From positions 1 to 60,296 of the forward strand of contig CAZUWJ010000002.1 in the NCBI GenBank assembly GCA_964624315.1: a stretch of 60,296 nt of DNA, read 5' to 3'. The translations under genes were made by a program, and so were the position numbers. Below the pieces are notes generated by a model, which saw only the letters and a program-made list of their open reading frames with translations, was not told the DNA's origin and ran no database searches. This stretch comes from an uncultured Gammaproteobacteria bacterium (GTDB lineage Bacteria; Patescibacteriota; Patescibacteriia; Magasanikbacterales; GWA2-37-8). Below, piece by piece: positions 1-60,296 of the stretch (positions within the stretch are counted from its first letter, which is position 1; each line of letters opens with the position of its first letter).

Positions 1-187
1 ACACTTTTTAAGTTTTCTTGTCCACAAAATTACAATTCAAAGAAATCATGATTTAAATACTGATTTAAATCAGTATTTCCTAACAACCCTCATCAAACAC
101 TCAAACCAAACAAAAAAGGGAGAAACGAAACGTCAGCTAGATTTTTCTTAAAATATGTTCGTATTTCGTCTAATACTCAGAGCAAAT

Positions 188-216
188 TTGCCAAAAACCT
201 TATTTTCCGCTAAAAT
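188..216 (+). promoter_or_regulatory. sigma70-like promoter upstream of gatB
   Basis: TTGCCA (188-193), 17-nt spacer, TAAAAT (211-216), about 27 nt before the gatB ATG. Confidence 0.4.
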
Positions 217-242
217 TGTAATATAAAATAAGATAAAAATCT

Positions 243-1790
243 ATGAATTTAACAACTATTATTGGAATGGAAATACACGTGGAACTCAAAACTGATTCCA
301 AGATGTTTTGTTCATGTAAAAATGACCCTAATAACTCAGCGCCTAACACCAATGTCTGTGAAATCTGCTTAGCCCACCCCGGAACACTACCTGTGCCAAA
401 CAAAAAAGCAATTGAATGGACTGCCAAAGTAGGAAAGGCTTTAAACTGCAAAATAAACGACGTTTCCAAATTTGATCGCAAACACTACTTTTATCCTGAT
501 CTGCCAAAAGGATATCAAATATCACAATACGACGAACCAGTGGCAGAACACGGATTTATAAATCTAGAATTTAAAACAGAAAAAAATCACCGCTCAAAAG
601 CTAAGATAGGCATAACCCGCGCCCACCTGGAAGAAGACACTGCCAAATTAACCCATGATAATGACGGAAACACCTTAGCTGATTTTAATAGAGCTGGCGT
701 GCCTCTCGTTGAAATTGTGTCTGATCCTGATATTCAAAGCTCTACCGAAGCCAAAAAATACTGCCAGGAATTACAGATGATTTTTAGAACTCTAAAAATT
801 AGTGACGCTAATATGGAAAAAGGACAAATGCGTTGTGAGGCTAATATTTCTGTCCAAGAAACAGGAAAATTTAAAATTGAAAATGGTTTAGTTGTGCCTT
901 TGGGCAATTATAAACTAAACAATAAGGTAGAATTAAAAAACCTAAACTCTTTTAAGGCAATAGAACGTGGAATAGAGTATGAAATAAAAAGACAAACTGA
1001 AATGATAAAAAAAGAAGAAGGGTGGATACAGCAAACTAGAGGCTGGGATGCAGACAAACAAGAAACAGTCTTGCAAAGAGAAAAAGAAACTTCAGCTGAC
1101 TATCGCTATTTCCCAGAACCAGACATTCCCCCATTTAATCCAATACAAATTGCAGGGGAGATACGTTTACCAGAGTTACCACAAGAAAAAAGAAAAAGAT
1201 TCCACGAAGAATACGGCTTTTCTTATGATGATAGTTATCTTTTGGCTTCATCTATTTTGTGGAGTGAATTCACTGAAAATGTTTTGAGTGAATTAGTTGA
1301 ATGGTTACACTCTATACCAGAAGTAAGCGGAGAAACTGATGAAATAAAAGTAAACAAAAAAAACAAAATTGCCCGTCTGGCCGGTGGCTTGATAACCAGC
1401 AAACTAATGGGGGCGATGATTGAAAGAAAAATGGATATAAAAGATTTAAAAATTAAACCAGAAAACTTTGCTGAGCTAATATCACTTATCTACACTAATA
1501 AAGTAAACTCCACTAACGCTCAAAAAATATTAATAGAAATAATAGATAGTGGAGTGGATAAAGACCCTAGTCATATTATGGAAGATCAAGGTTATGGACA
1601 AGTTGATGATGAAGAAAAATTAACCGCTATTATAGAAGAAATTATTAAAAATTATCCTAAACAAGTAACTGAATACAAGTCCGGTAAAGAAACAATCTTA
1701 AAATTCTTGGTCGGCATGGCTATGAAAGCTTCTGAAGGTAGTGCTAATCCTCGAAAAGTAGAAGAAATGCTAAAAGAAAAATTAAATTAA
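243..1790 (+). CDS. gatB: Asp-tRNA(Asn)/Glu-tRNA(Gln) amidotransferase subunit B
   Basis: 515-aa ORF. The N-terminus IIGMEIHVELKT..KMFCSC and the C-terminal YqeY-like tail are typical of GatB. Confidence 0.93.
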   Translation: MNLTTIIGMEIHVELKTDSKMFCSCKNDPNNSAPNTNVCEICLAHPGTLPVPNKKAIEWTAKVGKALNCKINDVSKFDRKHYFYPDLPKGYQISQYDEPVAEHGFINLEFKTEKNHRSKAKIGITRAHLEEDTAKLTHDNDGNTLADFNRAGVPLVEIVSDPDIQSSTEAKKYCQELQMIFRTLKISDANMEKGQMRCEANISVQETGKFKIENGLVVPLGNYKLNNKVELKNLNSFKAIERGIEYEIKRQTEMIKKEEGWIQQTRGWDADKQETVLQREKETSADYRYFPEPDIPPFNPIQIAGEIRLPELPQEKRKRFHEEYGFSYDDSYLLASSILWSEFTENVLSELVEWLHSIPEVSGETDEIKVNKKNKIARLAGGLITSKLMGAMIERKMDIKDLKIKPENFAELISLIYTNKVNSTNAQKILIEIIDSGVDKDPSHIMEDQGYGQVDDEEKLTAIIEEIIKNYPKQVTEYKSGKETILKFLVGMAMKASEGSANPRKVEEMLKEKLN

Positions 1791-1794
1791 AAAA

Positions 1795-1820
1795 AGCCTT
1801 GCTAACAGCAGGGCTTTTTT
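1795..1820 (+). terminator. intrinsic terminator after gatB
   Basis: Hairpin AGCCTTGCT-AAC-AGCAGGGCT (one G.U pair) followed by TTTTTT. Confidence 0.7.
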
Positions 1821-1835
1821 GTGGATAAATAACAT

Positions 1836-1864
1836 TTGACCTATACCCAATGATTTGCTATACT
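1836..1864 (+). promoter_or_regulatory. sigma70-like promoter for the carA leader
   Basis: TTGACC (1836-1841), 17-nt spacer, TATACT (1859-1864) with an upstream TG. Confidence 0.6.
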
Positions 1865-1881
1865 AATTTTAATATAAACAC

Positions 1882-1929
1882 ATGAAAAAATATATCGCAA
1901 AATTAATAAGTTTAAAAATAAACTGGTAA
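1882..1929 (+). CDS. 15-codon leader ORF (MKKYIAKLISLKINW) upstream of carA
   Basis: ATG at 1882 and TAA at 1927-1929. The stop abuts the 5' arm of the downstream terminator hairpin. Too short to appear in the ORF track. Confidence 0.3.
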   Translation: MKKYIAKLISLKINW

Positions 1930-1958
1930 TACCACCCGTAGCGGGTGGTATTTTTTTT
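1928..1958 (+). terminator. intrinsic terminator / candidate attenuator 8 nt upstream of carA
   Basis: ACCACCCG-TAG-CGGGTGGT stem (1931-1949) extended by A-T pairs, then T8 (1951-1958). The carA ATG is at 1967. Confidence 0.7.
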
Positions 1959-1966
1959 GAAAAAAC

Positions 1967-3025
1967 ATGAAATTTAATCCCTCACAACTAACCTTAAAAA
2001 ATAAAACAGTATTTACTGGTTTTTCTCCTACCTGGCAAAAAAATATTTCTTCTGGAGAAGTTGTTTTTACTACTGGTATGACTGGCTATGTAGAAAGTCT
2101 TACTGATCCATCTTATGCTGGGCAGATTTTAACTTTTACCTACCCTCTAATTGGTAACTACGGCGTACCTGATAAAAAATATTGGGAATCAAAAAAAATC
2201 CATGCCCATGGTGTAATAGTGGGTGAAGCTTGTTTAAACTGGAGTCACCAAGCAGGAAAAACTGGCTTACTAGATTGGCTCAAAGAACAAAATATCCCAA
2301 TCATTACTGATGTGGACACCAGGGCTCTCACCAAATTATTACGTGAACATGGTGTGATGCTGGGGGCTATCAATTGTTCTCAAAATAAATTAAAAAAAGA
2401 TTACAAATTTATTGACCCCAACAAAAACAATCTAATTGCCAAAGTATCTATAAATAAGAAAAAAACTTATGGTAAGAGCAATAAAAAAATCTTTGTAATT
2501 GATTGTGGTATGAAAGAAAATATCATGCGCTCACTTTTAAAATTTGATCTGAATATTGAACGCATACCATACAATTATGATTTTACCAATAAAAAATTTG
2601 CTGGTGTTTTTATATCCAATGGACCAGGAGATCCTCTAACAGCAAAAGAAACTGTAAAAATAATCCAAAAAGCCATGAAAGCTAAAAAACCAATTTTTGG
2701 AATTTGTCTTGGTGCGCAAATTATAGCTTTAGCAGCCGGTGCCAAAACCTACAAACTTCCCTATGGACATCGTGGACAAAACCAACCTTGTATTGAAACA
2801 ACGTCCAAACACTGCTATATCACTAGCCAAAACCATGGCTATGCTATAAATGAAAAAACCTTGCCAAAAAATTGGGAAGTAACCTTTAGAAATTTAAATG
2901 ATAATTCTGTTGAAGGTATTACTCACAAATCATTACCTTTTTTTGCAGTTCAATTTCATCCAGAAGCTACTCCAGGACCAACTGACACTGAGTGGCTATT
3001 TAAAAAATTTTATGACTCAATCTAA
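1967..3025 (+). CDS. carA: carbamoyl-phosphate synthase small (glutaminase) subunit
   Basis: 352 aa with the class I amidotransferase motif PIFGICLGAQ and the HGY/HPE catalytic region. Confidence 0.92.
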   Translation: MKFNPSQLTLKNKTVFTGFSPTWQKNISSGEVVFTTGMTGYVESLTDPSYAGQILTFTYPLIGNYGVPDKKYWESKKIHAHGVIVGEACLNWSHQAGKTGLLDWLKEQNIPIITDVDTRALTKLLREHGVMLGAINCSQNKLKKDYKFIDPNKNNLIAKVSINKKKTYGKSNKKIFVIDCGMKENIMRSLLKFDLNIERIPYNYDFTNKKFAGVFISNGPGDPLTAKETVKIIQKAMKAKKPIFGICLGAQIIALAAGAKTYKLPYGHRGQNQPCIETTSKHCYITSQNHGYAINEKTLPKNWEVTFRNLNDNSVEGITHKSLPFFAVQFHPEATPGPTDTEWLFKKFYDSI

Positions 3026-6000
3026 TTTTAAAAAAGTTTTAATATTAGGCTCTGGTGGCCTGCGTATTGGCCAAGCCGGTGAATTTGATTATTCTGGTTC
3101 CCAAGCTATCAAAGCTCTAAAAGAGGAAAATATAAAAACCATTCTTGTTAATCCTAATATAGCCACTGTTCAAACTGATAAAACCATGGCAGATAAACTA
3201 TATCTCCAACCTCTAAATACAGCTACGGTAACAAAAATTATTGAACAAGAAAAACCAGACGGATTATTACTTAGTTTTGGTGGACAAACCGCACTAAATC
3301 TAGGTTTGGAACTACACGAACAAGGAATTTTGAAAAAATACGGAGTTGAAGTTCTTGGCACACCAGTGGCAACTATAAAAATGACAGAGGATAGGAATTT
3401 ATTCAAAAAAGCTTTGAATGAAATAAAAATAAAAACTGCCAAAAGCTTTGCTGTAAATACAGTACCACAAGCTCTAAAAGCTGCAAAAAAAATTGGTTAC
3501 CCTATTATGCTACGCTCTGGTTATTCTCTTGGGGGATTAGGTTCTGGTGTTATTCATTCACAACAAGAACTGGAAGTTAAAGCAGTAGAATCTTTGCACG
3601 GTGCTCCACAAATTCTCATTGAAGAATATCTGGGTGGTTGGAAAGAAATTGAATATGAAGTGGTAAGAGATTGTGACAACAATACCATCACTGTGTGTAA
3701 TATGGAGAACTTTGACCCCATGGGAATTCACACTGGTGAAAGTATTGTTGTAGCCCCATCACAAACTCTTAACAACGAAGAATACCATCTCTTGCGTAAA
3801 ATCGCTATAAAAACAATCCAACATATTGGAATTATCGGTGAGTGTAATATTCAATATGCCCTCAATCCAAAAACTAGCGACTACAGAGTGATTGAAATTA
3901 ACGCCAGACTCTCTCGCTCCAGCGCATTAGCTTCAAAAGCCACTGGCTATCCCTTGGCTTTTATAGCAACAAAACTAGCTCTCGGTAAACGCTTAGACCA
4001 ACTCCAAAATACAGTAACAAAAAAAACCTCAGCTTTTTTTGAACCAGCCCTTGATTATTTAGTAATAAAAATGCCTCGCTGGGATATAGGTAAATTTAAA
4101 GATGCTCAGATGCGTATTGGCTCGGAAATGAAAAGCGTGGGAGAAGTAATGGCTATTGGACGTTCTTTTCCAGAAGCGCTACAAAAAGCTATTCGTTGTC
4201 TCAATATTGGTGCCGATGGATTAGACAATTATCCTTATGAAATTAAAGACTTGAAAGAAGAAACTCAGAATGCTACTTTTAGACGTCTATTTGCTATATA
4301 CCAACTCTTGAAAAAAAATACGAGTGTAGAAGAAATTCATAATCTATCACAAATAGACCCTTGGTTTATTCATCACCTACAATCCATTGTTAAAATAGAA
4401 AAAAATCTTAAAAAAGACAGGCTGAACACAACACTTTTACGACAAGCTAAACAAAATGGATTTTCTGATAAAACCATAGCTAGATTTACCAATAGTACTG
4501 AAAATAAAACTAGAAAAAAACGTCAGCAATACAAAATTACTCCAGTAATAAAACAAATTGATACTCTGTCTGGAGAATTTCCTGCTGAAACCAATTATCT
4601 ATATACCACCTATCACGGTAAATATCATGATATAAAACCTTCACAAAAAAAATCTACCATTGTGATTGGCTCTGGTCCATACTGCATTGGTTCTTCAGTA
4701 GAATTTGATTGGTGTGCAGTCAATACCGCAAGGTCCTTGCGTGAGATGAAAGAGCAAACTATTATTATAAATTCTAATCCGGAAACTGTTTCGACAGATT
4801 ATGACGAATCTGATCGTTTATATTTTGAAGAACTAACAGAAGAACGTATCAAAGATATCGCTGATTTTGAAAATCCTAAAGGTATTATTATTTCAGTAGG
4901 AGGACAAATTGCCAACAATATAGCTCTACCACTCTACAAAGCTGGCTACCCAATTCTTGGTACGAATCCACAAGACATTGACAGAGCTGAAAACAGACAA
5001 ATTTTTTCTGCCTTACTTAATAAATTAAAAATTGACCAACCTATTTGGCAAGAGGTCACAACTTTAAGCAAAGCCAAACAATTTGCCAAAAATATTGGCT
5101 ACCCTATTTTGGTGCGACCTTCCTACGTTTTATCTGGGGCAGCTATGAATGTTGTATATAGCGAACAAGAGCTACAGCAGTATCTAACAGAGGCTGGAAT
5201 TGTTTCGCCAAACCATCCAGTGGTTATGTCACAATTTATTACCAAAGCAAAAGAACTAGAACTAGATGGTGTGGCAAACAATGGAGAAATTATTATAGAA
5301 GCTATTGCAGAGCATCTAGAAAATGCTGGTGTCCATTCTGGTGATGCCACTATTGTTTTACCACCTCAACGATTATATTTAGAAACTATTCGTCGTACCA
5401 AAAAAACTGCTAGAGCAATTGTCAAAGCTTTGAATATTACAGGTCCATTTAATATTCAGTTTATTGCCAAAAATAATGATATAAAAGTTATCGAATGTAA
5501 TTTGCGTGCTTCTCGTTCGTTTCCTTTTGTTTCCAAAGTTACCAATTATAACTTTATTGATATTGCTACAAAAATTCTTTTAAAAAAACACTTACCCAAA
5601 ATATACAAAACTCTTGACCTAGATTATGTTGGTGTCAAAACATCTCAATTCTCTTATAATCGTATTAAGGGTGCCAATCCCGTGGCTCATGTAGAAATGG
5701 CTTCTACAGGTGAAGTGGCTTGTCTTGGTGACAATTATCTACAGGCTTTTTTTGCTTCCTGGTTTGCCACCGAACAATCTATAAAAGGAAAGAAAATTTT
5801 AATTAGTATTGGTGGAGATTATAACAAAAATAAACTTTTTGAGGGTATCCGAAAATTAGAAGAAAAAGGTTGGAAAATATATACTACAAACGGTACGCAT
5901 GACTTCCTGGCCAAACATGGTGTAGCTTCCAATTTTTTACACAAACTAAGCGCTAACCAAGAACCAAGTATTTCCAGTTCTATCCTTAAGCAAGAAGTTA

Positions 6001-6200
6001 ATTTAATAATTAACCTCTCTATTAATAACATCCCTAATAACAATACCGACGGTTACAAAATTCGTCGCCTAGCCATTGATCATCACATTCCTTTAATTAC
6101 CAATTTACAAATAGCAGATTTATTTCTCAATTGCCTAAGTGAAATAAAAATAGAAAAAATTCCTCTCAGATCTTGGCAAGAATACGTAAAAAAACCTTAA
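3012..6200 (+). CDS. carB: carbamoyl-phosphate synthase large subunit
   Basis: The ORF track starts at 2898, but the conserved N-terminus MTQSNFKKVLILGSGGLRIGQAGEFDYSG starts at ATG 3012. This overlaps the carA end by 14 nt. Two ATP-grasp halves and an MGS-like C-terminus are present. Confidence 0.93.
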   Translation: MTQSNFKKVLILGSGGLRIGQAGEFDYSGSQAIKALKEENIKTILVNPNIATVQTDKTMADKLYLQPLNTATVTKIIEQEKPDGLLLSFGGQTALNLGLELHEQGILKKYGVEVLGTPVATIKMTEDRNLFKKALNEIKIKTAKSFAVNTVPQALKAAKKIGYPIMLRSGYSLGGLGSGVIHSQQELEVKAVESLHGAPQILIEEYLGGWKEIEYEVVRDCDNNTITVCNMENFDPMGIHTGESIVVAPSQTLNNEEYHLLRKIAIKTIQHIGIIGECNIQYALNPKTSDYRVIEINARLSRSSALASKATGYPLAFIATKLALGKRLDQLQNTVTKKTSAFFEPALDYLVIKMPRWDIGKFKDAQMRIGSEMKSVGEVMAIGRSFPEALQKAIRCLNIGADGLDNYPYEIKDLKEETQNATFRRLFAIYQLLKKNTSVEEIHNLSQIDPWFIHHLQSIVKIEKNLKKDRLNTTLLRQAKQNGFSDKTIARFTNSTENKTRKKRQQYKITPVIKQIDTLSGEFPAETNYLYTTYHGKYHDIKPSQKKSTIVIGSGPYCIGSSVEFDWCAVNTARSLREMKEQTIIINSNPETVSTDYDESDRLYFEELTEERIKDIADFENPKGIIISVGGQIANNIALPLYKAGYPILGTNPQDIDRAENRQIFSALLNKLKIDQPIWQEVTTLSKAKQFAKNIGYPILVRPSYVLSGAAMNVVYSEQELQQYLTEAGIVSPNHPVVMSQFITKAKELELDGVANNGEIIIEAIAEHLENAGVHSGDATIVLPPQRLYLETIRRTKKTARAIVKALNITGPFNIQFIAKNNDIKVIECNLRASRSFPFVSKVTNYNFIDIATKILLKKHLPKIYKTLDLDYVGVKTSQFSYNRIKGANPVAHVEMASTGEVACLGDNYLQAFFASWFATEQSIKGKKILISIGGDYNKNKLFEGIRKLEEKGWKIYTTNGTHDFLAKHGVASNFLHKLSANQEPSISSSILKQEVNLIINLSINNIPNNNTDGYKIRRLAIDHHIPLITNLQIADLFLNCLSEIKIEKIPLRSWQEYVKKP

Positions 6201-6206
6201 TACCCA

Positions 6207-6234
6207 TTGACATAAAGTGCTAAAATTATATAAT
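6207..6234 (+). promoter_or_regulatory. possible internal promoter before pyrB
   Basis: TTGACA (6207-6212), 16-nt spacer, TATAAT (6229-6234). Confidence 0.4.
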
Positions 6235-6310
6235 AAAAAATTATTATTTAATCAAAATTTATGAAATCCTCACTATCAAAGAAATATTAAATCAGTATAA
6301 TTAATATAAT

Positions 6311-7234
6311 ATGCAAACAAACTTTAAAGGAAAAAGTATCATTTCAATTAATGATATATCTAAAACAGAGATACTACATATACTAAAACACGCTGAAAGT
6401 TTAAAGAAAAAACAACAACCAAATTTATTAAATGGACATATTATGGGCTCTTGTTTTTTTGAACCATCCACTCGCACTAGACTTTCTTTTGAAACTGCCA
6501 TGGAGAGGCTCGGCGGTCAAGTCATGGGATTTTCTGATGGCAAAGTAACCTCTGCCAAAAAAGGAGAAACCATTTATGACACAATGAAGATTATTGGACA
6601 ATACGCTGATGTGATTGCCATGCGCCACCCAATAGAAGGAGCTGCTCGCAGAGCTAGTGAAGCTACTGACAAACCAATTTTAAATGGTGGTGACGGAACC
6701 AATCAACACCCCACCCAAACTTTGCTTGATTTATTTACTATCAAAGAATGTCAAAAAAAATTAGCAGGTCTAAACATTGCTTTGGTTGGAGATCTAAAAT
6801 ATGGTCGCACCACTCATTCTCTAGCTCAAGCCCTAACACACTTTAATGCTCGTCTTTACTTTGTAGCACCAGATAGCTTACAAATGCCAAATTATATTTG
6901 CGAAGAATTAAAAGAAAAAGGTATAAAATTTTCCAAACATGAAAAAATAGAAAACATCATAAATAAAGTAGATATTTTGTATATGACTCGCATCCAAGCT
7001 GAGAGATTCTCTGACCCGATGGATTATGAGAGAGTAAAAAATGCTTTTATTTTAACAGAAGATATGTTGGGTAAAGTAAAACCAAACATGAAAATAATGC
7101 ATCCCCTACCTCGTGTTAACGAGATAGATACAAAAGTAGATAAAACAAAACATGCTTACTACTTTGAACAAGCTGAAAACGGTTTGTATGTTAGGCAAGC
7201 TCTCTTAGGCTTGATTTTGGGAAAACTTAAATAA
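6311..7234 (+). CDS. pyrB: aspartate carbamoyltransferase catalytic subunit
   Basis: 307 aa with the STRTR motif (FFEPSTRTRLSFE), HPTQ and the HPLPR motif. Confidence 0.93.
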   Translation: MQTNFKGKSIISINDISKTEILHILKHAESLKKKQQPNLLNGHIMGSCFFEPSTRTRLSFETAMERLGGQVMGFSDGKVTSAKKGETIYDTMKIIGQYADVIAMRHPIEGAARRASEATDKPILNGGDGTNQHPTQTLLDLFTIKECQKKLAGLNIALVGDLKYGRTTHSLAQALTHFNARLYFVAPDSLQMPNYICEELKEKGIKFSKHEKIENIINKVDILYMTRIQAERFSDPMDYERVKNAFILTEDMLGKVKPNMKIMHPLPRVNEIDTKVDKTKHAYYFEQAENGLYVRQALLGLILGKLK

Positions 7235-7248
7235 ATAAAAATAAAACT

Positions 7249-7713
7249 ATGACTCAAGATAAAAAATTATTAGTCAGTGCTATCAAAAACGGTACTGTCA
7301 TAGACCACATAGAAGCTGGTAATGCTTTAAAAATAATTCGTCTACTAAACTTACCCGCGCACAAAAAAATAGTGACTGTTGGATTAAATTTGCCAAGTCG
7401 TGTAATGAAACATAAAGATATTATAAAAGTAGAAGAAAGAGAAATAACTGAAGAAGAAATGAATCAAATCGCGATACTCGCCCCCAAAGCTTCTATTAAT
7501 ATCATTTGTGATTTTGAAATAATTAAAAAATTCAACGCAAAATTGCCAAAACAAATAGAACATATTCTAGTTTGTCCTAACCCAGACTGTATTACCAACC
7601 AAGAAAGAATGGACAGCCTTTTCCATGTTATAAAAAATGGAACCATAAAATTAAAATGTCATTATTGTGAAAAAATATTTAGTCAAGAAGAAATAAAAAA
7701 CTACAATACTTAA
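7249..7713 (+). CDS. pyrI: aspartate carbamoyltransferase regulatory subunit
   Basis: 154 aa with N-terminal VSAIKNGTVIDHI and a C-terminal zinc domain (CPNPDCIT...CHYC). Confidence 0.9.
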   Translation: MTQDKKLLVSAIKNGTVIDHIEAGNALKIIRLLNLPAHKKIVTVGLNLPSRVMKHKDIIKVEEREITEEEMNQIAILAPKASINIICDFEIIKKFNAKLPKQIEHILVCPNPDCITNQERMDSLFHVIKNGTIKLKCHYCEKIFSQEEIKNYNT

Positions 7714-7790
7714 AATGGAAATCAAAACTTGGAACAACAAAAAAATCAAGAAGCTGGTTGGAAAGCATATTTAGAAAGATAAAAAATAAT

Positions 7791-7829
7791 AAAAAACATA
7801 CCCCCGTTAAAACGGGGGTATGTTTTTTA
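7791..7829. terminator. bidirectional intrinsic terminator between pyrI and ruvA
   Basis: CATACCCCCG-TTAAAA-CGGGGGTATG flanked by an A-run and a T-run. Confidence 0.8.
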
Positions 7830-7845
7830 TTATAGCCAACCAAAC

Positions 7846-8415
7846 CTATCTCAATTTCTGCAAAGCCTCTTTTAATAACTGCTCACTAGTTTTATCTTTT
7901 ACTTCTAAATCTTTTATCATTTGTCTAGCCTGCATATTGTTATAACCCATAGCCATTAAACCATCTACCACGTCTCCCAACTTACCATCATCACCAAGTA
8001 ACAAATCGCCTATACCACCAACCTTATCTTTTAATTCTACCACTGTACGTTCAGCTGTCTTTTTTCCGATACCTGAAACTTTGGTTAAATAGGTAATATC
8101 TCCCCTACCGATAGCAGATTTAATCTCATTAACCTCTCCCAAACAAAGTAAATTTAAAGCACCTTTAGGGCCAATACCTGAAACACTTATTAAATTTATA
8201 AACAAATCTCTCTCGTCTCCACTGGCAAAACCGTATAAATCCAAAGCATCTTCTTTAACAGACAAATAAGTCAAAATATCGACTTCTTTATCTTTAGCAA
8301 AAACATCCAAAGCAGTCGGTTTAGTAAAAATTTTATAACCAACTCCGCCAGTAGTTATGACACTCAAAGTGCCATTTTTATTTTCTAATATTTTACCTCT
8401 TATAAGAGAAATCAT
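7846..8415 (-). CDS. ruvA: Holliday junction DNA helicase RuvA
   Basis: 189 aa with MISLIRGKI.. OB domain start and two HhH motifs (VSGIGPK, VSGIGKKTAER). Confidence 0.9.
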   Translation of the reverse strand: MISLIRGKILENKNGTLSVITTGGVGYKIFTKPTALDVFAKDKEVDILTYLSVKEDALDLYGFASGDERDLFINLISVSGIGPKGALNLLCLGEVNEIKSAIGRGDITYLTKVSGIGKKTAERTVVELKDKVGGIGDLLLGDDGKLGDVVDGLMAMGYNNMQARQMIKDLEVKDKTSEQLLKEALQKLR

Positions 8416-8418
8416 ATT

Positions 8419-9381
8419 TTATTTTTTCTTATTTCTACTTACTCTGATTAAACCACCAGCTGGCACGATATCTATTCCTTTTTTCTCTAACTCATCTAAA
8501 AATAAATTCATACCTAAGCTATCAGATGCAATATGTCCGGCTATAACTACATTCATATGATTTTCAGTGGCTTTATCGCGAGCCCCATCTCTCATATGCA
8601 TGCCAATAACTGTACTAACTCCATAACGAGATAATTCTTTATAAACCTTATCAGATGGACTAGTGCCACCAGTCATTTCAACTAAACTTTTACCCACTCT
8701 GTGTTTTGGATTACCGGTAAACAAACTTGGGCCAGCTCCACGCCTTTTGCCTTCTTGATATTCTGGAATTTCTAACAAACAATCAAGTAAATCTCCTATT
8801 AATCTTGGATTTTTTTTGGCAATATGACGATCTAAAAACTCAGTTACTAAATTATCAGTAATAGTATGAGTGTTTATCAAATTAACTTTTAAAAGTTCTG
8901 CCATGTTAATTATTTTGTAATGATTGGCAGGATGAACTCCACGTCCAACTTCTTTTATTCTTTCTTCCATTATTTTTTCAGCTACATGAACGGGTACGCC
9001 TGACTTAACAAATACTTCTACTTGCATATCCATAACAGTATGCAAGCTAGCTAAAGTCCTACCAATTGGATGATGAGAAATTAATAAATCAATCGGTTTT
9101 TTTCTTTCATTCAACTGAGAAGCTAAAATTATCTCCGCTTCATTAATATCAATACCTGTCAAAATTCTCTTAACTTCTGTTTTACCATCATCAACATGAA
9201 TACCACAATCATTATAAGGATTAACTAATTTACCTTTATCAAAATATTCTTTTTCACTTGGCTTCATATCTTCAAATGATTTCTTAACATCTGATAAATA
9301 TTCTGCCACGCCTTTAAGACCTCTGGGATCAGATTTGATACCCATTTTTACACCTAACTCAAATATATCTTTTACTTTCAT
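8419..9381 (-). CDS. NIF3-like (dinuclear metal centre) family protein, tentative
   Basis: 320 aa with LLISHHP and a C-terminal VIAGHIASDS, resembling NIF3/YbgI signatures. Assigned from motifs only. Confidence 0.4.
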   Translation of the reverse strand: MKVKDIFELGVKMGIKSDPRGLKGVAEYLSDVKKSFEDMKPSEKEYFDKGKLVNPYNDCGIHVDDGKTEVKRILTGIDINEAEIILASQLNERKKPIDLLISHHPIGRTLASLHTVMDMQVEVFVKSGVPVHVAEKIMEERIKEVGRGVHPANHYKIINMAELLKVNLINTHTITDNLVTEFLDRHIAKKNPRLIGDLLDCLLEIPEYQEGKRRGAGPSLFTGNPKHRVGKSLVEMTGGTSPSDKVYKELSRYGVSTVIGMHMRDGARDKATENHMNVVIAGHIASDSLGMNLFLDELEKKGIDIVPAGGLIRVSRNKKK

Positions 9382-9391
9382 ATTTTTACTA

Positions 9392-12301
9392 TTAATTTAT
9401 TAAGTTTAAACCAACTTCGATATTGTTTATTTTAATTTTTTCTAACTCTTTGCCAACTTTCAATTCCACAGAATTAGTCATCTTCTTTATATCTTCATTA
9501 TACTCCTCAAACACCTGCCTGATCAAATCATCAGTAGTTTCATACTCTATCACTACATCTTTTTCAACAATCATCTTCTTTTCTTTTCTTTTCTGATTTA
9601 TCATTCTAACAATCTCACGCACTAATCCTTCTTTTCTTAATTCTTCTGTTAACTCAATATTCAAAACAACTTTTATTTCACCGTCTTCTTTTATAACATT
9701 ACCTTCTTCTAATTTAATTTCTTCCACATGCTTTACTTCTTTTACATTCAATTCATTAGCTATTATTGATTCATACTCACTGTCCAATTTATTTGCTTGG
9801 TAACAAAAAGATTGTAAAGGCTGTCTTACTTTTAATTTTTCTTCATCTCTTAGGGCCAAACCCATTTCAACAATTTTTCTAACTAATTTCATATTTTCCA
9901 AAACTATTTCATCAATCAAATCTGTTTTTAATTCTGGCCAAACTTCTAAATGAACTGAATTTTCAAAACCTAGCTCTTTATAAATCTTTTCTGATACGAA
10001 CGGCATAAATGGAGCCATAATCTTGGATAGCTCCACCAACACACAACCCAAAGTTTTTACTGCATCATCCCTGTCCTTTCCTTCACTTTTAAATCTATCC
10101 CTACTTCTTCTAACATACCAAGTAGATAATTCATCAATAAAATCTTTTATTGGTCGACTAGCATTAAGCAATTTATACTCATCCATATTTTCCTCTACTT
10201 CTTTTTTTAATATTTCCAATTTAGAAACAACCCATTTGTCTAGGACATTATCACTTTCAAATTTAGAATTATTTTCTTCGGTTTTATTAGTGTACATTTT
10301 ATAAAATACCACCACATTCCAAAGAGTATTTAATACTTTATTAAATATTTCTTTTACTCCCTTATCAGAAAAATTTAAACCTTGAGCTTCCATAACTGGA
10401 GAAGACACCAAATAATAACGCATGGCATCAGCTCCATATTTTTCTATCAAACCTATCGGGTCAGGATAATTTTTTAGACGCTTACTCATCTTTTTACCGT
10501 CTTCAGCCAAAACAATGCCATTAACAATCACATTTTTAAAAGCAGGCACACTGGTCTTGGCAGGTATAGAAGGATTTTTGCCACCAGTCAAAGCCGTAGC
10601 TAAAATATGTAAAGTATAGAACCAACCACGAGTTTGATCTTGACCCTCAGCAATAAATTCAGCCGGAAAACTAGCTTCAAACTTTTCTTTGTTTTCAAAT
10701 GGATAATGCATCTGACCATAAGGCATAGCACCTGACTCAAACCAGCAGTCCAAAACCTCTTCTACTCTCTTATATTTTTTACCATCTTTTACTATCTCTA
10801 CTTTATCTACCAAATGTTTGTGCAAATCATTAACTTTTTCACCAGATAAATTTTCTAACTCTTCTTTGGAGCCAATACAAATAAAATCTCCATCCTCGCT
10901 CTCCCAAACAGGTAATGGCGTGCCCCAAAAACGGCTACGACTTATCGCCCAATCACGAGCGCCCTCCAGCCACAAACCAAATCGGCCGTCTTTAATATGA
11001 TTTGGCACCCAATTAATTTGTTGATTATTTTTTAATAACTGTTCTTTCAATTTTGTAACAGACACAAACCAACTAGCCGTCGCGTAATTCAAAAGCGGTG
11101 TATCACAACGCCAACAATGAGGATAGCTATGTTCATATTTTTCTTTTGAAAATAACAAACCATTATGAGCTAAATATTTTATAATCTCTACATCGGTTTT
11201 GGTATGATCTTCTATTGGTTTTACTTCTTGACCTGCAAAATCTGTAACCTCTGGTATAAATCTACCATCCATACTAACATGCTGTACCCAACCAGTATTT
11301 TCACGTTTACCCAGCTCGTAATCATCATCACCAAAAGCGGGAGCAATGTGAACCACGCCAGTACCATCTTCGGTTGTAACAAAATCGGTCGATACTACCC
11401 GAAAAGCATTTTCAGTATTTTTAAAATATGGAAAAACTGGTTCATAATCTAAGTCTAATAAATCTTTACCTAATAATTCTTTTAAAATTTTATACTCTTT
11501 ATCCTTCAAAACATCCTCTACCCTGTCTTTGGCTAAAACATATTTTTCACCCCCTACTTCCACTACAACATACTCAATATTTTCTCCAACAGCCAACAAA
11601 ACATTGCCTGGTAAAGTCCAAGGAGTAGTGGTCCAAGCCAAAACATAAACATCGCCATCAATATCTAACTTTTCTTTAACGTTTTTTAATTTAAACTTGG
11701 CAGTAACTGACAAGTCTTTTATATCTTTATAACCTTGAGTTACTTCAAAATTAGAAAGTGGCGTTTCACAACGAGGGCAAATATGCATTGATTTATAACC
11801 TTTATAAATCAACTCTTTATCCCATAACTCTCTAAATACCCACCAGACACTCTCCATAAAAGGCAAATCCATTGTTTTGTAATCACTCTCCATATCCACC
11901 CAACGACCCATACGACGAACGGTTTTTTTCCACTCATCAGCATATTTCAAAACCGTGCTACGACAAGCTTCATTAAATTTATCTATTCCATATTCTTCTA
12001 TTTCTTTTTTACTGCCTAATTTCAAATCACCTTCAATAATATTCTCAATTGGTAAACCATGACAATCCCAACCCCAACGACGCTCCACTCTATAGCCTTT
12101 CATTGTCCAATAACGAGGAACAATATCTTTTATCAAAGAAGCTACAATGTGCCCGTAGTGAGGCAGACCAGTAGCAAAAGGAGGCCCATCATAAAAATGA
12201 TAAGGCTTATCTTCTGGACGAGAATCAACTGATTTTTCAAAAGTTTTATCTTTATCCCAAAATTCTAATATTTCATTTTCTATATTGTTTGCTTGATACA
12301 T
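9392..12301 (-). CDS. ileS: isoleucine--tRNA ligase
   Basis: HIGH motif (PHYGHIV), KMSKR motif and CP1 editing domain. I trimmed the start to ATG 12301 (MYQANNIENEILEFWD), because the track's 20-codon extension runs into the leader RNA. Confidence 0.92.
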   Translation of the reverse strand: MYQANNIENEILEFWDKDKTFEKSVDSRPEDKPYHFYDGPPFATGLPHYGHIVASLIKDIVPRYWTMKGYRVERRWGWDCHGLPIENIIEGDLKLGSKKEIEEYGIDKFNEACRSTVLKYADEWKKTVRRMGRWVDMESDYKTMDLPFMESVWWVFRELWDKELIYKGYKSMHICPRCETPLSNFEVTQGYKDIKDLSVTAKFKLKNVKEKLDIDGDVYVLAWTTTPWTLPGNVLLAVGENIEYVVVEVGGEKYVLAKDRVEDVLKDKEYKILKELLGKDLLDLDYEPVFPYFKNTENAFRVVSTDFVTTEDGTGVVHIAPAFGDDDYELGKRENTGWVQHVSMDGRFIPEVTDFAGQEVKPIEDHTKTDVEIIKYLAHNGLLFSKEKYEHSYPHCWRCDTPLLNYATASWFVSVTKLKEQLLKNNQQINWVPNHIKDGRFGLWLEGARDWAISRSRFWGTPLPVWESEDGDFICIGSKEELENLSGEKVNDLHKHLVDKVEIVKDGKKYKRVEEVLDCWFESGAMPYGQMHYPFENKEKFEASFPAEFIAEGQDQTRGWFYTLHILATALTGGKNPSIPAKTSVPAFKNVIVNGIVLAEDGKKMSKRLKNYPDPIGLIEKYGADAMRYYLVSSPVMEAQGLNFSDKGVKEIFNKVLNTLWNVVVFYKMYTNKTEENNSKFESDNVLDKWVVSKLEILKKEVEENMDEYKLLNASRPIKDFIDELSTWYVRRSRDRFKSEGKDRDDAVKTLGCVLVELSKIMAPFMPFVSEKIYKELGFENSVHLEVWPELKTDLIDEIVLENMKLVRKIVEMGLALRDEEKLKVRQPLQSFCYQANKLDSEYESIIANELNVKEVKHVEEIKLEEGNVIKEDGEIKVVLNIELTEELRKEGLVREIVRMINQKRKEKKMIVEKDVVIEYETTDDLIRQVFEEYNEDIKKMTNSVELKVGKELEKIKINNIEVGLNLIN

Positions 12302-12475
12302 ATATTTTAAATAAAAAAACACACTATTAATGCGCCAAGAGCCCTTTGAGGGCGGTACCATCTTGAACTTTTACTTAATTAAAGCTATAACGGGCTTTCC
12401 CGAGAGGGTCTACTTTCTTTTACAAAATTTCTTCCTCTAGCTTCCTGCTGATAACAGGTCAAATGCTTTTCTTAT
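12302..12475 (-). promoter_or_regulatory. candidate T-box-like leader (Ile specifier) of ileS
   Basis: On the minus strand, AGAUGGUACCGCC (12351-12363) matches the T-box core GGUGGUACCGCG. Upstream, hairpin CCUG-UUAUCAG-CAGG (12444-12458) presents AUC followed by A in a 7-nt loop. Confidence 0.45.
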
Positions 12476-12481
12476 ATAGAT

Positions 12482-12509
12482 ATTATACTAAATCAAGAGG
12501 ATTTGTCAA
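12482..12509 (-). promoter_or_regulatory. sigma70-like promoter of ileS
   Basis: Minus strand: TTGACA (12504-12509), 16-nt spacer, TATAAT (12482-12487). Confidence 0.6.
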
Positions 12510-12532
12510 TGTTTAGGCTAAAATGTTATAAT
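12503..12532 (+). promoter_or_regulatory. divergent promoter of rpiB
   Basis: TTGTCA (12503-12508), 18-nt spacer, TATAAT (12527-12532). It shares the palindromic -35 region with the ileS promoter. Confidence 0.45.
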
Positions 12533-12575
12533 ATGATATAAGAGCAACACCTTTTAACACTTCTAATATAAAAAT

Positions 12576-13019
12576 ATGATATACATCGGTGCTGACCACA
12601 GAGGTTACCAATTAAAAAAATACTTAATCCGTTATTTAAAAAATGAACTCAGTATTGAAGTTGAAGATTTGGGAGCACTTGAGCATAACGAAACAGACGA
12701 CGCCCCTGATTTTGCTAAGGCAGTCGCCCAAAAAGTTGTTGAGAACAAAGAAAACAAAGGTATTTTAATTTGTTGGACAGGACACTCAATGTGTATCACT
12801 GCTAATAAAATAAAAGGCACTCGCGCCATCTTGGGATATAATATAGAAGGTGCAGAAATGGGACGCAAACATAATGACGCCAATATTATATGTTTAGCCA
12901 GCAAGTTTTTAAGTGATGATCACGCTGGTATAATAGTAAAAAAATTCTTAAACACAAGTTTTGAAAAAGATGAACGTTTAGTCAGGCGAAATAAAAAAAT
13001 TGAAGAATTAGAAAAATAA
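12576..13019 (+). CDS. rpiB: ribose-5-phosphate isomerase B
   Basis: 147 aa with an IYIGADHRGYQLK start typical of the RpiB/LacAB family. Confidence 0.88.
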   Translation: MIYIGADHRGYQLKKYLIRYLKNELSIEVEDLGALEHNETDDAPDFAKAVAQKVVENKENKGILICWTGHSMCITANKIKGTRAILGYNIEGAEMGRKHNDANIICLASKFLSDDHAGIIVKKFLNTSFEKDERLVRRNKKIEELEK

Positions 13020-13020
13020 C

Positions 13021-13689
13021 ATGGAAAAACAAATTATCCCCGCTGTTTTAGAAAACAGCCTTCAAAATTTTGAAGAAAGTATAAAAAAAATAGAAAATTC
13101 AAAAATAAACTTTTCACACATCCAAATTGACATTATGGATGGTAAGTTTGTGCCTAATTCATCTTTTGATCAAGAAGATGAAAATCTAAATTTAAATGTA
13201 AATACTGATTTAAAATTTGAATTGCATTTAATGACCGAGCACCCCTTAAAAGATATGATTCGTTGGCAAACAGAAGCCAGTATTTTTAGAGTTTTGTTTC
13301 ACATTGAATCAAACGACGACCCCCAAGAATGTATTGATTTTTGTTTAGACAATGGATGGCAAGTAGGAATAGTTATAAACCCTGATACTAACATAACTAA
13401 AGTTATCCCCTTTGCGGAAAAAGTAGATATGTTAATGTTTATGACAGTTATTCCTGGTAAGCAAGGACAAAAAATGATGCCAGAAATTGAAAAAAAGATA
13501 AAAGAATACAAAAATTTAATTAAGAATAACGAGTACAAGCCTTTGATATCAGTTGACGGAGGAATAAATACTGACAATATTAAAACAGTCAAAAATTGGG
13601 GCGTAGATATTTTGAATGTTGGCAGTTCACTAGTCAAAACAACTAACTTAAAAAAAACTTATACCGAACTATTAAATAAACTAAAATAA
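13021..13689 (+). CDS. rpe: ribulose-phosphate 3-epimerase
   Basis: 222 aa with HIQIDIMDGKFVPN, VDGGIN and a TIM-barrel pattern. Confidence 0.85.
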   Translation: MEKQIIPAVLENSLQNFEESIKKIENSKINFSHIQIDIMDGKFVPNSSFDQEDENLNLNVNTDLKFELHLMTEHPLKDMIRWQTEASIFRVLFHIESNDDPQECIDFCLDNGWQVGIVINPDTNITKVIPFAEKVDMLMFMTVIPGKQGQKMMPEIEKKIKEYKNLIKNNEYKPLISVDGGINTDNIKTVKNWGVDILNVGSSLVKTTNLKKTYTELLNKLK

Positions 13690-13691
13690 AT

Positions 13692-14636
13692 ATGTTGGAT
13701 TTAATTATTATTGGAGGATCAGCGGCCGCTTCTAGTGCAGCTATTTACAGCGCCCGTCGCAAATTAAATTTTAAAATGATAACCAAAGACTTAGGTGGTG
13801 AAGTAGCTCTGTCGGGCGAAGTTGGTAATTGGCCTGGAATTATTAATATTCAAGGATTTGAACTAGCCAAAAAATTTACCGACCATGTCAAATCTTATGA
13901 AGTGGATATTGAAGAAGGCTTTAATGTAGAAAAAATTGAACAAAAAGAAAAATATCTCATAGTCTATGCTAAAAACTTTTCTGGAGAAGAAAAAACCTAC
14001 GAAACAAAATCAATTATAGTAGCAACTGGCATACACCCTCGTCATTTGGAGATACCTAATGAAGAAAAACTATTTCACAAAGGAGTTACTTATTGCACAG
14101 TCTGCGACGGCCCTCTCATGAGAGATAAAACTACAGCAACGATCGGATCAGGTAATAGCGCGCTAGAATCTGCCTTAATGATGTCTCAAATTGCTAAAAA
14201 AGTATATTTAATTAGCAAATATCCAGATACCAAAGAAGCTAACGGTGGTTTCCCAAGAGGAGAAAATATTTTGATAGACAAAATAAAAGCCATGGATAAT
14301 GTAGAAATAATATACTCTACCAAAACTACTGAAATTTTAGGTGAAGATAAAGTAAGTGGATTAAAATACAAAACAGACACTGGCGAAGAAAAAGAAATAG
14401 AAGCTGATGGAGTAATGATACACATTGGTTTTACTCCTAATTCTCAATTTATCGACTGTGTAGAAAAAGATAGAGCCGGACAAATAATGGTTAATAAAAA
14501 AGGAGCTACTAATTGCCCTGGTATTTTTGCCGCTGGAGATGTGACTGACATTCCTTACAAACAAATTGGTATTGCTTCTGGACAAGGCATAATCGGTGCT
14601 TTATCAGCAATTGAATATATAAATAAATTGGCATAA
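13692..14636 (+). CDS. trxB: thioredoxin-disulfide reductase-like FAD-dependent oxidoreductase
   Basis: 314 aa with a GGSAAASSA dinucleotide fold, the redox CTVCDG motif and GDV.D near the C-terminus. Confidence 0.75.
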   Translation: MLDLIIIGGSAAASSAAIYSARRKLNFKMITKDLGGEVALSGEVGNWPGIINIQGFELAKKFTDHVKSYEVDIEEGFNVEKIEQKEKYLIVYAKNFSGEEKTYETKSIIVATGIHPRHLEIPNEEKLFHKGVTYCTVCDGPLMRDKTTATIGSGNSALESALMMSQIAKKVYLISKYPDTKEANGGFPRGENILIDKIKAMDNVEIIYSTKTTEILGEDKVSGLKYKTDTGEEKEIEADGVMIHIGFTPNSQFIDCVEKDRAGQIMVNKKGATNCPGIFAAGDVTDIPYKQIGIASGQGIIGALSAIEYINKLA

Positions 14637-14637
14637 T

Positions 14638-14856
14638 ATGGTATACTTAATAAAGGTAATAGGTGCTACTGGGTTAATATTAATAACTCTTGGGGTTCTA
14701 ACCAAAAAAAGAATTAGCCAAACATATCTATTTATTTTTGGTGGAATATTTCTCTTGGCATACAGCATTTATTTAAAAGATCCAATTTTTATACCATTAC
14801 AAATTATTTTTACCCTAGCTTCTTTATACGAAATTTATACATTAAAAAAGAAATAA
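14638..14856 (+). CDS. small 2-3 TM membrane protein (paralog 1)
   Basis: 72 aa and hydrophobic. Aligns by eye with the next ORF (LLAYSIYLKDPIFIP.. vs LLSYAIWIKNIIFII..). Confidence 0.55.
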   Translation: MVYLIKVIGATGLILITLGVLTKKRISQTYLFIFGGIFLLAYSIYLKDPIFIPLQIIFTLASLYEIYTLKKK

Positions 14857-14878
14857 TTTTAAATTAAAAAATAAATTT

Positions 14879-15169
14879 ATGCCTCCTTTATCTGGTTTTT
14901 TACCAAATTTACCAAACGGCCCTCTAGAAACAATTATCTACATTGTTGCTTTTATTGGGATTATACTAATGGCTTACTCTGTTTTTTTAAAAGCAGAAAA
15001 AAAACAAGATGCTGTTTTGTTAATTGCCTCTCTTTGTCTTTTGTCTTATGCTATTTGGATTAAAAATATTATTTTTATCATCGCAATGCTCGGCTTAGGT
15101 ATTTCAAGTTTAGTAGAATTTATAGAAATCGTCTTGGGATACCACAAGGAACAGGTAAATAAAAAATAA
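14879..15169 (+). CDS. small 3 TM membrane protein (paralog 2)
   Basis: 96 aa and hydrophobic. Paralogous to 14638-14856. Confidence 0.55.
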   Translation: MPPLSGFLPNLPNGPLETIIYIVAFIGIILMAYSVFLKAEKKQDAVLLIASLCLLSYAIWIKNIIFIIAMLGLGISSLVEFIEIVLGYHKEQVNKK

Positions 15170-15173
15170 TTCT

Positions 15174-16136
15174 ATGTATAAAGTAATTACAATCGGCGAC
15201 CCCTTAGTAGATACTCACATCAAAATAGATCATGACGATATCGACTGGACACTAGAAGACAAAAATCAAAAAATTTGCCTAAATTATGGTCACAAAATAC
15301 CAGTGTCTGACAGTTTTCAAGCTTTGGGAGGAAACGCTGCCAATGTCGCGGTCGGTTTACAAAAATTAGGTTTAAAAACCGCCCTACTAGGGACCGTCGG
15401 CAAAGACACCCGAGGAAAATTTATTTTAAACGAATTAAAAAAACATAAAATAGATACTGCTCATATAACTTTTGATAAAAAAAATGAAACTCGTTATTCA
15501 GTAATTTTAAATTACAAAGGCGAAAGAACAATACTATCCTATTCTAAAAAGAAAAACTATGTCTGGCCAAAAAAAGTCCCAACCTGCGGGTGGATATATT
15601 ACACTTCTTTGAGCAAAGGTTTTGAAGACATGCAAAGAAAAATGTTAGAACACTTATCCAAACACCCAACTGTCAGATTAGCGATTAACCCTGGGTCATT
15701 TATGATAAAATACGGATTAAATAGTATAAAAGAAATAATACCAAAAGCGGACTTACTGTTTGTTAACAAAGAAGAGGCAGAAAAAATATTAGGCTTAACC
15801 AGATCTTTTTCTATGGAAGGCTTGGCCAAAAAATTATTAAATTTAGGAGTAAAAGAAGTAGTTATAACTAATGGCAACAAAGGTTCTTGGGCAGACGACA
15901 ATAAAAAAATTTACTTTCAAAAACCTTTTCCAGTACCAGTTGTAGCCAAAACTGGAGCTGGAGATGCTTTTGCCAGTGGATATTTGGCTGGCAAAATAAA
16001 TAACAAAAATATTAAAGAATGTTTGTTATGGGGCACAGCTAACAGCTCAGGGCTCATCCAAAAACAAGGTGCTCAAAACGGATTACTAAACAAAGCGGGT
16101 GTTATAAAAATGATAGAACAATACAAATCAAAATAA
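15174..16136 (+). CDS. pfkB-family carbohydrate (ribokinase-like) kinase
   Basis: 320 aa with GGNAANVA and a C-terminal TGAGDAFASGYL signature. Confidence 0.8.
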   Translation: MYKVITIGDPLVDTHIKIDHDDIDWTLEDKNQKICLNYGHKIPVSDSFQALGGNAANVAVGLQKLGLKTALLGTVGKDTRGKFILNELKKHKIDTAHITFDKKNETRYSVILNYKGERTILSYSKKKNYVWPKKVPTCGWIYYTSLSKGFEDMQRKMLEHLSKHPTVRLAINPGSFMIKYGLNSIKEIIPKADLLFVNKEEAEKILGLTRSFSMEGLAKKLLNLGVKEVVITNGNKGSWADDNKKIYFQKPFPVPVVAKTGAGDAFASGYLAGKINNKNIKECLLWGTANSSGLIQKQGAQNGLLNKAGVIKMIEQYKSK

Positions 16137-16143
16137 AAAACTT

Positions 16144-16258
16144 TGTCATCCTGAGCGCCTGTCTGTCAGCAGGCAAGGAACATTGTCATCCTGAGGTATC
16201 GAAGGATCTAACAACGTATTTAAGATTCTTCTCCGCCACCCGGCGGATCAGCATGACA
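16144..16258. repeat. cluster of three modular TGTCATCCTGA repeat units
   Basis: Units start at 16144 (+) and 16184 (+, TGTCATCCTGAGGTATCGAAGGATCT). An inverted unit at 16221-16258 reads on the minus strand as TGTCATGCTGATCCGCCGGGTGGCGGAGAAGAATCT. Confidence 0.85.
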
Positions 16259-16290
16259 ATTTCTACTAGATGAACTAAGCACAGACAAAC

Positions 16291-16328
16291 AAAAAATCCC
16301 TAGAGAGGTATCTCTCTAGGGATTTTTA
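16291..16328. terminator. bidirectional intrinsic terminator
   Basis: TCCCTAGAGAG-GTAT-CTCTCTAGGGA flanked by A6 and T5. Confidence 0.8.
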
Positions 16329-16330
16329 TT

Positions 16331-17053
16331 TTATTTTAATATATCTATATCCTTTACCAACTGAATACCTTTCAAATTATTTAAATGCACTTGTCTGTCT
16401 ACAAAAAAATCATTACTCTGACACACGGCGCTATAATCTAAGTCTGGACCAAGCAAACACAACCCCTCTTCAAAACTACGAATTTTTGATTTTATTTCTT
16501 GCACTAAAACAGGATGCTCTTGCTCCCCCTCTGCCAAACTTTCCAATTTTTCAAATTCTTTTTTAATATTATTCAAAATTTCTACAAACTCATCTACTCT
16601 TTTAAAATATTTATCTTTTAATTTTAAAACTATTTGATTGGCGGTATATTCTTTTAATTTTATTTCCATTTCTACCAACACTTTACATAATTCTACTCGC
16701 TCGCTACTCTCAAAAAAATCAGCCGGACGACCAGAGTGCAATTCTTTAAAACTTCCACCCATTTCTAAAAAATCTTCATACTTTTCTCTCAAATCCGGAC
16801 TAAGCAAAGGCAAGAAAAAATGATCACCCATTTTCCCCTCGTTTATAGCCAAAAACTCTTTAAAAGCCTGGTTATATGGCCAAACCTCATAACCAAAAGA
16901 AACAGCGGTATCCTCTGCCTGTTCTCGCTCAACTTCTTTATTGTTTTCCAATTGCTCTAGAGCATTTTTCATTTCCTCTTTTTTTTCTTTAGGAAATAAA
17001 GGAGGAAGATGTTGATACAAATGTCTAAAAATTGAAATTGTTGATTGAGGCAT
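16331..17053 (-). CDS. hypothetical protein (acidic, helical)
   Basis: 240-aa ORF with no recognisable motif. Confidence 0.5.
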   Translation of the reverse strand: MPQSTISIFRHLYQHLPPLFPKEKKEEMKNALEQLENNKEVEREQAEDTAVSFGYEVWPYNQAFKEFLAINEGKMGDHFFLPLLSPDLREKYEDFLEMGGSFKELHSGRPADFFESSERVELCKVLVEMEIKLKEYTANQIVLKLKDKYFKRVDEFVEILNNIKKEFEKLESLAEGEQEHPVLVQEIKSKIRSFEEGLCLLGPDLDYSAVCQSNDFFVDRQVHLNNLKGIQLVKDIDILK

Positions 17054-17081
17054 AAAATTTTTTAGTTCTAAGTGAAAACTA

Positions 17082-17618
17082 CTACTTATTATACCTGCTT
17101 ATCTCATACATCGCAACGCCCGCAGCGACAGAAACATTCAAACTTTCTTTTTTGCCTTGCATTGGAATCTCTATATGAGTATCACACAAATCTAATAATT
17201 TTTTATCAACTCCTCTAACTTCATTACCCAACACCAAAGCTAGCGGAAATTTTGGTTTCCACTTTGTAATATCAACGCTTTTTTCTGTCTGCTCCAATGC
17301 TACAATATTAAAACCTTGTTTTTTCAATTTTTTGAGCAAACGCCCTGTTTGTTTCTTTTGCTCCCAAGGAATCCATGTTTCTGCTCCTAGAGAGACTTTG
17401 TCTAACTGAGGGTGAGGAGGAGTAACCGTATATCCACAAATATATATTTTATCTACCCCAAAAGCGTCCCCCGTTCTAAACATCGCCCCAACATTATGCC
17501 CCGAACGAACAGAAGGTATCACCAAAACAAATTTTTCTTTGCTAATTACTTCACTGTCATCCTGATCCGCCGGGTGGCGGAGAAAAATCTTATTTTTTTC
17601 TTTTTTCATAATTTTCAT
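17082..17618 (-). CDS. SpoU/TrmH-family RNA 2'-O-methyltransferase
   Basis: Motifs NVGAMFRTGDAFG, LVLGNEVRGV and IPMQG..ESLNVSVAAGVAMYE. The first ~25 codons include a repeat unit, so the true start may be further downstream. Confidence 0.85.
   Translation of the reverse strand: MKIMKKEKNKIFLRHPADQDDSEVISKEKFVLVIPSVRSGHNVGAMFRTGDAFGVDKIYICGYTVTPPHPQLDKVSLGAETWIPWEQKKQTGRLLKKLKKQGFNIVALEQTEKSVDITKWKPKFPLALVLGNEVRGVDKKLLDLCDTHIEIPMQGKKESLNVSVAAGVAMYEISRYNK
17555..17590 (+). repeat. TGTCATCCTGA repeat unit (type B) inside the 5' end of the trmH-like ORF
   Basis: TGTCATCCTGATCCGCCGGGTGGCGGAGAAAAATCT is near-identical to the units at 16221-16258 (inverted) and 47661-47696. Confidence 0.85.
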
Positions 17619-17633
17619 TTTAGACTAATCGAT

Positions 17634-17667
17634 AGTATGGTCGATAGACTAGTCTATCGACCATACT
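17634..17667. promoter_or_regulatory. perfect 34-bp palindrome (operator or hairpin candidate)
   Basis: AGTATGGTCGATAGACT/AGTCTATCGACCATACT: 17+17 nt with no mismatch and no loop. Confidence 0.5.
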
Positions 17668-17700
17668 ATTTTACATAAACGCATTGTCCACTTACTTTAT

Positions 17701-17729
17701 TTGCCCAAAAACACCATAATTGCTATACT
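17701..17729 (+). promoter_or_regulatory. sigma70-like promoter
   Basis: TTGCCC, 17-nt spacer, TGCTATACT. About 28/36 identical to the promoter at 19801-19836. Confidence 0.55.
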
Positions 17730-17945
17730 AAAGTAAGCTAATATGCTCATATTTTAGCATATTTTAGGGAAAATTTCAAAGAATACTAAGGTAAGCCAAC
17801 AATTGGTAAACTAACTATTATTTTATTGTTTATGATGATTTTACTATATTTATTGCGAGGGTGGTGTGTAGGGTTAAGGTGAGGGTGGTTATACTAAATA
17901 AATAAAACTCTATTTAATCTTTAATTATTCTTAATTTATAAACGT

Positions 17946-18287
17946 ATGAAGAAAAAAATAAGTCACTTCTGTATCCATGTAAAGGATATGAGTAAAACAG
18001 TAGAATTTTATAATAAAAAATTGGGATTTGAGCTAGAATATCAAACAGATGAATGGTCTGAGCTCAAACTAAACGACAAGGTAAGCTTGGCTTTAAAATG
18101 CACCCTTGACCCAGTGCCTGGAATTGGTTTTCCAGTTGATAACTGTGAAGAAGCAACAAAATTACTTGAAGAAAATAATGTGGCGATAACAAATCGATGT
18201 GACAAAAGGAATAAAGACGGTGTTATCCTCACGCAATTTAAAGATCCAGATGGTAATGTATTATGGATGTCAGAAAAAATTAAATAA
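17946..18287 (+). CDS. glyoxalase/VOC family protein
   Basis: 113 aa with HFCIHVKDMSKTVEFYNKKLGF and a C-terminal FKDPDGN. Confidence 0.75.
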   Translation: MKKKISHFCIHVKDMSKTVEFYNKKLGFELEYQTDEWSELKLNDKVSLALKCTLDPVPGIGFPVDNCEEATKLLEENNVAITNRCDKRNKDGVILTQFKDPDGNVLWMSEKIK

Positions 18288-18515
18288 AAAGATTGAAAAC
18301 TCAATTTGGCAGAAAAAAAGACCTTAAAGATATTCAACTTATTCAAAAATACAATAACGATCAGAAATAAACATTATATAATACAAAATATAAAAAACAA
18401 AATAAACTCTTATTCTAGCCAAATTTTACACTACACACCTTGACAAACAAGCATAGACTATGTAAAATACCTAAACTTATGATATAATACAAGCAATAAA
18501 ATAAATACCAATTTT

Positions 18516-18857
18516 ATGCGTCTAAATAGATACATATACAATTTATCTAATCTAGCGAGAAAAATGGGCTATAAATTCAACGAAGCCAATGATAAGCTTG
18601 TGATCAAAATGAAAAAAGAAATTGATACAATTGGCAGTGTAGAATTTAAAATTGAACAATATCCAGATGGATCTTGGACTGCTGAATCTACAAATGTTGA
18701 TGGCATTATTACAGGTGGTACTAGCACTCAAAATATTTCTTCTAGTATAAAAGATGCTGTTTTTACTTATTTTGAAATTCCTTCTTACCTCTGCAGTGAT
18801 ACACTTTTACGAGGAAACAACGAGCCTGTCACAATAAAACAAAACGTTTATGCCTAG
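18516..18857 (+). CDS. hicB: HicB-like (UPF0150) antitoxin
   Basis: The pattern EQYPDGSWTAESTNVDGIITGGTS...IKDAVFTYFE fits the HicB N-domain. The start may be an internal Met (e.g. 18609). Overlaps the next ORF by 8 nt. Confidence 0.5.
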   Translation: MRLNRYIYNLSNLARKMGYKFNEANDKLVIKMKKEIDTIGSVEFKIEQYPDGSWTAESTNVDGIITGGTSTQNISSSIKDAVFTYFEIPSYLCSDTLLRGNNEPVTIKQNVYA

Positions 18858-19089
18858 TAGAAGCTTTTCTGATATTACACAATCTCAATGGATTAAGGCA
18901 TGTCACAAGCTAGACCTAGTTGTAGAATCAAAACATGGCAAAGGAAGCCATGTTTTAGTTAAACATCCAAAAACTGAACACAAGTACACTATTCAAAAAA
19001 GTCTTCACAAATTTATCAACATGAAAATCTTCAAAAAAATGCTAGAATGGAGTTTTGAAGAGGAACAAATTTGGGATGCACTAAATTAA
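18850..19089 (+). CDS. hicA: HicA-like mRNA interferase toxin
   Basis: 79 aa with the KGSHVLVKHP....TIQKS motif typical of HicA/YcfA. Confidence 0.55.
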   Translation: MPSRSFSDITQSQWIKACHKLDLVVESKHGKGSHVLVKHPKTEHKYTIQKSLHKFINMKIFKKMLEWSFEEEQIWDALN

Positions 19090-19160
19090 ATTTATTGAGA
19101 TAATTGGTGATTGTCGAATTTGCCCCCCGATTGAACGAACGACAAAAAACAAAATAACCT

Positions 19161-19712
19161 ATGATAATAGTAATCGCCGGGCCATCTGGCTCTGGCAAAA
19201 CAACTCTCGCAAAAAAAATTGCAAAACAACTAAAAATACCAGTCATTCATAAAGACGACATCAAAGAAACTTTGTACGACGTGCTAGGTTGTGATAATTT
19301 AAAAACATCAAGAGATTATGACGAGGCTAGTTATAAAATATTTTATAATTTTGCCAAAGAACAAATATCAAATGGTAATGACATAATCCTAGAAAGTAAT
19401 TTTAAACCACAATTTGACGAAAAAATATTTAAAAAATTTAAAGAAACATACAACATTAATAGTATACAAATCAGATGTATAACTAATTTAGATATCGCGG
19501 TTGAAAGATTTAAAAAAAGAATACTTATAGATAGACACCCTGGACACAACGACCATCTATTAACAGACACCAATTTAAGAAAAGGCATGGAGGACGAATC
19601 ATTGCCACTTGAAATTAATTGCCCTATAATAGAAGTCAATACTAATGACTTTACAACGATTAACTATAAAGAAATTTTTGATAAAATTAAAAAATATGTC
19701 AAAATAGTTTAA
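19161..19712 (+). CDS. P-loop NTPase / AAA_33-type kinase
   Basis: 183 aa with Walker A at the N-terminus (IVIAGPSGSGKTTLAKK). Confidence 0.65.
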   Translation: MIIVIAGPSGSGKTTLAKKIAKQLKIPVIHKDDIKETLYDVLGCDNLKTSRDYDEASYKIFYNFAKEQISNGNDIILESNFKPQFDEKIFKKFKETYNINSIQIRCITNLDIAVERFKKRILIDRHPGHNDHLLTDTNLRKGMEDESLPLEINCPIIEVNTNDFTTINYKEIFDKIKKYVKIV

Positions 19713-19750
19713 CCCCAAATTACAAAAAGAGATAAGAAAAATTAATAATA

Positions 19751-19776
19751 AAATACCGGTAATTACCGGTATTTTA
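19751..19776 (+). terminator. intrinsic terminator
   Basis: AAATACCGGT-AATT-ACCGGTATTT followed by a T-rich tail. Confidence 0.65.
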
Positions 19777-19800
19777 TTTATAAATCTCTAACTTGTTGAT

Positions 19801-19829
19801 TTGCCTAAAACTACAGCAATTGTTATACT
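19801..19829 (+). promoter_or_regulatory. sigma70-like promoter of the small membrane-peptide gene
   Basis: TTGCCT (19801-19806), 17-nt spacer, TATACT (19824-19829). Confidence 0.55.
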
Positions 19830-19854
19830 AAAGTAATAAAAAACTCGACAATCT

Positions 19855-20088
19855 AACACAAGATAATATTAGAGGGAAGAAAGTAAGGAGGCTCCAGTGA
19901 AGATATTAAACGATTTTATATCAACTGCAACACAGATGATAAACGACCTTATTTCAATTAGCTACTTAGTTGAAGCTTTGATTGGAATAGCAATCGCCAT
20001 GGCTTTTATAGGAGTAATCTGGGGGAAAATACGTAAAAAAATGAAAACATAATTTACCTCTTCCCTCCCTCTAATATTATCTTGTGTT
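19855..20088 (+). repeat. 23-nt perfect inverted repeat enclosing a small ORF
   Basis: AACACAAGATAATATTAGAGGGA (19855-19877) is the exact reverse complement of 20066-20088. Confidence 0.9.
19897..20052 (+). CDS. 51-aa single-TM peptide (type I toxin-like candidate)
   Basis: GTG start 5 nt after AAGGAGG (19885-19891). Product: VKILNDFISTATQMINDLISISYLVEALIGIAIAMAFIGVIWGKIRKKMKT. Below the ORF-track size cutoff. Confidence 0.5.
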   Translation: MKILNDFISTATQMINDLISISYLVEALIGIAIAMAFIGVIWGKIRKKMKT

Positions 20089-20102
20089 TAAAAAATTAAA
20101 AT

Positions 20103-20453
20103 ATGAATGAACTTTACAAAAAACCACAACCTAAACACGATTGGGCAAAAGTAGAGTGGCCATCTGTAGATCATAATGATAATAACGGACAGTTAAACTG
20201 GACTGATCAGATGTTTGGCGTTATCGATGCTGTGCACCAAAATAAATCAGAAGAGGTTCTCCCCCACATACCTGAAAAATTATTAAGGGCAATGATTTTT
20301 AATTATGCTCATGAAATTGATGGTGATTGGGTAGTAGGGCACGGAGATGCTTTTATCAAAGAATTTGGACGTAGAGGAATCCCTAAAGCAGAATTGATTT
20401 CAATTTTACCTGATTATATCCAAGAAGAATTTATTGAAAAATACGAAAACTAA
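20103..20453 (+). CDS. hypothetical protein
   Basis: 116-aa ORF with no recognisable motif. Confidence 0.5.
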   Translation: MNELYKKPQPKHDWAKVEWPSVDHNDNNGQLNWTDQMFGVIDAVHQNKSEEVLPHIPEKLLRAMIFNYAHEIDGDWVVGHGDAFIKEFGRRGIPKAELISILPDYIQEEFIEKYEN

Positions 20454-20515
20454 ATAAAAATATATCAAACTAAAAACCTTACGAATATTTTATTAAACAA
20501 TCTAAAAATAAACTT

Positions 20516-20830
20516 ATGGCTACCATAGAATTCCTTAGACAATTTCGCATCGGTGGATATGCTATTTTTGATTTCGTGGCTTCGTTTGTGGTTATATATT
20601 TATTAGCCCCGCTACTCTCCAAACTTTTTTTAAAAATAAAATTACAAATACCCAAAAAAAGTTGGGTATTCTTAACTTTACCAATTGGTATTTTAACTCA
20701 CCTATTAGTCGGTAGCATTACTCCTATGACTAAAAACTTTATAGATTTAAATGGTCACTATATTTTAAAATTAGTAATGTTAGCACTTATAATTTTTGGT
20801 ATAAAAGATATAAGGGTAGTTAAAAAATAA
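20516..20830 (+). CDS. hypothetical membrane protein
   Basis: 104 aa with 3 predicted hydrophobic helices. Confidence 0.5.
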   Translation: MATIEFLRQFRIGGYAIFDFVASFVVIYLLAPLLSKLFLKIKLQIPKKSWVFLTLPIGILTHLLVGSITPMTKNFIDLNGHYILKLVMLALIIFGIKDIRVVKK

Positions 20831-20831
20831 C

Positions 20832-22079
20832 ATGAATAAAAATTATAACTTAGCCGTAATAGGCGGAGGCCCGGCTGGAATGATGGCTGGTGGACACGCT
20901 GGAGAACTCGGTTCTCAGGTTGTTTTGTTAGAAAAAAATTCTCGTCTAGGTTTAAAATTACTCATTACTGGTAAAGGCAGGTGTAATATTACTAATGCAG
21001 AGGACGATTTAAAAAAACTAATCCAAGTTTATGGATCAAACGGAAACTTTTTACATTCTGCTTTTAATAAATTTAATAACATTGATACCATAGATTTTTT
21101 TGAATCTCATGGACTGCCAACAAAAGTAGAGCGTGGTAACAGAGTCTTCCCTGTCTCTGATCATTCAGCCGATGTTTTAGGAATATTAAAAAAATATTTA
21201 AATAAAAACAAAGTTGAGATACGATTAAATAGTCCAGTCAAAAAGATAATGCTAAATAAAAATAAAATAGAAAAAATTATATTAGAAAATAATGAAGAAA
21301 TTGTAGCTGATAATTATTTAATCTCAACTGGGGGGAAATCATATCCTACCACTGGCTCAACTGGGGATGCTTATAAATGGTTAGAAAAAATGGGTCACAC
21401 TATCGTCAGCCCTCAGCCTGCTTTGACCCCCATACTAACGAAAGAAAAATTAGTTAAAAAATTAGAAGGGCTAAGTTTAAAAAATGTAGAAATAAGTTTG
21501 TGGAACACAAAAAAACTAGCTTCCTATTTTGGTGAAGCCTTATTTACTGGGAACGGTCTAAGCGGACCAATAGTATTAAACCTAAGTAAAAATATTTTAA
21601 AATACAAACAGAATGGTTTAAAAATAAAAATAGATTTTAAACCAGCGCTAGACTACCCTACTCTAGATAAAAGGATACAAAAAGATTTTGAAGAACAAAA
21701 AAACAAACAATTTAAAAATAGTTTAGATAAATTATTACCAAAAAAACTTATTCCAGTTATAATAGGCTTGTCAGGTATCAAAGAAAATAAAAAAATAAAC
21801 GAAATTACAAAAGAAGAAAGAAAAAAATTAATAAAACTTTTAAAAGAATTTGAATTAACTTTTTTAGAATTAGAAGGTTGGAATAAAGCCATCATAACTA
21901 CAGGCGGAGTAAGCACAAAGGAGATTGATCCTAAAACTTGTAAATCAAAAATAATAAACAACCTATACCTTGCCGGAGAGATTCTAGACATTGACGGACC
22001 AACTGGCGGATATAATCTGCAGATAGCCTGGAGCACAGGTTATCTAGTGGGAGAAGCAATAAAAGAAACTACAGTTTAA
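20832..22079 (+). CDS. HI0933/BaiN-type NAD(P)/FAD-dependent oxidoreductase
   Basis: 415 aa with VIGGGPAGMMAG and LLITGKGRCNITN signatures. Confidence 0.8.
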   Translation: MNKNYNLAVIGGGPAGMMAGGHAGELGSQVVLLEKNSRLGLKLLITGKGRCNITNAEDDLKKLIQVYGSNGNFLHSAFNKFNNIDTIDFFESHGLPTKVERGNRVFPVSDHSADVLGILKKYLNKNKVEIRLNSPVKKIMLNKNKIEKIILENNEEIVADNYLISTGGKSYPTTGSTGDAYKWLEKMGHTIVSPQPALTPILTKEKLVKKLEGLSLKNVEISLWNTKKLASYFGEALFTGNGLSGPIVLNLSKNILKYKQNGLKIKIDFKPALDYPTLDKRIQKDFEEQKNKQFKNSLDKLLPKKLIPVIIGLSGIKENKKINEITKEERKKLIKLLKEFELTFLELEGWNKAIITTGGVSTKEIDPKTCKSKIINNLYLAGEILDIDGPTGGYNLQIAWSTGYLVGEAIKETTV

Positions 22080-22094
22080 ACTGTAGTTTCTTTT
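22061..22094. terminator. hairpin terminator built from two AAACTnnAGTTT palindromes
   Basis: AAAAGAAACTACAGTTT/AAACTGTAGTTTCTTTT. 27 of 28 nt are shared with 40257-40284. Confidence 0.6.
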
Positions 22095-22134
22095 ATCCTA
22101 ATATATTAATAAAATAATCTCGCTTTTAGCGAGA

Positions 22135-22632
22135 TTATTTTATTTTTTGTTCATTTAAATATTTTTGCCCAGCGCATATCGCCACCGCCACCGCGTCCGC
22201 TGCATCATCTTGTTTTAATTTATCTTTTAAACCAAGCATCATCGCTGATAAAATCTGAACTTGAGTTTTGTCTGCCCGACCATTGCCGGCGATTTGTTGT
22301 TTTATTTGCAAAGGAGTAAATTCAAAAATCTCTAATTTATTCTTTTGGGCAGAACATAATATCACTCCCCTGGCCTCGGCTACTTTGATAGCTGTTTTAA
22401 CATTTTTAGAAAAAAATAAATCTTCTACTCCAACCGCAATTGGTTTATATTTTGTTATGATGCTTTGTAGGTCATTACTAATTTCAAGCAAGCGTTCCGA
22501 CATTGTCTGGTCTTTGCTCGTCTGGACACAACCATAACCAAGTAATTTCCACTCACCCTTTACGTGCTTAATAACACCATAACCCATTCGGTCATATCCA
22601 GGATCAATCCCTAAAATTGTATCTTCGGGCAT
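22135..22632 (-). CDS. ruvC: crossover junction endodeoxyribonuclease RuvC
   Basis: 165 aa with an ILGIDPGYDRMGYGVI start and a C-terminal DAADAVAVAIC. Confidence 0.9.
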   Translation of the reverse strand: MPEDTILGIDPGYDRMGYGVIKHVKGEWKLLGYGCVQTSKDQTMSERLLEISNDLQSIITKYKPIAVGVEDLFFSKNVKTAIKVAEARGVILCSAQKNKLEIFEFTPLQIKQQIAGNGRADKTQVQILSAMMLGLKDKLKQDDAADAVAVAICAGQKYLNEQKIK

Positions 22633-22659
22633 AAAAGTTTAATTTTAAATTATTACTCC

Positions 22660-23391
22660 CTAATCTGCATTTGTAAAATAATCTTCTACGTCATCGTTAT
22701 CTTCTAACTTATCAAAAAGTTTAGATATTTTTTCTCGCGTCATATCATCAACAGGCACCTTGTCTTTTGCTTCCCACACCAAACCAGAATCTTCTATATC
22801 CAAATTCATTTCTTTTAATTTTTCTAAAATATTTTTTAAATCTTCTAATTTTGTTTGTATTATTATTTCATCATCACCAAAATCAATATCATCAGCCCCG
22901 ACCTCAATCATTTCTAATTCAAAATCATCTTTATCCATCTCCTTATTTTCTAAATCTGATTTTAAAATAACTGCCTGCCCCTTTCTCTCAAACATCCATT
23001 GGACGCTACCAGTACTACTCAGGGAACCGCCTGCCTTGGAAAATATACTCTTTACCGCTGGCAGAGTTCTGTTTTTATTATCAGTCAAAATAGTCACTAA
23101 AATTGCCACACCACTTGGCCCATAACCTTCGTAAATAGCCTCCTCAATCTGTTGACCTTTTAATTCTCCTGACCCAGACTTAACAGCCCTTTCAATATTA
23201 TCTTTTGGCATGCTGGCTTTTTTAGCTTTTTCTATTGCTAGACGTAGGGCAAAGTTGGTGTCTAAATCTCCTCCTCCACTACGAGCAGTTACCATAATAG
23301 CCTTTGATAATTTAGAAAAAAGGTTACTACGAGCCACGTCAGCTTTGCCTTTTTTATTTTTGATTGTACTCCATTTTGAATGTCCTGACAT
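22660..23391 (-). CDS. yebC: YebC/PmpR family DNA-binding transcriptional regulator
   Basis: 243 aa with an MSGHSKWSTIKNKKGKADVARS start. Confidence 0.9.
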   Translation of the reverse strand: MSGHSKWSTIKNKKGKADVARSNLFSKLSKAIMVTARSGGGDLDTNFALRLAIEKAKKASMPKDNIERAVKSGSGELKGQQIEEAIYEGYGPSGVAILVTILTDNKNRTLPAVKSIFSKAGGSLSSTGSVQWMFERKGQAVILKSDLENKEMDKDDFELEMIEVGADDIDFGDDEIIIQTKLEDLKNILEKLKEMNLDIEDSGLVWEAKDKVPVDDMTREKISKLFDKLEDNDDVEDYFTNAD

Positions 23392-23473
23392 ATTTGTTTA
23401 AATTAAATATAGTTATAACTTAACATTTTAAAGGATTTTAATCAACCAACAAAGCATTAATACCTCTTAAATC

Positions 23474-23515
23474 AAAACACCTCATCTGTTGATTAACAGA
23501 TGAGGTGTTTTTTTA
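23474..23515. terminator. intrinsic terminator downstream of rpoC
   Basis: ACACCTCATCTGTT-GATT-AACAGATGAGGTGT flanked by A- and T-runs. Confidence 0.8.
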
Positions 23516-23519
23516 ATTC

Positions 23520-26500
23520 TTATTGTTTAAAGCCTGTACCAGCCGGAATCAAACGACCTATAATCACATTTTCTTTTAAACCTTCCAAATAATCAACTTT
23601 ACCAGTAATAGCAGTATTGATAAGTACTTTTGCGGTTTCTTGAAAAGAAGCAGAGCTCAAGAAACTTTGAGTACTCAAAGAAACTTTTGTAATACCCAAT
23701 AAAAGCTCTCTGGCAGCGGCTACTTTACCACCTTCTTTTTTAACCATACGATTTGAATATACAAATTGAGCTTTTTCAACTATTTCTCCTGGTAACAAAT
23801 CTGTGTCACCCGAATCTTCTATATATACACGACTAAACATTTGACGAACAATAAGCTCAACATGTTTGTCATTCACTTTTTGTCCTTGAGAAGAATAGAT
23901 ATGCTGTACTTCTTCTATAATATATCTTTGAACTTCATCCTTATCAGTTAATTCATATAACTGTTGTAAATTAATACTACCATTAGTTATTCTTTGTCCT
24001 TTTTCTACAGTATCACCATCTTTAACATACAACTTATAACCAAGTGGAATAATATATTCTCTAACTTTTGGTCCTTTGTAAGTCAAAATTATAGTCCTCT
24101 TATCTATTTTTACCTCACTATCATAACTAACTTTTACTTCTTCACCTGATGCGCCACGAACTATTAATACTTTATCTTTTGATATTTTATCACCATCAGC
24201 CACCAACACTTCATCTTCTTTGGTAAATTTAATTTTCTTTTCATCCATGCCTTCAAAATGAAGTTTAGCAATTTTTTGACCACGCTTTCCTTCAAAAATC
24301 TTTTTACCACTTGGAGAAGTTATTATCTTACCATCAGCGTCTTCTAATTCTACCCTACCATCAACTTCAGCCAAGACTGCTTGATGTTTTGGGTTTCTAA
24401 CTTCAAACAATTCTTCAACACGAGGCAAACCTTGGGTAATATCTCCACCAGCAACACCACCAGTATGGAAAGTACGAAGAGTCAACTGCGTACCAGGCTC
24501 ACCAATGGATTGAGCGGCAATAACACCAACAGATGCACCTAGTTCGGCTGGTTTGTTGTGAGATAAATCAAAGCCATAACATTTTCGGCAAACACCTTTT
24601 GGTAATTTACAACGAGAAATTGTTCTCACCATAATATTATCAATAGCATTTTCATCTATCAAACGAGCAGCTTTATCATCCACGATTTCGCCTGCTTTTA
24701 CTATTACTTTGCGACCAGCTTTAACATTTTCCATTACATATCTACCCCAAACTCTGTCTGATAATTTTTCACCCATTACTTTTGATTGTTCTATGGTTAA
24801 AAGCTCACCTTCTACTGATCCACAATCATCTTCTAAAACCACTACGTCTTGAGCCACATCTACCAAACGACGAGTTAGATAACCAGCACCAGCTGTACGC
24901 AAAGCAGTATCAGACAAACCTTTTCTAGTACCATGAGAAGAAATAAAAAATTCTAAAGTATCAAATCCTTCTTTAAAGTTTCCTTTTACTGGCAATTCAA
25001 TAATATCTCCAGAAGGTGATACTACCAAACCTTTCATACCAATAACCTGACCAAGCTGTCCCCAGCTACCACGAGCACCAGAATCAATCATAGCAAATAC
25101 TGGTCCGTCTTGACTTAAGATTCCTTTGCTGTTAGCAACCACCGCTTCTTTTGAAGTTGTCCAAATATCTAATACTTTTGCTTTTCTTTCTGAGTCAGTT
25201 AACAAACCTTCTTGATATTGTTCTTCGATAACTAAAACTTTCTTATCACTTTCTGCTAAGATTTTCTTTTTCTCTACAATCAAAGGAAAATCTTTCATGC
25301 CTAAAGAGTAGCCAGACTTAGTCACATATTTATAACCAAGATTTTTTAACCTATCCAAAAAGGCAGCTGTTTCTTCTTGGTTGTAATGTTCCAAATATAG
25401 TCTAATAATATTAGCTAATTTTTTTACATTTATAATTTCATTAAAATACGGTAACTTTTCTTCAATAATACTATTAAAAATTATTCTACCTATTGAAGTA
25501 TCTATCATACCATCATGTTCAGGTGGAAACTTACTCAAATCAGTAAAACGTACTCTTACTTTTTCATGCAAAGTTACTAGCCTAGCTTTGTAAGCTAGCA
25601 AAGCATCTTTTTCACTATAATAATATTTTTTTACTTCTTTTTCTTCTTCTCCAATTTGATAACGAGTTAAATAATAAGCACCTAACGCAATATCCTGTTT
25701 TGGAGTAATAACCGGCTGACCAGTCGCTGGTTTTAATAAGTTCTTTTCAGCAGCCATCAAATTATCAGCTTCCCAACGAGCTTCAGCAGTCAAAGGCAAA
25801 TGCACAGCCATCTGATCCCCATCAAAATCAGCATTAAAAGCCGTACAAACTAAAGGATGCAATTGGATAGCTTTTCCTTCAGCTAATTTTGGATGAAAAG
25901 CTTGAATGCCCAAACGATGCAAAGTCGGAGCACGGTTCAATAACACGCGAGTTGTTTTGGTTAATTCTTCTAAAATATCCCAAACTTCATCATGCTCAGC
26001 GTCAACAAAACGACCAGCACTACGAACATTATGAGCTAGTTCTCTTTTAATAATTTCACTCATTACAAATGGTTTAAATAATTCCAAAGCCATTCTTTTT
26101 GGTAAACCACATTCATCTATATTCAGCTTAGGACCAACCACAATAACTGAACGACCAGAATAATCAACACGTTTACCAAGCAAATTCTGACGGAAACGAC
26201 CTTGTTTACCTTTTAAAATATCAGCCAAAGAACGAAGTTGTCTTTTTTGACCAGTAGCAGCCATAACTGTTTTGGAATGTCTGGCATTGTTATCAATCAA
26301 AGCATCAACTGCTTCTTGCAACATTCTTTTTTCATTACGACAAATTACTTCCGGAGCATCTAAATCCATTAATCTTTTTAAACGATTGTTACGGTTGATA
26401 ACTCTACGATATAAATCATTCAAATCAGAAGTAGCAAAACGACCACCATCCAAGGCCACCATCGGACGCAAATCTGGTGGTATAACTGGGATAGCTTTCA

Positions 26501-27398
26501 TTATCATCCAAGATGGCTCAATATCATTATTAAATAAACTTTTTAATAATTTTTTGCGTCTAATAATTCTTTCTAACTTAGCCCCTTTACTTTTCTTTTG
26601 TAATTCATTCAAATCTTCAATTGTTTGTTTTAAGTTTACTCTTTTTAATAAATTATCAATTGCGTCAGCCCCGATAGAAGCTTCAAACAAATGACCAAAA
26701 CGAAGAGATAATTCTTGATATTTATTTTCTGAAATAATATTTAAAAGTTGAATTTCTTTTAATTCTTTATCAGCTCTTTGAAAATCTTCTTCTAAAGATT
26801 TTATTTTTCTTTCACCTTCATGTTGAGCAGACTCCATATCAGCCACTGGAACTTTACTTTCTCTTAAACCTTCTAAAGTTTTTTCTACTTCTTTGGTGAT
26901 TTGTTTTCTTTTTTGTTTATATTCTTGGCGTAATTGTTCTTGAGTTTGTTTTTTAGCTTCTTCATCAACACTATTAATAATAAAAGAAGCAAAATATACA
27001 ACTTTTTCCAAAGCCATCACACTAAGATCCAAAACCAAACCTATCTTTGAAGGTACTGATCGCAAAAACCAAATATGAGCAACCGGGGTAGCCAATTTTA
27101 TATGTCCCATTCTTTCGCGACGAACAAGAGAGCTGGTAACTTCTACTCCGCAACGATCACAAACTATACCTTTGAAACGAATTTTTTTATACTTACCACA
27201 ATAACATTCATAATCTTTGGTCGGCCCAAAAATTTCTTCAGCAAACAGACCACCCTTTTCTGGTTTCTGAGTACGATAATTTATTGTTTCAGGTTTACTC
27301 ACTTCTCCATGGGACCAATTCATTATTACTTCTGGTGAAGCTAAGCGTAGTCTAATAGCATCAAAATCAGCGGAGTTGTTAGTATAATCTTTAATCAT
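23520..27398 (-). CDS. rpoC: DNA-directed RNA polymerase subunit beta'
   Basis: 1292 aa with the NADFDGD catalytic motif and an N-terminal zinc-binding CxC..CxxC. Confidence 0.97.
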   Translation of the reverse strand: MIKDYTNNSADFDAIRLRLASPEVIMNWSHGEVSKPETINYRTQKPEKGGLFAEEIFGPTKDYECYCGKYKKIRFKGIVCDRCGVEVTSSLVRRERMGHIKLATPVAHIWFLRSVPSKIGLVLDLSVMALEKVVYFASFIINSVDEEAKKQTQEQLRQEYKQKRKQITKEVEKTLEGLRESKVPVADMESAQHEGERKIKSLEEDFQRADKELKEIQLLNIISENKYQELSLRFGHLFEASIGADAIDNLLKRVNLKQTIEDLNELQKKSKGAKLERIIRRKKLLKSLFNNDIEPSWMIMKAIPVIPPDLRPMVALDGGRFATSDLNDLYRRVINRNNRLKRLMDLDAPEVICRNEKRMLQEAVDALIDNNARHSKTVMAATGQKRQLRSLADILKGKQGRFRQNLLGKRVDYSGRSVIVVGPKLNIDECGLPKRMALELFKPFVMSEIIKRELAHNVRSAGRFVDAEHDEVWDILEELTKTTRVLLNRAPTLHRLGIQAFHPKLAEGKAIQLHPLVCTAFNADFDGDQMAVHLPLTAEARWEADNLMAAEKNLLKPATGQPVITPKQDIALGAYYLTRYQIGEEEKEVKKYYYSEKDALLAYKARLVTLHEKVRVRFTDLSKFPPEHDGMIDTSIGRIIFNSIIEEKLPYFNEIINVKKLANIIRLYLEHYNQEETAAFLDRLKNLGYKYVTKSGYSLGMKDFPLIVEKKKILAESDKKVLVIEEQYQEGLLTDSERKAKVLDIWTTSKEAVVANSKGILSQDGPVFAMIDSGARGSWGQLGQVIGMKGLVVSPSGDIIELPVKGNFKEGFDTLEFFISSHGTRKGLSDTALRTAGAGYLTRRLVDVAQDVVVLEDDCGSVEGELLTIEQSKVMGEKLSDRVWGRYVMENVKAGRKVIVKAGEIVDDKAARLIDENAIDNIMVRTISRCKLPKGVCRKCYGFDLSHNKPAELGASVGVIAAQSIGEPGTQLTLRTFHTGGVAGGDITQGLPRVEELFEVRNPKHQAVLAEVDGRVELEDADGKIITSPSGKKIFEGKRGQKIAKLHFEGMDEKKIKFTKEDEVLVADGDKISKDKVLIVRGASGEEVKVSYDSEVKIDKRTIILTYKGPKVREYIIPLGYKLYVKDGDTVEKGQRITNGSINLQQLYELTDKDEVQRYIIEEVQHIYSSQGQKVNDKHVELIVRQMFSRVYIEDSGDTDLLPGEIVEKAQFVYSNRMVKKEGGKVAAARELLLGITKVSLSTQSFLSSASFQETAKVLINTAITGKVDYLEGLKENVIIGRLIPAGTGFKQ

Positions 27399-27422
27399 AT
27401 TATTATATTTTTATAGTTAATA

Positions 27423-30400
27423 TTATTCCTTATCTCCACTTTCTGACCGATCTCCCGATTCAATTTTTTCTCGTGCCTTTTTTATACTCTCGACCTCAGA
27501 GACAGGCAAATATTTTCCAGATTCTGTTTGTTTTAAAAGTTCTACATCCAAACCCAAACCTTTCATTTCTCTAACTAAAACATTAAATGATTCTGGTAAA
27601 TTAACTTTTTTAATTTCTTCCCCTTTGATTATAGATTCATAAGCTTTAGAACGTCCTGGAACATCATCAGATTTAATAGTCAAAACTTCTTGCAAAGTAT
27701 GAGCAGCTCCATAAGCTTCCAAAGCCCAAACTTCCATTTCTCCAAAACGTTGGCCACCAAACTGAGCTTTACCACCCAAAGGTTGTTGAGTTATTAAACT
27801 GTAAGGACCAATAGAGCGTTGATGAAGTTTATCTTCAACCATGTGGTTAAGTTTTAACATATAGTTATAACCCACAGTAGTTTTTTTATCAAAAGCTTCG
27901 CCAGTTCTACCATCGTATAATTGAACTTGACCATCAATTGGATGACCGGCTTGTTTTAATTCTCCCACTATTTGATCTTCAGTAACACCATTCAAAACTG
28001 GAGTAGCTGATTTATAACCCAAAGCATTGGCAGCTAAACCCAAATGAGTTTCTAACAACTGACCCAAGTTCATACGAGAAATAACACCCAGTGGTGACAA
28101 AATAATATCAACTGGAGTACCATCTTCTAAAAACGGCATGTCAGCGGCTGGAACTACACGAGAAATAACACCTTTATTACCATGACGACCAGCCATCTTA
28201 TCCCCTACTTGAATTTTTCTCATGTCAGCCACTGTTACTTGAACTTTTTTTGTAACCCCTGGCTCAAGCTTATCTCCATTTTCAGCAGAGAAAATTTTCA
28301 CATCAATCACTTTTCCATGTTCACCATGTTCTAAATATAAAGATGAATCACGAACATCCCTAGCTTTTTCACCAAAGATAGCGCGAAGTAATCTTTCTTC
28401 AGCAGACAATTCTGTTTCACCTTTTGGGGTAATTTTACCTACCAAAATATCACCGGATTTTACTTCGGCTCCAACACGAACAATACCTTCGCTATCTAAA
28501 TTTTTTAATTTTTCTTCAGAAACATTTGGAATGTCAGAGGTGATAACCTCAGAACCAAGTTTCGTATCACGAACATCAATTGAATAATTTTCAATATGCA
28601 CAGAAGTATATCTATCTTTTTGCACTACTCTTTCAGAAACAATTACCGCATCTTCATAGTTAAAACCATCCCAAACCATATAGGCGACTAACATGTTTTG
28701 TCCAACTGATAATTCTCCTTCAGCAATACATGGCCCGTCTGTTAGCTCCTGACCCTGCTTAACTTTGTCCCCAACATTTATTATTGGATGTTGGTTGATA
28801 CAAGAAGCAGCGTTAGAACGAACAAACTTATTCAACTGATATTCTTTTTCTTCGCCTTTTTTATCTTTTAAAATTATATGTCCACCATCAACAGCTTTAA
28901 TCTCGCCATCCATACCAGCTAATACCATATGACCAGAATAATAAGCAGCATTTCTTTCCATACCTGTTCCAACCAAAGGAGTTTCTGGTTTAATACAAGG
29001 CACAGCTTGTCTTTGCATGTTTGTTCCCATTAAAGCACGGGTAGCATCATCATGTTCCAAGAAAGGAATACAAGATGTGGCCACACTCAAAATCTGATTA
29101 GAAGCTACATCAACATATTCAACATCATCAGCTTTTGAAATACCAGGTTCACCATAAAGTCTAGCAGCTAAATTTTCTTCAACAAAATGACCATCCTCAT
29201 CTATTTCAATACTGGCCGTAGTGGTAATTGATTTTTCTTCTTTAAAAGAATTCAAATATACAATTTCAGGAGTCATGCGAGGTTTAACTGGCACTATTTT
29301 AATATCTTTTTTACCAGCTAATTTTTTTGCAATTTCTTTTGTTATTTTTGTTCCATCTTTTACACCGCCCAAATCACCTCTTAAAATTTGACCTTCGGTT
29401 AATTTTTCTTCATTCTTTACTTCTCTTAATAATTTTCTGTAAGGAGTTTCTAAAAATCCATATCGATTAACTCTAGAATAACTAGCTAAATGATTTACCA
29501 AACCAATATTTGGTCCTTCGGGAGTAGCAATCGGACAAATTCTACCATAATGAGTAGTATGCACATCACGAACTTCAAACCCAGCTCTATCACGAGACAA
29601 ACCACCTGGCCCCAAAGCTGATAAACGTCTTTTATGTTCTAACTCTGACAATGGATTAGTTTGATCCATAAACTGAGAAAGTTGAGAGCTCATAAAAAAC
29701 TCTTTGACAGCACTAGTAACTGGACGAGCATTTATTAATTTATTTGGAACTAATTTTTCTTCTTCAAAAGTACTCATTCTATCCTTAACTATTCTTTCCA
29801 TTCTAGCCAAACCTACTCTAAATCTGTTTTGTACTAATTCACCCACAGCTCTAATACGCCTATTACCCAAATGATCTACATCATCAGGTGCTTCTTGACT
29901 CACATTTAATCTAATAATTTCTTTTAAAACCATGGCTAGTTTTTCAGGAGACAAAACTCTAGCTTCTTTTTTATCTTTGCCTTTATCCAAATCTTCACCA
30001 AAACGATTGCGGAATTTGTAAAGACCAACATCACCCAAATCATATCTATCAAAATTAAAAAAGGTGGCATGAATCAAACTCTTGGCATTGTCAGAAGTAG
30101 CCAAATCACCTGGACGAATTCTTTTATAAACTTCTATCAAACCTTCTTCTTCATTAGTGGCTACATCTTTTTTGATTGTTTCTTCTATATAATTAATTTC
30201 AGGATGAGTATTAACATCTTTAAACAATTCATATATTTCTTCATCTGTTTCATAGCCAAAAGCACGCAACAATGAAGTAGCGGCTACTTTTCTTTTTCTA
30301 TCTACCTTAATCCACAAAACATTATTTTGATCTGTTTCTATTTCTATCCAAGCACCTCTATTTGGAATAACTTTTGCTCCGTAATAACGACGGCCTCTAA

Positions 30401-30860
30401 CATTTTCAGCTGTAAAAAAAGCACCAGCTGATCTGATAAGCTGAGATACAACTACACGTTCAATACCATTAACCACAAAAGTTCCTCTGCTAGTCATCAA
30501 AGGTACATCGCCTAAATAAATTTCTTGAGATCTTTCTTTTTTTGTTTTTTGATTTATAAGTTTAGCAGTAATACGCAAAGGAGCTTCGTAAGTGATATTT
30601 CTATCACGACATACTACTTCATCAAAACGAGGTTCATCTATATAATAATCTTCTAAATAAATCTCCAAATCACGTCCACTAAAATCGGCCATTGGAGAAA
30701 CTTCTTCTAAAAGTTCTTTGATACCGGTTTTTAAAAACCAGTTATAAGAACTCTTTTGTACCTCGATAAGATCGGGCACCGGCATGGCTTCCCTTTTGTT
30801 AGTAAAAAACTTTCTTTCTTGTGTCTTCAGAGGCTGTCTTTTAAAAATAGCAGTAGGCAT
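27423..30860 (-). CDS. rpoB: DNA-directed RNA polymerase subunit beta
   Basis: 1145 aa with conserved blocks GRHGNKGV, FGGQRFGEMEVWALEAYGA. Confidence 0.97.
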   Translation of the reverse strand: MPTAIFKRQPLKTQERKFFTNKREAMPVPDLIEVQKSSYNWFLKTGIKELLEEVSPMADFSGRDLEIYLEDYYIDEPRFDEVVCRDRNITYEAPLRITAKLINQKTKKERSQEIYLGDVPLMTSRGTFVVNGIERVVVSQLIRSAGAFFTAENVRGRRYYGAKVIPNRGAWIEIETDQNNVLWIKVDRKRKVAATSLLRAFGYETDEEIYELFKDVNTHPEINYIEETIKKDVATNEEEGLIEVYKRIRPGDLATSDNAKSLIHATFFNFDRYDLGDVGLYKFRNRFGEDLDKGKDKKEARVLSPEKLAMVLKEIIRLNVSQEAPDDVDHLGNRRIRAVGELVQNRFRVGLARMERIVKDRMSTFEEEKLVPNKLINARPVTSAVKEFFMSSQLSQFMDQTNPLSELEHKRRLSALGPGGLSRDRAGFEVRDVHTTHYGRICPIATPEGPNIGLVNHLASYSRVNRYGFLETPYRKLLREVKNEEKLTEGQILRGDLGGVKDGTKITKEIAKKLAGKKDIKIVPVKPRMTPEIVYLNSFKEEKSITTTASIEIDEDGHFVEENLAARLYGEPGISKADDVEYVDVASNQILSVATSCIPFLEHDDATRALMGTNMQRQAVPCIKPETPLVGTGMERNAAYYSGHMVLAGMDGEIKAVDGGHIILKDKKGEEKEYQLNKFVRSNAASCINQHPIINVGDKVKQGQELTDGPCIAEGELSVGQNMLVAYMVWDGFNYEDAVIVSERVVQKDRYTSVHIENYSIDVRDTKLGSEVITSDIPNVSEEKLKNLDSEGIVRVGAEVKSGDILVGKITPKGETELSAEERLLRAIFGEKARDVRDSSLYLEHGEHGKVIDVKIFSAENGDKLEPGVTKKVQVTVADMRKIQVGDKMAGRHGNKGVISRVVPAADMPFLEDGTPVDIILSPLGVISRMNLGQLLETHLGLAANALGYKSATPVLNGVTEDQIVGELKQAGHPIDGQVQLYDGRTGEAFDKKTTVGYNYMLKLNHMVEDKLHQRSIGPYSLITQQPLGGKAQFGGQRFGEMEVWALEAYGAAHTLQEVLTIKSDDVPGRSKAYESIIKGEEIKKVNLPESFNVLVREMKGLGLDVELLKQTESGKYLPVSEVESIKKAREKIESGDRSESGDKE

Positions 30861-31301
30861 AAGATATTTTTTAAATCTTTAATTTTTAAAGTTTATTTTT
30901 TTATTAAACTAGAACAAAAAATAACCCTGACTGTAGTCGGATTTTCATTTTTCTTTAATTTGAGCTGTAAATCAGCAAGGATAACATGAGGTTTTGGGGT
31001 TACCTTGCGCATAGCAAAGGAAGTTTAAGTGCCTCGCCACGCTAAGTTTTGGCTAAGATAAGGTATTTTAGAACGATATTTTAGCTCAAAGAACCTTTTA
31101 AATAAGTTTTTTTATGAAATCGCCTATATTTTAGCCTAAAACTAGTATTTTGTCAAATGAGAACAAGTGGATAACCCTTTGTCAAGAAAGTACTGTTTTT
31201 TAGCTAACCTAAGCCAAAATATAAAATTATTAAAATCTTATAAACAACTTATCCACAGAATAAAATATCACATATATAGAGACGTAAACTATTAGCATTA
31301 C

Positions 31302-31446
31302 TGTCATCCTGATATTTTATTGTAACCAGCAAAATAAACTGTCATCCTGAGGAACCGAAGGATCTTATATCACGACTTTAGATTCTTCGATTCCTCAGAA
31401 TGACAGTATCCCTACCTAGGATGACTATACTCCGCTCAGGATGACA
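31302..31446. repeat. cluster of five TGTCATCCTGA repeat units
   Basis: Units at 31302 (+) and 31340-31365 (+). Inverted units at 31380-31405, 31417-31425 (degenerate) and 31436-31446. Confidence 0.85.
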
Positions 31447-31494
31447 ATACCCTGCTCAAAATAACAAAACAAACTTCATATATATTTTATTCTC

Positions 31495-31522
31495 TTGACA
31501 AAATTTTTAAACAATATAAAAT
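31495..31522 (+). promoter_or_regulatory. possible promoter of the Cys-rich ORF
   Basis: TTGACA (31495-31500), 16-nt spacer, TAAAAT (31517-31522). Confidence 0.4.
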
Positions 31523-31726
31523 TATACTAGCAATGTCCTCCCTGTTGGCTGCGGAAGATTTGATGTCTCAACCGGATCAGATTTTAAAAACTTTTCTCTC
31601 TCTTATTGCGGCATTATTTTGCCCAGTATATGTTTTTACATTTGGCTCGTTAGTTAAAACATGCAAACCTTTACGCAGCCGATAGGCAGGATATCCAAAC
31701 CCCGACCCCCCTTAAAGGAGCACTCC

Positions 31727-32014
31727 ATGATTCAGGTAAAATATCTAGGTGGACCGAATTGTCAGCGCATACTAGGAAAACAGATCTCCCTAGTCCCAGA
31801 AACAACAGCAATAGATATGTGTAAACAATGCCCTGCAAAGGGAAAATGCCTCACCTATTCCTGTACAACAGCATTAAAAGGTGCTGTTTCCATCCACACC
31901 CCTATCTCCAGCAAAGGGTGTGACGACCCAGTGTTGAGCAGGCTAGCAGAAAGAGAAGAAACTTTTCCCTCTGTCCCCGCAAGCAACCTGGTTCCAATAA
32001 GCGAACTTGAATAA
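31727..32014 (+). CDS. 95-aa Cys-rich protein with WhiB-like cysteine spacing
   Basis: Start moved to ATG 31727, 6 nt after AAGGAG. Cysteine spacing is C12-X20-C33-X2-C36-X5-C42 in the context MCKQCPAKGKCLTY. Locally GC-elevated. Confidence 0.5.
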   Translation: MIQVKYLGGPNCQRILGKQISLVPETTAIDMCKQCPAKGKCLTYSCTTALKGAVSIHTPISSKGCDDPVLSRLAEREETFPSVPASNLVPISELE

Positions 32015-32044
32015 AAAACAAAACCTCAATCACTTTTATACTTC

Positions 32045-32070
32045 CCTGCCTCAGCTGAGGCAGGATTTTT
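32045..32070 (+). terminator. intrinsic terminator
   Basis: CCTGCCTCAG/CTGAGGCAGG followed by ATTTTT. Confidence 0.7.
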
Positions 32071-32127
32071 CTTGTTTGAGTGTTTCAAATCTGATATAAT
32101 AGACACTGCTTATATAAAATAAAAAAT

Positions 32128-34548
32128 ATGGGAAGACGCAGAAAAAAAAGAAAACTATCATTTTGGGAAAAATTTAGTTTTAACTCAGATGTAAGCCGAG
32201 GAATGTTGGCTATTTTTCTTTTAATAGTTGGAGGACTATCAACTCTAAGTTTTTTTAATCTAGCTGGAATAGCTGGAGAATTCATTGATGCCCTATTAGC
32301 CATAGTCTTTGGTCAAGTTAGGTATGTATTCCCAGCCGTTATTATTATTGTTGCGATTCTCATTGTTAAAAATTTAGATTATGAATATCGCCCCACTCAT
32401 CTGCTTGGATCTATTTTATTTTTTCTAAGTTTTAATGGATTAGTACATTTACAAAACTCAACTTCACAAATGGTTGATCTAGCCATGCAAGGATATGGAG
32501 GTGGTTTAGCTGGCTTGGCTTTGGCTTGGCCTTTATCAACTTACTTAAATTATTGGGGAGCAACTGTAATATTTGCTGGACTAATTTTAATTTCAATTAT
32601 ATTTTTATTTAATACCACTCTCACTCAAATAGTTTACCTCCACAAAAGATTTTTTTTATTACTTGGATGGTTTGGTAAAAAAATTATTGATTTCTTTGGT
32701 TTATTTATTAAAAACCAAGTAAAAATAAACGATGGAAGAAAAGAGGAGGAGGAAGATGAAGAAGATGATGAAGAAGAAGAAGAAGGGGAAGAAAATGAAA
32801 TAAAACCAAATTTATTCACTAGAAAAAAATTAGCAAAACAAGATGATGAAGAGGGGGAGGAAGAAGAAGAGGATGAAACAGAAAAAATAGAAATTAAACG
32901 CCCAAAAAGAAACTACAGATTACCTGGATTAAATTTATTAAATGTTAAAAAAAGCAAACCAACTTCAGGGGATATTGTAGCTAACGCTCAAACTATAAAA
33001 GAAACTTTTCAAAATTTTGGCATAGAAGTAGATATGGGTGAAATAAGGGTCGGGCCAACTGTAACTCAATATGCTTTTAAACCCGCCAAAGGAGTGAAAC
33101 TAACTCGTATTACTAATTTAAGCAATGATTTAGCTTTGGCTCTAGCAGCTCACCCTATTCGTATTGAAGCTCCTATCCCTGGTAAATCATTGGTGGGAAT
33201 TGAAGTGCCAAATCAAAAAGTAGCCATGGTAAGTTTGAAAGAATTATTAGAAAGTAAGGCCTACAAAAAAAGAGATCACAATATGATGGTTGCACTGGGC
33301 AAAGATGTAGCTGGCAAAGTACATTTTTGTGACTTACCAAAAATGCCTCACTTATTAGTTGCTGGTGCCACTGGTAGTGGAAAAACTGTTTGTTTAAATA
33401 CCATACTTTTAAGTTTATTATTTGAAAACACCCCTGAAACTTTGAGAATCATCATGGTTGATCCAAAAAGAGTTGAGTTAACTTTATTTGATGGCATACC
33501 TCATCTTTTAACACCTGTTATTACTGACTCACACAAAACTGTTAACGCTTTGAAGTGGACAATAGGAGAAATGGAAAGACGTTTTGAACTTTTAAGTAAA
33601 GCTGGGAAAAGAGATATTACTTCCTATAACAAAATCACCAAAGAAACAATACCTCACATTGTATTTGTTATAGATGAGTTGGCCGACTTGATGGCTACAG
33701 CTGCTAGCGAAGTAGAAGCTGGTATAATCCGTATCGCCCAGATGGCTCGGGCAGTTGGTATTCATTTAATAGTTGCTACTCAAAGACCTAGCGTGGAAGT
33801 TATTACTGGATTGATGAAAGCCAATATCCCTGGTCGTATCGCTTTTTCAGTAGCTTCAATTATTGATTCTCGTACAATTCTAGATTGTCCAGGAGCAGAC
33901 AAGCTTTTAGGACGAGGTGATATGCTGTATTTAACATCTGAAATGTCAAAACCAAAACGCTTACAAGGTGCTTATGTTTCGGAAGAAGAAATGAAAAAAG
34001 TTGTAAACTATATTAAAACCGACGCCCCACCTGAATATGAAGACGGAGTAATAGAAAAAGATAGTAATAGCGGAGGATCAAATAGTTTGTTTGGCGGCAG
34101 TGATGATCGAGACGCTCTGTTTAACGACGCAAAAAGAATAGTTATAGAATCAGGCAAAGCCAGCGCTTCCCTCTTACAACGAAGAATGAGAGTGGGCTAT
34201 GCCAGAGCCGCTAGAATTTTAGACGAATTAGAAGAAGCTGGTATTGTTGGGCCTGCTGATGGGGCAAAGCCAAGAGAAGTATTTACTGAACACCTAATGC
34301 CTGAACCAGATCCAGAATTATCTTACAGAGAACAAACAACTGACAGCGGTGGAATAGTTTTAGATAATGATGAAGAAGAGGAAGAGGAGGGTGAGGAAGA
34401 TGAATTAGAAACAGAGGATAGCGAAGAAGAGGATGAAGATGTAGAAGAAGAGGAAGAGGAGGATGAAGAGGATGAGGAAGACGAAGGGGATGAGGAGGAA
34501 GAGGAGGATGAAGAGGATGAGGAGTATAATGAGGTAGGCCTAAAATAG
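32128..34548 (+). CDS. ftsK: DNA translocase FtsK with poly-acidic linker and tail
   Basis: 806 aa with N-terminal TM helices, Walker A GATGSGKT, a gamma wHTH (LLQRRMRVGYARAARILDELEEAGIV) and E/D-rich low-complexity tracts. Confidence 0.92.
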   Translation: MGRRRKKRKLSFWEKFSFNSDVSRGMLAIFLLIVGGLSTLSFFNLAGIAGEFIDALLAIVFGQVRYVFPAVIIIVAILIVKNLDYEYRPTHLLGSILFFLSFNGLVHLQNSTSQMVDLAMQGYGGGLAGLALAWPLSTYLNYWGATVIFAGLILISIIFLFNTTLTQIVYLHKRFFLLLGWFGKKIIDFFGLFIKNQVKINDGRKEEEEDEEDDEEEEEGEENEIKPNLFTRKKLAKQDDEEGEEEEEDETEKIEIKRPKRNYRLPGLNLLNVKKSKPTSGDIVANAQTIKETFQNFGIEVDMGEIRVGPTVTQYAFKPAKGVKLTRITNLSNDLALALAAHPIRIEAPIPGKSLVGIEVPNQKVAMVSLKELLESKAYKKRDHNMMVALGKDVAGKVHFCDLPKMPHLLVAGATGSGKTVCLNTILLSLLFENTPETLRIIMVDPKRVELTLFDGIPHLLTPVITDSHKTVNALKWTIGEMERRFELLSKAGKRDITSYNKITKETIPHIVFVIDELADLMATAASEVEAGIIRIAQMARAVGIHLIVATQRPSVEVITGLMKANIPGRIAFSVASIIDSRTILDCPGADKLLGRGDMLYLTSEMSKPKRLQGAYVSEEEMKKVVNYIKTDAPPEYEDGVIEKDSNSGGSNSLFGGSDDRDALFNDAKRIVIESGKASASLLQRRMRVGYARAARILDELEEAGIVGPADGAKPREVFTEHLMPEPDPELSYREQTTDSGGIVLDNDEEEEEEGEEDELETEDSEEEDEDVEEEEEEDEEDEEDEGDEEEEEDEEDEEYNEVGLK

Positions 34549-34569
34549 CTTTAATAAAATAATTCAAAT

Positions 34570-35232
34570 ATGTCCATCTTTTGCTATAAAGAATTGGAGG
34601 CTCCAAAAAGAATTTGTTTTTTAATTAAAAATGCTAGAATTGAAAAAGGTTTAACCATAAAACAAGTAGAAGAAAAAACTAGAATCCCAAAAAAATATTT
34701 AGAAGCAATTGAAAAATGTAAATTTAATTTATTACCAAAAGCCAAGTCCCACCGAATTGCTTATATCAAAAAATATTGTAAACTTTTGAGATTAGAAGAA
34801 CACGAACACTTAGAAAAATTTTTAAACCAGGAAGGCTTAGAAGATGTTAATCAAATTCACCCTCATACTGAAGTAAACAAACTCTATCAAAAATCAATCA
34901 GTATTTGGGCTAGAAATATTATTATAATATTAACCGTTCTATGTTTTGCCCTTTATTTAACCTGGCAAATCAAAGGGATTTTACAACCACCAAAACTTGA
35001 GGTATACTTTCCTCAGGATGGATATGTCTCTGAGACCAGCCATATCAAAATAGAAGGTTTTACTGAAAAAGAAACTCACATAACTATTAATGGCAAAGAG
35101 GTGAAACCAGATGAACAAGGAAATTTTATAGCAAAGATAGACATGACTAAAGGAATCAATACTATTAATATCATAGCCAATAAAAAACATGGCAAACAAA
35201 ATAATATCATAAGAAATATAATCGTAAAATAA
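34570..35232 (+). CDS. RodZ-like HTH membrane protein
   Basis: 220 aa: an XRE-type HTH ([22 protein letters not shown]), one TM helix and a beta-rich C-domain. Confidence 0.5.
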
Positions 35233-35236
35233 AACT

Positions 35237-36274
35237 ATGACAGACAAAAAAGAAAAAGGAGAAGAAATAAAGGAGAAATTAAAAGCAGCTGAAAGTGCTA
35301 TCGAGCAGATCAGAAGTCGTTTTGGAGAAGGTTCTATTATGACTTTTGGTGAAAACCAAAAATTGCAAGTAGCTAGTGTGCCAACCGGTTGTCTTTCACT
35401 CGACATCGCCCTAGGAGTTGGTGGAGTACCAAGAGGAAGAGTAATAGAAATCTACGGACCAGAAAGCTCTGGTAAAACAACTTTGGCTCAACACATAGTA
35501 GCTGAAGTACAAAAATTAGGCGGAATAGCTGCCTTTGTAGATGCTGAGCATGCGCTAGATCCAGACTATGCTAGAAAAATAGGTGTAAAAGTAGATGAGA
35601 TGCTTATTTCTCAACCTGACACTGGTGAACAAGCTTTGGAAATTACCGAGACTCTAGTTCGCTCCAATGCAGTTGATGTTGTAGTTATTGATTCAGTAGC
35701 GGCTCTTGTGCCAAAATCAGAAATAGAAGGTGATATGGGAGATAGGCAAATGGGTACTCAAGCCAGACTTATGAGCCAGGCACTACGCAAATTAACTGGC
35801 ATCGTAAGTAAATCAAAAACAATTGTTATCTTTATCAACCAAACTAGAATGAAAATCGGAGTATTTTTTGGCAATCCAGAAACTACTACTGGTGGCATGG
35901 CTTTAAAATTCTATTCTTCAGTTAGAATAGAAGTTAGAAGAGCAGCTCAAATTAAACAAGGTGATAAAATAATCGGTAATAGAGTAAAAGCAAAAATAGT
36001 TAAAAATAAAGTAGCCGCCCCATTTAGAACCACTGAATTTGATATTATGTATAATGAAGGAATATCAATACCAGGAGATATACTAGATGTCGGAGTTGAA
36101 TACAAAATAATAGATAAAAAAGGAAATAGTTATGCTTTTGGAGAAGAAAAACTTGGAGTTGGAAGAGAAAAAGTAAAAGAATATTTAAAAGAAAATCCAA
36201 AATTAATAGAAAAAATAAGAAAAGAAGTGTGGCAGACTATTAGAAAAGAAGAAGTTGAAGAAGAAAAAAAATAG
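35237..36274 (+). CDS. recA: recombinase RecA
   Basis: 345 aa with Walker [10 protein letters not shown], plus FVDAEHALD and FINQTR motifs. Confidence 0.97.
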
Positions 36275-36281
36275 TACAAAT

Positions 36282-36313
36282 AAAAATCCCTCTTTAATCA
36301 GAGGGATTTTTAT
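36282..36313. terminator. bidirectional intrinsic terminator
   Basis: ATCCCTCT-TTAATC-AGAGGGAT flanked by A5 and T5. Confidence 0.7.
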
Positions 36314-36671
36314 TATTATTTTTTTCAAATATTATTGTCATCTCATCCACAAAACTATCTAACTGTTGCAATCTCTTTCTTACTCGCAATAAATCTGGGG
36401 ATGATTTGTTCAAATCACTAGCAACTTTAGTAAACAGCTTATCATTCGCCGTATTATTTTCTAAAGCACTATAAAATTCATCCAAATTATTTGAATGTAC
36501 TTTATATTTTTCCAACATTACTAAATAATTAGACTTTACTACTTCTAACAATTTATCTAAAGATTCTTTTTTTTGTTCTTGGGTCAAACTTAACCATCCA
36601 TCTTCTGGTTTACTTTGTGCTTTCTTTTCTGACATTGACACAGGATAATAGCCAAAATATTCTCCTATCAT
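36294..36671 (-). CDS. hypothetical protein
   Basis: 125-aa ORF immediately downstream of the YibE/F-like gene. Confidence 0.45.
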   Translation of the reverse strand: MIGEYFGYYPVSMSEKKAQSKPEDGWLSLTQEQKKESLDKLLEVVKSNYLVMLEKYKVHSNNLDEFYSALENNTANDKLFTKVASDLNKSSPDLLRVRKRLQQLDSFVDEMTIIFEKNNNKNPSD

Positions 36672-36672
36672 A

Positions 36673-37761
36673 TTATTTTTTAAAATTAACTGCTAAATAA
36701 GTGGACACTGGTAAAGATATAGCCACCCCAATCGCACCAATCAAAGATCTGACTACTTCAGTGGCAATGACTTCTTTATTTACAACCTGCAAAAACCCCA
36801 GCCCTTGACCATTTAAACCAAAGAGTAATAATAGTGGTAAAGAAGCTCCGGCATAGGCCAAAAATAACGTATTTATCATGGCTCCAAAATGAGCCCTGCC
36901 AACTGACAAAGACATCTCCCAAACTTGTTTATTCGTCAAGTCTTTATTAGCTAATCTAATATTTTCTACTATCTCTATTTGATTTATAACTACGTCATCC
37001 AAAGCACCAACTGTGCCAATAATTATCCCCGCTAATAATAAACCTTGAAAATTAATCTGCTCTTTAAAACTACCTATAAGAAAAATAGCATCTTCTTGAG
37101 CCAACCCAGTTAACCTGGCAAGTTTTGTAAAAACAATAGACAAAATTAAAACAAAACTTAAAGTTATAAAAAGGCTTAGGATTCCCAAATGACTTTTTTT
37201 ATTAAAACCTTCAGTTAAATACACCAAGATAGTTAGTATAATTAACCCCCCGACAGTACTAACCAAAACTGGATCATAACCCGAAATTATAAACGGGATT
37301 ATTAATTTCATTATTATAAATAAACTTATTCCCAAGCTAACCAGCGACATCAACCCTTTTTTCCTCCCAACTAATATTACTAATAGTATAAAAATAAGAG
37401 CCAACAGATAGAGCGAACCACGCCTGACATAATCAATTATAAAATATTCTCGCTCACCATCACCTTCAACATAATTAACCAAAACTTTGTCCCCCACCCG
37501 ATAATGATACGCTAACAAAACTCTTATATCAGAAATCCCATAAAAATCAAACTCAACATCTTTTAAATCCCCTTTTAAACCAACCAAGTGTAAATTCTGC
37601 TGAGTTATTTTTTTACCATCTTGAAAAACATCTTTTTCATTCAACACTTTAACCACGCGGGCTTCATATAAATTATCATAACTAAAAGCTTGTTCTGCTC
37701 GCACCAATACAGGAACACTCAAAAACAAAGTTACTAAAACAAAATACAATATTTTTTTCAT
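36673..37761 (-). CDS. YibE/F-like polytopic membrane protein
   Basis: 362 aa: a signal/TM helix, an extracytoplasmic N-domain and about 7 TM helices. The family assignment is tentative. Confidence 0.5.
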   Translation of the reverse strand: MKKILYFVLVTLFLSVPVLVRAEQAFSYDNLYEARVVKVLNEKDVFQDGKKITQQNLHLVGLKGDLKDVEFDFYGISDIRVLLAYHYRVGDKVLVNYVEGDGEREYFIIDYVRRGSLYLLALIFILLVILVGRKKGLMSLVSLGISLFIIMKLIIPFIISGYDPVLVSTVGGLIILTILVYLTEGFNKKSHLGILSLFITLSFVLILSIVFTKLARLTGLAQEDAIFLIGSFKEQINFQGLLLAGIIIGTVGALDDVVINQIEIVENIRLANKDLTNKQVWEMSLSVGRAHFGAMINTLFLAYAGASLPLLLLFGLNGQGLGFLQVVNKEVIATEVVRSLIGAIGVAISLPVSTYLAVNFKK

Positions 37762-37823
37762 ACACCACTATTCTACCACAATTTTACTTTTTTTAAAAAA
37801 AGGGTATAATAAACATATAATAT

Positions 37824-38051
37824 ATGGACTTTCAACAAAAAACAATTGAATCTTTTTTTGAGGAACACGGTGTTAAAAATCCTGACAAAAAAGCCAAGCT
37901 ACTACCAATCCTAACTGGGATTATTTATGATTATAATATGGAGGTAGTAAACTACGGAAAAGAACAGGACGAATACAAGAAAAATCAAGCAATGGAAGGA
38001 ATAAAAGAACTTGAGCAAAAAATCACCGATATTTTCACAGAAGAAAAATAA
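37824..38051 (+). CDS. hypothetical small protein
   Basis: 75-aa ORF upstream of gpmI. Confidence 0.4.
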   Translation: MDFQQKTIESFFEEHGVKNPDKKAKLLPILTGIIYDYNMEVVNYGKEQDEYKKNQAMEGIKELEQKITDIFTEEK

Positions 38052-38065
38052 ACTTAGATAAAATT

Positions 38066-39640
38066 ATGCCTAATAAATTTAGACCTGCAGTTTTGATTAT
38101 TCTAGATGGTTTTGGGATTGCTCCCCCTGACAATGGAAATGCAATATCTTTGGCTAAAAAGCCTTTTTTTGATTCTTTAATAACGAACTACCCAACAGTG
38201 CTCTTGGAAGCTTCTGGCTTAAGTGTTGGTTTACCTCGCAATGAGGTGGGTAATTCTGAAGTTGGGCATTTGACTATTGGCTCTGGTATTTTGCGTTATC
38301 AAAATTTACCAAGAATAGATCGTTCTATATCAACTGGTAAATTCTTTAAAATAAATGATTTAGAAAACGCTTTTAAAAAGGTTAAAAAAACAAAATGTAA
38401 ATTACATCTTGTCGGGCTTTTGGGCAACGGTGGAGTTCATGCTTCTCAAGAACATTTGGAAGCTTTGATAACCATGTCCAAAAAAAATAAAATCTGGAAA
38501 AGAACTTTTATCCATGGATTTTTGGATGGGCGCGACACTGCCAAAAATGACGGTTTAAAATTAGTTAAAAAATTAGTAGAATTTGCGGACGGAGATGAAA
38601 ACATCGCCTCTTTGAGTGGCAGATTCTATGGTATGGACAGAAATAGAAACTGGGACAGAACAGCCAAAGCCTACGAAGCCATCGTTAACGGCGTGGCTCA
38701 AAACAAAAAAAGAAACCCTCTGAAGACAATCCAAAAATCATACGACAAAAAAATCTATGACGAAGAATTTGAACCAACTGTTTTTACAACTCGTTTTGGA
38801 AAACCAAAAGCCGTGGTTGAAGATTCTGATGTAGTAATATTTTTTAATTTTAGATCTGATAGGGCTAGGCAACTTACTGAAAGTTTAACTCAACCAGATT
38901 TTGATAAATTTCCAACAAAAAAATTAGAAAAATTAGAAATGGTTACTTTTACTGAATATGAAAAAGGATTATCCCCCAAAGTATTGTTTCCTACTGAAAT
39001 AATCCAAAATCCACTAGCCAAAATTTTTAGTGATTATAATTTAAAACAGCTTCACATTGCTGAAACTGAAAAATATGCCCATGTTACTTTCTTTTTAAAT
39101 GGCAGGCAAGAAGAAAAATTTTCTGGAGAAGACAGACTTTTAATACCATCTCCCAATGTCTCTACTTATGATGAGTCCCCGGACATGTCAGCCAAAAAAA
39201 TAACTGATAGTATTTTAAAAGCTTTAAAACAAGATACCTACGATTTTGTAGTAATAAACTATGCTAACCCAGACATGGTTGGACATACTGGCAATTTACA
39301 GGCCACCATACAGGCAATTGAGACCACTGATCAATGTTTATCTAAAGTAGTAAAAGAAGTGGTTAAGAAGGGCGGAATAGCCTTTGTAGTGGCTGACCAC
39401 GGTAATGCCGAGGTAATGATCAACCTTGCAACTGGACAGGAGGATAAAGAACATAACCCTTATCCAGTGCCGTTTATAATGGTTTCAAATAGTTCGGCCG
39501 GACAAAATAATAAAGATATTTTTAAAAACGACTTATCAACTCTAAACCCAGTTGGAATTTTGGCTGATATTGCTCCAACTATTCTAAAAAATATTGATTT
39601 AACCCCTCCTCCAGAAATGACCGGAATTAATTTGTTTTAA
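38066..39640 (+). CDS. gpmI: 2,3-bisphosphoglycerate-independent phosphoglycerate mutase
   Basis: 524 aa with ILDGFG, GNSEVGH and ADHGNAE motifs. Confidence 0.92.
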   Translation: MPNKFRPAVLIILDGFGIAPPDNGNAISLAKKPFFDSLITNYPTVLLEASGLSVGLPRNEVGNSEVGHLTIGSGILRYQNLPRIDRSISTGKFFKINDLENAFKKVKKTKCKLHLVGLLGNGGVHASQEHLEALITMSKKNKIWKRTFIHGFLDGRDTAKNDGLKLVKKLVEFADGDENIASLSGRFYGMDRNRNWDRTAKAYEAIVNGVAQNKKRNPLKTIQKSYDKKIYDEEFEPTVFTTRFGKPKAVVEDSDVVIFFNFRSDRARQLTESLTQPDFDKFPTKKLEKLEMVTFTEYEKGLSPKVLFPTEIIQNPLAKIFSDYNLKQLHIAETEKYAHVTFFLNGRQEEKFSGEDRLLIPSPNVSTYDESPDMSAKKITDSILKALKQDTYDFVVINYANPDMVGHTGNLQATIQAIETTDQCLSKVVKEVVKKGGIAFVVADHGNAEVMINLATGQEDKEHNPYPVPFIMVSNSSAGQNNKDIFKNDLSTLNPVGILADIAPTILKNIDLTPPPEMTGINLF

Positions 39641-39731
39641 AAATCAATTTTTTAACACTTGCATTTTTTAAGTAAGTTTGTTATTATCCAGAAAATAAGT
39701 CAATACAAAAATCTGAGCAAAGGAGCACATT

Positions 39732-40016
39732 ATGCCCAGAAAAAAATGGGTCGCCCTAACATGGGAAAACTTTATGGCTGGACAGTCCAGATGTCCCTAC
39801 TGCGAAGAAATATCAATGGTATTACCTGCCGCAAACGTAAAAATTAGCGACGTAGAATGTCGCCATTGTCAAAGAACCTATCTCATTATAAGCGACGAAC
39901 TTCCCACAATGTCCATACCCTCAACATTTGTAAGTTATGTTCTCGCCACCAACACAGCCAACAAAACAGTTCTCAAACCAAAACGTAATGGCCGACACTA
40001 CGTTTTGAACAATTAA
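39732..40016 (+). CDS. 94-aa zinc-ribbon protein
   Basis: CPYC...X18...CRHC. AAGGAGCAC RBS context 3 nt before the ATG. Locally GC-elevated. Confidence 0.5.
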   Translation: MPRKKWVALTWENFMAGQSRCPYCEEISMVLPAANVKISDVECRHCQRTYLIISDELPTMSIPSTFVSYVLATNTANKTVLKPKRNGRHYVLNN

Positions 40017-40037
40017 AAAACGTTCCACCCATTTATA

Positions 40038-40070
40038 CCCCTCGCAGACAAGTGTCTGCCGGGGTTTTTT
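40038..40070. terminator. intrinsic terminator
   Basis: CCCCTCGCAGACA-AG-TGTCTGCCGGGG followed by T6. Confidence 0.7.
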
Positions 40071-40236
40071 ATTTTTCCCAATCTGTGACTACCAAATCTT
40101 TACCCTTTCTTTTGACAACAACTTTTTGTCCATCCTTCCAGCCCAGCTCTCTCACCTCTAAGATTGGCATACTTATATAATAAGTATCTTTTATTTTTTG
40201 AATCTTTCTAATAGATTCGTCTTTTTGTCTGCCCAT
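40069..40236 (-). CDS. AbrB/MazE/SpoVT-type small DNA-binding protein (antitoxin-like)
   Basis: 55-aa ORF missed by the track: MGRQKDESIRKIQKIKDTYYISMPILEVRELGWKDGQKVVVKRKGKDLVVTDWEK. It fits the looped-hinge-helix pattern (..tIPkev.e.lg.k.Gd.v.v...g..i). Confidence 0.55.
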   Translation of the reverse strand: MGRQKDESIRKIQKIKDTYYISMPILEVRELGWKDGQKVVVKRKGKDLVVTDWEK

Positions 40237-40260
40237 ACATTATATATTTATTATTAAAAG

Positions 40261-40296
40261 AAACTACAGTTTAAACTATAGTTAAAACTACAGTTT
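40261..40296. promoter_or_regulatory. three tandem AAACTnnAGTTT palindromes (operator candidate)
   Basis: AAACTACAGTTT (40261-40272), AAACTATAGTT (40273-40283) and AAACTACAGTTT (40285-40296). They lie just downstream of the minus-strand TGATATAAT at 40301-40309. Confidence 0.5.
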
Positions 40297-40376
40297 CTTT
40301 ATTATATCATAATGTAGAAAAACAAAAAAGCCCCATTTATTCCCACCACCAAGGTGAATAATAAACAGGGCAAACC

Positions 40377-40880
40377 TTAAATCTGTTTTACCACGAAGGA
40401 GTCCTGCTCCCACATGGTACACCCTCTGTCACATTCATTCTTAACCCACTTTTGGGCATCTTCATGCCAGTCTAGAAAAGTGACACCTCCCTTGCCGTAT
40501 TTCTTTACATTAGGATCCTGACTGAAAACCTCCGGATACCACTCCGGGAAAACTATGTCTTTCCCTTTGAGGTTTTTAGGAATCTCCCCCTGATGTTCCA
40601 GCCAATATTCGCCGTGCTCAGCGCTCCCGCTGGCTCCAACTTCTATGGCACGATTCATAAACTCTACCCGAAGATAGGACTCTCCGGCCTGTAAAGGCGA
40701 AAATACCCGATAAGAACGGTCGGAAAAGATGACCTTATCTGGCACGGCAGTTTTGCGAAGCTCTTTACAAAACTCTTCAACCAGGTAAAAATTTCCCGGC
40801 TTTAATAATTCTGCAAAAAGAGCATCCCCGAGCTCTTCTAACAATATAAAAACCTTTCTCACACCTTCAAATGCTCGCAT
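40377..40880 (-). CDS. hypothetical 167-aa protein (GC-elevated orphan)
   Basis: Start trimmed to ATG 40880, 6 nt after GGAGG. Hand count 29/60 GC at 40561-40620. No recognisable motif. Confidence 0.55.
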   Translation of the reverse strand: MRAFEGVRKVFILLEELGDALFAELLKPGNFYLVEEFCKELRKTAVPDKVIFSDRSYRVFSPLQAGESYLRVEFMNRAIEVGASGSAEHGEYWLEHQGEIPKNLKGKDIVFPEWYPEVFSQDPNVKKYGKGGVTFLDWHEDAQKWVKNECDRGCTMWEQDSFVVKQI

Positions 40881-41108
40881 TTTATGCCTCCGAATGAACA
40901 CTTTGCCATTATAGCAAAAAAAGGGTAAGGGATGACTAGTCCTCTTATAGCCTTTTTTGTATTTATTTTTTAAATACTCACAAAAAAAACTATAAGTAAT
41001 ATTTTTTAAAGAACAAATATAATAAATTATATTAACACAAATACCTAAACTTGTCAATAATACAATCTGGTCTAAACTGACGCTAACTAAAGTCTCAAAA
41101 AAACTTTA

Positions 41109-41148
41109 TCCCCGAATATGCCAGTACTATTCGGGGGCTTTTATTTTT
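41109..41148. terminator. intrinsic terminator downstream of the methyltransferase gene
   Basis: CCCCGAATA...TATTCGGGG flanked by A- and T-runs. Confidence 0.6.
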
Positions 41149-41217
41149 TAAATACAAAAAAACACCAACAAGGTATTTTTTAGAACAAAATTAAAATGTA
41201 TTTAACTTAAATATGTA

Positions 41218-42054
41218 CTAACCTTTTACACCAAAAATAACAACGTATCGAGAAAGAAATTTCAAAAACGGCAAATACTTCAAAAGTTTTTCATCAAAAT
41301 TTTGTAACGTTTTGTTCATTTTTTCTTTTCTTGTTTCAAGATCTCTTTCTTTCTTGTAATAATGATCCGCCAAAAACAAAAATAGCGGTTTAACTTTATA
41401 AACGAACGGACTAAATATACGGTAAGGCCTATATTCAGTATTTGTAAAAAAAGTACTTATTAATTTCAAATCATTAATCATAAGTATCCTTTCTGTCGAC
41501 GTTTCTTGACGTATTGGATATAGTTTAATAAAAAATTTTGAAGTACGAAAATTTTGTATCATAGTTGAAAAAGCCAACGGCTCAATAGCAACAAATATCC
41601 CCCTGATTTTTAACACGCGCTTAAACTCTTTTAAAGCTATATCAATCTCAAGGTGATGTAGTGAAACGTTAATAAAAACTATATCAAAAAAATTATCTTC
41701 AAATGACGTTTGTTCTGCTGGGCAAGCATAAAAATGAGTATTATTTTGTGTATTATTTTCAGCTGATCTACGTTCGGCTATTTTTATACTCTCATCGCTT
41801 ATATCTACTCCGTAAACTTCTGCGCCGTTCTTTGCAAACCAAACACTCAACTCGCCATTCCCGCAACCAATCTCAAGGATTTTTTTACCAGCAACATTTT
41901 TCAAATATTTTTTTGCACCATCCAATAGATCGCTACTATAATTCGCGAAGGGTGGTTTATCTTTATTTATAAACAAAGCCTTGCCGTCCCATTTTTCATG
42001 CACAAGGGAATTAAAACAATCCCTTTCAATTTTTTGCTTATTAGTAAAATCCAT
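41218..42054 (-). CDS. class I SAM-dependent methyltransferase
   Basis: 278 aa with motif I ILEIGCGNGELS and VYGVDIS. Confidence 0.8.
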   Translation of the reverse strand: MDFTNKQKIERDCFNSLVHEKWDGKALFINKDKPPFANYSSDLLDGAKKYLKNVAGKKILEIGCGNGELSVWFAKNGAEVYGVDISDESIKIAERRSAENNTQNNTHFYACPAEQTSFEDNFFDIVFINVSLHHLEIDIALKEFKRVLKIRGIFVAIEPLAFSTMIQNFRTSKFFIKLYPIRQETSTERILMINDLKLISTFFTNTEYRPYRIFSPFVYKVKPLFLFLADHYYKKERDLETRKEKMNKTLQNFDEKLLKYLPFLKFLSRYVVIFGVKG

Positions 42055-42144
42055 AACAATTAAATATAGCGGTTAATAATCATACCACCTATTATAGCGA
42101 AACGTGGGTATTTTGTCGAAGTAAAATTTCCAAAATCAAACAAT

Positions 42145-43071
42145 TTATTGCAATAACCATTTTATACTCTTTTTATAAACTTGCAAAACAAACCAACTCC
42201 ATTTATTTTTTCTTCCCTCGTCTGCTTGATTTAAAGCATTAAAATATTTTTGTCTATTTTGATATAAAAACAAAATAGGTGGATAATTATAATCAAATAA
42301 TATCCAATCAAAAAGCAATCTACCGACTCTCCCATTGCCGTCTTCAAACGGATGAATAATCTCAAATCTTTGATGAAAATCCGCAGCTAAATTTAAAGGA
42401 TGCAAATTCTTTTTTTTGGAATCTTTATACCAATCTAATAAAATTTTCATTTCAAATCTAACTTTTCCTGGCTCTGTAGTAGATTTATTATTTACAATTA
42501 TTTCTTTTTTCTTATATCCTACATTTATCCCCAAACCATTAACTAACAACTTATGTAAATTAATTATTTGATGTTGATTTAATTTAAATTTTTTACTTCT
42601 TATCAGATCAAATGCCTTTATAGAGTTTCTTACTTCTTTTATTTCTCTTTTTTCAATCGTCTTTTTTATATATTCTTTTTTAATAATTGAATTAACCTCT
42701 TTTGGACTCAGTTTACTACCCTCAATAGCGTTTGATTCAAAAATAAACTGGACAGCGTATCGTGTCCATAGCCTCGTCTTTTCAAAATTAGATAATTCTA
42801 AAATTTTATATTTAAAATCTATTCTTAAATTTTCTATCTTTTCCAATTGTTCTACACTAAATATTTCGCTAACATAAAACATTTTACTTAAATTTTCTTT
42901 TATCAACCTCTTTTCTTTTTTAGACAAATCTAAATAATATTGACTCAAATTTTTAGGTATAATTTTACCTAAATAAACCTGTATTTTTTCTGTTTTTTTA
43001 TTTATTCTTAATTGCTCATTTAAATAGAAATATGGCTTACCTTGAATAAATTTCTTATATATTTTAGGCAT
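42145..43071 (-). CDS. Fic/DOC family protein (class II, N-terminal inhibitory motif)
   Basis: Fic motif [12 protein letters not shown], and SNAIEG matching [ST]xxxE[GN]. Confidence 0.85.
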
Positions 43072-43152
43072 ATTTATTAGGGTTAACTTTTACCTACTTA
43101 TTATAACATCAACTTATTTAAAATACAACGTGGATAACTGGGTATAAGTAAA

Positions 43153-43178
43153 AAAACTCCTTTTCAGGAGTTTTTTTA
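43153..43178. terminator. intrinsic terminator downstream of the tRNA pair
   Basis: AAAAAACTCC-TTTTC-AGGAGTTTTTTT. Confidence 0.7.
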
Positions 43179-43182
43179 CTTG

Positions 43183-43256
43183 TCGGGGTGAAAGGACTCG
43201 AACCTTCGGCCTCATCGTCCCAAACGACGCGCTCTAGCCAACTGAGCTACACCCCG
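43183..43256 (-). tRNA. tRNA-Pro (UGG)
   Basis: Hand-folded cloverleaf: acceptor CGGGGTG/CACCCCG, anticodon loop UUUGGGA, T-loop TTCGAGT. No encoded CCA. Confidence 0.9.
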
Positions 43257-43319
43257 CCTTCGCTAAAGCTACGGCGGACAAACCCGCTTAAGCTTATGGT
43301 ATTTTAATTTTAACACCAG

Positions 43320-43391
43320 TGCCGAGGGCGAGAATTGAACTCGCGACACGAGGATTTTCAGTCCTCTGCTCTACCACTGAGCTACCTCGGC
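43320..43391 (-). tRNA. tRNA-Phe (GAA)
   Basis: Acceptor GCCGAGG/CCTCGGC, anticodon loop CUGAAAA, T-loop TTCAATT. No encoded CCA. Confidence 0.9.
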
Positions 43392-43493
43392 TAATACCAA
43401 CTAATTACATCTAATTAACTAACGATAAGAAGTATAACAAAAACCAAAAAAAAAATCAATAGTTAGACCAAACTTAACATCTAAACAAAAAAA

Positions 43494-43522
43494 TCCCCGC
43501 ATACACGATGCGAGGACTGTTA
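43494..43522 (-). terminator. intrinsic terminator after the two-gene module
   Basis: Minus strand: CCTCGCAT-CGTGT-ATGCGGGG followed by T7. Confidence 0.65.
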
Positions 43523-43550
43523 ATAACAAAATAAAAATTAGAGAACAAAC

Positions 43551-44096
43551 TTAGAGAGCAGATAAAACCTTTTGAATTCCATTCCAGTAAATCACCGGAG
43601 TTTCAACCTCTCCAAATTGACCAGTATGCCAATCCGTAACTCTACCATCCACTACAACACCCGCTCCGGTTATTTCATCAAAATAGACATCATTAGTATC
43701 TGCCCATTTTTCAAACAACTTCACCATGTCATAGTGGTCTTTAATAGCCTTGTCACTGATAATCAGCAAGGGGGCTACCGGACCATTCACAGCCGCTTCC
43801 TTCCAAAAAACAAACTTACGAGAATCACGACCATGCATATTACTATCAAATAGCACCCACTCTTCTTCTAATATCATGACATAGACAACAGCGTTGTCTA
43901 ACGAGATATCTTTTTCTCCATCAGTTGGCAGATTCTCTTTAGGAATCTCTTCTTCGCCGTGCTTTCCCTTGCCCTTCCCCTTCTTAAAAAGAAAACCATA
44001 AACACGCAAGCCCCCAACCACAAGGGATAATACAACCAAAACGGCCAAAATATCCCCAAGGCTGATATTATCCACTAAAGACGCCGTGTTACTCAT
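43551..44096 (-). CDS. TM-anchored orphan protein B (181 aa)
   Basis: N-terminal TM helix (ILAVLVVLSLVVGGL), a KGKGKGK linker and a soluble C-domain. ATGA overlap with the upstream ORF. GC-elevated. Confidence 0.6.
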   Translation of the reverse strand: MSNTASLVDNISLGDILAVLVVLSLVVGGLRVYGFLFKKGKGKGKHGEEEIPKENLPTDGEKDISLDNAVVYVMILEEEWVLFDSNMHGRDSRKFVFWKEAAVNGPVAPLLIISDKAIKDHYDMVKLFEKWADTNDVYFDEITGAGVVVDGRVTDWHTGQFGEVETPVIYWNGIQKVLSAL

Positions 44097-44860
44097 AATT
44101 CACACCCCGTGAGAATCTTCTCGATCAGTGGCCTGTGAGAATACGGAGTCATAAAATTGAGGCCAACACTATCCCAAACTGCAACCTCCCCATTTTTCAT
44201 ATTACCAGCTACAACCAGTTTATAGTCTTCGTTAAGGAAAAATTTATAAACCAACATTTCGAGATCACGGTGACTATTATTATCCGGCCAGGCGCCACTT
44301 GCCAACAAAGCGTAAGGTGCATGATCTCCAGGACCACGTCTTACAACCTGAAACTTCCACACTTGCCCGGCGTGTTCCTTGGGATCATACTTAACCCATT
44401 TAGTCTGATCGTAAAAATGAGCTGATACCCCAAGACTTTCGGCCTTTACAAAAAACCAGAAATTTTCTTCGTCAAACAGAGTGTTTATACGTGGAACGTC
44501 CACCAAATCTGCATAACGATCACGCCAGGAAACTTCGACAAGAATCATTCTGTCACCTGGTCCTGTAACAGGAAGGTGCAAATCTTCGATGCTTTCTTCA
44601 AGAAGACTATCCGAAACCTGCTTAACCACCCAGCCCCCGCACCTCTCCCAGATGACCCAATACCCAAACAATTTCTTGAGTTCATAGCCGGCATGTTCTA
44701 ACATGCTGTTGAGTTCTATTTTAGCAACCCCTCGCCCCAGAGGAATTTTGCGGAGCCTTAATATTGCCACCCAATTTAGAATTAACGGCAATATAAACTG
44801 CAAAAAAACTATTATTGCAATAACCCCAACCACAATCTCAGTATCTGTAGGAAAACGCAT
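44093..44860 (-). CDS. TM-anchored orphan protein A (255 aa)
   Basis: N-terminal TM helix (IVVGVIAIIVFLQFILPLIL). Its C-terminal ~80 aa align by eye with protein B. Confidence 0.6.
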   Translation of the reverse strand: MRFPTDTEIVVGVIAIIVFLQFILPLILNWVAILRLRKIPLGRGVAKIELNSMLEHAGYELKKLFGYWVIWERCGGWVVKQVSDSLLEESIEDLHLPVTGPGDRMILVEVSWRDRYADLVDVPRINTLFDEENFWFFVKAESLGVSAHFYDQTKWVKYDPKEHAGQVWKFQVVRRGPGDHAPYALLASGAWPDNNSHRDLEMLVYKFFLNEDYKLVVAGNMKNGEVAVWDSVGLNFMTPYSHRPLIEKILTGCEL

Positions 44861-44922
44861 AACGACTACCTTTGTCTTTCTCTCTTTTTTTTCAAAGAGC
44901 TTTGTTACTATTTCTTTGTATA

Positions 44923-44950
44923 TACTATAAAATTAGATACAAAAAGTCAA
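44923..44950 (-). promoter_or_regulatory. promoter of the two-gene module
   Basis: Minus strand: TTGACT (44945-44950), 16-nt spacer, TAGTAT (44923-44928). Confidence 0.45.
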
Positions 44951-44986
44951 TTAAAAAAGACCTCTCAAAACAAGAAATCTTTTTAG

Positions 44987-45059
44987 TGGACCCGAGGAGA
45001 TTCGAACTCCTGACCTTCGCCTTGCAAAGGCGCTGCTCTACCAGCTGAGCCACGGGCCC
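44987..45059 (-). tRNA. tRNA-Ala (UGC)
   Basis: Acceptor GGGCCCG/CGGGTCC with the G3.U70 identity pair, anticodon loop UUUGCAA, T-loop TTCGAAT. No encoded CCA. Confidence 0.9.
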
Positions 45060-45142
45060 GTAATGTCTAATATTTTTATTTAAAACAGAATAAGTATACC
45101 AAATTATTAATATTTAGTCAATAAGAAAGTATCCATACTTTT

Positions 45143-45640
45143 TTATAAATAAAATCTTCCTAAATAAATTAAAGCTCCACTATACAAAATATCTAAACGT
45201 ATTCTTTTTAATAAATTTAAAATATATAAGATTAAAACAAGGGGATATAAAATCAAAACTAACGGATTTCTAAAAACTTTATGATTAGCAAAATGTAACA
45301 AGCTCTTGGCATCACCCGTAGAAGGAATAGCGTGTAGAGAAATAACTAGACCTAAATAAAAATATAAAATACTCATAACAGAAAAATACGGCTCGCGTAC
45401 TAAAGAAAATAAAAAGAGAGCTAAAAACGTGTTTATTAAAAGCGGACCAAAAGAAATAAAAAATGCTTGAATAAAATTCTTTGCTTCATCGTGTGAAACA
45501 TAACCCGCTGTTTCTCCAAATTGAAATAATTTTATTTTATGAACTTTTACACCAGAAAAAAAACAAAAAAACGCGTGCGATAATTCATGCACTGCTACTC
45601 CGGGAGAACCTAAAATTCTAAGAAAATAATAAACAAACAT
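45143..45640 (-). CDS. putative membrane metalloprotease (HExxH)
   Basis: 165 aa with the VHELSHAFF motif followed by about 4 TM helices. Confidence 0.4.
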   Translation of the reverse strand: MFVYYFLRILGSPGVAVHELSHAFFCFFSGVKVHKIKLFQFGETAGYVSHDEAKNFIQAFFISFGPLLINTFLALFLFSLVREPYFSVMSILYFYLGLVISLHAIPSTGDAKSLLHFANHKVFRNPLVLILYPLVLILYILNLLKRIRLDILYSGALIYLGRFYL

Positions 45641-45693
45641 AAAACTAATTTAAATAACTAAAATTATCTTTTACCACCCAACAAAATAGTAGA

Positions 45694-45799
45694 TGTCATT
45701 CCCGCGAAAGCGGGAATCCAGGAGTAAATACAGTTTGACCTCTGGATCCCCTCCGCCAGTTGGCGAATTGAGGGGGTGACAACATTGCACTCAGGATGA
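45694..45799. repeat. composite of variant repeat units
   Basis: TGTCATTCCCGCGAAAGCGGGAATCCAGG (+). An inverted unit reads on the minus strand as TGTCACCCCCTCAATTCGCCAACTGGCGGAGGGGATCC. A TCAGGATGA terminus overlaps the stop of the next gene. Confidence 0.75.
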
Positions 45800-47077
45800 T
45801 AATTTATCATCTAAAAACTGTAAACTCATAAAAATCCACACCCAAGTCAAAATTGCTAAATCATTTTTAAAATACGGCACATCTACCAAACCATGAACCA
45901 CAAAAGCCAAAATCATACTCATAAAAATCCCAGCCGTTATTTTATCTTCTTTTATTTTACCAAACAAAAGGTAAATAAGATAGGCCAAGATACCCAGAAA
46001 ACTAAATTCTCCCAGCAATCCTATCTCTGTCCAAAAATTTAAAAATATACTATGCGGAAAAGTAAGTCTTTCTAATTGTTTAGTGTCATAGTATGGTTTT
46101 TGTATTTTACGAAACCACTGGCGGATACCAGTTCCTAAAACAAAATTTTGAGGACTTTCTAATAAATAATCTACAGTATATCCCCAAATAACAAGCCTAT
46201 TCTCCCCTGCTTTATCAGCAAATCTAACGGCTTGATTTATGGGAGTAATAAAAATAGTAAGTAAAATTGAAAATATAATTCCAATCAAAACTATTTTTTT
46301 GTAACCCCAAAAATATAACAAAGCTAAAATACCCACTCCCAAAGCTATCCACGCTCCTTGTGAAAAAGACAAAAGCAAAGCCAAACAATTTAAAATAATA
46401 ATAACTAAATAAAAATAATTTATTTGTTTTTTTTGTTTGAACTCTTTATACAAAAACCCTATCAACAAAATAGTTGTTGGAACAATATACAAACCAATAG
46501 CATTCGGACTAGTAAAAAAAGATGTTGCTCTCCCAGCTAAACCAGAAAGCAAAAACTTTGAGGGATAAAAATATTTAGAAAAAATTTGCAAAACTGCTAC
46601 TGACGATACTAAACCAGAAGACCATGCCAAACATTTTATTAAAAAATTTTCAGACAAAGGCTGATCCGCCTCTGGCGAAAAATTATTTAATTCTTTTCTT
46701 CTACCTATTAAAATAATAAAAAATAACATCGGCTCAAAAAAGAACGCACGCCAATGACCAAACGATTTATACCATTCATCACTGACAAAAATTCCCATAA
46801 CTGATGAAATAAAAAATACTACACAGAGCCAAACAAATATTTTATTCCCTTTATAAAAAAGTACCAGCTCTTTCCAATCTTTTTTTAAATATTTTAAAAC
46901 CCAAATTAAAAATACTGCCCCTAAAGACAGTTCTAATATAGTTGATGTTAATAACCAGTATTCAACCCTCAACAAATAAGTCGGTAATAATATTATTATC
47001 AAACCCAAAGATAGTTTAAAATTCTTATAAGCTAGATAAAAAAATAATAAAAAATAAATTAAAAAAGCATAAATCAT
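45791..47077 (-). CDS. O-antigen ligase (Wzy_C) family membrane protein
   Basis: 428 aa, polytopic, with SFSQGAWIALGVGILAL resembling the Wzy_C core. Confidence 0.6.
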   Translation of the reverse strand: MIYAFLIYFLLFFYLAYKNFKLSLGLIIILLPTYLLRVEYWLLTSTILELSLGAVFLIWVLKYLKKDWKELVLFYKGNKIFVWLCVVFFISSVMGIFVSDEWYKSFGHWRAFFFEPMLFFIILIGRRKELNNFSPEADQPLSENFLIKCLAWSSGLVSSVAVLQIFSKYFYPSKFLLSGLAGRATSFFTSPNAIGLYIVPTTILLIGFLYKEFKQKKQINYFYLVIIILNCLALLLSFSQGAWIALGVGILALLYFWGYKKIVLIGIIFSILLTIFITPINQAVRFADKAGENRLVIWGYTVDYLLESPQNFVLGTGIRQWFRKIQKPYYDTKQLERLTFPHSIFLNFWTEIGLLGEFSFLGILAYLIYLLFGKIKEDKITAGIFMSMILAFVVHGLVDVPYFKNDLAILTWVWIFMSLQFLDDKLSS

Positions 47078-47078
47078 A

Positions 47079-47627
47079 TTACCACTTAAATTGTCCGTGT
47101 TTTAGCATATAGTCAAATCTGATTATGTTGTAAGAAATAAATTCATTTTCTATTTCCCCGTTTTTAGCCATTTCTACAGCTTTTTTTAAAGAAACTGGTT
47201 TTACTTTAATAGGATAATATTCATCACCTAATAAAGGTGCAGACACCAAATCCTTGGCCACAAAAATATGGATATCCCAAAGCAAAGTATTGCTAGGAGA
47301 TTTTTTATAAAGCTTACGCATTGTTTTGGCTTTTACCCCAGCTTCTTCTCGCAGCTCCCTTTGAGCTGCTTGCTTCGGAGCTTCGCCTGGATCAACTCTG
47401 CCGGCTGGCAAAAACCAAACATTTTTTTTAAATCCATGACGATACTCATTTATAAGCAAAAGTCTCCCCTTTTCATCAAAAGGTAAAATTGTTACAGAAT
47501 TAGGACGCACACAATATTCAAAAACTTTTTTGGTTTCATCAGGTTCTATTATATCCCTTTGCATTATCTTAAAAATCACTCCAGAATATACTTGTCTTAA
47601 TTTCCCAAATTTTATTTTCTTTGCCAT
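47079..47627 (-). CDS. NUDIX hydrolase
   Basis: Nudix box GRVDPGEAPKQAAQRELREEAGV. I prefer the start at ATG 47627 (MAKKIKFG), since that start sequence is duplicated at 47745. The track start is 47651. Confidence 0.8.
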   Translation of the reverse strand: MAKKIKFGKLRQVYSGVIFKIMQRDIIEPDETKKVFEYCVRPNSVTILPFDEKGRLLLINEYRHGFKKNVWFLPAGRVDPGEAPKQAAQRELREEAGVKAKTMRKLYKKSPSNTLLWDIHIFVAKDLVSAPLLGDEYYPIKVKPVSLKKAVEMAKNGEIENEFISYNIIRFDYMLKHGQFKW

Positions 47628-47628
47628 A

Positions 47629-47724
47629 GTAAAATAATTTATAATTTTCAATTTTTAAACTGTCATCCTGATCCGCCAGGTGGTGAAGAAAAATCTAGAT
47701 TCTTCGATTCCTCAGAATGACAAT
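47629..47724. mobile_element. 96-bp insertion carrying a paired TGTCATCCTGA element, bracketed by a 22-bp direct duplication
   Basis: AAATTTTATTTTCTTTGCCATA occurs at 47607-47628 and again at 47725-47746. Units at 47661-47696 (+) and 47697-47721 (inverted). Confidence 0.6.
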
Positions 47725-47751
47725 AAATTTTATTTTCTTTGCCATAAAAAA

Positions 47752-49164
47752 TTAATACCTATAATGATCTGGTTTGTAAGGTCCCTTAACTTTTACTCCA
47801 ATATAATCAGCTTGCTCTTTACTTAATTTGGTAAGTTTAACTCCAATTTTTTCCAAATGTAAACGAGCCACTTCTTCATCCAAATATTTTGGTAAACGAT
47901 AAACACCGAGTTCATAATTTTTTTGCCACAAATCTATCTGAGCCAAAGCTTGGTTAGTAAAAGAATTACTCATTACAAAACTTGGATGACCAGTCGCGCA
48001 ACCCAAATTCATCAATCTACCTTGAGCTAAAATAAAGATTTCTTTTTTATTTGGAAATATATATTTATCTACCTGAGGTTTAATATTTATTCTTTTTACA
48101 CTTTTATCTTTGTTTAATTTTTCTACTTGTATCTCATTATCAAAATGACCAATATTAGCCACAACTGCTTGATCTTTCATTTTTTTCATATCTTCAAAAC
48201 AAATAATATCTTTATTGCCAGTGGTTGTAATATAAATATCAGCTTCACCCAAAGTATCTTCTAAAATTTTGACTTCATAACCTTCCATTGCTGCCTGCAA
48301 AGCACAGATAGGATCCACTTCTGTCACCATTACCCTAGCACCCTGTCCTTTTAAAGCCTGTGCGCAACCTTTGCCCACATCACCATAACCACACACAACC
48401 GCCACTTTACCGCCAATCATTACATCCATGGCCCTGTTTAAACCATCTACCACACTATGACGACAACCAAACACATTATCAAACTTTGATTTAGTCACAC
48501 TGTCGTTAACATTCACTGCTGGAAACAAAAGCTCACCCCTTTCGTGCAATTGATACAAACGATGAACGCCCGTAGTAGTTTCTTCAGAAACTCCTTTTAT
48601 ACTTTCAGATACCTTTGTCCAACGTTTTTTATTTTGTTTATATATTTTCTCCAAAATTTTCATCAACTCTTGTTCATCTTCTTGAAACTTTGAATAATCT
48701 TTTTTCAAAATTTTAGGATCTTTTTCTATTTCAACTCCTTTGTGAACCAACAGAGTAGCATCGCCACCATCATCAACAATTAATTGAGGTCCAAGTCCCT
48801 CTCCAAAATCCAAAGCCCTCTCAGTACACCACCAATATTCTTCTGAAGTTTCACCCTTCCAAGCAAACACCGGCACTTCTAAATATTTTGCCACATAAGC
48901 AGCCGCTTGATCTTGGGTAGAATAAATATTGCAAGATGCCCATCTGACTTCGGCCCCTAATTCTTTTAAGGTTTCTATGAGAACTGCAGTTTGAATTGTC
49001 ATATGAAGTGATCCCATAATACGAGCACCCTTTAAAACTTTGCTCTTACCATATTTTTCTATAACCGACATTAAACCAGGCATTTCTTTTTTAGCAATGT
49101 CTACTTCTTTTTTTCCTAATTCAGCAAGTTTAATATCGGCGATTTTATATTCTAACTTTTTCAT
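47752..49164 (-). CDS. ahcY: adenosylhomocysteinase
   Basis: 470 aa with the NAD-binding [10 protein letters not shown] motif and a C-terminal DHYRY. Confidence 0.95.
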
Positions 49165-49184
49165 AACTTAAAATTTTAATAAAA

Positions 49185-50147
49185 TTATCCTCTAAATCCA
49201 ATAAATACTAAATACGCCACATACAAAAGTATCATCACAACCCCTTGCCAACGACGCAAAACATAATGATTACGTTTATGACCTATAAACATAAACAAAA
49301 ATAACAAAGAAGCAGCCCCCATAGCAATTACCAAATCTACATTAGCATTAATGTTAACTTTAATTGGACTAATAAGAGGGGTCAAACCCAAAACCCATAA
49401 AACATTAAAGATATTTGATCCCACTATATTACCAATCGCCAAATCTTCATGATGACGATAAGCAGCAATACCTGAGGCAGCCAACTCTGGCAAAGAAGTG
49501 CCAATAGCCACAACAGTCAAACCAATAAATAACTCAGACATCCCAAACAGACGAGCCAAAATAACACCATTATCAACTATCAATTTACCACCAAAAACCA
49601 AACCAATTAAACCAAGTAAAATAAACAAAATTGATCTAGTCCAAGTATATGTACTTATCTTTTCATCTTCACCAACTACTTTTGACAAACCGTAAGTATA
49701 GTAAATAAATATAGCAAAAAAACATAGCAAAATAATACCATCGCCTCTGGTTAATATATTATACCCGCTATTACCAAACAGAACATCATTAAATAGAACG
49801 TACAAAACACCAACCGCCATAATACCAAAAGGAATCTCTTTCCAAACTGTTCCTTTTTTTACAGCTAGCGGATAAATTATAGCCGAGATACCAAGCACCA
49901 ACAAAATATTAGAAATATTTGAACCCAGAATATTACCAATCGCTAAATCAGGCATCCCTTGCATTGCGGATATAATATTAACTACCAGTTCAGCAGCTGA
50001 GGTACCAAAAGCTACAACAGTCAAACCAATTACAATTGGAGTAACTTTTAATTTTCTGGCCAAAGAAGCAGAGCCTTTTATAAAAACTTCTCCACCAGCT
50101 AAAAGCACGACCAAACCGATGATTAAAAAAATAATTGGTAATAACAT
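49185..50147 (-). CDS. CaCA-family (YrbG-like) cation/Ca2+ antiporter
   Basis: Two alpha repeats: GNILGSNISNILLVLG and GNIVGSNIFNVLWVLG. Start trimmed to ATG 50147, because the track start 50189 lies in the repeat terminus ATGACAGCC. Confidence 0.85.
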   Translation of the reverse strand: MLLPIIFLIIGLVVLLAGGEVFIKGSASLARKLKVTPIVIGLTVVAFGTSAAELVVNIISAMQGMPDLAIGNILGSNISNILLVLGISAIIYPLAVKKGTVWKEIPFGIMAVGVLYVLFNDVLFGNSGYNILTRGDGIILLCFFAIFIYYTYGLSKVVGEDEKISTYTWTRSILFILLGLIGLVFGGKLIVDNGVILARLFGMSELFIGLTVVAIGTSLPELAASGIAAYRHHEDLAIGNIVGSNIFNVLWVLGLTPLISPIKVNINANVDLVIAMGAASLLFLFMFIGHKRNHYVLRRWQGVVMILLYVAYLVFIGFRG

Positions 50148-50180
50148 AATAATTTTAAATATTTTAATAACTAATTCACA

Positions 50181-50357
50181 GGCTGTCATCTCGACCGAAA
50201 TGAGCGAATGCGAATGTAGTGGAGAGATCTCTTCAATATAAAGTTATTACCATACTTTAGTAATTACTAATTATACGTTTAAAAGATTCCTCTCTTCGAA
50301 CCTGCGGTCTCGCAGAACCGAAGGCCATTCCGCTTCGCTCCTCTCAGGATGACAGCC
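50181..50357. mobile_element. 177-bp MITE-like composite with 9-bp terminal inverted repeats
   Basis: GGCTGTCAT (50181-50189) and ATGACAGCC (50349-50357) bracket two GC-rich variable hairpin modules and an AT-rich centre. Confidence 0.6.
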
Positions 50358-50364
50358 ATAAAAT

Positions 50365-51300
50365 TTATAACTCCTCGTTAAAAGTTTTTTTATATCTTTC
50401 TTCAAAATCTGTTTTAGTAAAACTATGAGCTTGAGTGCCATAATTTTCTATTGCATAGCTAGACGCTACTGCCCCCATCTGAGCACATTTTTTAAATTCA
50501 TAACCCAACACATGACCGCTAAAAAATCCCGCTCGATAAGCATCGCCCGCACCAGTTGGATCATCAACTGATTGTGGAGAACAAACACCAACTTCAACTG
50601 TTTCTTCTTCAGTTCTAACCACTGACCCTCTGCCACCCAAAGTTATGACCAAGGCTTTTACATATTTTAAAATTTCTTCTAAACTCCAGCCAGTTTTTTC
50701 ACTAATAAGTTTTATTTCATAATCATTACCAATCAAAAAATCAGCCTGACCAATCATCTTTTTTAATTCTATTTCTGAAAAAGTAGTTATTTGTTGACCT
50801 GGATCAAAAACAGTTTCTAAGCCTAATTCGTGTGCTTCTTTCAAATGTTTTATCATTACTTCTTTTTGTGTAGGAGAAACAATTACTAAATTAACTTTTT
50901 CTTCTATGTCTTTTATATTTTGTTCCAAACTTCTCTCTAACGGCCCGCTATAAAAAGCAGTTAATTGATTATCAGCTTTGTCGGTTGTGATATAGGCTGA
51001 CGAAGTAAACTGGTCTTTGTCTTTTATAATATATCTTGTAGATAAATTATTTTTTTCAAAATGAGACATATACTCTCGGGCGTCTTTACCTAAAGCAGAC
51101 AACATTAACGGTTCTTGTCCTAATAATTTCATAGTATAGGCAATATTACCGGCTGTTCCACCCCAACCTTTATTAAGCTTATCAATCATAAAACAAACAT
51201 TCAAAATATGAAGATTGTCTGGCATGATGTGATTTTTAAATTCATCAGGAAAATCCATGACAAAGTCGTAGGCTAAAGAGCCTGAGATAGCAATGTTCAT
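50365..51300 (-). CDS. pfkB-family kinase, adenosine-kinase-like
   Basis: 311 aa. The N-terminus IAISGSLAYDFVMDFPDEF..GGTAGNIAY resembles mycobacterial AdoK as I recall it. C-terminal DPTGAGDAYRAGF. Confidence 0.65.
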   Translation of the reverse strand: MNIAISGSLAYDFVMDFPDEFKNHIMPDNLHILNVCFMIDKLNKGWGGTAGNIAYTMKLLGQEPLMLSALGKDAREYMSHFEKNNLSTRYIIKDKDQFTSSAYITTDKADNQLTAFYSGPLERSLEQNIKDIEEKVNLVIVSPTQKEVMIKHLKEAHELGLETVFDPGQQITTFSEIELKKMIGQADFLIGNDYEIKLISEKTGWSLEEILKYVKALVITLGGRGSVVRTEEETVEVGVCSPQSVDDPTGAGDAYRAGFFSGHVLGYEFKKCAQMGAVASSYAIENYGTQAHSFTKTDFEERYKKTFNEEL

Positions 51301-51335
51301 AAAATTTTTTAATATTAAAAAAGGCCGTTCTGGCC

Positions 51336-51368
51336 TATCATCTCCGACCCCGATCGGAGATCCAGATT
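51336..51368 (+). repeat. single variant repeat unit
   Basis: TATCATCTCCGACCCCGATCGGAGATCCAGATT has the same architecture as the family: terminus, hairpin, GATCC. Confidence 0.6.
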
Positions 51369-51502
51369 AAAATTACTTATAAATATTTCCTAAATATTTA
51401 CGTCTCATTTAATACCTCTAATCGTATCATAAATAAAACAAAAAGCCAAGATAAATTATAAAAAATATCCCTCACCCTCATTTTCTTAAAAAATAAAGAT
51501 CA

Positions 51503-51524
51503 AAACACAAAACCAGCCCTTTTA
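51503..51524. repeat. 22-nt direct repeat, copy 1 (flanks the AbiE-like cassette)
   Basis: AAACACAAAACCAGCCCTTTTA matches 52875-52896 at 21/22 positions. Confidence 0.85.
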
Positions 51525-52139
51525 GGCTAGTTTTGTACTGTTACTTGCATCTAAAATAATTTTTTCTACCCTCTCCCCTTTCTTTTTATTTACTTTTTTT
51601 AATTTATTCAAATATTTTTTTAATATTTTTTTATCTAAATTATCTAAATTCATCTCTTCCCAATCAACATCAGCATATCCATTCAAAGATAAATAAACTA
51701 AGTCAATTACTGCCTTTTCAGGTTTAGCTATCAAAACGTTATCTTTTATTTCATATCCCCACCACAAAGACTCACTAATATGTTGATAAATAATCATTCT
51801 TCCATCTATATCAATTTTTCTAGCCCGATTTAAACTAACTAAAGTTAAGTTAGAAGGTTGTTGGCTTAAAACACCACTAATTGCCAAAACATATTCTAAA
51901 GATAAATAACTAGGCGAATAAATTTCACAAGATAACTGTTCATAATCAACCTTATTTATATTCATTGAATATAAACCATTTCCAATCTTCTGTAATTCTT
52001 CGTTTTTAACCATTCTTGACAACTTTACTCGCAAACTATTTTCTTTTAAATCACTCAATTTTAAAATATCAGAATAATATAGATATCCTTTATTAATTTT
52101 TTCTATTTTTTTTATTAATTTTTTCATATAACTGTTCAA
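51522..52139 (-). CDS. AbiEi-like wHTH antitoxin
   Basis: 205 aa with the N-terminal pattern YLYYSDILKL...LSRMVKNEELQKIGNGLYS, typical of AbiEi_4. Confidence 0.6.
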   Translation of the reverse strand: MNSYMKKLIKKIEKINKGYLYYSDILKLSDLKENSLRVKLSRMVKNEELQKIGNGLYSMNINKVDYEQLSCEIYSPSYLSLEYVLAISGVLSQQPSNLTLVSLNRARKIDIDGRMIIYQHISESLWWGYEIKDNVLIAKPEKAVIDLVYLSLNGYADVDWEEMNLDNLDKKILKKYLNKLKKVNKKKGERVEKIILDASNSTKLA

Positions 52140-52794
52140 TTATTTTCCAATGATTTTTAGGTAGAAATTTTTGCATATCATTTACAAACAACCGTCTTGG
52201 ATAATCTGGTGTTTCAATAGGAATCTCAAACTGTTGACGTAAAGCACTATCAATAAACCACAAATCAAAAATGTCTCTTGATTTTTTTCTATTTTTTATG
52301 GCCTCTAATTTCAATTCTTTTAGATCCTTCAGCGAAGGAACTAGAAACAAAGGTTTAAAAACAGAAACTGGACTTTGAATTAATAATAATTCTGGTTTAA
52401 AATTAGGTTTGCGAGCTGGTTTATGAATTTCAATTTTTATAGAAAACGGATGTTTTAATTTACTATCTTTAATATTTATCAGAGCAAATATTGTTTGTCT
52501 TTTATCTTTAATATCAGCTAATTTCCAATTATCTTTTTGTGATATTAAATTTTGAACAAAAATTTTAAAATTATCAAATTTTATTTTACCCATCGCTAAA
52601 AAATCAAGGTCTTCAAAAAAACGAGGAGAGTTATAAGCTAAACGCATAGCTGTTCCACCATAAAAAACCAACTTTAAACTTAGCTTATCCCGTGATAATT
52701 CTTGCAAAATATCCATCTCTGCTTCCTCGCGTAAAATATGATCGCGGGCAATCTTTAATTCTTTTATAAATTGATTTAATTGTTCTTCGGTCAT
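52093..52794 (-). CDS. AbiEii/AbiGii-family nucleotidyltransferase toxin
   Basis: FYGGTAMRLAYNSPRFFEDLDF and RKKSRDIFDLWF match the DUF1814 signatures. Confidence 0.7.
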   Translation of the reverse strand: MTEEQLNQFIKELKIARDHILREEAEMDILQELSRDKLSLKLVFYGGTAMRLAYNSPRFFEDLDFLAMGKIKFDNFKIFVQNLISQKDNWKLADIKDKRQTIFALINIKDSKLKHPFSIKIEIHKPARKPNFKPELLLIQSPVSVFKPLFLVPSLKDLKELKLEAIKNRKKSRDIFDLWFIDSALRQQFEIPIETPDYPRRLFVNDMQKFLPKNHWKIIEQLYEKINKKNRKN

Positions 52795-52840
52795 AGATTA
52801 TATTTAATGATACATAATTATTAACATTTTTGATAATATT

Positions 52841-52869
52841 ATTGTATCATATATTTCAAGTCTTGTCAA
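52841..52869 (-). promoter_or_regulatory. promoter of the AbiE-like cassette
   Basis: Minus strand: TTGACA (52864-52869), 17-nt spacer, TACAAT (52841-52846). Confidence 0.5.
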
Positions 52870-52874
52870 GAGAC

Positions 52875-52896
52875 AAACACAAAACCAGCCTTTTTA
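52875..52896. repeat. 22-nt direct repeat, copy 2
   Basis: AAACACAAAACCAGCCTTTTTA, immediately upstream of the cassette's -35 box. Confidence 0.85.
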
Positions 52897-52995
52897 AACC
52901 CCAAAGGGATTCCTTTGGAACATTTTACCGTGACGCAATTTCACAACCTTGTCCAAATTTGGTATAATTAAATTTATAAAATAAATATTTAAATT

Positions 52996-54243
52996 ATGAA
53001 AAATAAAACATACATTGGTGCTTTAGCTGTTGTAGTCGCCGCCTTGCTTTGGAGTTTGGACGGAATTTTCTTACGTCCCAATTTACACACCCTACCATCA
53101 ACTTTGGTTGTATTTTTAGAACATTTATTAGGATTTATAGTCTTAACTCCATTTTTAATAATGTATGCCCACGAAATGAAGTGGATAAGCAAAAAACAAT
53201 GGGGAGCAATATTCTGGGTCTCTTTGTTTGGCGGAGCTCTTGGTACCACCTTTATTACCAAAGCCCTATTTTTAACAGGCTTCAAAGATGTTTCTGTTGT
53301 TATACTTTTACAAAAAATCCAACCAATATTTGCCATTATCTTGGCCTCTATTTTCTTGCGCGAAAGATTCCCAAAAAGATTTTATGCCTACGCTATTTTG
53401 GCTGTAATATCCGGATATTTTGTAGCTTTCAAAGACCCTCTACAAATAATGAGCTTACCAGCAACCACCTTTTTAACCATACTATTCGCTTTATTGGCTG
53501 CTTTTTCTTGGGGATCATCCACTGTTTTTGGAAAATATTCTCTAAAAAACATAAATCACGGGCTTTTAGCTGCTTTACGTTTTGGATTAACGGCACTTTT
53601 GATGCTAATTCCAGCTATTTTCTTTTCACAGCAAGCTTGGCTAGCTATAGAAGCTAGACATTGGCTAATCTTAGTGACGGTAGTATTTACCTCTGGCTCA
53701 ACCGCTATCTTTTTGTACTATTGGGGTCTCAAAAAAATTCCCGCCTCAATCGCTACTTTATGTGAACTATCCTGGCCGGTTTCAGCTTTATTATTTGATT
53801 ACTTTTTCAATCACAATGTCTTATCACCCACCCAAATAATTGGAGCTGTGGTTTTAGTCTTTGTGGTTTACAAATCAACCGCTTTGGTAAAATCTCACCA
53901 TATAACTGGTACTGTCATAGAAGGAAAAAATAAAGGTAAAGAAGTGGACATGCAAACCGCCAACTTACTAACCACTCGAGCCGGTAAATTACCAAAAGGA
54001 TTATATACTTGTGCAGTTACTTGGGAAGGACACAGCTACCAAGGATTGTTATATTATGGATATAATTCTTTGAGCGGAGAGGACTGTTTAGAAACTCATA
54101 TTCTAAATTTTTCTGGAGATATTTATGGAAAAAATATAAAAGTAAAAACTGATAAATACTTGCGCTTACCAAAAAAATTCAAAAATATAAAGGATTTGAT
54201 GGAGCGCACAAAAAAAGATCTAGAATTAATTAAAAAGATATAA
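52996..54243 (+). CDS. EamA/DMT permease fused to a C-terminal riboflavin kinase domain
   Basis: Residues 1-~295 form 10 TM helices of the EamA type. Residues ~300-415 are GTVIEGKNKGKEV..QTANL...LETHILNFSGDIYGKNIKV, a RibF C-domain pattern. Confidence 0.7.
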   Translation: MKNKTYIGALAVVVAALLWSLDGIFLRPNLHTLPSTLVVFLEHLLGFIVLTPFLIMYAHEMKWISKKQWGAIFWVSLFGGALGTTFITKALFLTGFKDVSVVILLQKIQPIFAIILASIFLRERFPKRFYAYAILAVISGYFVAFKDPLQIMSLPATTFLTILFALLAAFSWGSSTVFGKYSLKNINHGLLAALRFGLTALLMLIPAIFFSQQAWLAIEARHWLILVTVVFTSGSTAIFLYYWGLKKIPASIATLCELSWPVSALLFDYFFNHNVLSPTQIIGAVVLVFVVYKSTALVKSHHITGTVIEGKNKGKEVDMQTANLLTTRAGKLPKGLYTCAVTWEGHSYQGLLYYGYNSLSGEDCLETHILNFSGDIYGKNIKVKTDKYLRLPKKFKNIKDLMERTKKDLELIKKI

Positions 54244-54313
54244 ATTAATAATTAGACAAAAAATATCTGCCATGATATGATATTTTCTGTATAGCATACT
54301 AAATTAGTAAACT

Positions 54314-55525
54314 ATGAAAAAGATTTATAAAAAACTTTTCTTCGCCCTATTCGCATTAGGAATGTTTTTACCTATTTTAACTTTTGCCAAAGATTTAAAC
54401 ACTGTCCCTATTTATTTCTTTTGGGCCCATGGCTGTCCCCATTGTGCCGAGGAAGAAATATTTTTAGAAGAATATAACCAAGAAAAACCTAATCTAAAAA
54501 TTTATAATTTTGAAGTAACTGACAATAAAGAAAATCAAAAGTTATTTATTGAAACAGCTAAAAAATTAAACGCCGACACAACTGGAATTCCTTTAACTAT
54601 TGTTGGTGACTACGTTATATCAGGCTATGGAAGTCCAACCGCTGATGAAATAAAGTATGTGGTTGAATATTGCGAACAATATACTTGCAAAGATGTGGTA
54701 GGAGAAATTTTAGGCATAAACCAAACTACGCCGACAGCCGACCAAACTCCGCCAGCCCAAACTTTGGAGAAAAAAATACCGGACAAAATAGAAGTTCCTT
54801 TTATAGGTGAAATAAAAACCAAAGACTTATCTTTACCTGTTTTAACTGTAGTAATCGGAGCACTCGACGGATTTAATCCCTGCGCCATGTGGACTTTAGT
54901 TTTTTTAATTAGCATGTTACTCGGGATGCAAAATAAAAAACGCATGTGGGCGCTTGGCATAGCTTTTATTGTTTCCTCAGCGTTTGTTTACTTTTTGTTT
55001 ATGGCTGCCTGGCTTAACTTATTCTTATTTATAGGATTTGTATTTTGGGTTAGAATAATAATTGCCATAGTGGCTCTGGGAGCTGCCTACTATAATCTAA
55101 AAGATTATTTCACCAACAAAGATGCAGTATGTAAAGTTACAGGCACAGAAAAAAGACAAAAAGTTTTTGAAAAAATTAAACATGTTATACAAACCAAGCA
55201 ATTTATCTTTGCCCTGGCTGGGATAATAGTACTTGCTTTTGTGGTCAATCTTGTAGAGTTAGTTTGTTCAGCTGGGTTACCCGCTGTTTATACTCAGATA
55301 TTAACTTTATCCGATCTAAATGTTTGGCAGTATTATGGTTATTTATTTTTATACATACTCATTTTCATGCTAGATGATTTGGTAGTATTTTTTGTAGCGA
55401 TGATCACCTTGCAAATGACTGGTATTAGTTCAAAATACAGTCGCATCTCTAGACTGGTCGGTGGTATTATAATGTTAATTTTAGGAATCTTACTTATCTT
55501 CAAACCAGAATGGCTAATGTTTTAA
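54314..55525 (+). CDS. thioredoxin-fold domain fused to a DsbD/CcdA-like membrane domain
   Basis: Signal peptide, WAHGCPHCAEEE (CxxC), then TM helices with GALDGFNPCAMW. Confidence 0.65.
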   Translation: MKKIYKKLFFALFALGMFLPILTFAKDLNTVPIYFFWAHGCPHCAEEEIFLEEYNQEKPNLKIYNFEVTDNKENQKLFIETAKKLNADTTGIPLTIVGDYVISGYGSPTADEIKYVVEYCEQYTCKDVVGEILGINQTTPTADQTPPAQTLEKKIPDKIEVPFIGEIKTKDLSLPVLTVVIGALDGFNPCAMWTLVFLISMLLGMQNKKRMWALGIAFIVSSAFVYFLFMAAWLNLFLFIGFVFWVRIIIAIVALGAAYYNLKDYFTNKDAVCKVTGTEKRQKVFEKIKHVIQTKQFIFALAGIIVLAFVVNLVELVCSAGLPAVYTQILTLSDLNVWQYYGYLFLYILIFMLDDLVVFFVAMITLQMTGISSKYSRISRLVGGIIMLILGILLIFKPEWLMF

Positions 55526-55574
55526 TAAAAAATAAAATATCTACATAGGTATTTTAAATTAATTATTTTAGTAT

Positions 55575-55612
55575 AAAAAAAGGGAAGAACGACGTTCTTC
55601 CCTTTGTGTTTT
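55575..55612. terminator. bidirectional intrinsic terminator
   Basis: GGGAAGAAC-GAC-GTTCTTCCC flanked by A7 and a T-rich tail. Confidence 0.75.
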
Positions 55613-55626
55613 TGTCACAGAGCCAA

Positions 55627-56337
55627 CTATACTTTAGTCAACTCCTCCCAGTGGGTCTTTGGTTTGTATCTAGGTGATCCCCGTTGACACAGAGGACAAT
55701 CAGCAGGGTCAACAGCCCAAACTTCCTGTTCAACCAGAGTAATCAACTGTCGATTACCGTACCATTTGATAGGTAGTTGAGGTGGCCGATGTACAAAAGA
55801 ACCAATGTAAGGCAACCATTTGACTGGAGTCGGGTTACCTTTGTCAACCGCTTTTTGGACAGCGTTCAGCGTCTTTGAGGTTGTTATTAACTCTTCAACC
55901 TGAAAGACAGTTGCCCCCTCGGGAATGACCACCCGATTCCAAAGCATCACCCCTTTATTATGCGGGTCCTTCTCGGTGAACATAAAAATATCTGCATCGA
56001 GGGCTCTGGCCACATCATGCCCAAAGGTTATGCCCGCCATCGGTGAAGCGACTACCCAGTCAATTTTCTGATCACCAATGGTATTCCGGATTTTCCGCGC
56101 CAATTGATTGGCCAGAATCTCCGACACGGTTACATATTTTAATAACCCCAGGCAGTTAAAAAACCCATTACTGCATTTTCCCGAGGTTAGCTCGGCGTGG
56201 GGGTCTTTTGAATCACCACTGTGCATCCAAGCGGCACCGCATAATTTAAACCAGTGTAATATTTCTTCGACAGGGACATCCCTGTCTTTAAAATATAACG
56301 GATCCAAATCAGCAAAAAAAGTTTTAGGATCAGACAT
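55627..56337 (-). CDS. orotate phosphoribosyltransferase-like type I PRTase
   Basis: 236 aa. PRPP loop VFQVEELITTSKT, and the upstream part has an OPRT-like layout (ELTSGK.S..FFN). About 50% GC by hand count. Confidence 0.6.
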   Translation of the reverse strand: MSDPKTFFADLDPLYFKDRDVPVEEILHWFKLCGAAWMHSGDSKDPHAELTSGKCSNGFFNCLGLLKYVTVSEILANQLARKIRNTIGDQKIDWVVASPMAGITFGHDVARALDADIFMFTEKDPHNKGVMLWNRVVIPEGATVFQVEELITTSKTLNAVQKAVDKGNPTPVKWLPYIGSFVHRPPQLPIKWYGNRQLITLVEQEVWAVDPADCPLCQRGSPRYKPKTHWEELTKV

Positions 56338-57094
56338 GTTTTGACAACCCTTCCTTAATTTCTGCCAAAGTAAGCCCTACAGCTTCCTTGGGGCTTTGTG
56401 GAAATCCCTTATCATTGGCGCAGGCCTGAATAATGGGCCTACCCAAAACAATCCGTGTCGCACCAAGATGAATAGCTTGTTGGGGAGTCAACACCCGACT
56501 CTGGTCATCTCCCTCAACCAGAGACCAGGCAGGACGAATACCAGGAGTGTTAAGACTGAGCGACAACTCAGGCCTACCGGTAAGAATCTTCAGCTCTTTG
56601 GGGGACAAGATAAGTCCACCAAGACCAGCTAACTGAGCCATTCGAGCAAACCGGAGAACTCCTGCCTTAGTCGAGCAACCAAAGATCCCCTGACATTCCT
56701 CTTCGTTAAGACTGGTCAATACAGTTACGCCCAGAACTTCAGTTCTGGGCAGAACTTTCTGAACAACGGACATACCATCAATGCCAGCACAGCACATAAC
56801 CGTTAAGATATCCGGTCTGTATTTAGCCAACAACTCAGCGTCTGTCCCCATTGTGTTTGGGATATCAATGAGCTTAAGGTCGGCAAAAACCTTTAACCCC
56901 ATATCATGAATCTTCCCAATCAGGTCATAACCCAAAAACCTTAAGGCTGAGTTTAGTTTTATATAAACTCCCATACCCTGTAATTGTGCGGCTAAATTCA
57001 GCACCTGATATTCAACACCCTCTACCCCACCAAAATCTTTGGGGGAATAGTCCGCGGCCACTATTAGCCTGTCTTCCGTTTTTAATGTTGGCAA
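56330..57094 (-). CDS. pyrF: orotidine 5'-phosphate decarboxylase
   Basis: LIVAAD, YIKLN and DLKLIDIPNT motifs. TTG 57094 lies 6 nt after AAGGAG; the track start is 57115. Overlaps the PRTase gene by 8 nt. Confidence 0.75.
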   Translation of the reverse strand: MPTLKTEDRLIVAADYSPKDFGGVEGVEYQVLNLAAQLQGMGVYIKLNSALRFLGYDLIGKIHDMGLKVFADLKLIDIPNTMGTDAELLAKYRPDILTVMCCAGIDGMSVVQKVLPRTEVLGVTVLTSLNEEECQGIFGCSTKAGVLRFARMAQLAGLGGLILSPKELKILTGRPELSLSLNTPGIRPAWSLVEGDDQSRVLTPQQAIHLGATRIVLGRPIIQACANDKGFPQSPKEAVGLTLAEIKEGLSKHV

Positions 57095-57272
57095 AGTATT
57101 CTCCTTTTTTCTCAATTTTCAAAGAATAGAAACCTCTTACTTACTTGCTAAAATACACTAAACAACTAAAAAAATCAAGCGCTATAAAATACGAGTAATA
57201 AACTCGTATTTTATAATTTCTACCCTCAGAGAAGAAAAAACAAGGTTAAATTTTATTTAAATAGATAACACT

Positions 57273-57328
57273 TATACTTTTTCCAAATTTTTTAGTCAAA
57301 AAAAGTAAGAATTAATTCTTACTTTTTT
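57273..57328. repeat. 56-bp direct repeat, copy A (contains a terminator hairpin)
   Basis: TATACTTTTTCCAAATTTTTTAGTCAAAAAAAGTAAGAATTAATTCTTACTTTTTT is 55/56 identical to 58649-58704. Confidence 0.9.
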
Positions 57329-57372
57329 CTTATGCGAGATGTCGCCAACCTTATTCGAGCTAAAAGGTAATA

Positions 57373-58344
57373 TTAAACCTCAGAAATAACATCAAAACCT
57401 TTAAAGCTTCCCGTTATTGCTAAACCTATAATATTTTTGGATATTTTTAAATCTTTTATCTTTTTAGCGGTTTCATTAAGTGTAGCACCAGAACCAATTG
57501 CGTCATCTATCAATAAAATATTTTTGTGTTGGTTGTCATAATCAACCACAATGGTATCTTTAGCGTTTTTAATTCTGTCTTTAATTTTGCTTAGTGTTTT
57601 TTGAGGAACAATTATTTCATTTTTAACTTTTACCAAATTTACTTTGTTAATTTTTAACTTTAAGTTTTTTTCTATTTCTTTCATTAATTGAACCTCTCTT
57701 TTAACAGTTGGTGGAATGAAAGCGACAGCATCTATGTCAAAGTCTCTAATTAACTTATCTATTTTAGGCTTAATAATTAAAGATAATTCTTTTATTAATT
57801 CTTTATTTTGACTTTGTTTGGAATAAAGTAATAATTGTCCCAATTTAGTTTTTCCAAATCTTTCAATGCTATAAAAATCTAAATAAAACACTTTGTTTAG
57901 ATATGTTTTTTCAAAACTATTATTCATCTTGCCCAAACCACTAATTAATCCATCTTTTTTAAATTTATTATACTTTTGGATAGTTTTTATATATTCAAGA
58001 GTTGTTTTATTTATATCTAAATTTTGTTTATTACACCAATAAACAAAACCCACAAAACCTTTTTTGATTTTCCCACTAGGAGTTATTATAAAATAATTAT
58101 TATCAATTATCTTTTCATCTTTTTTATTAATTCTAATTTCTTTAAGTTTTTCTTCTTTATTAATTGAATAAAAAACTTTGGGGGGTGTTCCTATTTTTTG
58201 TAAAATACCTTCTTTTAGTAAATTATTTAATTGCTTTCTTATTGCCCTGTCACCAAGATCTAATGCTTCACTAAGGTATTTACCACTAACTTGTTTTCTT
58301 GCTTTAATTATATTGATTATTTTTTCTGATGTTTTTAGAGCCAT
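57373..58344 (-). CDS. wHTH + ComF-like phosphoribosyltransferase domain protein
   Basis: 323 aa with an N-terminal wHTH (LSEALDLGDRAIRKQLNNLLKEG) and a C-terminal PRTase loop ILLIDDAIGSGATL. Confidence 0.65.
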   Translation of the reverse strand: MALKTSEKIINIIKARKQVSGKYLSEALDLGDRAIRKQLNNLLKEGILQKIGTPPKVFYSINKEEKLKEIRINKKDEKIIDNNYFIITPSGKIKKGFVGFVYWCNKQNLDINKTTLEYIKTIQKYNKFKKDGLISGLGKMNNSFEKTYLNKVFYLDFYSIERFGKTKLGQLLLYSKQSQNKELIKELSLIIKPKIDKLIRDFDIDAVAFIPPTVKREVQLMKEIEKNLKLKINKVNLVKVKNEIIVPQKTLSKIKDRIKNAKDTIVVDYDNQHKNILLIDDAIGSGATLNETAKKIKDLKISKNIIGLAITGSFKGFDVISEV

Positions 58345-58508
58345 ATTAATTTATATTAAATAGATTATATATAAACATTATATCATAAAAACAAAAAAGT
58401 TCCTAATATACTAGGAATTAGGAACTTTGTGCAGAGGGTCGTCAACCTTGTTATAACTAATGTCTAATTAATTATATTATTTAAGATTAAAATATATCTA
58501 ACTTCCGC

Positions 58509-58645
58509 TTATTTCTGTCCCCAGTCAATAATTTCTGTAAAACGCAAGTAAAACCCAAATGGATCAACCATTCTAAAGTCTCTCCAAACGTGACCATGAT
58601 CTTTCTTCCCTGCTATTTCACGCACAATATATTTAAATACATACC
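58509..58645 (-). pseudogene. C-terminal fragment of a VOC/glyoxalase-type gene
   Basis: The minus frame reads ..REIAGKKDHGHVWRDFRMVDPFGFYLRFTEIIDWGQK*. No start codon is present, and the frame runs into repeat copy B. Confidence 0.3.
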
Positions 58646-58648
58646 AAT

Positions 58649-58704
58649 TATACATTTTCCAAATTTTTTAGTCAAAAAAAGTAAGAATTAATTCTTACTT
58701 TTTT
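58649..58704. repeat. 56-bp direct repeat, copy B
   Basis: Differs from copy A at a single position (A vs T at the sixth base). Confidence 0.9.
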
Positions 58705-58817
58705 ACTTCCCGCCTTCGCTAAAGCTACAGCGAGGCGATGGCGGAGAAAGGTAGAGAATATTAAAACCGAAATATAATATTTTAACTTTATATATTTTAT
58801 GATATAATATTTAAACT

Positions 58818-59270
58818 ATGGATTTTAAACAAAAAAAACAAAGAGCAAAAGACTTGTATAAATCTCAAAAACAAATATGCAATCCGTATTTGGATTGTAA
58901 TATAACTTTTAATTCTGATGGTTTTCATCACTTACAATTTTCTGCAAGACGAGAAAGAAAAAAAGAAGAACAATTATTAAAATTTAACCTATTACCACTT
59001 GCTATTAACACAATAAAGAAAGCGGGAACTTTACAGGAATATAGAAAACAATTAATTACTATTGGTAAAAAAGGTAAAGATGGTTTTTTCAAAACAAAAG
59101 AAGTTGAATATTGGGGTTTTTCATCAATATATTTAAAAACACAAATTAAAATAAGAGTAATCTTAAAAAGAATAGGAGATGGGAAAATAACTTTTTGGAG
59201 CGTTATGCCAGATTCAAAATTAAAAGGTGGACAAAAATTATATTTGAAAAATATAAAAGACGAAAAATAA
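58818..59270 (+). CDS. hypothetical basic protein
   Basis: 150-aa ORF, K/R-rich, with no recognisable motif. Confidence 0.5.
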   Translation: MDFKQKKQRAKDLYKSQKQICNPYLDCNITFNSDGFHHLQFSARRERKKEEQLLKFNLLPLAINTIKKAGTLQEYRKQLITIGKKGKDGFFKTKEVEYWGFSSIYLKTQIKIRVILKRIGDGKITFWSVMPDSKLKGGQKLYLKNIKDEK

Positions 59271-59272
59271 AC

Positions 59273-59299
59273 AAAAAAACCGATTAAATCGGTTTTTTT
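59273..59299. terminator. bidirectional intrinsic terminator
   Basis: AAAAAAACCGATT-A-AATCGGTTTTTTT. Confidence 0.75.
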
Positions 59300-59569
59300 G
59301 TAGTGCTTGGCTTCAGCTTGGGAAATCCTTAGCTGAACGGGGCTTACGCCCACAAGCACGCTTACATATTATATATTTTAAGTATATTTGTCAAGTGGAC
59401 AAAATTATATAATAGGGATTACTTTTCTTTTATGGCAGTGCTTTCTGGATTTTTCTCGTAAAGTGTTCAAACTTCGTTCAGAAAGCACCGCATTTTAGAA
59501 TTTTCGTTTTCGAGGCGATTGTTGCGTCCCGCTCGGCGGGAAGGGTAGGACGATGTTGGAATGTATTTA

Positions 59570-59833
59570 TTAAGAATATAACTGACTGTGTGTACCGATA
59601 GCAATAAAGTATACCACATCTTTTTCTTTAATTTCTTGGAAAACAACTCTCCAATCTCCATTAATATTGATGCTTTTATATTTTTTTAACTTTCCACTAA
59701 GAGAGTGGTTGTTTAAAATAGGATTGAATTGATCTTTTATAAAAGTTTTTAATTTATCCTTGAAAGCAATTTTAATTTTAGATGGACATTTTTTAAATTC
59801 CTTAATAAATTTTTTAGAATACTCAACTTGCAT
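59570..59833 (-). CDS. RelE/YafQ-family type II toxin
   Basis: 87 aa with F.KD.KK....L.....L......LxGxLKxYxSxxIxGDWRVVF, a typical YafQ/RelE pattern. Confidence 0.75.
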   Translation of the reverse strand: MQVEYSKKFIKEFKKCPSKIKIAFKDKLKTFIKDQFNPILNNHSLSGKLKKYKSININGDWRVVFQEIKEKDVVYFIAIGTHSQLYS

Positions 59834-59836
59834 AAT

Positions 59837-60112
59837 TTATTGTTTATCAAGAAAATTGAGAGATTCTTCGTTATTCTTAAAGGAGTGGTGTTGTTTTTGC
59901 TTCCTTTCTTTTTCAGATTCTTTAATAGAAGAGAGTAAATAATCACTTGGATTACTTTCATCTAAAGTAAAGAAAATAGATTTATCTCTAATAAACTGTT
60001 TTAAAAATCCATTTATAGTTCCGCTTAAAGTTAACCCCAAATCAGAAGCAATTTTTTTAGCTTCTTTTTTAACTTTTGGGTCAGTTTTAATATTTATAAC
60101 TACTGTATTCAT
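59837..60112 (-). CDS. DinJ/RelB-family antitoxin
   Basis: 91 aa. N-terminal RHH pattern NIKTDPKVKKEAKKIASDLGLTLSGTINGFLKQ, 3 nt upstream of the toxin gene. Confidence 0.7.
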   Translation of the reverse strand: MNTVVINIKTDPKVKKEAKKIASDLGLTLSGTINGFLKQFIRDKSIFFTLDESNPSDYLLSSIKESEKERKQKQHHSFKNNEESLNFLDKQ

Positions 60113-60210
60113 ATTTTTTATTATTAATTTTATATATAAAGTATATGCTTAGTATATACCATAATACATATAATGTCAATACAGTTCCAAAGTTATATTA
60201 TCCCTACAAA

Positions 60211-60240
60211 AAACTAAGCTAATATTAGCTTAGTTTTTAA
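60211..60240. terminator. hairpin terminator
   Basis: AAAAAACTAAGCTAATATTAGCTTAGTTTTT. Confidence 0.55.
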
Positions 60241-60296
60241 ATGCGGTACCTTTTGGTTGAAATTCTAACCTTTTTTGAACAGAACCCTGACTGACC

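Follow-up and report, generated by a model that had tools for sequence, protein, structure and literature searches.

What is encoded, and for what purpose, by a short reading frame whose ribosome-binding site (RBS) and stop codon lie just inside the two arms of a perfect inverted repeat? This question is raised by positions 19855-20088 of the stretch of DNA that we analyzed (contig CAZUWJ010000002.1, 60,296 nucleotides, hereafter the window). The window is AT-rich, with a GC content of about 33%, and its nearest database relatives are annotated as Patescibacteria or Parcubacteria group. An initial annotation took the locus for a type I toxin-like gene whose mRNA could fold end to end and bury its own RBS, and named a small mobile cassette bounded by terminal inverted repeats (TIRs) as an alternative. 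The parts on which that proposal was built, that is, the promoter, the two arms, the Shine-Dalgarno sequence (SD), the GTG-initiated ORF, and the pyrimidine tract at 20057-20071, are all present at the positions assigned to them. The features of the locus and its surroundings are as follows.

19747-19778, both strands: bidirectional terminator, a perfect palindrome with a 14-pair stem and T-runs on both strands, which ends the upstream gene for a 183-aa kinase-like protein and isolates the locus
19801-19829, plus strand: promoter P1, TTGCCT-17 nt-TGnTATACT (extended -10), with a predicted start near 19836 (promoter scan)
19855-19877, plus strand: left arm, AACACAAGATAATATTAGAGGGA, perfect over this length with a degenerate extension to 19883 (inverted-repeat and complementarity scans)
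19885-19891, plus strand: Shine-Dalgarno sequence AAGGAGG, 5 nt before the GTG
19897-20052, plus strand: 51-codon ORF with a GTG start, for a predicted single-helix membrane peptide (ORF list, codon usage, hydropathy, AlphaFold2)
19913-19942, minus strand: weak promoter-like sequence TTATCA-18-TAAAAT, a hypothetical antisense promoter (9 of 12 consensus positions)
20053-20080, plus strand: weak promoter-like sequence TTTACC-16-TATTAT, its -10 carried by the right arm (promoter scan)
20057-20065, plus strand: pyrimidine tract CCTCTTCCC, which extends the right arm inward past its perfect part and might act as a weak anti-SD
20066-20088, plus strand: right arm, exactly reverse-complementary to the left one
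20103-20453, plus strand: orphan gene for a 116-aa all-helical protein, starting 15 nt past the right arm and 50 nt past the ORF
20516-22079, plus strand: conserved operon of a 104-aa membrane protein gene and an HI0933-like flavoprotein gene (homology to relatives from 20516)

The 23-nt inverted repeat is a real feature that stands far above chance. With its 23-bp perfect TIRs and its 188-bp interior the whole element measures 234 bp, and the exact complementarity claimed for the arms was confirmed over all 23 nt. The repeat is weakly extendable inward, to 29 nt at 93%, and past these 29 nt the complementarity of the inner purine and pyrimidine flanks is not significant. Arm matches with at most three mismatches occurred in 0 of 100 shuffles, and in second-order Markov sequences generated from the window the expectation for perfect inverted repeats of at least 17 nt, placed 60-800 nt apart, is 0.03 per window. 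When the 5' and 3' ends of 55 window genes were scored for complementarity, the 51-codon ORF was the sole case, with a score of 23, whereas non-matching gene pairs averaged 8.6 and reached at most 20, and such bracketing is not a general habit of genes in the window. Both arms are identical in an independent Logan assembly (L001), which leads us to dismiss an assembly artefact, and the k-mer-based Logan contig is unbroken across both of them. Furthermore, the 23 Watson-Crick pairs include no G-U pair. Since long selection on RNA would be expected to tolerate some wobble, this perfect identity points to an origin of the arms at the DNA level, be it by insertion, inversion, or inverted duplication.

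Several lines of evidence suggest that the ORF between the arms is probably a real gene, namely its host-like codons, its lone SD, the predicted membrane segment, charge pattern, and helix of its product, and the placement of P1 after a strong terminator. The codon-usage log-likelihood of the ORF, 0.27 bit per codon, exceeds that of 96% of 151 spurious ORFs of 40-80 aa and is bracketed by the values of the real small genes of the window (mostly 0.14-0.64 bit per codon), and the remaining five frames over the same DNA all have negative codon scores. The peptide combines the hydrophobic stretch LIGIAIAMAFIGVIWG with the basic tail KIRKKMKT. A transmembrane (TM) segment is predicted at residues 24-42 (19-residue Kyte-Doolittle maximum of 2.38), the charge of -2 in the N-terminal region and of +5 in the C-terminal tail follows the positive-inside pattern, and AlphaFold2 models one continuous helix over residues 2-50 with a pLDDT of 90.7. 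Window genes in general start with ATG after A/T-rich leaders and are essentially without an SD; a start-proximal SD is unique to the 51-codon ORF among about 54 of them. The motif AAGGAGG itself has four copies over both strands of the window, only one of which is spaced 5 nt from a start. In a related genome, a single accessory gene, for a lipoprotein, is likewise preceded by an SD, and on that basis SD use in the lineage seems rare but possible.

It could be argued that the ORF is untranslated and that the inverted repeat has no peptide-related function, being instead a non-coding feature such as a pair of protein-binding sites or the outcome of an inverted duplication. The palindrome TAATATTA, which lies within both arms, speaks for this explanation, as do the absolute orphan status of the ORF and its GTG start and SD, which are atypical for an SD-less genome that uses ATG. 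However, it needs a 51-codon ORF to have arisen by chance in DNA of 30% GC, with a perfect SD at 5-nt spacing, and the host-like codon usage (a score in the top 4% versus spurious ORFs), the TM segment, the positive-inside charge, and the confident helix all argue against it. We regard it as improbable.

The peptide has no recognizable relatives in the collections that we searched. It gave zero matches to Pfam, NCBIfam, PADLOC, and PHROG profiles, a word-index search of 5.8 billion proteins returned only the peptide itself, and HMMER over 1.84 billion representatives yielded no credible homolog besides it. One HMMER match, to a eukaryote-like protein with 18 SEA-domain matches, was discarded, as its E-value was inflated by 11 copies of the 26-bit chance motif TQMINDL. 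Exact-protein look-up found no strain variants beyond the one in L001. The initial annotation had looked to homologous loci with covarying arms; the search for them came back empty, and with zero homologs of the peptide, the 116-aa protein, or the arms neither covariation nor conservation speaks for the locus. The idea that the peptide is an inovirus major coat protein was also considered and set aside: there is no PHROG match, no relative in viral contigs, and no BFVD fold match, and adjacent phage genes are absent.

Transcription of the ORF would begin at P1. Its hexamers, TTGCCT (19801-19806) and TATACT (19824-19829), with a TG one base before the -10, fit the TTGnnn-17-(TG)TATAAT style found ahead of many window genes. 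No terminator-like site lies between the end of the ORF at 20052 and the next start at 20103, and, judging from this arrangement, the 116-aa gene is probably co-transcribed with the peptide ORF. The 116-aa protein is without homologs, family, PDB sequence match, or fold match, and its AlphaFold2 model has a pLDDT of 70. Further downstream, the HI0933-like flavoprotein gene terminates at a palindromic terminator. On the minus strand, the promoter-like sequence at 19942-19913 could give rise to a hypothetical antisense RNA of roughly 150 nt that would pass over the start codon, the SD, and the left arm and end at the 19747-19778 terminator. Promoter-like sites numbered 17 in 2 kb, compared with 10.9 expected by chance.

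The claim that the mRNA could fold end to end is borne out by structure prediction. In silico, a 260-nt RNA reaches an MFE of -68.6 kcal/mol, compared with -42.2 ± 4.5 kcal/mol for shuffles (z = -5.9), and the arms are paired in both the MFE and the centroid structures. The arm duplex alone contributes -35.7 kcal/mol. The 188-nt interior is no more structured than its shuffles (z = -0.58; -0.65 for the minus strand), and we therefore assign all of the excess stability to the arms. Arm pairing persists in a model transcript of 415 nt.

The further claim that this fold buries the RBS did not survive the same analysis. For the RBS (19883-19902), the cost of opening is 5.5 kcal/mol with the transcript complete, 5.8 kcal/mol without the right arm, and 5.7 kcal/mol without the left arm; in a nascent fragment the cost is 6.4 kcal/mol. 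Such values are ordinary for the genome: over 47 ordinary window genes the median is 3.5 kcal/mol, and 17% of these genes have a cost of at least 5.5 kcal/mol. The SD is paired mainly with 20015-20020 within the ORF, and this partner is unchanged on deletion of the right arm. Forced pairing of the SD with 20057-20062 lies only 2.4 kcal/mol above the MFE but is a non-preferred fold. The CCTCC motif that had been read as an anti-SD is indeed present, at 20064-20068, but it lies mostly inside the right arm and is largely committed to arm pairing, so that forcing it onto the SD costs 8.5 kcal/mol. In this thermodynamic model the clamp is predicted to form but neither to mask nor to unmask the RBS, and control of RBS access by the arms is not supported in silico. 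Because the model takes account neither of kinetics nor of steric constraints in a closed loop, the clamp may still have some translational effect. Between the perfect left arm and the start codon lie 19 nt, and between the stop codon and the right arm 13 nt; by standard ribosome footprint sizes, both initiation and termination may be feasible with the clamp closed. The RBS of the downstream 116-aa gene costs 0.7 kcal/mol to open in the 415-nt transcript, 0.9-1.2 kcal/mol when the left arm is scrambled, and 0.8 kcal/mol when the cassette is deleted.

These results bear directly on the proposal that the locus is a toxin gene. Type I toxin mRNAs of the long-distance-interaction (LDI) class are described by traits that also serve for finding such loci (PMC8594479, PMC6733600): a promoter of their own, a small peptide with a TM segment encoded behind an SD, and pairing of the 5' and 3' ends. 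All of them are present here, the peptide being smaller than 60 aa and having a basic tail. A true type I toxin-antitoxin system of the hok/Sok or aapA/IsoA kind would comprise a fold-back lock, activation by 3' trimming, and neutralization by a cis-antisense RNA over the SD and start. The small difference of 2.4 kcal/mol between the MFE and the fold that pairs the SD with an anti-SD at 20057-20062 is in keeping with such a lock, the minus-strand promoter together with the 19778-19747 terminator offers a candidate antisense RNA across the SD, and the locus shares its islet with HicA-like and zeta-like genes. Against these points, the cost of RBS opening is indifferent to the loss of either arm, interior structure is at chance level, the ORF is without a terminator and the next gene follows after 50 nt, and the antisense promoter matches the consensus at a level that is commonplace in AT-rich DNA. 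In addition, the peptide belongs to no toxin family of Pfam or NCBIfam, and Rfam antitoxins gave no match at permissive thresholds. A perfect clamp of 23-29 bp would itself be a substrate for a double-strand RNase, and the toxin LDIs known to us are shorter and less perfect. What stands of the type I toxin-like assignment is thus the anatomy, the TM peptide, and the 5'/3' pairing; the locus is somewhat LDI-like but fails three features, namely masking of the SD by the 3' end, an own terminator, and family homology. By the folding model it does not resemble a translational lock of the hok type; a toxin function is unproven, and we consider a true type I system quite unlikely. In the literature that we searched we found no paper that ties type I toxins to the Candidate Phyla Radiation (CPR). 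A bolder form of the idea holds that the locus is the first type I-like toxin module in CPR, that, unlike in known modules, its perfect 23-bp clamp gates expression by double-strand RNase processing and not by SD masking, that its arms double as the TIRs of a mobile mini-cassette, and that it is the only SD-dependent gene in an SD-independent background; this combination seems to us very improbable.

Comparison with related genomes places the locus in a variable region. The closest relative (L013-L018), with 93% identity in HI0933, keeps the downstream synteny of RuvC, YebC, RpoC, and RpoB and has a divergent PAS-domain gene upstream in place of the cassette module. In a second relative (L019; 83% HI0933 identity) the 104-aa gene, 85% identical, and HI0933 have their own terminator and promoter ahead of them, and homology to the window starts exactly at the 104-aa start codon. 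Relatives at 71-74% HI0933 identity likewise differ upstream, and the cassette is absent in the relatives examined at 71-93% HI0933 identity. As the homology of the relatives stops at the 104-aa gene and their upstream regions differ, synteny marks the stretch from P1 through the cassette to the 116-aa gene as accessory DNA that precedes a conserved operon. Neighbors of the locus include a HicA-like/HicB-like pair and an AAA_33/zeta-like kinase gene. In a relative with 74% HI0933 identity (L002), the equivalent variable region contains two accessory genes enclosed by significant, non-homologous inverted repeats, which hints at a recurrent DNA-level process at this hotspot. Bracketing inverted repeats were found neither in about 110 kb of other relatives nor in the rest of the window.

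The alternative of a TIR-bounded cassette is a lesser possibility, although the extra copies, target-site duplication, and transposase that would mark one were not found. It supposes that a MITE-like insertion, or the relic of one, occupies the leader that separates P1 from the 116-aa gene, and that the arms are DNA-level terminal repeats with the RNA pairing as a by-product. An element of 234 bp with 23-bp perfect TIRs falls within the size class of MITEs, 50-500 bp (PMC10969869), and ORF-bearing mobile sequences of small size are on record (Delihas 2007, as cited in PMC10969869). The perfectly identical arms, free of wobble pairs, are as an insertion would leave them. With 19855-20088 removed, the -10 of P1 and the ATG of the 116-aa gene are 39 nt apart, which is typical of leaders in the window, and the downstream RBS is equally open in transcripts with the folded cassette and with the cassette deleted. 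The accessory, variable nature of the region and the inverted repeats that bracket genes in the equivalent region of L002 fit as well. On the other hand, the window of 60 kb holds a single pair of arms, with no second copy of either, and the locus had zero BLAST matches in phage and plasmid collections. Matches to arm 20-mers in viral and metagenome contigs were rejected as chance, each being a single arm inside an unrelated coding region that encodes KIILEG. There is no target-site duplication, the flanks ...CAATCT/AACAC and GTGTT/TAAAAA (slash at the element boundary) being without a flush direct repeat, and a transposase is absent among the scanned window ORFs. Moreover, an interior nearly filled by an ORF with host-like codons and a unique SD would be unusual for a MITE. 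Taken together, we find an insertion of this type rather unlikely.

Perfect arm identity is also what recombination would maintain. A further alternative is an inverton, in which the 188-bp segment would be turned around by site-specific recombination at the 23-bp repeats, so that the peptide gene is switched on or off relative to a fixed P1. Most invertons (over 75%) measure less than 300 bases (PMC11602134), and both the length of the repeats and the 188-bp interior lie within the typical size class. The two inner flanks are each purine-rich and then followed by an inward start codon; on the minus strand GGGAAGAGGTAAATT-ATG opens an ORF of 14 codons. However, the credible promoter, P1, lies outside the segment, with only the 9/12 minus-strand match inside it, and neither a serine nor a tyrosine recombinase is present among the scanned window ORFs. 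The segment has the same orientation in two assemblies, one of them being that of the Logan contig that crosses both arms. We thus hold an inversion switch to be doubtful, and, like the MITE reading, it is unproven. An integron origin was rejected: the left junction fits the attC consensus RYYYAAC, but the right junction reads GTTTAAA and not GTTRRRY, and attC sites do not bracket cassettes as inverted pairs.

Among these possibilities we tentatively favor, with a probability of roughly 0.4, the hypothesis that the locus is an accessory mini-cistron for a small membrane peptide, bounded by inverted repeats, lineage-specific and apparently single-copy, the arms of which clamp the ends of the mRNA, probably for processing or stability. 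P1 would transcribe the SD-led 51-codon ORF, and its translation would yield a single-helix membrane protein with the acidic N-terminus outside and the basic tail inside. Transcription most likely runs on into the 116-aa gene and the operon of the 104-aa gene and HI0933. In the RNA, the terminal inverted repeats would form a duplex of 23-29 bp and about -36 kcal/mol that closes the cistron as a self-contained loop, with the peptide RBS and stop codon just inside and the downstream RBS open. Given that the duplex leaves the SD unmasked, we propose that it most likely serves as an end clamp or as a site of double-strand processing of the RNase III type, which would set the stability of the peptide mRNA and uncouple it from the downstream operon. 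There is a precedent for such cleavage in Correia elements, in which RNase III cleaves transcribed TIR hairpins (PMC10969869). The window itself holds no RNase III gene.

Should the peptide be produced and the clamp have a function, the locus would represent a compact mRNA with both ends tied around a whole cistron. It would also be a rare SD-using gene in the Patescibacteria, a lineage whose small proteins and post-transcriptional control are almost uncharted. Were the element an insertion or an inversion switch, it would point to a hotspot for accessory DNA ahead of a conserved operon. As a single orphan locus it is for now a candidate, or a curiosity, rather than a discovery, and of modest interest.

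The accessory mini-cistron that we favor shares features with four kinds of known systems. In architecture alone, the peptide resembles Fst/Ldr-like toxins and the major coat proteins of the Pf3/M13 type, with which it has in common a single helix of ~45-50 aa that is hydrophobic at its core and ends in a basic tail at the C-terminus; the acidic N-terminus is shared with the coat proteins. It differs from both in having no sequence, profile, or viral fold match, and no inovirus genes lie nearby. With regard to the RNA, hok/Sok of Escherichia coli plasmid R1 and aapA/IsoA of Helicobacter pylori use a 3' anti-SD that masks the SD, whereas here the arms leave RBS access unaltered. Those systems also have metastable hairpins that block co-transcriptional translation, a terminator that ends the mRNA, and a cis-antisense RNA; here the terminator is absent and an antisense gene is unsupported. 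The locus is further set apart from them by its perfect stem of 23-29 bp, by the lack of sequence homology, and by its Patescibacterium host. Bacteroides-type invertons, which are invertible promoters served by Mpi or by tyrosine recombinases, likewise have inverted repeats of ~20-25 bp around ~190 bp ahead of an operon, although here the promoter lies outside the repeats, no recombinase is nearby, and a second orientation is unseen in two assemblies. Correia/NEMIS elements and other MITEs are likewise short, with ~25-bp perfect TIRs, insertion into leaders, a transcribed TIR hairpin that RNase III can cleave, and -10-like hexamers in the arms. However, MITEs are multi-copy, produce target-site duplications, and are normally gene-free, whereas the present element is apparently single-copy, lacks a duplication, and is filled by a coding-like ORF.

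Throughout the window, genes begin at ATG codons preceded by A/T-rich leaders, and Shine-Dalgarno sequences are almost entirely absent from the genome. The only clear exception in the window is the gene for the 51-codon membrane peptide carried by the cassette; a weak AAAGGAG is found at 39732. In the related locus L002, one lipoprotein gene (7222-7709) has a Shine-Dalgarno sequence (AAGGAGG).

Inverted repeats are also found around accessory genes in L002. Within positions 1543-3290 of its contig (CAZKKV010000018.1), concentric inverted repeats surround each of two accessory genes, both of which lie directly upstream of the conserved HI0933-like flavoprotein gene.

Accessory genes of L002 bracketed by inverted repeats
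1648-2394: 248-aa orphan gene; interrupted inverted repeat of ~150 nt, 106/151 positions identical
2569-3270: HD-domain gene; bracketing inverted repeats of 17-18 nt and an intragenic inverted repeat of 30 nt

The repeat of the orphan gene includes perfect blocks of 22 and 16 nt, which reach into the gene's coding region at either end. Across the L002 locus we observed three perfect inverted repeats of at least 17 nt, against 0.02 expected, and five of at least 16 nt. The L002 arms share no homology with the arms of the window cassette.

The L002 contig was deposited under "uncultured Gammaproteobacteria bacterium," a label that is probably wrong. The HI0933-like genes of this contig and of the window share 74% identity, and every one of the nearest named relatives belongs to the Patescibacteria or Parcubacteria.

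The window also contains a multicopy family of short GC-rich repeats with the core TCAGGATGACA / TGTCATCCTGA, to which the cassette arms show no relationship. The core is often followed by a CCGCCxGGTGGCGGAG hairpin or, alternatively, by GGxxCGAAGGATC. A search with the 16-nt sequence GCGGATCAGGATGACA, taken from the family, yielded seven matches with at most three mismatches, compared with 0.09 expected. The TrmH-like ORF (17082-17618) contains one of these copies within its 5' end as annotated, so its start codon is probably mis-set. Two identical copies of a self-complementary, terminator-like palindrome, spaced 1346 nt apart, are likewise present.

Repeats of the window
16144, 16184, 16221-16258, 17555-17592, 31302, 31340, 31436, 47645-47676 and 50344: copies of the GC-rich family
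57299-57328 and 58675-58704: 30-nt palindrome AAAAAAGTAAGAATTAATTCTTACTTTTTT

Finally, several toxin-antitoxin or defence-type genes are dispersed in the window (18516-19712, 42145-43071 and 52093-52794). The window encodes a HicB-like/HicA-like pair for which the sole support is a weak PHROG "toxin" match, an AAA_33/zeta-toxin-like P-loop kinase that also matched the PADLOC VakA profile (1e-7), a Fic/DOC protein and an AbiEii nucleotidyltransferase toxin.

Follow-up and report, generated by a model that had tools for sequence, protein, structure and literature searches.

In Pnu-type uptake (PnuC with the NadR kinase, RibM/PnuX with riboflavin kinase) an uncharged vitamin enters the cell and a kinase traps it as a phosphate ester. 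The locus that we describe here would follow the same metabolic-trapping logic, but in the Pnu-type systems the permease and the kinase are separate proteins and the transporter has an unrelated fold. A second described system is ImpX, a stand-alone permease under the control of an FMN riboswitch. The impX gene of Fusobacterium nucleatum, cloned together with its FMN riboswitch, restores the growth of an E. coli delta-ribB strain at low riboflavin (PMC4418817). The primers used for this cloning were printed in a 2015 survey of bacterial riboflavin transporters, in which ImpX occurred only in riboflavin prototrophs (PMC4418817). RibN is another characterised transporter, reported only in Proteobacteria (PMC4418817). 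On the enzyme side the closest systems are the monofunctional riboflavin kinase RFK and the C-terminal kinase module of the bifunctional RibF.

We compared these systems with a single ORF located in the window, by which we mean the whole stretch of 60,296 nucleotides of Patescibacteria DNA that was analysed. A first-pass annotation had described the product of this 415-aa ORF as a 10-TM EamA-type permease joined to a riboflavin kinase domain, and this description was borne out by Pfam and by an AlphaFold2 (AF2) model, all of the quoted motifs being present in the translation. The features of the locus are as follows.

52940..52968, + strand: promoter-like sequence TTCACA-17-TATAAT, its -10 hexamer preceded by TG (11 of 12 positions agree with the consensus; the ATG follows 28 nt further on)
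52996..54243, + strand: whole fusion gene, predicted ImpX-type riboflavin permease plus riboflavin kinase (open ORF, 415 aa plus stop; Pfam; full-length homologues)
52996..53889, + strand: transporter half, residues 1-298, two EamA repeats and ten TM helices (Pfam, AF2, Foldseek, ImpX identity, tree)
53890..54240, + strand: riboflavin kinase domain, residues 299-415, with a beta-barrel at 302-390 and a C-terminal helix at 398-414 (PF01687, PDB sequence matches, Foldseek)
53908..53967, + strand: Gly-rich segment (G305, G310, G314) and PTAN-type motif, here QTAN (T321, A322, N323) (invariant in 31 fusion proteins; aligned to the PTAN of solved kinases)
54091..54093, + strand: codon of E366 (invariant in the 31-fusion alignment A1; aligned Glu in 3op1, 1mrz and 5a88)

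Pfam matched EamA twice in the fusion protein (E 1.1e-36, 126.5 bits) and placed Flavokinase (PF01687, EC 2.7.1.26) at residues 299-414 with an E-value of 5.8e-24 and a score of 85.1 bits against a cut-off of 19.6, covering positions 3-122 of the 124 in the profile; the assignment of the C-terminal domain to this family, on which the annotation had made its reading depend, is therefore sound. A six-frame search of the genome scored the same domain at 89 bits. Within it, residues 305-317 read GTVIEGKNKGKEV, followed by QTANL at 320-324, LETHILNF at 365-372 and GDIYGKNIKV at 374-383. The NCBIfam RibF models matched the protein via their own C-terminal kinase part alone and far under their cut-offs, and the NCBIfam models of the YddG and YedA exporters showed a weak similarity to it. 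The AF2 model, built from a 70-sequence alignment, had a mean pLDDT of 94.3 and a pTM of 0.91, with the kinase part mostly above 90. It contains ten TM helices, the last of which (TM10) ends at residue 297, and the kinase barrel begins at residue 302, leaving a joint of about 4 residues. Comparison by Foldseek related the transporter half to the DMT transporters LicB (TM-score 0.82) and YddG (0.75-0.78; both normalised by target) and the kinase half to human riboflavin kinase 1q9s with an rmsd of 2.1 Å, as well as to 5a8a, 1s4m, 1nb0, 1n06 and the kinase modules found in the FAD synthetases of C. ammoniagenes and T. maritima. By sequence, the PDB entries matched by the kinase half were 3op1, 1mrz, 5a88 and 1nb0. 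Counting Lys and Arg residues for an N-in, C-in arrangement of the permease gave 12 inside versus 4 outside, and because of this bias both termini of the permease, and with them the kinase domain, are predicted to lie on the cytoplasmic side.

The kinase half shares with monofunctional RFK and with the RibF C-terminal module (1nb0/1q9s, 1mrz, 5a88) its fold, with an rmsd of 2.1-2.7 Å, together with the Thr and Asn of PTAN, the Glu and the Gly-rich segment. Alignment of 31 fusions showed G305, G310, G314, T321, A322, N323, E366, R390 and D408 to be invariant. In the solved kinases 3op1, 1mrz and 5a88 the PTAN motif is matched by T321 and N323, and the conserved Glu by E366. We take these three residues of the fusion to be the catalytic Thr, Asn and Glu, that is T208, N210 and E268 of C. 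ammoniagenes FADS. The PDB entry 3zug is an E268D mutant, consistent with E268 as the conserved Glu. With the catalytic Thr, Asn and Glu kept, the kinase domain is predicted to be competent. It differs from RibF in that it is attached to a membrane permease and that Pfam and NCBIfam gave no match in the fusion protein to the N-terminal FMN adenylyltransferase domain (FAD_syn, PF06574). Unlike in RFK and RibF, the Pro of PTAN is not conserved: its position is variable in the fusion family and occupied by Gln in the window protein. Residue 318, a Gly in more than 90% of the family, is Asp in the window protein and in one other aligned member, P0064. These two motif departures, D318 in place of a near-invariant Gly and Gln in place of the PTAN Pro, count against the reading that we favour below.

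The fusion is a genuine and conserved gene. Among the best 120 homologues listed from a search of 5.8 billion proteins all 120 carry both Pfam domains, at lengths of 400-457 aa and identities of 61-94%. When 1.84 billion representatives at 50% identity were searched exhaustively with HMMER, at least 15 separate full-length fusion clusters came up, with identities down to 33%. In a species-level genome scan, 320 loci encoded relatives, and 37 of the 80 loci that were kept have permease and kinase in one ORF; the carriers belong to Magasanikbacteria, Nomurabacteria, Paceibacterota, Komeilibacteria and unclassified Patescibacteria. The survey of phyletic spread that the annotation had proposed thus puts the count at no fewer than 37 species-level genomes of Patescibacteria and at 15 or more clusters at 50% identity. 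The joint itself lies within the segment 52943-54400 that is covered by a 4366-bp Logan contig, which comes from a marine metagenome run and differs from the segment by 2 mismatches without any gap. This contig was assembled separately, though the source sample may be the same. Two other Logan runs, X2 and X3, covered parts of the stretch alone. Compared with the 94%-identical relative L126, the whole fusion has a dN/dS of 0.057, the permease one of 0.054 and the kinase one of 0.043; at values of about 0.05, selection on each half is strongly purifying. The annotation had asked whether a sequencing or assembly artefact could have joined two genes. The hundreds of independent full-length homologues, the second assembly that runs over the joint without gaps and the codon-level purifying selection through the joint all speak against such an origin, whose probability we regard as practically nil, and it was rejected.

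Among 401 Patescibacteria genomes (400 evenly sampled plus the window's own) an ImpX fusion was present only in the window's genome. Among 120 genomes of the same class an ImpX-family gene was found in 20 others, 2 of which are full fusions. Two genomes of the same family (G071 and G158) have stand-alone kinases only. Fused and unfused forms are interleaved in the permease trees, which require at least 8-9 changes of state on well-supported branches, gains being indistinguishable from losses and some of the 'unfused' database proteins perhaps being fragments. The Flavokinase fusion is present in several separate clades of the permease family tree. One unfused permease lying within the fusion clade (P0123) has a BipA fragment upstream and no kinase there.

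To place the permease half we located the impX locus by its published primers. The forward primer was found in five metagenome contigs, and the reverse primer was also found in one of them, L122. Between the two primers L122 carries an FMN riboswitch (118 bits) and a 299-aa ORF that matches EamA twice. BLASTP aligned this primer-flanked ImpX ORF with residues 8-284 of the fusion protein at 45% identity (E 1e-68, over 286 residues), and the two have in common W..DG in TM1, LLQK.QPIFAIILA and CEL..P. For a maximum-likelihood tree of 75 rows the alignment was restricted to its permease columns, with a quick search and SH-aLRT support values, and a larger tree was also built. ImpX falls inside the family tree in a clade supported at 99%, and this clade, the window's fusion clade (99%) and one other fusion clade meet at a node with an SH-aLRT support of 93%.

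The unfused relatives have ties to riboflavin of their own. In a Daviesbacteria locus (L100) an FMN riboswitch at 2879-2996 (83 bits) precedes an unfused homologue whose ORF starts at 2995, and in a second locus (L110, genome G041) a riboswitch match of 64.6 bits, just below the gathering score of 66.2, stands before another; both of these Patescibacteria homologues begin right at the riboswitch 3' end. In six genomes, three Buchananbacteria among them, a stand-alone Flavokinase gene of 121-131 aa lies immediately upstream of the permease gene. No ImpX homologue was seen near the kinase at the first 20 Patescibacteria kinase loci examined. Because of the 45% identity, the nesting in the tree and the riboswitch and kinase associations of the relatives we assign the permease half, from its sequence, to the ImpX family. 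Like ImpX it has two EamA repeats within about 300 aa; in contrast to the stand-alone, riboswitch-controlled ImpX, the fusion has a C-terminal kinase and no riboswitch, and rib genes were not found in its genome. An FMN riboswitch in front is usual for impX genes and does not define the protein itself. The annotation had pointed to RibN as a relative. RibN does belong to the same DMT superfamily and transports the substrate predicted here, but the likeness is at the superfamily level only and the nearest characterised transporter is ImpX.

A further, uncharacterised database protein, P0141 (PF00892 and PF01982), joins a permease of the same clade at its C-terminus to a CTP-dependent riboflavin kinase, a class that is the archaeal counterpart of the enzyme (PMC5397151). 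P0141 is 39% identical to the fusion protein over residues 5-333 and its permease groups with permeases of archaeal MAGs. The two architectures are alike in the clade of the permease and in the C-terminal position of a riboflavin kinase, whereas the kinase of P0141 is of the non-homologous RibK type, and the fusion is therefore convergent.

The earlier remark that no FMN riboswitch lies upstream was correct and can be widened. Rfam gave none in the window at the gathering score, a sensitive scan of 52500-53200 at E<=10 gave nothing relevant, and none was found across the whole assembly (77% complete). The promoter-like site with its extended -10 is a consensus match only and its function is putative; the leader that follows it is too short and would therefore leave no room for a riboswitch.

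The window belongs to an assembly of 27 contigs totalling 583 kb, which marker counts put at 77% complete, and absences from it are given as 'not found'. The fusion is the only Flavokinase domain and the only detectable permease homologue in this assembly, and each of the 36 other fusion-bearing genomes likewise has no Flavokinase besides the fused one. More widely, a Flavokinase domain occurs in 99 of the 401 Patescibacteria genomes, in most cases as an ORF of its own of 120-170 aa; in Patescibacteria it is also found fused to riboflavin synthase, to 5-FTHF cyclo-ligase and to an ABC ATPase. Lumazine synthase (RibH) and riboflavin synthase (RibE) were not found in the window's assembly (77% complete). 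This agrees with the annotation's rationale of an auxotroph with a reduced genome, but the rationale is not general, since lumazine synthase is encoded in 8 of the 36 other fusion-bearing genomes. There the kinase must act on internally synthesised riboflavin as well, so that the fusion is not confined to auxotrophs and its kinase is not limited to freshly imported substrate. As it is the sole riboflavin kinase in all 36 and RibH occurs in 8 of them, the fused kinase is probably also the housekeeping riboflavin kinase, serving riboflavin made inside the cell.

Clients for the products are encoded. FMN would be used by a tRNA-dihydrouridine synthase (Dus; G000:C10:1006-1980, 275 bits), and FAD-type enzymes in the window are a TrxB-like reductase (13692-14636) and an HI0933-like protein (20832-22079). 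A DHO_dh match in the genome, considered as an FMN enzyme, turned out to be IMP dehydrogenase. Flavodoxin, nitroreductase and a CoaC-type flavoprotein were not found in the assembly (77% complete). Because FAD-type enzymes are encoded the cell needs FAD, yet a recognisable FAD synthetase was not found in the assembly (77% complete), which had no match to FAD_syn (PF06574); the annotation's statement that the protein has no FAD-synthetase domain thus extends to the assembly. The only FAD-synthetase candidate is a cytidylyltransferase-like protein of about 130-150 aa beside lysS (G000:C15:12496-12840). Its orthologues in other fusion genomes score barely over the FAD_syn cut-off, at 28-31 bits, and its best solved relative is 3glv (143 aa). 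That this protein could be the FMN adenylyltransferase is speculation.

Taken together, these data make it probable that the fusion protein is an ImpX-type importer with a tethered ATP-type riboflavin kinase, which imports riboflavin and then traps it as FMN. The ImpX-family permease, of DMT/EamA fold, would bring riboflavin in from the environment or from a host cell. TM10 is predicted to run almost straight into the ATP-type kinase domain at the cytoplasmic face, where the tethered kinase would phosphorylate the incoming riboflavin to FMN. Being charged, FMN would have no exit by the permease route and uptake would be pulled forward by metabolic trapping. The same kinase domain would be the only FMN-forming enzyme of the cell, supplying FMN to at least Dus, and a separate enzyme would adenylylate FMN to FAD for the TrxB-like reductase and the HI0933-like protein. 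The data themselves establish which domains are present, that the fusion is conserved, that the permease is related to ImpX, that the catalytic residues are kept and that no second riboflavin kinase was found, and the charge bias predicts the cytoplasmic placement. We infer in this scheme the substrate, the direction of transport, the kinase activity and the kinetic coupling of the halves; for the direction we rely on ImpX and on the genome context, since export is the function of many EamA proteins. On the best reading of the locus, riboflavin is imported and at once trapped by a tethered housekeeping kinase, and import and phosphorylation might be obligatorily coupled in it.

A tighter partnership would make the two halves one 'group translocator': the kinase, docked to the permease, would receive riboflavin directly from its cytoplasmic vestibule, and transport would be gated or driven by the catalytic cycle of the kinase. 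The use of internal riboflavin by the kinase means that the fusion is not an obligatory import-only device and argues against strict group translocation, which we hold to be unlikely. If it were true, ultra-small cells would have reached this solution repeatedly, with an ATP-type kinase on ImpX, a CTP-type kinase on ImpX in archaea and a kinase on the ATPase of a RibXY-type ABC importer. A looser arrangement differs from import with immediate trapping merely in the degree of coupling: the permease would import, a membrane-anchored housekeeping kinase would phosphorylate with no channelling or gating between them, and the fusion would be kept for guaranteed co-expression in a minimal genome. 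Such a tether is favoured by the interleaving of fused and unfused forms in the tree, by the fused kinase being the sole Flavokinase in all 36 fusion genomes, by the 8 RibH-encoding genomes, where the kinase must accept free cytoplasmic riboflavin, and by the fusions of the Patescibacteria kinase to riboflavin synthase, 5-FTHF cyclo-ligase and an ABC ATPase. Yet TM10 and the kinase are joined by a very short, conserved link, and the pTM of 0.91 suggests, in the model, a fixed docking; the pairing of the permease with a non-homologous kinase as well, and as adjacent genes, points to a selective advantage of proximity. A tether and nothing else seems rather improbable to us.

Two other proposals concern what is moved and in which direction. 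The identity to ImpX is 45%, below ortholog-level certainty, and the specificity of the clade is deduced from sequence, so that a related flavin or analogue (for example a deazaflavin, a roseoflavin-type or a lumichrome-like compound) could be the substrate phosphorylated by the kinase domain. FMN riboswitches before the unfused homologues argue against this, and the sole-kinase status together with the FMN and FAD enzymes would require a true conversion of riboflavin to FMN by the fusion protein; we judge an analogue to be very unlikely. The protein might instead expel FMN as a flavin exporter, or its kinase-like domain might sense flavin without catalysing a reaction and so gate the permease. 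Exporters are numerous among EamA/DMT proteins, which favours a role of this kind, and the weak NCBIfam similarity to the YddG and YedA exporter models points the same way. Against it, riboflavin synthesis genes were not found in the assembly (77% complete), so that there would be no flavin to expel. The three catalytic residues, Thr, Asn and Glu, do not vary among the aligned fusions and are kept by purifying selection, and no other kinase was found that could make FMN. Moreover ImpX, the nearest characterised relative, imports riboflavin (PMC4418817). An exporter or a sensor is on these grounds extremely improbable, and import followed by trapping as FMN is the reading that we retain.

We found no description of a permease-riboflavin kinase fusion in the open-access full-text literature that was searched, and in public records the protein has no more specific name than 'EamA family transporter' or 'DMT permease'. 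ImpX and riboflavin kinase, the families to which the two halves belong, are known, and the covalent architecture is present in the databases under generic names. The fusion reading is tidy and well supported and will not be very surprising to a specialist. What it adds is an assignment, as ImpX plus riboflavin kinase, of a riboflavin uptake route and of the only FMN-forming enzyme in the fusion genomes, and it exposes a gap in that FAD-dependent enzymes are present and an FAD synthetase is not recognised. Patescibacteria and other organisms with reduced genomes are thought to scavenge cofactors, and the genes responsible are mostly unannotated. As a single-gene module the fusion offers a compact test of whether covalent linkage speeds the capture of a vitamin. 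From an evolutionary perspective the convergent fusions, with the archaeal kinase type and with an ABC ATPase, suggest a rule of design that may hold generally for the way in which very small cells scavenge vitamins.

The fusion gene, which joins the ImpX-type permease to the riboflavin kinase (Flavokinase) domain, is flanked in the window by the following features.

Window 51522-52794, minus strand: two-gene block separating the PfkB kinase gene from the fusion gene
Window 52093-52794, minus strand: AbiEii-type nucleotidyltransferase toxin gene
Window 54314-55525, plus strand: 403-aa ORF directly downstream of the fusion gene

The partner overlapping the toxin gene, a protein of 205 aa, had no Pfam match. 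Because the PfkB and fusion genes lie about 175 bp apart in a 94%-identical relative (L126), the block has the appearance of a type IV toxin-antitoxin module that was inserted here. The region upstream of the relative's fusion gene is unrelated to its counterpart in the window except for the last ~50 bases. Two short palindromes at window 52860-52925, gtcttgtcaagagac and ccaaagggattcctttgg, are found in the divergent intergenic region upstream of a promoter-like site, and both are missing from the relative's upstream region. The product of the downstream ORF starts with a signal-like N-terminus and also contains a CPHC motif of thioredoxin-like type and a membrane part with several helices; a Pfam search with it returned nothing at E<=0.1. 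In contigs L126-L128 of the relative, a 404-aa gene occupies the corresponding place.

Elsewhere in the window's own genome a single candidate was found for the missing FMN adenylyltransferase.

G000:C15:12496-12840 (L116 1465-1860), minus strand: small cytidylyltransferase-like protein

Its gene is flanked by lysS on one side and an RdgB-Nudix fusion gene on the other, its top PDB relative is 3glv, and its orthologues in other fusion genomes marginally exceed the cut-off for FAD_syn, the adenylyltransferase domain of RibF.

Several MAG records carrying a Patescibacteria-type fusion gene are titled “uncultured Gammaproteobacteria bacterium” (L026, L032, L043, L047, L053, L054, L057, L065 and L066). 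Their genome sizes of 0.7-1.3 Mb together with their gene content suggest that these labels are wrong.

ImpX-family permeases also carry C-terminal partners other than riboflavin kinase: in the database protein P0184 (574 aa) the partner is a HAD-type hydrolase. Two permeases in long frames of same-class genomes are candidate fusions.

G487:C4:28591-29448: ImpX-family permease in a 643-aa frame
G475:C6:17604-18470: ImpX-family permease in a 487-aa frame

Further Flavokinase fusions occur in Patescibacteria (L010, L011, L016 and L017 of genus g89; L019 and L020). One kind places riboflavin synthase, with two Lum_binding repeats, N-terminal to Flavokinase, and another has 5-formyltetrahydrofolate cyclo-ligase on its C-terminal side; among the long Patescibacteria ORFs inspected none was of the RibF type (FAD_syn plus Flavokinase). 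A second kind of transporter-kinase fusion in Patescibacteria consists of an ABC ATPase with a C-terminal Flavokinase domain (376-427 aa).

L014 (G019:C60:17000-23500) 466-3767: RibXY-type ABC locus with the Flavokinase fusion

The same fusion is found at G096:C3 and G047:C78. The locus runs from an FMN riboswitch through an ABC permease (BPD_transp_1) and an NMT1/THI5-like binding protein to the ATPase-Flavokinase fusion, and the permease and binding protein are of the RibXY type.
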